Under the pieces are notes generated by a model. The model was not told the DNA's origin. It saw nothing but the letters and a program-made list of their open reading frames with translations, and made no database searches. From the IMG/VR virus record IMGVR_UViG_3300029855_000069: a stretch of DNA of 5,572 bases, one strand, 5' to 3'. How positions within the stretch are numbered: the first letter of the stretch is position 1; each line of letters starts with the position of its first letter. Both the position numbers and the translations under genes were made by a program. The DNA comes from a virus. Positions 1 through 5,572 of the stretch are shown one piece after another.

Positions 1-99
1 CTGAAAAACCGCATGGTTGTCACTTTCGTTTTCAGGTCGTACCAGTTCTACTTGATGTAACTGGTACGACTGACACCAATGTTGAATTGGTGTACTAAA
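1..99. repeat. Terminal direct repeat, exact copy of 5474..5572. It is an artefact or indicator of a circular genome (unit length ~5473 nt).
   Basis: Bases 1..99 (ctgaaaaaccgcatgg...ggtgtactaaa) recur verbatim at 5474..5572, which ends exactly at the window end. Confidence 0.9.
36..70 (+). promoter_or_regulatory. Putative rolling-circle origin hairpin: 12-bp perfect stem (36..47 / 59..70) with an 11-nt loop CTACTTGATGT containing the phiX174-like nick core ACTTG|AT.
   Basis: gtcgtaccagtt (36..47) is the exact reverse complement of aactggtacgac (59..70). Loop 48..58 resembles the phiX ori CAACTTG|ATATTAATAAC. The hairpin lies in the intergenic region between VP3 and VP1. Confidence 0.55.
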
Positions 100-124
100 T
101 ACAGATGCTAGGAGATGTATAAAA

Positions 125-1825
125 ATGTCAAAAAGAGCTACTCAGCACAGCTTTGCTATAAGCCCGCAAAATCAGATTCCCCGTTCTTCTTTCAAGCGTT
201 CGCATACAGTAAAAACCACACTGGATGCAGGTCGACTTGTTCCGTTTTATATCGATGAAGTCTACCCCGGTGATACTTTTAATTGTAAGGCGACGCTTTT
301 TGGTCGTATGGCTACGCCGATTGTTCCGGCGATGGATAATGCTTATATGGATACTTTTTTCTTTTTCGTTCCGTACCGTCTTCTTTGGAAGCACTGGAAG
401 GAGTTTAATGGCGAAAATCCGCTTGCCGGTTATCAGAGTACAGAGTATGAAGTACCGCAGATGACGGCCACCAATGCGCAGGTTCAGACGCTTTGGGACT
501 ATTTCGGTTTTCCGACCGATGTAAAAAATAAGCTTTCGGTTTCTGCTTTCCCTTTTAGAGCGTATTGGAAGATTTATAATGATTGGTTCCGCGACGAAAA
601 TCTTCAAAACGCTGTGTCCATTCAGACCGGTGCGCCGCTTTCTTCGACTTCCTCCGAAGATGATGCATATGGTGGTGATGCTACGCAGGATGCTACGACT
701 GCACAGTGTTTCTATCGTGGTAAGCGACATGACTATTTCACAAGCGCTTTACCGTGGCCGCAGAAAGGCCCTGGTGTAGAATTGCCGCTTGGCCAAACTG
801 CTTCTGTTTCCGGCTCTTTACCTCTTAGTGCCTATGCTTATGTTCCTAAGCCGACGAGTGATTGGTCGGTAGATAGTCCGAGTTTGTATGTCCATTCAGA
901 ATCTAATGCTTTTCAAACTCCTGATTTTTCTCCTGTAAATTTGCAAGGCGCCATTAAAGTTCCTTCTAATAGTGGTCCAATTACTCAAGATGTTCCTTTG
1001 CAGCTTAATATAGCTGGTACTGCTGATGCAACTAAAGCTACGGTCGATTTGTCTAGTGCGACAGCGATTACTATTAACAGCTTGCGTTCTGCATTTGCGC
1101 TTCAACGTTTTTATGAAAAAGATGCTCGTGGTGGTACCCGATATACTGAAATTATTCGCTCACATTTCGGTATTATTTCGCCTGATGCTCGGTTGCAACG
1201 CAGTGAGTATCTCGGTGGCGATTCAACACCAATTATGTTCAATCCTGTTCAACAGACGTCTTCTACGGACACTACGTCCCCGCAGGGCAACTTGTCTGCG
1301 TATGCTTTAATGAGTACGCGTGTTCACGGCTTTAATAAGTCGTTTACCGAACATGGAATTGTGATCGGTTTATGTAATATTCGTACCGATTTAAGTTATC
1401 AGCAAGGCATTAATAAGACCTGGCTTAGACAAACCCGTGAAGAATTCTATTGGCCTACCTTCGCCCATCTTGGCGAACAAGCTGTTCTTAATAAAGAAAT
1501 TTACGCGCAGGGTACTGAGAGTGACGACCAAGTTTTTGGTTATCAAGAACGTTATGCTGAATGCCGTTACCATCCTTCTATCATTACCGGCAAGATGCGC
1601 TCGACATATGCACAGAGTACGGATGTATGGCATTTTGCGCAAAAATTCGATGCGCTTCCCGCTCTCAATGGTGAGTTCATCCAAGACCAGGCCAGCTATC
1701 AAGCTATTAAGCGTATTAGTGCGGTGCAGTCTGAACCCCAGTTTTATCTTGATGCGTATTTAGATTTAAAATGTGCTCGCCCGATGCCGGTTTACGGCGT
1801 CCCTGGCATGCTTGATCACTTCTAA
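125..1825 (+). CDS. VP1: Microviridae major capsid protein VP1 (phiX174 F-protein family), 566 aa
   Basis: The length is typical of gokushovirus VP1. The N-terminal PRSSFKRSH.VKTTLDAGRLVP and the LQRFYEKDARGGTRYTEIIRSHFG block are hallmark gokushovirus VP1 motifs. AGGAG Shine-Dalgarno lies 10 nt upstream of the ATG. Confidence 0.95.
   Translation: MSKRATQHSFAISPQNQIPRSSFKRSHTVKTTLDAGRLVPFYIDEVYPGDTFNCKATLFGRMATPIVPAMDNAYMDTFFFFVPYRLLWKHWKEFNGENPLAGYQSTEYEVPQMTATNAQVQTLWDYFGFPTDVKNKLSVSAFPFRAYWKIYNDWFRDENLQNAVSIQTGAPLSSTSSEDDAYGGDATQDATTAQCFYRGKRHDYFTSALPWPQKGPGVELPLGQTASVSGSLPLSAYAYVPKPTSDWSVDSPSLYVHSESNAFQTPDFSPVNLQGAIKVPSNSGPITQDVPLQLNIAGTADATKATVDLSSATAITINSLRSAFALQRFYEKDARGGTRYTEIIRSHFGIISPDARLQRSEYLGGDSTPIMFNPVQQTSSTDTTSPQGNLSAYALMSTRVHGFNKSFTEHGIVIGLCNIRTDLSYQQGINKTWLRQTREEFYWPTFAHLGEQAVLNKEIYAQGTESDDQVFGYQERYAECRYHPSIITGKMRSTYAQSTDVWHFAQKFDALPALNGEFIQDQASYQAIKRISAVQSEPQFYLDAYLDLKCARPMPVYGVPGMLDHF
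767..1069 (+). other. Low-complexity S/T/A/P-rich insertion region inside VP1; probable hypervariable surface ('mushroom'-type) loop
   Basis: VP1 residues ~215-315 (GQTASVSGSLPLSAYAYVPKPTSDWSVDSPS...TADATKATVDLSSATAI) lack the conserved-core character and lie between conserved blocks, as for the gokushovirus VP1 IN5 insertion. Confidence 0.45.
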
Positions 1826-1841
1826 AAGGAGTTGATGATAT

Positions 1842-2885
1842 ATGAGTTTCTTATCGTCGGTTGCCGGCGCTGCACTCGGCATTTGGTCGGGTAATAAATC
1901 GGCTAATGCCCAGGCTGCACTTTCGCGTGAGCAAATGCAATGGCAATCACAAGAAGCACAAAAAACTCGCGATTGGCAAGAAAAAATGTCTTCTACGGCT
2001 CATCAGCGTGAGATCGAAGATCTGCGTAAAGCTGGATTAAATCCCATGTTGTCGGCAATGGGCGGTAACGGTGCTAGTACGCCTGCTGGTGCGACTGCTA
2101 GCTACTCGTCTAATGCGTATACTGGTTATGGTTCTGATGTGTCTAACGGTATTAATGCGATGTCCGGTATGTATTCTGCGAAGACAAATCGAAAGATTCA
2201 ACAGCAGCAAGAAAAAAACTTGGAACAGCAAAATTTGAATCTTAGTGCAGATACATATAAAAAGACGCAGGAAGGTCGTGCTGCATCGACTGAAGCAGAT
2301 TATAAAAAGGCTATGTTAGAGACTCAATTAGTGCAGCTACTTGCTGATGCGAATAATTTACAAGCTAACGCTGATTTTACAAACGGCGTCGGCACTGCGA
2401 AAGCACAGTCTGAGATTGATAAATACAATGCTGAAACTCGGTATATTAGTGGCCCGCAGACGGATGTCGCGAATGCGACGACTGCGAATTTAGGAGCGCA
2501 GACAAACCGGATTAATGCTTTACTGCCACATGAAATCGCGAAAATTGATAGCGATATCGAAAAAAATGTACATGAAATTTTACGAATTGATTCTGAAACG
2601 AGTTTAAATCAGGTTAAAATGATGACTGAAAAGTATGTGCAAGGCGAACTTAGTGCTCGATCGCTTGTTGAGTATTTGCAAGCTAAAGGTCAGACTGAAG
2701 ATAATGCGCTAAAGTTTGTAAATCGTGTGCGCGCTCAGATAGATCTAAAACAGTATCAAATTCAGAATCGCTATTCTGGTGTTACTCCGCAAGGCCCTTA
2801 TGAACTTTTGGGCCGCATTCTTGGTAATGCGAAAGGTCTTGTTGATGCTTCCCCGTTTGGCCTTGTCACGCAGGTTTTTAAGTGA
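1842..2885 (+). CDS. VP2: Minor capsid / DNA pilot protein VP2 (H-protein analogue), 347 aa
   Basis: Hydrophobic N-terminus (FLSSVAGAALGIWSG), a Q/A/N-rich coiled-coil-like body and the conserved HQREIEDLRKAGLNPML segment typical of gokushovirus VP2. It lies immediately after VP1. AAGGAGTTGAT Shine-Dalgarno lies 10 nt before the ATG. Confidence 0.85.
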   Translation: MSFLSSVAGAALGIWSGNKSANAQAALSREQMQWQSQEAQKTRDWQEKMSSTAHQREIEDLRKAGLNPMLSAMGGNGASTPAGATASYSSNAYTGYGSDVSNGINAMSGMYSAKTNRKIQQQQEKNLEQQNLNLSADTYKKTQEGRAASTEADYKKAMLETQLVQLLADANNLQANADFTNGVGTAKAQSEIDKYNAETRYISGPQTDVANATTANLGAQTNRINALLPHEIAKIDSDIEKNVHEILRIDSETSLNQVKMMTEKYVQGELSARSLVEYLQAKGQTEDNALKFVNRVRAQIDLKQYQIQNRYSGVTPQGPYELLGRILGNAKGLVDASPFGLVTQVFK

Positions 2886-2981
2886 TCTCGGTTTTCCCTT
2901 GATTGCCCTGGTGAAATTGTTTTACTCTCGTATTAGTGGAACGGTGACGTACTGTGGCGTTTAGCCTATCATCCCTTTCTA

Positions 2982-3010
2982 TTGACATTCTGTTAGATAT
3001 ATGTTAGAAT
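2982..3010 (+). promoter_or_regulatory. Near-consensus sigma70-type promoter: TTGACA (2982..2987), 17-nt spacer, TAGAAT (3005..3010)
   Basis: Perfect -35 hexamer, a 5/6 match to the -10 hexamer and the optimal 17-nt spacer, about 20 nt upstream of the start of the small-gene/rep cluster (ATG 3030). Confidence 0.55.
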
Positions 3011-3029
3011 AATAACAGAGGTGATAGAT

Positions 3030-3194
3030 ATGAGAAAAACTCGTAGTATTTATTGTTCAGATGATGAGTACAAGCATCTGAAGATCGCATTACGTTTTAT
3101 GCGCGTTTTTGATGCGCTGTCGGTTGATGACTTGTCTGATGAGCAGCGGTCTAAGTATTTCCTGGAAATCATAAAAGGAGATGATGAAGAATGA
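3030..3194 (+). CDS. Hypothetical small acidic protein, 54 aa (MRKTRSIYCSDDEYKHLKIALRFMRVFDALSVDDLSDEQRSKYFLEIIKGDDEE)
   Basis: Translated by hand; not in the supplied ORF track. AGAGG Shine-Dalgarno lies 8 nt upstream and the gene is immediately downstream of the promoter. Its stop TGA overlaps the ATG of the next gene (ATGA). Confidence 0.5.
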   Translation: MRKTRSIYCSDDEYKHLKIALRFMRVFDALSVDDLSDEQRSKYFLEIIKGDDEE

Positions 3195-3286
3195 AAGTTG
3201 GTACTCCGGTCGCGTTGTTTTGTTGGCTTGTACTAGCCATTTTAGTTGTCTCCTTAGTGATTAGTATATTGGATGTTTTTTTATAA
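3191..3286 (+). CDS. 31-aa single-pass transmembrane peptide (MKVGTPVALFCWLVLAILVVSLVISILDVFL); candidate lysis/membrane-targeting peptide
   Basis: AAGGAG (3175..3180) lies exactly 10 nt before ATG 3191, the same spacing as five other genes in this genome. ATGA overlap with the upstream gene. Its stop TAA overlaps the Shine-Dalgarno box of the downstream gene. About 22 consecutive hydrophobic residues. Confidence 0.5.
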   Translation: MKVGTPVALFCWLVLAILVVSLVISILDVFL

Positions 3287-3300
3287 GGAGTTGATGTTGT

Positions 3301-3414
3301 ATGAAACGACAAAAAATGAGTAAAAAAAAGAGTAATAAAAACTTCCGTCGCGGAATGACAGTTAATCCGAAAAATAAGCGCCCCATCCCCATGCGCGGTG
3401 GTTTTAGAATGTAA
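3301..3414 (+). CDS. 37-aa highly basic peptide (MKRQKMSKKKSNKNFRRGMTVNPKNKRPIPMRGGFRM); DNA-binding/packaging protein analogous to phiX174 J / gokushovirus ORF8
   Basis: 14 of 37 residues are K/R. AAGGAGTTGAT Shine-Dalgarno with 10-nt spacing. The gene sits directly upstream of rep. Missed by the ORF track because of its size. Confidence 0.6.
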   Translation: MKRQKMSKKKSNKNFRRGMTVNPKNKRPIPMRGGFRM

Positions 3415-3448
3415 TGTTAGTTTTGATTTTCCCTGGAGTTGATTTGTC

Positions 3449-4366
3449 ATGCCATGCTATCATCCTATTCCAATGTGGTATAGTAAAGAGATAAATAAAG
3501 AAACTGGCAAACGCTCTTTGACGGCGAATTATGGTAATGCCTGGCGCCCACTTGGTCGGCTTCCGGAGACAATTTATGTTCCGTGTGGCCAGTGTGTCGG
3601 CTGTCGGCTTGAGTATAGCCGACAGTGGGCCATGCGTTGTGTACATGAGTTTGAAACAGCCGGTCGTGTTGGATCCTTCCTCACTCTTACATATAGTCCC
3701 GAACATTTGCCGGAAGATGGTAGAGTTCATAAAGACGTTTTTCAAAAGTTCATGAAACGTCTTCGAAAACGGTTTGGTAGCGGCCTTCGCTTCTTCGCTT
3801 GTGGTGAATACGGCCACAAGTTTAAAAGACCGCACTATCATGCAGTTATTTTTGGCTTGCGATTCCCGGATTTAATGATCCATACAGTTAAGCACGGTTT
3901 CCAGTATTATCGTAGTCCTACATTGGAGAAGTTGTGGCCCTACGGATTCAGCTTGATCGGCAGCGTTACGTTTGAGTCGTGCGCTTATGTTGCTCGTTAT
4001 GTGATGAAAAAGCAGAAAGGTGATAATGTTGACGAATCTTTGCAGCCGTTTGTCTTAATGTCACGCATGCCAGGCCTTGGCCATGATTGGTATGAAAAGT
4101 ATAAAAGCCAGGTTTATCCGAACGACTTCATTGTCGTCCGTGACGGTGTGACTTGTAAGCCCCCCGCATATTATGATTCCTTGTTAGAAAAGGACGATCC
4201 CGATTTGTATGAGAAAGTTAAAGAGGCCCGCCAAGACAAGTATCGTCGTGACGAGTCAATGACAACGGAAGAGTATGAAATTGCTCAGATCCAAGAGCGG
4301 TTAAAGGCTCGTAAGCTAACTAAACTTGTACGCCGGCTGCATGACGATGTAGATATGTACGAGTAA
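3449..4366 (+). CDS. VP4: Replication initiation protein VP4 (rolling-circle Rep, phiX174 gpA superfamily), 305 aa
   Basis: RCR motif I FLTLTY, motif II PHYHAVIFG (HUH) and motif III AYVARYVMKK (Y-x-x-x-Y catalytic tyrosines, cf. phiX gpA), plus the CGQCVGC cysteine cluster conserved in gokushovirus VP4. GGAGTTGAT Shine-Dalgarno lies 10 nt upstream. Confidence 0.93.
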   Translation: MPCYHPIPMWYSKEINKETGKRSLTANYGNAWRPLGRLPETIYVPCGQCVGCRLEYSRQWAMRCVHEFETAGRVGSFLTLTYSPEHLPEDGRVHKDVFQKFMKRLRKRFGSGLRFFACGEYGHKFKRPHYHAVIFGLRFPDLMIHTVKHGFQYYRSPTLEKLWPYGFSLIGSVTFESCAYVARYVMKKQKGDNVDESLQPFVLMSRMPGLGHDWYEKYKSQVYPNDFIVVRDGVTCKPPAYYDSLLEKDDPDLYEKVKEARQDKYRRDESMTTEEYEIAQIQERLKARKLTKLVRRLHDDVDMYE

Positions 4367-4380
4367 ATGTCATTTGACAT
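4365..4380. promoter_or_regulatory. Palindrome AATGTCA-TT-TGACATT overlapping the rep stop codon; possible operator or weak terminator
   Basis: Perfect 7-bp inverted repeat with a 2-nt spacer, followed by TTT. TTGACA (4374..4379) inside it is also a perfect -35 hexamer. Confidence 0.35.
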
Positions 4381-4384
4381 TTTG

Positions 4385-4393
4385 CCCCCCCCC
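4385..4393. repeat. C9 homopolymer tract
   Basis: Nine consecutive C residues, counted directly in the sequence. Confidence 0.9.
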
Positions 4394-4412
4394 GTATGGT
4401 ACTGTTGTACTA

Positions 4413-4486
4413 GCGAGAGGGCATTTTTTTTTAAATTCAAAAAGAGCGATCCTTTTCTGTTACTTCAAGCAACACTTCCCTCTCGC
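4413..4486. repeat. 9-bp inverted repeat gcgagaggg / ccctctcgc flanking a 56-nt AT-rich spacer that contains the T9 tract
   Basis: 4413..4421 is the reverse complement of 4478..4486. Together with the adjacent 10-bp palindrome acatatatgt (4504..4513) it marks a structured non-coding region. Confidence 0.6.
4424..4432. repeat. T9 homopolymer tract
   Basis: Nine consecutive T residues, counted directly in the sequence. Confidence 0.9.
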
Positions 4487-4736
4487 GAAAGGAGGTATTT
4501 TGCACATATATGTACATCGGTCGTATGAATCTTTTGACCAGGTAGATTTGTGGCAAATTTATCGTAAAGTGCGTAATACTGATATTACGGATGTTATTTG
4601 TTTTTCGCCTTGGAAGACAAAGTATTTCCACGGAAGGAGTGAACTTAGAAATCACTATTCTCATGCGTATCTTACACGTTATTGTCGCCGCTGTTTTTGA
4701 TTTTATTCTTAATATTTTAAAAGGAGTTGTTACGAA

Positions 4737-5015
4737 ATGCTTAAGGTTTATTCAATCTTGGATGATAAGGCACAGTGCTTTAATACGCCGTACTTTGCCC
4801 AGAATGACCTGGTTGCTAGCCGTTCTTTTAGTGATTTGTGTAATGATAGTCGGAGTCTTGTTAGTCAGCACCTCGGCGATTTCCACTTGTATTGTCTAGG
4901 TGAGTTTGATGATGAAAAAGGTTTTCTCAAGCCTTATGATGTGCCTGCTTTTATTTGCCATGCAATGCAATGCGCTAATGTTGAAAGGAGCGAAGCGAAT
5001 GGAGATACGCTCTAG
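4737..5015 (+). CDS. Hypothetical protein, 92 aa; possibly the small ORF5/VP5-type protein of gokushoviruses (function unknown)
   Basis: AAGGAGTTGTT Shine-Dalgarno exactly 10 nt before the ATG. Its 3' end overlaps the VP3 start by 17 nt in another frame. No recognisable motif. Confidence 0.5.
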   Translation: MLKVYSILDDKAQCFNTPYFAQNDLVASRSFSDLCNDSRSLVSQHLGDFHLYCLGEFDDEKGFLKPYDVPAFICHAMQCANVERSEANGDTL

Positions 5016-5436
5016 ATATAATGCTGGTACTCGTGAGGGTTGGAAATCGTCTGTCCCTTCCATGACGCAGCAGCAGTTTAAGGACGAAGCAGATATCAAT
5101 TATATCGTTTCAATGTACGATTCTTCCGGCGTTATGCCGACTTTCCATGGTGACGGTCAGCCGGCGCAGCCTGTTTTCGGTGATTTTGCATCGCTGCCGG
5201 ATAATGCACAGGAGATGTACAATCGTATGATAGAAGCTAAAAGTAACTTTGACAATTTGCCCTTGGACGTTCGTAAGCGTTTTAATTATGACCCTGCTGC
5301 TTTCTTAGAGTTTGTCGATAATCCGGAAAATTTAGATGAGCTCGTGGCCATGGGTCTTGCTACTAAGACTGTTATTAAGTCTGATAATCATACGGAAAAT
5401 ACGGATAATAATGCAGGCGATAAAGCCAATGGATAA
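4999..5436 (+). CDS. VP3: Internal scaffolding protein VP3, 145 aa from ATG 4999 (the ORF-track start at 4900 is probably too far upstream)
   Basis: Contains the conserved gokushovirus VP3 motifs SMTQQQFKDEADINYIV and RKRFNYDPAAFLEFVDNPENL. AAGGAG (4985..4990) lies 8 nt before ATG 4999; the upstream ATG at 4900 has no Shine-Dalgarno box and lies inside the 92-aa gene. Confidence 0.85.
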   Translation: MEIRSRYNAGTREGWKSSVPSMTQQQFKDEADINYIVSMYDSSGVMPTFHGDGQPAQPVFGDFASLPDNAQEMYNRMIEAKSNFDNLPLDVRKRFNYDPAAFLEFVDNPENLDELVAMGLATKTVIKSDNHTENTDNNAGDKANG

Positions 5437-5473
5437 GCATTTTGTCAATAAATGTCACTTTTTCTCAGAAAAG

Positions 5474-5572
5474 CTGAAAAACCGCATGGTTGTCACTTTC
5501 GTTTTCAGGTCGTACCAGTTCTACTTGATGTAACTGGTACGACTGACACCAATGTTGAATTGGTGTACTAAA
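5474..5572. repeat. Second copy of the terminal redundancy (identical to 1..99). It includes a second copy of the ori hairpin at 5509..5543.
   Basis: Exact 99-nt identity with the window start. Confidence 0.9.

Follow-up and report, generated by a model that had tools for sequence, protein, structure and literature searches.

A gut-metagenome gokushovirus read as a complete 5,473-nt circle with a 99-nt assembly overlap and a putative origin hairpin

The type gokushovirus, Chp2 (Chlamydiamicrovirus), has a 4,563-nt genome in which the genes run VP1-VP2-VP3-ORF8-VP4-VP5. Gokushoviruses from pig faeces and the gut (MT135275, MT135255, MG945505, MG945441, and IMG/VR UViG_3300045988_126467 plus 14 others) have the order VP1-VP2-small gene cassette-VP4-VP5-VP3. 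Their accessory content varies: orf54 and orf31 (described below) occur in two divergent variants, and MG945505 has an additional 90-aa ORF. Other gokushoviruses are integrated as prophages, and those of Intestinirhabdus and Phascolarctobacterium carry GGCACAGTT...ACTTGATGT...TGACACC. In phiX174 (Bullavirinae), ori+ (CAACTTG^ATA) is cleaved between G4305 and A4306 and lies inside gene A, with no hairpin.

The window, i.e., the whole 5,572-nt stretch of IMG/VR record IMGVR_UViG_3300029855_000069, had the gene order of the pig-faeces and gut gokushoviruses, with VP1 up to 91% and VP4 82-98% identical (amino acids) and whole genomes 86-93.5% identical (nucleotides). The J-like peptide, the promoter, and the origin hairpin region (92-97% identity) were also shared. 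The nearest genomes were IMG/VR contig L211 (93.5% nt) and pig-faeces gokushoviruses (about 86%). Chp2 shared VP1 (48%), VP2 (37%), VP3 (36%), VP4 (41%), VP5 (35%), and an ORF8-like basic peptide, whereas in the 5,473-nt unit of the window VP3 stands between VP5 and VP1, VP2 has nearly double the length, and there are three additional small genes. The integrated prophages resembled it in gene repertoire and in having the origin hairpin, at VP1 identities of only 50-55%. phiX174 was distant (Rep 29% over 72 aa, capsid 24% over 127 aa), and no homologues of its G or D were present in the window. The phage belongs to a well-known group, the gokushoviruses, and is an ordinary representative of it. 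The overall explanation, a complete, circular, lytic-type gokushovirus (Microviridae, Gokushovirinae) of 5,473 nt with a 99-nt assembly overlap and the replication model proposed below, is given a probability of about 0.9.

The longest exact terminal overlap of the window was 99 nt, positions 1-99 (no strand assigned) being identical to 5474-5572. Trimming of the second copy leaves a 5,473-nt circle, as the first-pass annotation had claimed. Five other public assemblies (L148-L152) yielded the identical circle with 0 mismatches; this evidence for circularity consists of assemblies, at least three of the five from one run or sample (ERR912151 / SAMEA3449346), and at least three contigs with the exact sequence of the window originated from a human gut sample. 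The terminal overlaps in L148-L152 were 141, 127, 119, 55, and 30 nt; for the first three, the overlap is the k given in the contig name. The unique unit was constant at 5,473 nt. The linearisation points (window coordinates 3563, 4423, 3517, 1256, and 386) were all different, and the contigs ran uninterrupted across 5473|1. Since the break points differ and no mismatches were observed, the junction, which had been suggested for checking, is spanned at the assembly level. Since the overlap length varied by assembly and the unit stayed fixed, the repeat is regarded as an assembler artefact; in the window it reads as an overlap of 99 nt from a de Bruijn graph, as would be expected at k = 99. The window is almost certainly a single entire genome, circularly permuted, of a gut-metagenome gokushovirus.

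The circle contains nine genes, all on the + strand and 90.2% coding, each with a GGAG-type ribosome-binding site upstream: VP1, VP2, orf54, orf31, orf37, VP4, orf66, VP5, and VP3. The major capsid protein VP1 (566 aa, 125-1825) matched Pfam Phage_F (E = 3.7e-167) and was 91% identical to that of MT135275, 44% to phiMH2K, and 35% to SpV4; all 3,528 of the 3,528 matching phage records were microviruses, only 7 of them at ≥80% identity. The DNA pilot or minor capsid protein VP2 (347 aa, 1842-2885) matched PHROG pilot-protein families (best E = 5.9e-32), and its identity to Chp2 VP2 refers to the N-terminal 131 aa. VP4 (305 aa, 3449-4366) matched REP_ORF2-G2P (5.7e-22) and phrog_942 (6.5e-116). 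Its motifs FLTLTY (77), HYHAVIF (129), and YVARYVMKK (180) parallel HFHAVHF and YVAKYVNKK (Tyr343/347) of phiX174 protein A, both proteins having the H-hydrophobic-H motif and, with its two catalytic tyrosines, YVA[KR]YV.KK. VP4 is assigned as an HUH rolling-circle replication initiator with the two-tyrosine motif of protein A. VP5 (ORF5 family, 92 aa, 4737-5015) matched Phage_ORF5 (3.5e-26) and phrog_1670 (1.5e-27). The internal scaffolding protein VP3 (4999-5436) matched Chlamy_scaf (6.1e-35). In the longer VP3 ORF, 4900-5436, this match begins at residue 42; a GGAG Shine-Dalgarno (SD) sequence precedes ATG 4999, and gene calls in public assemblies give VP3 a length of 145 aa. The start is probably ATG 4999, where VP3 overlaps the end of VP5 by 17 nt.

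The first-pass annotation had listed VP1, VP2, VP4-Rep, and VP3 as the full Microviridae set on one strand, which the Pfam and PHROG matches bear out, and every match in the VP1 and Rep comparisons fell within Microviridae/Gokushovirinae. Its gene order was also right, except that the stretch after VP4 described as non-coding carries a 66-aa gene (4500-4700); the ORF left unnamed there is VP5. These corrections are minor. As to its suggestion that the order may help to place the lineage, the arrangement is common among gut gokushoviruses (e.g., KT264826 and the relatives above) and not distinctive.

The synteny of the small genes was conserved. The acidic orf54 (54 aa, 3030-3194) has clade-specific homologues, found only on contigs of up to about 5.7 kb (complete ones 5.2-5.7 kb), and a 54-aa call was obtained in 8 of 12 homologue clusters. 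Two helices were predicted (AF2 pLDDT 78), dN/dS was 0.25-0.29, and Pfam, PHROG, and fold searches gave no match. The hydrophobic orf31 (31 aa, 3191-3286, GRAVY 2.27), a predicted single-pass membrane peptide with a strong AAGGAG SD, was found in all GenBank relatives examined as two sequence variants with LFCW...S..D..F in common; dN/dS in comparisons with the window was 0.12-0.36. It is missing from public gene calls. The basic orf37 (37 aa, pI 12, 3301-3414) is a VP8/J-like, putatively DNA-binding packaging peptide that matched phrog_10695 (5.4e-8) and the phiMH2K J-like protein (45% identity, E = 4.5e-5); its C-terminal MRGG[IF]R also occurs in Chp2 ORF8, and dN/dS was about 0.02. The Cys/aromatic-rich accessory protein orf66 (66 aa, 4500-4700), whose TTG start codon follows AGGAGG by 4 nt, sits on an insert of about 150 nt found in only part of the clade; among the pig-faeces and gut relatives, the two were limited to the window, contig L221, and two protein clusters (P0013/P0014). 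In L221, orf66 has equal length and the same stop, with ATG in place of TTG, and the 44 differences are distributed 11/11/22 by codon position (dN/dS 0.19). The remaining two frames of the region are stop-rich, and family searches with orf66 gave no match. We read orf66 as a real gene inside the VP4-VP5 stretch and orf54, orf31, and orf66 as lineage-specific small proteins under purifying selection; any role given to the small proteins is tentative at best.

The VP3-VP1 intergenic region (5437-5572, continuing to 124 on the circle; + strand) contains a row of five hairpins. Folded as ssDNA it reached -28 kcal/mol (z = -7.1; 0 of 200 shuffles as good), and no other DNA of the genome is as conserved in the comparison with GenBank relatives (94-97% nucleotide identity to four of them, versus 79-91% for core genes). 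The putative viral-strand origin hairpin (36-70, again at 5509-5543; + strand) is a perfect inverted repeat with a 12-bp stem (GTCGTACCAGTT/AACTGGTACGAC) and the loop CTACTTGATGT. The loop contains ACTTGAT, the phiX174 origin cleavage core, once per circle, and by analogy Rep cleavage is predicted between G54 and A55. In an ungapped comparison, 18 of the 30 nt of the phiX174 origin matched, including a GAC-containing 3' box; unlike that origin, the candidate is intergenic and in a hairpin loop. The cultured Chp2 has the same architecture, with TACTTGAT in the loop of a hairpin just 3' of VP3. A conserved TGACACC box (71-77, + strand) overlaps a second hairpin, ACACCAAT/ATTGGTGT (73-93), and 71-93 is possibly the Rep-binding part of the origin.

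The element was found in 49 GenBank microvirus records, nearly all lacking an annotation of it. IMG/VR added at least 120 stretches, nearly all contigs of 4-6 kb. Because the strict pattern scans imposed both loop and TGACACC box, unbiased support comes only from stem covariation and the motif-blind sets. The stem covaried across more than 100 microviruses, with compensatory changes at 11 of 12 stem pairs (covariation score 0.42 versus 0.06-0.13 in slid controls; 0 of 500 shuffles). There were 87 distinct stem arms, and the loop sequence was nearly constant. In the motif-blind sets, a CTTGAT-loop hairpin was present in 43 of 65 Rep-selected genomes and 36 of 58 VP1-selected loci, versus 1 of 65 shuffled genomes; a perfect-stem hairpin was undetected in about a third of the motif-blind genomes. 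A TGACA box followed the stem within 12 nt in 39 of the 43, and a second hairpin with the TGACACC box as 5' arm was found in 52/106.

Hairpin 36-70 is probably, by analogy with phiX174, the viral-strand origin. A role in transcription termination, in priming as the complementary-strand origin, or in packaging would be a rather unlikely alternative. Against it stands that loop-presented nick sites are the standard arrangement for HUH Reps (CRESS-DNA viruses, rolling-circle plasmids). In phiX174, intergenic hairpins do serve as terminators and as PriA-dependent ori(-) (PMC9865509), and ori+ itself has no hairpin. The element was intergenic in 107 of 107 genomes and immediately 3' of VP3 in 94 of them; the latter position would also suit a signal at a gene end. 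Terminators do not require a near-constant loop on a freely covarying stem, however, and no T-run follows this hairpin; its loop core is the experimentally defined phiX174 cleavage site, occurs singly in each genome, and is accompanied by a Rep with the catalytic motif of protein A. In 8 contigs the element has the opposite orientation to the genes, which is awkward for a simple model of the sense strand being nicked and packaged and would be better tolerated by a structure-only signal. No cleavage data for any gokushovirus were found in the literature searched.

The element also enters into the question of whether the 99-nt repeat is biological, i.e., a direct terminal repeat, the junction of tandem copies, or part of a prophage inside a larger molecule. 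An assembly overlap and a direct terminal repeat look alike in sequence alone, gokushovirus prophages occur in bacterial genomes, and one prophage (L158) has the origin hairpin twice, at a distance of 4,331 nt. This reading is nevertheless effectively refuted by the assembler-dependent overlap lengths around the fixed unit, and its residual chance is very small: the segment is single-copy and internal, between VP3 and VP1, in 7 of 7 GenBank relatives, and host flanking DNA is absent from all contigs of the phage, which agrees with the earlier claim of an entire phage and not a piece of bacterial chromosome. A temperate phage integrated by XerC/XerD at dif, like enterobacterial gokushoviruses, with the circle as its excised form, is improbable, though less so. 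Relatives in large contigs of Phascolarctobacterium faecium, Sutterella, Desulfovibrionaceae, and Intestinirhabdus are integrated, but they are the distant ones (50-55% VP1 identity); close VP1 relatives were absent from 185,579 species genomes and from E. coli. An integrase is absent, all nine genes being accounted for, and no dif-like site was found in the window at ≤3 mismatches, a weak negative since the consensus was general and proteobacteria-biased. No sign of lysogeny was found for the window phage.

Under the lytic-type reading, incoming ssDNA would be converted to duplex by host enzymes, and a sigma-70-type promoter would drive orf54-orf31-orf37-VP4. VP4 would nick the viral strand at ACTTG^AT, within the loop of hairpin 36-70, and rolling-circle synthesis would yield unit-length circles, for packaging together with the basic peptide into VP1/VP3 procapsids. 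The membrane peptide orf31 is the best candidate for lysis or a membrane function. The ssDNA form and the virion are part of this model for a phage known here from sequence alone.

The promoter candidate (TTGACA-N17-TAGAAT with TG, 2982-3010, + strand) matches the consensus at 11 of 12 positions and precedes the accessory cassette and VP4. Its hexamers were the same in L002 and L143; L147 has TTGACT-N17-TATAAT there, and L144 and L001 differ by one hexamer base each, the position being kept across both cassette variants despite divergent flanking DNA. A conserved non-coding module of about 70 nt (2897-2966, + strand) shifts its intergenic location among the pig-faeces and gut relatives, two of which have it in the VP4-VP5 spacer; segment 2886-3020, which includes it, showed no significant structure (z = -0.44). 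Directly 3' of the VP4 stop, folding placed a G+C-rich hairpin followed by T9 (4383-4432, + strand), a candidate intrinsic terminator that a simple terminator scan did not call. Of 21 clade members, nearly all retain this hairpin, and its 3' arm has an alternative pairing with CCCTCTCG at 4478-4486.

The window (5,572 nt, G+C 43%) begins and ends with the same 99 nt, matched exactly and with no longer terminal match, and removal of one copy leaves 5,473 nt. The junction was tested at the assembly level by looking up the VP1 and VP4 proteins of the window in public assemblies. The same phage was present in at least five further assemblies (ENA contigs k141, k127, and k119, one ENA scaffold, and one Logan contig), at least three of which come from the human-gut run ERR912151 (sample SAMEA3449346, project PRJEB9576). 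Their terminal overlaps were 141, 127, 119, 55, and 30 nt, each exact and the first three equal to the k in the contig name, while all five left 5,473 nt of unique sequence that matched the collapsed window without a single mismatch. As the five contigs begin at different window coordinates (3563, 4423, 3517, 1256, and 386), the window junction between 5473 and 1 is read straight across. The circle was thus recovered, as assembly-level evidence, by six assemblies with differing break points, and its length is inside the ~4.4–6 kb gokushovirus range.

In the GenBank relatives, the 99-nt segment was single and mid-record, between VP3 and VP1 (7/7), and k-sized overlaps were also observed in IMG/VR relatives (141, 123, 119, 99, and 55 nt). 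Since the length of the overlap shifts with the assembler and the unit stays constant, the repeat is a de Bruijn-graph artefact of a circle, and the 99 nt of the window are consistent with k = 99; a genuine direct terminal repeat was rejected on the same grounds. The first-pass annotation had proposed both an assembly overlap on a circle and an entire gokushovirus genome instead of a fragment of a bacterial chromosome. Both proposals were borne out, and flanking bacterial DNA was absent from all contigs of this phage in the public assemblies. The comparison of assemblies built at different k offers a clean way to prove in silico that a terminal repeat of length k is artefactual.

Nine genes were identified on the circle, all on the + strand and each preceded by a GGAG-type Shine-Dalgarno motif; 90.2% of the circle is coding. 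VP1 (125–1825) matched Phage_F with E = 3.7e-167 over residues 15–562, VP2 (1842–2885) matched PHROG pilot families, VP4 (3449–4366) matched REP_ORF2-G2P and phrog_942 (6.5e-116), and VP3 (4999–5436; 145 aa, in agreement with public gene calls) matched Chlamy_scaf (6.1e-35). The gene ahead of VP3, previously listed as an unnamed ORF, is real and could be named VP5 (4737–5015) by its match to Phage_ORF5 (3.5e-26). The full gokushovirus set was therewith found: VP2 pilot, VP3 internal scaffold, VP4 Rep, VP5, and a small basic J-like DNA-binding peptide. VP1 was similar to gokushovirus VP1 over its full length, including the large insertion loop absent from phiX174 F, with identities of 48% to Chp2 (583 columns), 44% to phiMH2K, and 35% to SpV4, and of 24% to phiX174 F over 127 aa only. 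VP4 was 41% identical to that of Chp2. The major spike (G) and external scaffolding (D) families had no match among the scanned ORFs of the circle, and with the nine genes filling 90.2% of it there is no room for either. Judged from protein sequence, these identities firmly place the phage in the Microviridae, subfamily Gokushovirinae. No tRNA or tmRNA genes were detected in the window, and comparison of its full length with Rfam at E <= 1 returned nothing.

Public gokushovirus genomes number in thousands, and this genome is itself ordinary: the exact circle is already in several public assemblies and is 86–93% identical to catalogued relatives. The nearest genomes were the IMG/VR contig L211, with 93.5% nucleotide identity across 94% of the circle, and gokushoviruses from pig faeces (~86%). 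VP1 was 91% identical to that of MT135275, and identities of at least 80% were reached in only 7 of 3,528 matching phage records. For VP4, 15 contigs were 82–98% identical and the next relatives at most 50%, a gap that delimits a small, tight gut clade. The order VP1-VP2-...-VP4-VP5-VP3 is common to the clade and to other gut gokushoviruses, e.g., KT264826, whereas Chp2 has the order VP1-VP2-VP3-ORF8-VP4-VP5; variation in the placement of VP3 has been documented previously (PMC9239249).

The VP3-VP1 spacer is the most conserved DNA of the genome among the GenBank relatives compared. Against four of these, the identity of the spacer was 94–97% in three and 88% over 1–124 in the fourth, and that of the core genes 79–91%. 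Folded as single-stranded DNA, the spacer formed five hairpins in a row (z = -7.1; 0 of 200 shuffles folded as well). The fourth hairpin, at 36–70 and again at 5509–5543 because it happens to fall inside the 99-nt overlap, consists of a perfect stem of 12 bp (GTCGTACCAGTT/AACTGGTACGAC) that closes the loop CTACTTGATGT at 48–58. It is directly followed by TGACACC, which opens the fifth hairpin, and ACTTGAT occurs once per circle, on the + (coding) strand.

When 5437–5572 was used as a blastn query, this hairpin was retrieved as a 40–50-nt element from 49 GenBank microvirus records, in almost all of which it is unannotated; the sources were pigs, humans, rodents, lemurs, tortoise, tunicate, bees, and blackflies. 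In IMG/VR, scanning by pattern yielded at least 120 stretches with the element, nearly all of them 4–6 kb contigs. All 106 non-redundant copies folded with 7–14 pairs around the motif and between them had 87 different stem arms, and in an alignment of 71 sequences compensatory changes were observed at 11 of the 12 pairs (covariation 0.42 vs 0.06–0.13 in slid controls; 0/500 shuffles). Because the loop is fixed by the pattern scan, the element was additionally checked in sets chosen by protein and blind to the motif. Among distant genomes selected by Rep (VP4 39–50% identical), 43/65 had a perfect-stem hairpin with CTTGAT in the loop on the gene strand, compared to 1/65 after shuffling, and TGACA followed the stem in 39 of these 43. 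A CTTGAT-loop hairpin was also found in 36 of 58 VP1-selected loci of bacterial genome assemblies. The element was in no case located within a detected core gene, and in 94 of the 107 genomes it came right after VP3; it appears to be general to gokushovirus-like phages.

In eight microvirus contigs, the element was at its usual place, there the VP3-VP4 spacer, and inverted relative to all genes, with the motif ACTTGATGT...TGACACC: L006 (MK249209, 1193–1220), L042, L058, L099, L121, L124, L132, and L133. An integrated gokushovirus in an enterobacterial isolate (L158, Intestinirhabdus alba NZ_WMJZ01000007) had two copies of the origin-like hairpin, at 551 and 4882 and so 4,331 nt apart, which suggests tandem or duplicated prophage ends.

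The loop shares its core with the viral-strand origin of phiX174, CAACTTG^ATATTAATAAC, which is cut between G4305 and A4306 (GenBank rep_origin; bioRxiv 10.64898/2026.07.25.740675), and window positions 48–77 matched the 30-nt phiX174 origin at 18/30 positions without gaps. In the cultured Chp2, the arrangement downstream of VP3 is the same (CTAGCGTATAACAG-TCTACTTGATC-TGTTATACGCTAG). VP4 carries the HUH-Rep motifs FLTLTY (77), HYHAVIF (129), and YVARYVMKK (180, two-tyrosine Y-x-x-x-Y), and the last two have counterparts in phiX174 protein A, HFHAVHF (263) and YVAKYVNKK (343), where Tyr343 and Tyr347 are catalytic (bioRxiv 10.64898/2026.07.25.740675). Considering the near-constant loop, the freely covarying stem, the single copy, the phiX174 core, and the catalytic motif of the Rep together, hairpin 36–70 is best read as a putative viral-strand origin, at which VP4 would be predicted to cleave between G54 and A55. 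The wider proposal, that the hairpin with TGACACC is the viral-strand origin of most gokushovirus-like microviruses and homologous to phiX174 ori+, is more tentative and was given a probability of about 0.45.

The hairpin might instead be a terminator, a complementary-strand origin, or a packaging signal, roles that intergenic hairpins do serve in phiX174 (PMC9865509; bioRxiv 10.64898/2026.07.25.740675) and to which the inverted orientation in the eight contigs would lend some weight; however, a terminator does not need a fixed loop, and there is no T-run after hairpin 36–70. Even taken jointly, these alternatives were considered rather unlikely. In the searchable literature, with the older subscription papers on Chp1, Chp2, SpV4, and phiMH2K outside its scope, no description of the hairpin or of a gokushovirus origin was found, nor were data on cleavage or joining by a gokushovirus Rep at such a site. 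If the wider proposal is true, a one-line sequence rule would locate the origin and its nick site and tell which strand is packaged for thousands of microvirus genomes from metagenomes. The few lineages with an inverted element would then cut and encapsidate the strand that is antisense to the genes, which to our knowledge is without precedent in Microviridae. Once confirmed as an origin, the hairpin would serve as a practical annotation landmark and as an entry point to the study of replication and strand polarity in gokushoviruses, for which we know of hardly any experimental study of replication.

A distant Bacteroidales prophage (L208, Phocaeicola vulgatus CP091733; VP1 39% identical) has a 12-bp hairpin at ~7339, and AACTTGATAT in its loop is exactly the origin core of phiX174. 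By this likeness, the nick motif may be common to phages well outside gokushoviruses.

The region between VP4 and VP5 had been described as non-coding, which is correct for a part of it; 4500–4700 is a gene, orf66, encoding a 66-aa protein rich in Cys and aromatic residues that starts at a TTG codon 4 nt downstream of AGGAGG. Around 150 nt of the region are absent from most relatives, and the orf66 insert is common to the window and the IMG/VR contig L221, where the same codon is ATG and the stop is shared. The two copies differ at 44 positions (11/11/22 by codon position), with dN/dS of 0.19 and the other two frames filled with stops. The gene was found in a part of the clade only; its protein has homologues in two protein clusters and matched no family. 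Public calls of its homologues are 88 aa long, using an upstream start whose frame is broken in the window by a 1-nt difference. Two longer ORFs listed for the region, 4374–4700 (108 aa) and 4591–4899 (102 aa), were dropped as listed, since relatives have indels in them and conservation is limited to the 66-aa core from 4500.

Upstream of orf66, 4367–4499 (~130 nt) is kept in nearly all of the 21 clade members. It holds a clade-conserved, G+C-rich hairpin (4383–4423) followed by T9 (4424–4432). The stem is long and imperfect and the terminator scan made no call; by its sequence, 4383–4432 is a plausible terminator of the VP4 transcript. A rival and equally conserved pairing, CGAGAGGGC (4414–4422) with CCCTCTCG (4478–4486), excludes the pairing of CGAGAGGGC with the upstream C-run, and two mutually exclusive pairings could form a switch, in a segment with little sequence variation. 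The folding energy of 4367–4736 was overall non-significant (z = -1.58).

The small genes that had been noted between VP2 and VP4 proved to be three real genes, orf54, orf31, and orf37, which are syntenic in all GenBank relatives examined and have low dN/dS in pairwise comparisons (orf37 ~0.02; orf31 0.12–0.36 against the window; orf54 0.25–0.29). The first, orf54 (3030–3194), encodes an acidic protein with homologues confined to contigs of up to ~5.7 kb (complete ones 5.2–5.7 kb), and 8 of their 12 clusters were called as 54 aa. Its AlphaFold model is a two-helix hairpin (pLDDT 78); no Pfam or PHROG family was found and all Foldseek matches in the PDB had E > 2, and a ribbon-helix-helix reading of the basic N-terminus is only a guess. 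The start of orf31 (3191–3286) overlaps the stop of orf54 by ATGA. It encodes a 31-aa hydrophobic membrane peptide (GRAVY 2.27), a candidate lysis or membrane factor. No public assembly of this phage has it among its gene calls, although conservation and purifying selection were seen in all GenBank relatives examined. The corrected annotation thus has nine genes, with this peptide and the 66-aa gene missed or misplaced by standard calls. The product of orf37 (3301–3414; pI 12) matched phrog_10695 and the J-like protein of phiMH2K (45% identity, E = 4.5e-5), and its C-terminal MRGG[IF]R is common to Chp2 ORF8.

Two variants of orf54 and orf31 were observed, and in four of the relatives the DNA is only ~45–55% identical; the variant proteins keep the motifs RS[IV]YC..[DS]EY..[LI]K.AL (orf54) and LFCW...S..D..F (orf31). 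Ahead of the cassette is a candidate sigma-70-type promoter (2982–3010; TTGACA-N17-TAGAAT with TG upstream), the hexamers of which are identical within the subgroup of the window. The other subgroup has, at the same place and in different flanking DNA, TTGACT-N17-TATAAT in the relative L147 and one hexamer base off in L144 and L001 (MG945505).

The best integrated relatives (VP1 50–55%) were in Phascolarctobacterium faecium DSM 14760, a Veillonella bin, Desulfovibrionaceae, Sutterella, and Intestinirhabdus. With VP1 as the single query protein, no relative was retrieved from bacterial genomes (185,579 species genomes), and the relatives from a profile scan of bacterial genomes were all at most 55% identical and spread over several phyla, which is too distant for naming a host. 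A Bacteroidota host would be unlikely in view of the strong Shine-Dalgarno motifs and the promoter of sigma-70 type. No DNA match was found in 5,426 E. coli genomes, no integrase on the circle, and no close integrated copy in the bacterial genomes scanned; a 28-nt dif-like site gave 0 matches with up to 3 mismatches allowed, using a general consensus that may misfit the host of this phage. With all four absent, nothing indicates lysogeny in this phage. A palindrome at 4501–4516 was inspected as a XerD arm and rejected, having no resemblance to one.

An extended 26-nt motif (TTTTAAAAGGAGTTGATG....ATGA), reaching well past a plain Shine-Dalgarno site, was present at four gene starts (1820–1845, 3169–3194, 3279–3304, and 4715–4740), which suggests duplicated or co-selected translation-initiation regions. 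A non-coding module of ~70 nt (...TCGTATTAGTGGAACGGTGACGTAC..GGCGTTTAGCC; 2897–2966) follows VP2 in the window and in the relatives L002, L143, and L146, and is located in the VP4-VP5 spacer of L001 (1047–1115) and L144 (4712–4781), with 84–89% conservation; the folding energy of the segment holding it, 2886–3020, was non-significant (z = -0.44). Between VP2 and the cassette, the close relative L001 has an extra Cys-rich ORF of 90 aa (4919–5191) that the window does not have and that explains in part why the two genomes differ in length.

Follow-up and report, generated by a model that had tools for sequence, protein, structure and literature searches.

The hairpin and adjoining box at positions 36–79 of the window probably constitute the viral-strand rolling-circle origin of a gokushovirus that is nicked by the phage Rep protein, VP4. 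The element is one example of a module which, as delineated by sequence comparison, consists of a paired stem of variable sequence, the loop core CTTGAT and a TGACACC box located 14 nt further on. The original prediction of a putative rolling-circle origin is supported by comparative evidence that comprises conservation in the family, covariation of the stem, a phiX174-like site, the spacing between the elements and the Rep motif.

Hairpin and box in the VP3-VP1 intergenic region

The window, which is the whole stretch of DNA that was analyzed, contains 5572 bases and represents a 5473-nt gokushovirus circle with a 99-nt exact terminal overlap in which positions 1–99 equal 5474–5572. The exact repeat at the ends indicates that the genome is circular and that the overlap arose during assembly, so that the hairpin is doubled only as an artifact. 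The nearest public genomes in megablast searches are pig-gut Microviridae with ~85% identity. All genes in the window are on the plus strand, which is also the strand of the hairpin motif. The relevant features are as follows.

36–47, plus strand: hairpin 5′ arm, GTCGTACCAGTT, part of a perfect 12-nt inverted repeat whose stem columns covary across 78 distinct members
48–58, plus strand: hairpin loop, CTACTTGATGT, 11 nt, with the core CTTGAT at 51–56
59–70, plus strand: hairpin 3′ arm, AACTGGTACGAC, which takes up the interval from the nick motif to the box
71–79, plus strand: conserved box TGACACCAA, at +17 to +25 from the predicted nick, a putative Rep-binding element
73–93, plus strand: second hairpin, ACACCAAT / ATTGGTGT, with arms at 73–80 and 86–93 and a 5-nt loop
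125–1825, plus strand: VP1 capsid protein (Phage_F, E = 4e-167)
1842–2885, plus strand: VP2, assigned by position and size
3449–4366, plus strand: VP4, Rep (Pfam PF23343, E = 5.7e-22)
3833–3841, 3986–3988 and 3998–4000: predicted catalytic residues of VP4, namely the HUH motif (HYH), Y180 and Y184, respectively
4737–5015, plus strand: VP5 (Phage_ORF5)
4999–5436, plus strand: VP3 scaffold protein (Chlamy_scaf)
5509–5552, plus strand: duplicate of the hairpin (5509–5543) and box, a terminal-overlap copy and not a separate element

The perfect 12-bp stem that had been described from the sequence is present, with arms at 36–47 and 59–70 that are 100% complementary and separated by 11 nt, and the hairpin is located between VP3 (4999–5436) and VP1 (125–1825) as originally placed. 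The likeness of the loop to the phiX174 nick site also was correctly noted: ACTTGAT at 50–56 is identical to the heptamer of the gpA site CAACTTG^AT. When folded as single-stranded DNA, the hairpin has a free energy of −11.8 kcal/mol compared to −2.4 ± 1.4 kcal/mol for shuffled sequences (z = −6.7), with none of 200 shuffles equaling the native value, and 36–70 is the only strong local hairpin in the 5473-nt genome. The ACTTGAT motif alone is unremarkable in the window as approximately one copy is expected by chance. Among the 13 CTTG[AT]T sites in the genome, a stem is found solely at the hairpin site (12 bp versus ≤3 bp elsewhere), which also is the only one with TGACACC at +17 to +23. In 13 close relatives with an overall identity of 86–93%, there is essentially no variation at 36–79.

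Neither the box at 71–79 nor the second hairpin at 73–93 featured in the original prediction. The second hairpin is formed by pairing of the box with its own inverted copy and has a free energy of −7.1 kcal/mol (z = −4.0). In 22% of modules, compared to ~3% of controls, the box recurs in inverted form no more than 80 nt downstream, and a stable second hairpin is possessed by 35% of modules compared to 5% of shuffled sequences. The structure was rejected as a core part of the module as it is restricted to a minority of lineages and, on the sequences compared, is an accessory, lineage-specific feature. Immediately 5′ of the first hairpin, the direct repeat TGTCACTTT is present in two copies 38 nt apart at 5453–5461 and 5491–5499 (equivalent to 18–26). 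With two short copies the repeat is statistically not significant, and it is confined to the close lineage.

Distribution and conservation of the module

Comparison of equivalent regions in relatives, which had been proposed as a check of the hairpin, revealed that the stem-loop, loop core and adjoining box are kept across Gokushovirinae with covariation in the stem. In megablast searches, microvirus genomes from a dog (MG945491) and a rodent (PQ006928), which are otherwise unrelated, matched the window at 29–79 only. In both, the stem is identical to that of the window and is accompanied by the loop core ACTTGATGT and downstream TGACACCAA in an intergenic position after VP3, and their proteins are 37–56% identical to those encoded by the window. 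When viral contigs were scanned for the stem irrespective of the loop, YACTTGAT loops were present in ~40 contigs of microvirus size; the loops were unrelated in large non-microvirus contigs that share the stem palindrome. In a second scan, the loop core and box were the sole constraints (ACTTGAT-N12-26-TGACACCAA); this retrieved >120 loci, mostly on contigs of 4–6 kb, that correspond to ~100 distinct elements. The stem sequences of these elements differ freely, with perfect pairing over 8–19 bp, and the loop between the arms varies from 8 to 16 nt. Although distances of 12–26 nt were allowed, 92 of 108 members have 14 nt between GAT and TGAC, a further 14 have 15 nt and two have 13 nt.

An unbiased set of gokushovirus genomes was assembled by VP1 homology alone. 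Without any stem requirement, these genomes produced 70 matches to the motif plus box, of which 67 were on the coding strand. A perfect stem of at least 7 bp accompanied 63 of the 70 matches compared to 0.7% of controls with shuffled flanks. A covariance model was then built from 14 diverse seeds, with E < 0.01 taken as significant. The model detected one true match in the window at 40–79 (49 bits, E ~1e-13), which is repeated identically at 5513–5552 through the terminal overlap; the next best score was 7.6 bits. Of the 67 genomes obtained through capsid homology, 59 gave coding-strand matches with E < 0.01, and in none of the 67 was the primary match on the other strand, the minus-strand matches being weaker echoes of the same palindromes. 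Most sampled genomes have a single match. Where a few have a second coding-strand match, it is either close to a contig end or separated from the first by the length of one genome, and such cases resemble terminal overlaps. A significant model match was missing in eight of the 67 sampled genomes, several of which carry recognizable variants such as CTCTTGAT or CTTGTT. Coding-strand placement applies to 103 of the 108 members that were retrieved with the core and box, and to all 59 sampled genomes with a significant match.

Stem pairing was assessed with 78 distinct sequences. Standard pairs occupied 96.5% of cells compared to 66% in shuffled and 17–39% in slid controls. Compensatory changes were evident in all ten stem pairs. 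Double-change cells numbered 181 in the native sequences and 49 ± 5 in shuffled controls, none of 500 of which attained the native number. In contrast to the variable stem columns, conservation in the VP1-sampled family is 100/100/98/100/92/100% for the positions of the loop core C/T/T/G/A/T and 98/100/100/98/98/95/91% for TGACACC, a profile that is somewhat inflated as the covariance model rewards CTTGAT and TGACACC.

The module is nearly always positioned 3′ of VP3 despite differences in gene order between lineages. The order VP1-VP2-VP3-module-VP4-VP5 in contigs L011, L014, L018, L021, L042, L049, L051, L055 and L074 differs from VP4-VP5-VP3-module-VP1-VP2 in the group that includes the window. 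As the module remains directly 3′ of VP3 in both arrangements, the two act as a single block at the point where synteny is broken. Certain contigs of 7–8 kb possess two modules, including L189 (2011–2052 and 6676–6717, with different stems), L097 (1271–1311 and 5801–5841) and L242. Concatemers, chimeric assembly or the co-assembly of relatives may account for these contigs.

The module or a variant of it also is present in cultured phages.

Chp2, 2904–2951: module between VP3 and ORF8/Rep, CTAGCGTATAACAG-TCTACTTGAT-CTGTTATACGCTAG-GTGATAGCAA
EC6098 (E. coli), 1685–1726: module between vp3 and vp1, CCTGGCACAG-CGCCCTACTTGATGTAA-CTGTGCCAGG-TGACACCGAA
SpV4, starting at 512: variant with loop ATTACTTGTTATA, then TTGACGAC
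phiMH2K, 3296–3335: variant, loop with CTACTTGTTGTAA
Chp1, starting at 2750: variant with loop CCTCTTGGCT, then GCGACACAA

The variant hairpins of SpV4, phiMH2K and Chp1 are weak, yet each is the best model match in its own genome and occupies the equivalent position. The +1 base differs in these phages, with CTTGTT in SpV4 and phiMH2K and CTTGGC in Chp1. A scan of bacterial genomes gave 64 matches. Microvirus genes adjoin all 14 matches with a stem of at least 7 bp but none of the 50 that are stemless. In a prophage of Intestinirhabdus alba the module is at 2700–2739 between VP3 and VP1, and a dif-like site is at 5387–5414. No copy of the Intestinirhabdus-type module region was found in E. 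coli complete genomes. Within positions 1–5414 of Intestinirhabdus alba Scaffold7 (L315), the VP1 C-terminus and VP2 precede a complete VP4-VP5-VP3-VP1-VP2 unit that ends at the dif-like site, and the scaffold appears to contain tandem copies of a gokushovirus prophage.

In seven genomes retrieved with the motif, the whole module is on the non-coding strand. Two clades are inverted in this manner, one a large gut clade and the other small and GC-rich, with the module opposite to every gene. Representative coordinates are as follows.

L344, 3927–3969 (minus strand): inverted module
L087, 2847–2889: inverted module
L009, 397–438: inverted module
L045, 2728–2769: inverted module

VP1-homology sampling from one inverted genome recovered 182 relatives, of which 79 were scanned (L344–L422). 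One strong match, invariably opposite to the VP1 strand, was found in 73 of these 79 genomes. The members of the large clade are uncultured gokushoviruses of the human, pig and monkey gut in which the module abuts the Rep stop codon. An ambisense layout was rejected for the inverted clade as the recognizable genes of L344 are all on one strand. Beside the inverted modules of L344 and L087, at 3990–4035 and 2895–2940, respectively, there is a GC-rich alternating tract of ~40 nt, (CGCGCA/CGCACG)n, followed by a very AT-rich stretch. The tract might serve as a promoter region or DNA-unwinding element, or might be prone to form Z-DNA.

Origin reading and alternative interpretations

The phiX174 origin has a domain structure in which a downstream recognition block plays a role. 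The origin is annotated at 4306 with the sequence CAACTTG^ATATTAATAACACTATAGACCAC. The gokushovirus loop core is identical to it over the heptamer ACTTGAT across the nick, GAC is at +18 to +20 from the nick in both elements, and in each case the site is on the coding (viral) strand of a phage whose cognate Rep possesses an HUH motif and the sequence YVA(R/K)YVxKK. VP4 aligns with phiX174 gpA across the HUH motif (HYHAVIF versus HFHAVHF) and in the two-tyrosine motif (AYVARYVMKK versus FYVAKYVNKK, which includes the catalytic residues Y343 and Y347 of gpA), and is presumed from this resemblance to be the HUH endonuclease that nicks the loop. The phiX174 origin differs in that a hairpin is absent, and phiX174 gave no match to the covariance model. 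Moreover, its spacer is AT-rich whereas that in the window is the stem arm GTAACTGGTACGAC with 50% GC, it is located inside gene A whereas the window element is intergenic, and its downstream block is GACCAC in place of TGACACC. From these comparisons we infer that 36–79 and the 30-bp phiX174 origin are homologs, the former being displayed on a stem-loop, and the TGACACC box is a putative Rep-binding site. By homology to the gpA site, the predicted position of the VP4 nick is between G54 and A55.

In the proposed mechanism, the inverted repeat would extrude or breathe in the supercoiled replicative form, thereby exposing CTTGAT as single-stranded DNA in the loop, and VP4 would dock on the TGACACC box at its fixed position 14 nt downstream. 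One of the two active-site tyrosines would cut between G54 and A55 and link VP4 to the 5′ phosphate. Host polymerase would extend the 3′ OH while the nicked strand is displaced. After one round, the hairpin would re-form on the displaced strand, which the second tyrosine would cleave and rejoin, freeing a circular single strand for packaging. The 11-nt loop is large for easy cruciform extrusion, which counts against this origin reading, as do the two features of the phiX174 origin that are missing, the variants at the +1 base, the eight of 67 genomes without a match, and the existence of two inverted clades. In its favor, the DNA sequence of the module is preserved even where it is inverted relative to transcription.

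Rolling-circle plasmids of the pC194/pUB110 family have double-strand origins with the nick site CTTG^ATA and a related class of HUH Rep. They share the CTTGAT nick core with the gokushovirus module, but are plasmid replicons in which the surrounding architecture and Rep-binding elements are different. The origins of CRESS-DNA viruses (circoviruses, geminiviruses and nanoviruses) resemble the module in that the nick site is in the loop of a conserved intergenic stem-loop that is adjoined at a fixed offset by a Rep-binding sequence, although binding to the gokushovirus box is putative. These origins differ in the nick motif (NANTATT^AC versus CTTG^AT), in the use of direct iterons versus a single box with an occasional inverted copy, and in the replication protein, as the gokushovirus Rep is without a helicase domain and uses two tyrosines. 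A CRESS-DNA-type origin was rejected for the window: the loop CTACTTGATGT is not the nonanucleotide NANTATTAC, there are no direct iterons, and VP4 has a nuclease-type domain only with no SF3 helicase.

A reading of the module as the complementary-strand (minus-strand) origin, recognized by host priming enzymes as are the n′/PriA site of phiX174 and the primase hairpins of G4, is improbable. A stable intergenic hairpin on the packaged strand fits that role, as does the fixed orientation of the module within clades. Furthermore, conserved intergenic hairpins with compensatory substitutions near Rep in reekeekee- and roodoodoo-microviruses were tentatively connected by their authors with minus-strand priming, with no nick motif reported (Olo Ndela et al., 2022; PMC9865509). 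However, the near-invariant parts of the gokushovirus module are the loop core and box and not the structure, and a minus-strand origin leaves the gpA cleavage sequence with its phiX174-like GAC spacing unexplained. The occurrence of the same core and box in phages of Chlamydia and E. coli and in gut and marine phages suggests that the reader is phage-encoded rather than one of diverse host primases.

The sequence conservation of box and stem also might be expected if the module were bound by some other protein, of the phage or the host, with no part in nicking; it could then be a packaging signal, an operator or a site for the small basic DNA-binding protein. The enrichment of an inverted copy of the box downstream (22% versus 3%) resembles a dimeric site. 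This interpretation, which is judged quite improbable, does not explain the identity with the phiX174 heptamer, the covarying stem or the fixed 14-nt spacing. Packaging of phiX174 itself is origin-dependent, and thus the other-protein or packaging interpretation largely collapses into the origin reading.

The location of the hairpin at the 3′ end of VP3 in a probable polycistronic transcript raises the prospect of an RNA-level element, i.e., an intrinsic terminator, an attenuator or an mRNA-stabilizing hairpin. A terminator is at odds with the 11-nt loop, with TGACACCAAT following in place of a T-run, and with the absence of the hairpin from seven terminator-like sites identified by a scan; nor is a conserved loop sequence expected of one. 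The inverted clade, with 73 model matches, keeps ACTTGAT and TGACACC on the non-transcribed strand so that any RNA would carry the complements, which contradicts a role in RNA. A search of Rfam produced no match for the module. An RNA-level function was rejected and is very improbable. Finally, enterobacterial gokushovirus prophages integrate at dif motifs (PMC7062461), but a dif- or att-like site for XerCD-mediated integration, for which the inverted repeat in a non-coding region might speak, is scarcely credible for the module and is refuted for the two prophage lineages examined, EC6098 and Intestinirhabdus alba, in which the module is internal to the phage genes and apart from the dif sites (in EC6098, the dif motif annotated at 1–28 is away from the module at 1685–1726), and a loop of 8–16 nt is unsuited to a tyrosine-recombinase core.

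Implications and other features of the genome

In rolling-circle replication the nicked strand is displaced and packaged. If the module is the origin, phages with an inverted module would therefore encapsidate the antisense strand. In all seven inverted genomes, the coding strand has a T-A skew at four-fold sites between −0.43 and −0.83 (strongly A-rich) compared to +0.25 ± 0.40 in the normal group, but values in the latter range from −0.68 to +0.83 and the overlap renders this strand-composition support for antisense packaging suggestive only. Antisense packaging is, to our knowledge, unprecedented in Microviridae, a family defined as positive-sense. The chances are about even that the inverted clades are the first negative-sense Microviridae and that hairpin plus box is the ancestral microvirus origin from which the hairpin-less phiX174 form was derived. 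Antisense-packaged microviruses, if genuine, would revise a defining property of the family, and the evolution of the phiX174 origin would be tied to a hairpin-based ancestor.

In viromes from gut, marine and soil sources, gokushoviruses rank among the most abundant ssDNA phages. The searchable literature yielded no account of their origin or of a nick hairpin; the original Chp2, phiMH2K and chlamydiaphage papers were outside the scope of this search and may mention one in passing. As far as can be determined, the module has not been described before; it probably represents a version of the phiX174-type origin that is displayed on a hairpin and is general throughout Gokushovirinae. Definition of an element of ~45 nt composed of the stem-loop, CTTGAT and the TGACACC box makes the gokushovirus origin testable, and the presence of the module in EC6098 and Chp2 renders nicking, origin-plasmid and mutagenesis assays feasible. 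The module also provides a natural zero coordinate and orientation marker for the annotation of thousands of metagenomic microvirus genomes, as well as a handle for gokushovirus-based vectors, including those for Chlamydia.

The intergenic region that contains the hairpin and the region downstream of rep at 4367–4736 originally were considered to be the only sizeable non-coding stretches. Both are indeed non-coding, but a third is present at 2886–3029. An alternative origin within 4367–4736 was rejected as this region has no motif with a stem, is 65% alignable in close relatives and includes a broken ORF. The region is a variable spacer 3′ of rep. It has a palindrome, AATGTCATTTGACATT, at the stop codon of rep, and further contains C9 and T9 homopolymers as well as an imperfect inverted repeat (4413–4435/4464–4486). 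Its ORF of 108 amino acids (4374–4700) is interrupted by stop codons in relatives.

The third non-coding stretch, downstream of VP2, includes the best sigma-70-like promoter sequence in the genome at 2982–3010, which comprises TTGACA, a 17-nt spacer, TAGAAT and an extended −10 TG, with 11 of 12 matches. This stretch and the small ORFs at 3030–3194 and 3191–3286 together form a segment (2886–3286) that is alignable in approximately half of the 13 close relatives and, judged by these alignments, is an accessory indel region. A translation-initiation motif of ~26 nt, TAAAAGGAGTTGATGnnnnATG, is repeated ahead of four genes, namely VP2, two small ORFs and VP5, with copies at 1820–1845, 3169–3194, 3279–3304 and 4715–4740.

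Follow-up and report, generated by a model that had tools for sequence, protein, structure and literature searches.

A 37-codon VP8/ORF8 gene for a putative DNA-binding peptide preceding the replication gene in an uncultured gut gokushovirus

VP8 is a conserved gene of the gokushoviruses (PMC7062461; PMC9239249), and its product has been located within the virion by cryo-EM. In the Spiroplasma phage SpV4, VP8 residues 9-38 could be built on the inside of the capsid. The C-terminal Phe sits in a hydrophobic part of VP1, buried close to the 2-fold axis, two stretches (33-38 and 14-20) contact VP1 through hydrogen bonds and salt bridges, and order of the N-terminal 13 residues is seen only in DNA-filled particles (PMC11281519). 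For the Enterogokushovirus phiEC6098, the virion of which is deposited as 8DES, the same source describes a VP8 with 10 ordered C-terminal residues and a C-terminus buried in VP1 (PMC11281519). The J proteins of phiX174, G4 and alpha3 (PF04726; phrog_2354, 'DNA condensation') are, like VP8, short (24-38 aa) and very basic, and the GenBank note on J states that it 'binds to ssDNA ... and is packaged with the DNA into procapsids'.

The window analyzed here (the whole stretch of 5572 nt) is a complete circular gokushovirus genome of 5473 bp that was assembled with overlap, as an exact direct repeat of 99 bp is present at its termini (1-99 = 5474-5572). PHROG and Pfam searches of the window placed every recognised gene on the + strand, and the genes of microviruses all face one direction (PMC9239249). 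The set of VP1, VP2, VP3, VP4, and VP5 of a gokushovirus-type genome was found in full (Table 1). The closest GenBank genomes are those of Gokushovirinae/Microviridae from pig faeces, with ~85% nucleotide identity. The VP1 protein is homologous to both gokushovirus capsids that have been solved with VP8 bound, those of phiEC6098 (8DES_A, 9.6e-170) and SpV4 (9CGM_A, 9.2e-101).

Table 1. Coordinates of genes, sites and peptide regions in the window, with the evidence for each.
Feature	Position	Strand	Evidence
VP1 major capsid protein	125-1825	+	PF02305, 3.7e-167
VP2 pilot protein	1842-2885	+	
Candidate promoter TTGACA-17 nt-TAGAAT, TG upstream	2982-3010	+	11/12 consensus positions
orf54, 54-aa acidic ORF	3030-3194	+	open in relatives
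orf31, 31-aa hydrophobic ORF	3191-3286	+	GGAG-N10-ATG, conservation
Shine-Dalgarno box AAGGAG of VP8	3285-3290	+	read from sequence
VP8/ORF8, 37-aa basic putative DNA-binding (DNA-packaging) peptide	3301-3414 (stop codon included)	+	phrog_10695, 8DES_E, pN/pS, orthologues
VP8 aa 1-30, predicted ssDNA-binding region	3301-3390	+	composition, conserved pattern, SpV4 analogy
VP8 aa 31-37, C-terminal anchor MRGGFRM, putative VP1 docking	3391-3411	+	invariance; SpV4 and phiEC6098 analogy
VP4 replication initiation protein	3449-4366	+	phrog_942 6.5e-116, PF23343
VP5	4737-5015	+	PF20577
VP3 internal scaffold	4999-5436	+	PF09675 Chlamy_scaf

The ORF studied here runs from ATG to TAA and encodes the 37-aa peptide MKRQKMSKKKSNKNFRRGMTVNPKNKRPIPMRGGFRM. 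The peptide contains 8 K and 6 R (14/37, 37.8%) and no D or E, has a predicted pI of ~12, and carries 13 of its 14 basic residues within aa 1-30. A first-pass annotation of the window had described a K/R-rich peptide of 37 aa with about 38% basic residues upstream of the replication gene; the translation proved exact, and VP4 lies downstream. The GGAG of the Shine-Dalgarno box is located 10 nt from the ATG. Such a GGAG-N10-ATG spacing is found at six places in the window, all of them on the + strand and at the start of an ORF (VP1, VP2, the 31-aa ORF, VP8, VP4, and VP5), compared to 0.48 occurrences expected by chance, and none of 200 shuffles reached six. As all six are at gene starts, the initiation context of VP8 is that of the bona fide genes of the phage. 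The canonical Shine-Dalgarno box and spacing noted at first pass thus agree with the context of VP1, VP2, VP4, and VP5. An alternative start at Met6 (3316) was rejected, as it lacks a Shine-Dalgarno box and the MKRxxMS N-terminus is kept in the orthologues.

A short ORF on its own is unremarkable, because the window contains 62 ORFs of at least 25 aa; it is conservation, together with the family matches, that raises VP8 above chance. Selection was assessed in eight close relatives from the pig gut, in all of which the ORF is intact. Among these the VP8 frame has a pN/pS of 0.043, and 24 of the 30 variable sites fall on codon position 3 (binomial P = 2e-7), as expected under purifying selection, whereas the other two + frames are full of stops. 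We therefore give next to no credence to the idea that the ORF arose by chance in an A-rich intergenic spacer, or that an antisense ORF is the real gene. In its favor, ORFs of this size are numerous in the window, and both antisense frames are open over the VP8 stretch in 8/8 relatives, one of them with a pN/pS of 0.15. Yet the sense frame has the lowest value (0.15 and 2.0 for the open antisense frames), and the antisense frame with 0.15 presumably has its wobble positions in common with the sense frame, so that its low value is an expected artefact. Moreover, the family and PDB matches belong to the sense peptide, and an antisense gene would run against the single direction of the recognised genes. 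The minus-strand ORFs at 3169-3450 (93 aa) and 3261-3392 (43 aa) were rejected by the frame-wise pN/pS, and a chance ORF by the pN/pS and codon position 3 values of the sense frame.

Conservation extends well beyond the pig-gut relatives. A tblastn search with the VP8 peptide against 50,697 phage records gave 34 matches, all in Microviridae (34/34) and most under no annotated feature. Ten of these loci were extended to full ORFs, and each encodes a basic peptide of 37-41 aa that ends in MRGG[FI]R[ILM]-stop (10/10), mostly located between VP2 and VP4. A motif scan of IMG/VR yielded more than 599 matches, and tblastn confirmed 143 of them. For the best 80 of these 143 loci, the median peptide length is 38 aa with a median of 38% K/R, the stop directly follows MRGG[FI]R[ILM] in 80/80, and, of the 75 loci with an identified VP4, 74 have its frame opening between -180 and +282 nt downstream. 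The ubiquity of the motif in the IMG/VR set is circular, as the C-terminal motif served as the search pattern; this does not apply to the position of the stop, the length and composition of the peptide, the MKRxxMS pattern at its N-terminus or the gene order. Peptides identical to the one described here are already present in two IMG/VR contigs (L022 and L023). The first-pass annotation had named a failure of conservation across related genomes as what would speak against the gene; the peptide is conserved in 34 GenBank microviruses and at least 80 IMG/VR loci.

A different possibility is that the ORF acts as an uORF or leader peptide that only tunes the expression of VP4, with a peptide devoid of any structural role. 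The ORF ends 34 nt before the VP4 start (stop at 3414, start at 3449), and this adjacency is conserved. However, it is the amino-acid sequence that is maintained, beyond mere translation (pN/pS = 0.04), and the C-terminal motif is invariant across phages with nucleotide sequences that have diverged beyond recognition. In addition, VP4 has a GGAG-N10-ATG site of its own, the VP8 gene of the KR704915/L062 lineage is located after VP4 rather than before it, and homologs of VP8 have been physically seen in capsids. A leader peptide without a structural role is therefore highly improbable, and a gene for a VP8 structural peptide is the reading that we follow below.

Members of the VP8 family were recognised by a length of ~36-44 aa, at least 30% Lys + Arg, essentially no acidic residues and an RGG-x-R-hydrophobic-stop end. 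With 37 aa, 14 K/R, 0 D/E, and the end MRGGFRM-TAA, the window peptide has all of these features, and the RGG-x-R-hydrophobic end is also found in SpV4 and 8DES_E. Its C-terminal residue is Met, versus Phe, Leu or Ile in the solved or isolated phages. The gene lies just upstream of VP4, as in the Chlamydia phage Chp2 and in phiMH2K. The peptide matches phrog_10695 (E = 5.4e-8; residues 1-37 on positions 2-39 of the 39-position profile), a family that also takes Chp2 ORF8 (5.8e-19), the phiMH2K 'putative DNA binding protein; similar to phiX174 J' (8e-8) and the 'DNA binding protein' of bajarodmic virus 248 (2.3e-9). In an alignment of 12 orthologue sequences that includes Chp2 and phiMH2K (A1), a check that had been proposed at first pass for known gokushovirus ORF8/VP8 peptides, identities of 46% and 30% were obtained for the window peptide with the phiMH2K protein and Chp2 ORF8, respectively. 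Seven residues are invariant across the 12 sequences (R3, N25, M31, R32, G33, G34, and R36), and the N-terminal and middle part follows the conserved pattern MKRxxMSxKxSxxxF...KN.

Searched against PDB sequences, the single peptide found 8DES chain E only marginally (E = 0.025), whereas the profile built from A1 found it at E = 2.6e-10; this chain is the 39-aa 'Putative DNA binding protein', VP8 of phiEC6098. The shared PHROG, the MRGG-x-R-hydrophobic-stop end, the gene position and the profile match to 8DES_E bear out the earlier comparison with chlamydiaphage ORF8. Taken together, the substitution pattern and the profile matches show, at the level of sequence, that the ORF is a genuine gene, that purifying selection acts on it and that its product is a homolog of the VP8 peptides found in solved virions; nothing in our data contradicts its identity as a VP8 gene.

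The first-pass annotation had also likened the peptide to phiX174 protein J. In size and composition the two mirror each other (14/37 basic residues here versus 12/38 in J, acidic residues absent), and the likeness stands as a functional analogy; it fails as family membership at the sequence level. At E<=1, the Pfam family Microvir_J (PF04726) gave no match for the window peptide, whereas phiX174 J, as a positive control, matched at 1.7e-16; nor did Microvir_J match Chp2 ORF8, the phiMH2K protein or SpV4 VP8. Similarly, the window peptide did not match the J PHROGs phrog_2354 and phrog_3780, which phiX174 J matches at 2e-28. An hhalign comparison of the VP8 profile (A1) with a J profile (A2) returned a probability of 0.9% (E = 0.064) over 7 columns, an irrelevant segment that does not include the C-terminal anchors. 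The J signature KGARLWYVGG-x-Q-[FY], with its ARLWYVGG core, is absent from the window peptide. The genes also differ in their place: J directly precedes the capsid gene F in phiX174 (J at 848-964, F at 1001), and G4 and alpha3 show the same order, whereas VP8 is found between VP2 and VP4, ahead of the replication gene.

Direct membership of the phiX174 J family, or true homology with it, consequently appears unlikely. In its favor, the peptide is in the same size class as J, is as extremely basic, has no acidic residues, and shares the GG-x-x-hydrophobic-stop end (MRGGFRM versus YVGGQQF). J is held by its C-terminus in a pocket of the capsid; this end and that of VP8 use one and the same buried capsid site, which is mostly hydrophobic, and the microviruses solved so far show structural conservation of the last four residues (PMC11281519). 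The N-termini are directed differently, in J toward the 2-fold axis and in SpV4 VP8 toward the 5-fold axis (PMC11281519). As the GG-x-x-aromatic/hydrophobic end is all that the sequences have in common, we regard J as an analogue of VP8. A deep homology is no more than a possibility, given the shared size, charge, C-terminus and capsid site. If VP8 and J were true homologs, which we consider doubtful, the GG-x-x-hydrophobic anchor would be ancestral to all microviruses for the tethering of ssDNA, and the gene would have moved and diverged past recognition. A lineage such as this one, with ~1 kb of additional genome and a lysine-rich VP8 that ends in Met, would then be an intermediate point for the relation of charge load to genome size.

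An isolated basic peptide of 37 aa is expected to be disordered. For VP8 of this phage we propose a mechanism modeled on its relatives, in which the peptide would be translated from its own ribosome-binding site and its ~30 lysine/arginine-rich N-terminal residues would bind the phosphate backbone of the ssDNA genome. Binding would be concurrent with the rolling-circle synthesis of the genome by VP4 (with VP5) and its feeding into the procapsid. The C-terminal MRGGFRM would enter a mostly hydrophobic pocket at the inner surface of VP1, and this docking would hold the DNA on the shell in icosahedral order, with VP8 retained in the virion. If 60 copies per virion are present, as in the solved relatives, VP8 would contribute 60 x 14 = 840 positive charges, or ~15% of the 5473 phosphates; the same calculation for phiX174 J gives ~13%. 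Virion presence, copy number, DNA binding and docking site are what we infer here from the relatives, and by the same analogy the DNA-packaging role suggested at first pass would match the published role of VP8 and J (PMC11281519). On balance, we consider it very likely that this is the VP8 gene of an uncultured gut gokushovirus, with its own ribosome-binding site, a basic part that binds ssDNA and a C-terminus that docks on VP1, and that its product is kept in the virion.

Between VP2 and VP8 the window contains two further small ORFs. The acidic orf54 (MRKTRSIYCSDDEYKHLKIALRFMRVFD...) is open in 14/14 close relatives found, and its frame stays open even at 31-43% identity; searches of PHROGs and Pfam gave no family match. 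It is probably a real accessory gene of the pig-gut gokushovirus clade. The peptide of orf31 (MKVGTPVALFCWLVLAILVVSLVISILDVFL; 31 aa) is almost entirely hydrophobic and starts with GGAG-N10-ATG. It is 83-100% conserved in seven relatives, and the other eight relatives examined have a different hydrophobic ORF of 33-36 aa (MIKFILFCWSLRFALSIFLFVLILIVSTIDALF) at the same spot between the orf54 homolog and VP8. No PHROG or Pfam match was obtained for orf31, and a literature search on a gokushovirus lysis peptide found nothing directly relevant; we describe orf31 as a positionally conserved single-helix membrane peptide. Upstream of both ORFs, a near-consensus sigma-70-type promoter with an extended -10 TG is the best site in the region 2800-4800, identified by consensus match only, and promoter-like sites are overall no more numerous there than expected from shuffled sequence. 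Judged from its sequence, this candidate promoter could drive the block of orf54, orf31, VP8, and VP4.

Two other regions of the genome deserve mention. An ORF of 108 aa between VP4 and VP5 (orf108, 4374-4700, + strand) was rejected as a gene: in relatives it is interrupted by stops, with the nucleotide sequence still similar, which makes 4367-4736 a conserved non-coding region. A run of eight C residues (C8) is present in this region and, at 4479-4495, a stem-loop with a T run. Upstream of VP1, a hairpin-rich stretch at 29-79 (copy at 5502-5552; gtcgtaccagtt...aactggtacgac) is ~94% identical to segments of MG945491 and PQ006928, microviruses from dog and rodent faeces that have no other megablast-detectable sequence in common with the window. 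This stretch may have a conserved regulatory or origin-like function, or it may mark a hotspot of recombination.

VP8 is a known kind of gene that is usually missed by annotators. The usual ORF length cut-off is 60 aa, and VP8 is unannotated in all seven of the nearest GenBank relatives (7/7); its absence from the ORF track of the window is plausible on both grounds. Database labels of the family also lag behind the literature: phrog_10695 is listed under 'unknown function' in PHROGs, despite VP8 homologs seen inside virions by cryo-EM, and GenBank (NC_002194) continues to list Chp2 ORF8 as a 'nonstructural protein'. Although VP8 belongs to the core structural genes of the gokushoviruses, its 37 codons fall below the thresholds of gene callers; with its recognition the gene map of this phage is complete. 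Elsewhere it can be searched for as a basic ORF of 36-44 aa with an RGG-x-R-hydrophobic-stop end adjoining the replication gene. As the seven nearest GenBank genomes lack the annotation, the practical value of our analysis lies in annotation; the family, the virion location and the likely role of VP8 are already published, and no new biology is opened. Our data support both the sequence reading and the interpretation of the first-pass annotation, and the biology is ordinary.

Among the described systems, VP8 of SpV4 (PDB 9CGM, 38 aa), recovered here from the SpV4 genome with genetic code 4, is a small basic peptide with the end PRGGRRF-stop. It matches neither the A1 profile nor phrog_10695, and it is detectably similar to the window peptide in the last six residues alone, with RGG-x-R as the common end.

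Chp2 ORF8 (NP_054652.1, 44 aa) and the protein of the Bdellovibrio phage phiMH2K (NP_073546.1, 38 aa) share with the window peptide phrog_10695, the MRGG-x-R-hydrophobic-stop end and a gene position immediately before the replication gene. Of greater length than the window peptide, Chp2 ORF8 is rich in arginine, whereas the window peptide is lysine-rich, and the gene order of Chp2 differs in that VP3 comes after VP2. We know of no experimental demonstration of DNA binding for either of these two proteins.

VP8 of phiEC6098 can be aligned with the window peptide over its full length (residues 2-37 to 4-39 of 8DES chain E), with the common pattern MS-K-S-x-x-F-R...N...MRGG-x-R-hydrophobic-stop. 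The two phages have the same circular gene order, VP1-VP2-VP8-VP4-VP5-VP3, and strongly homologous capsid proteins (E = 1e-169). Within the C-terminal motif, the window peptide has Met for Leu at the C-terminus and Phe for Ile. It contains 14 basic residues, versus the 16 reported for phiEC6098 VP8 (PMC11281519). The window genome is ~1 kb larger (5473 versus about 4500 nt), and its gap between VP2 and VP8 holds the two extra small conserved ORFs, in contrast to the variable non-coding region of the enterogokushoviruses (PMC7062461).
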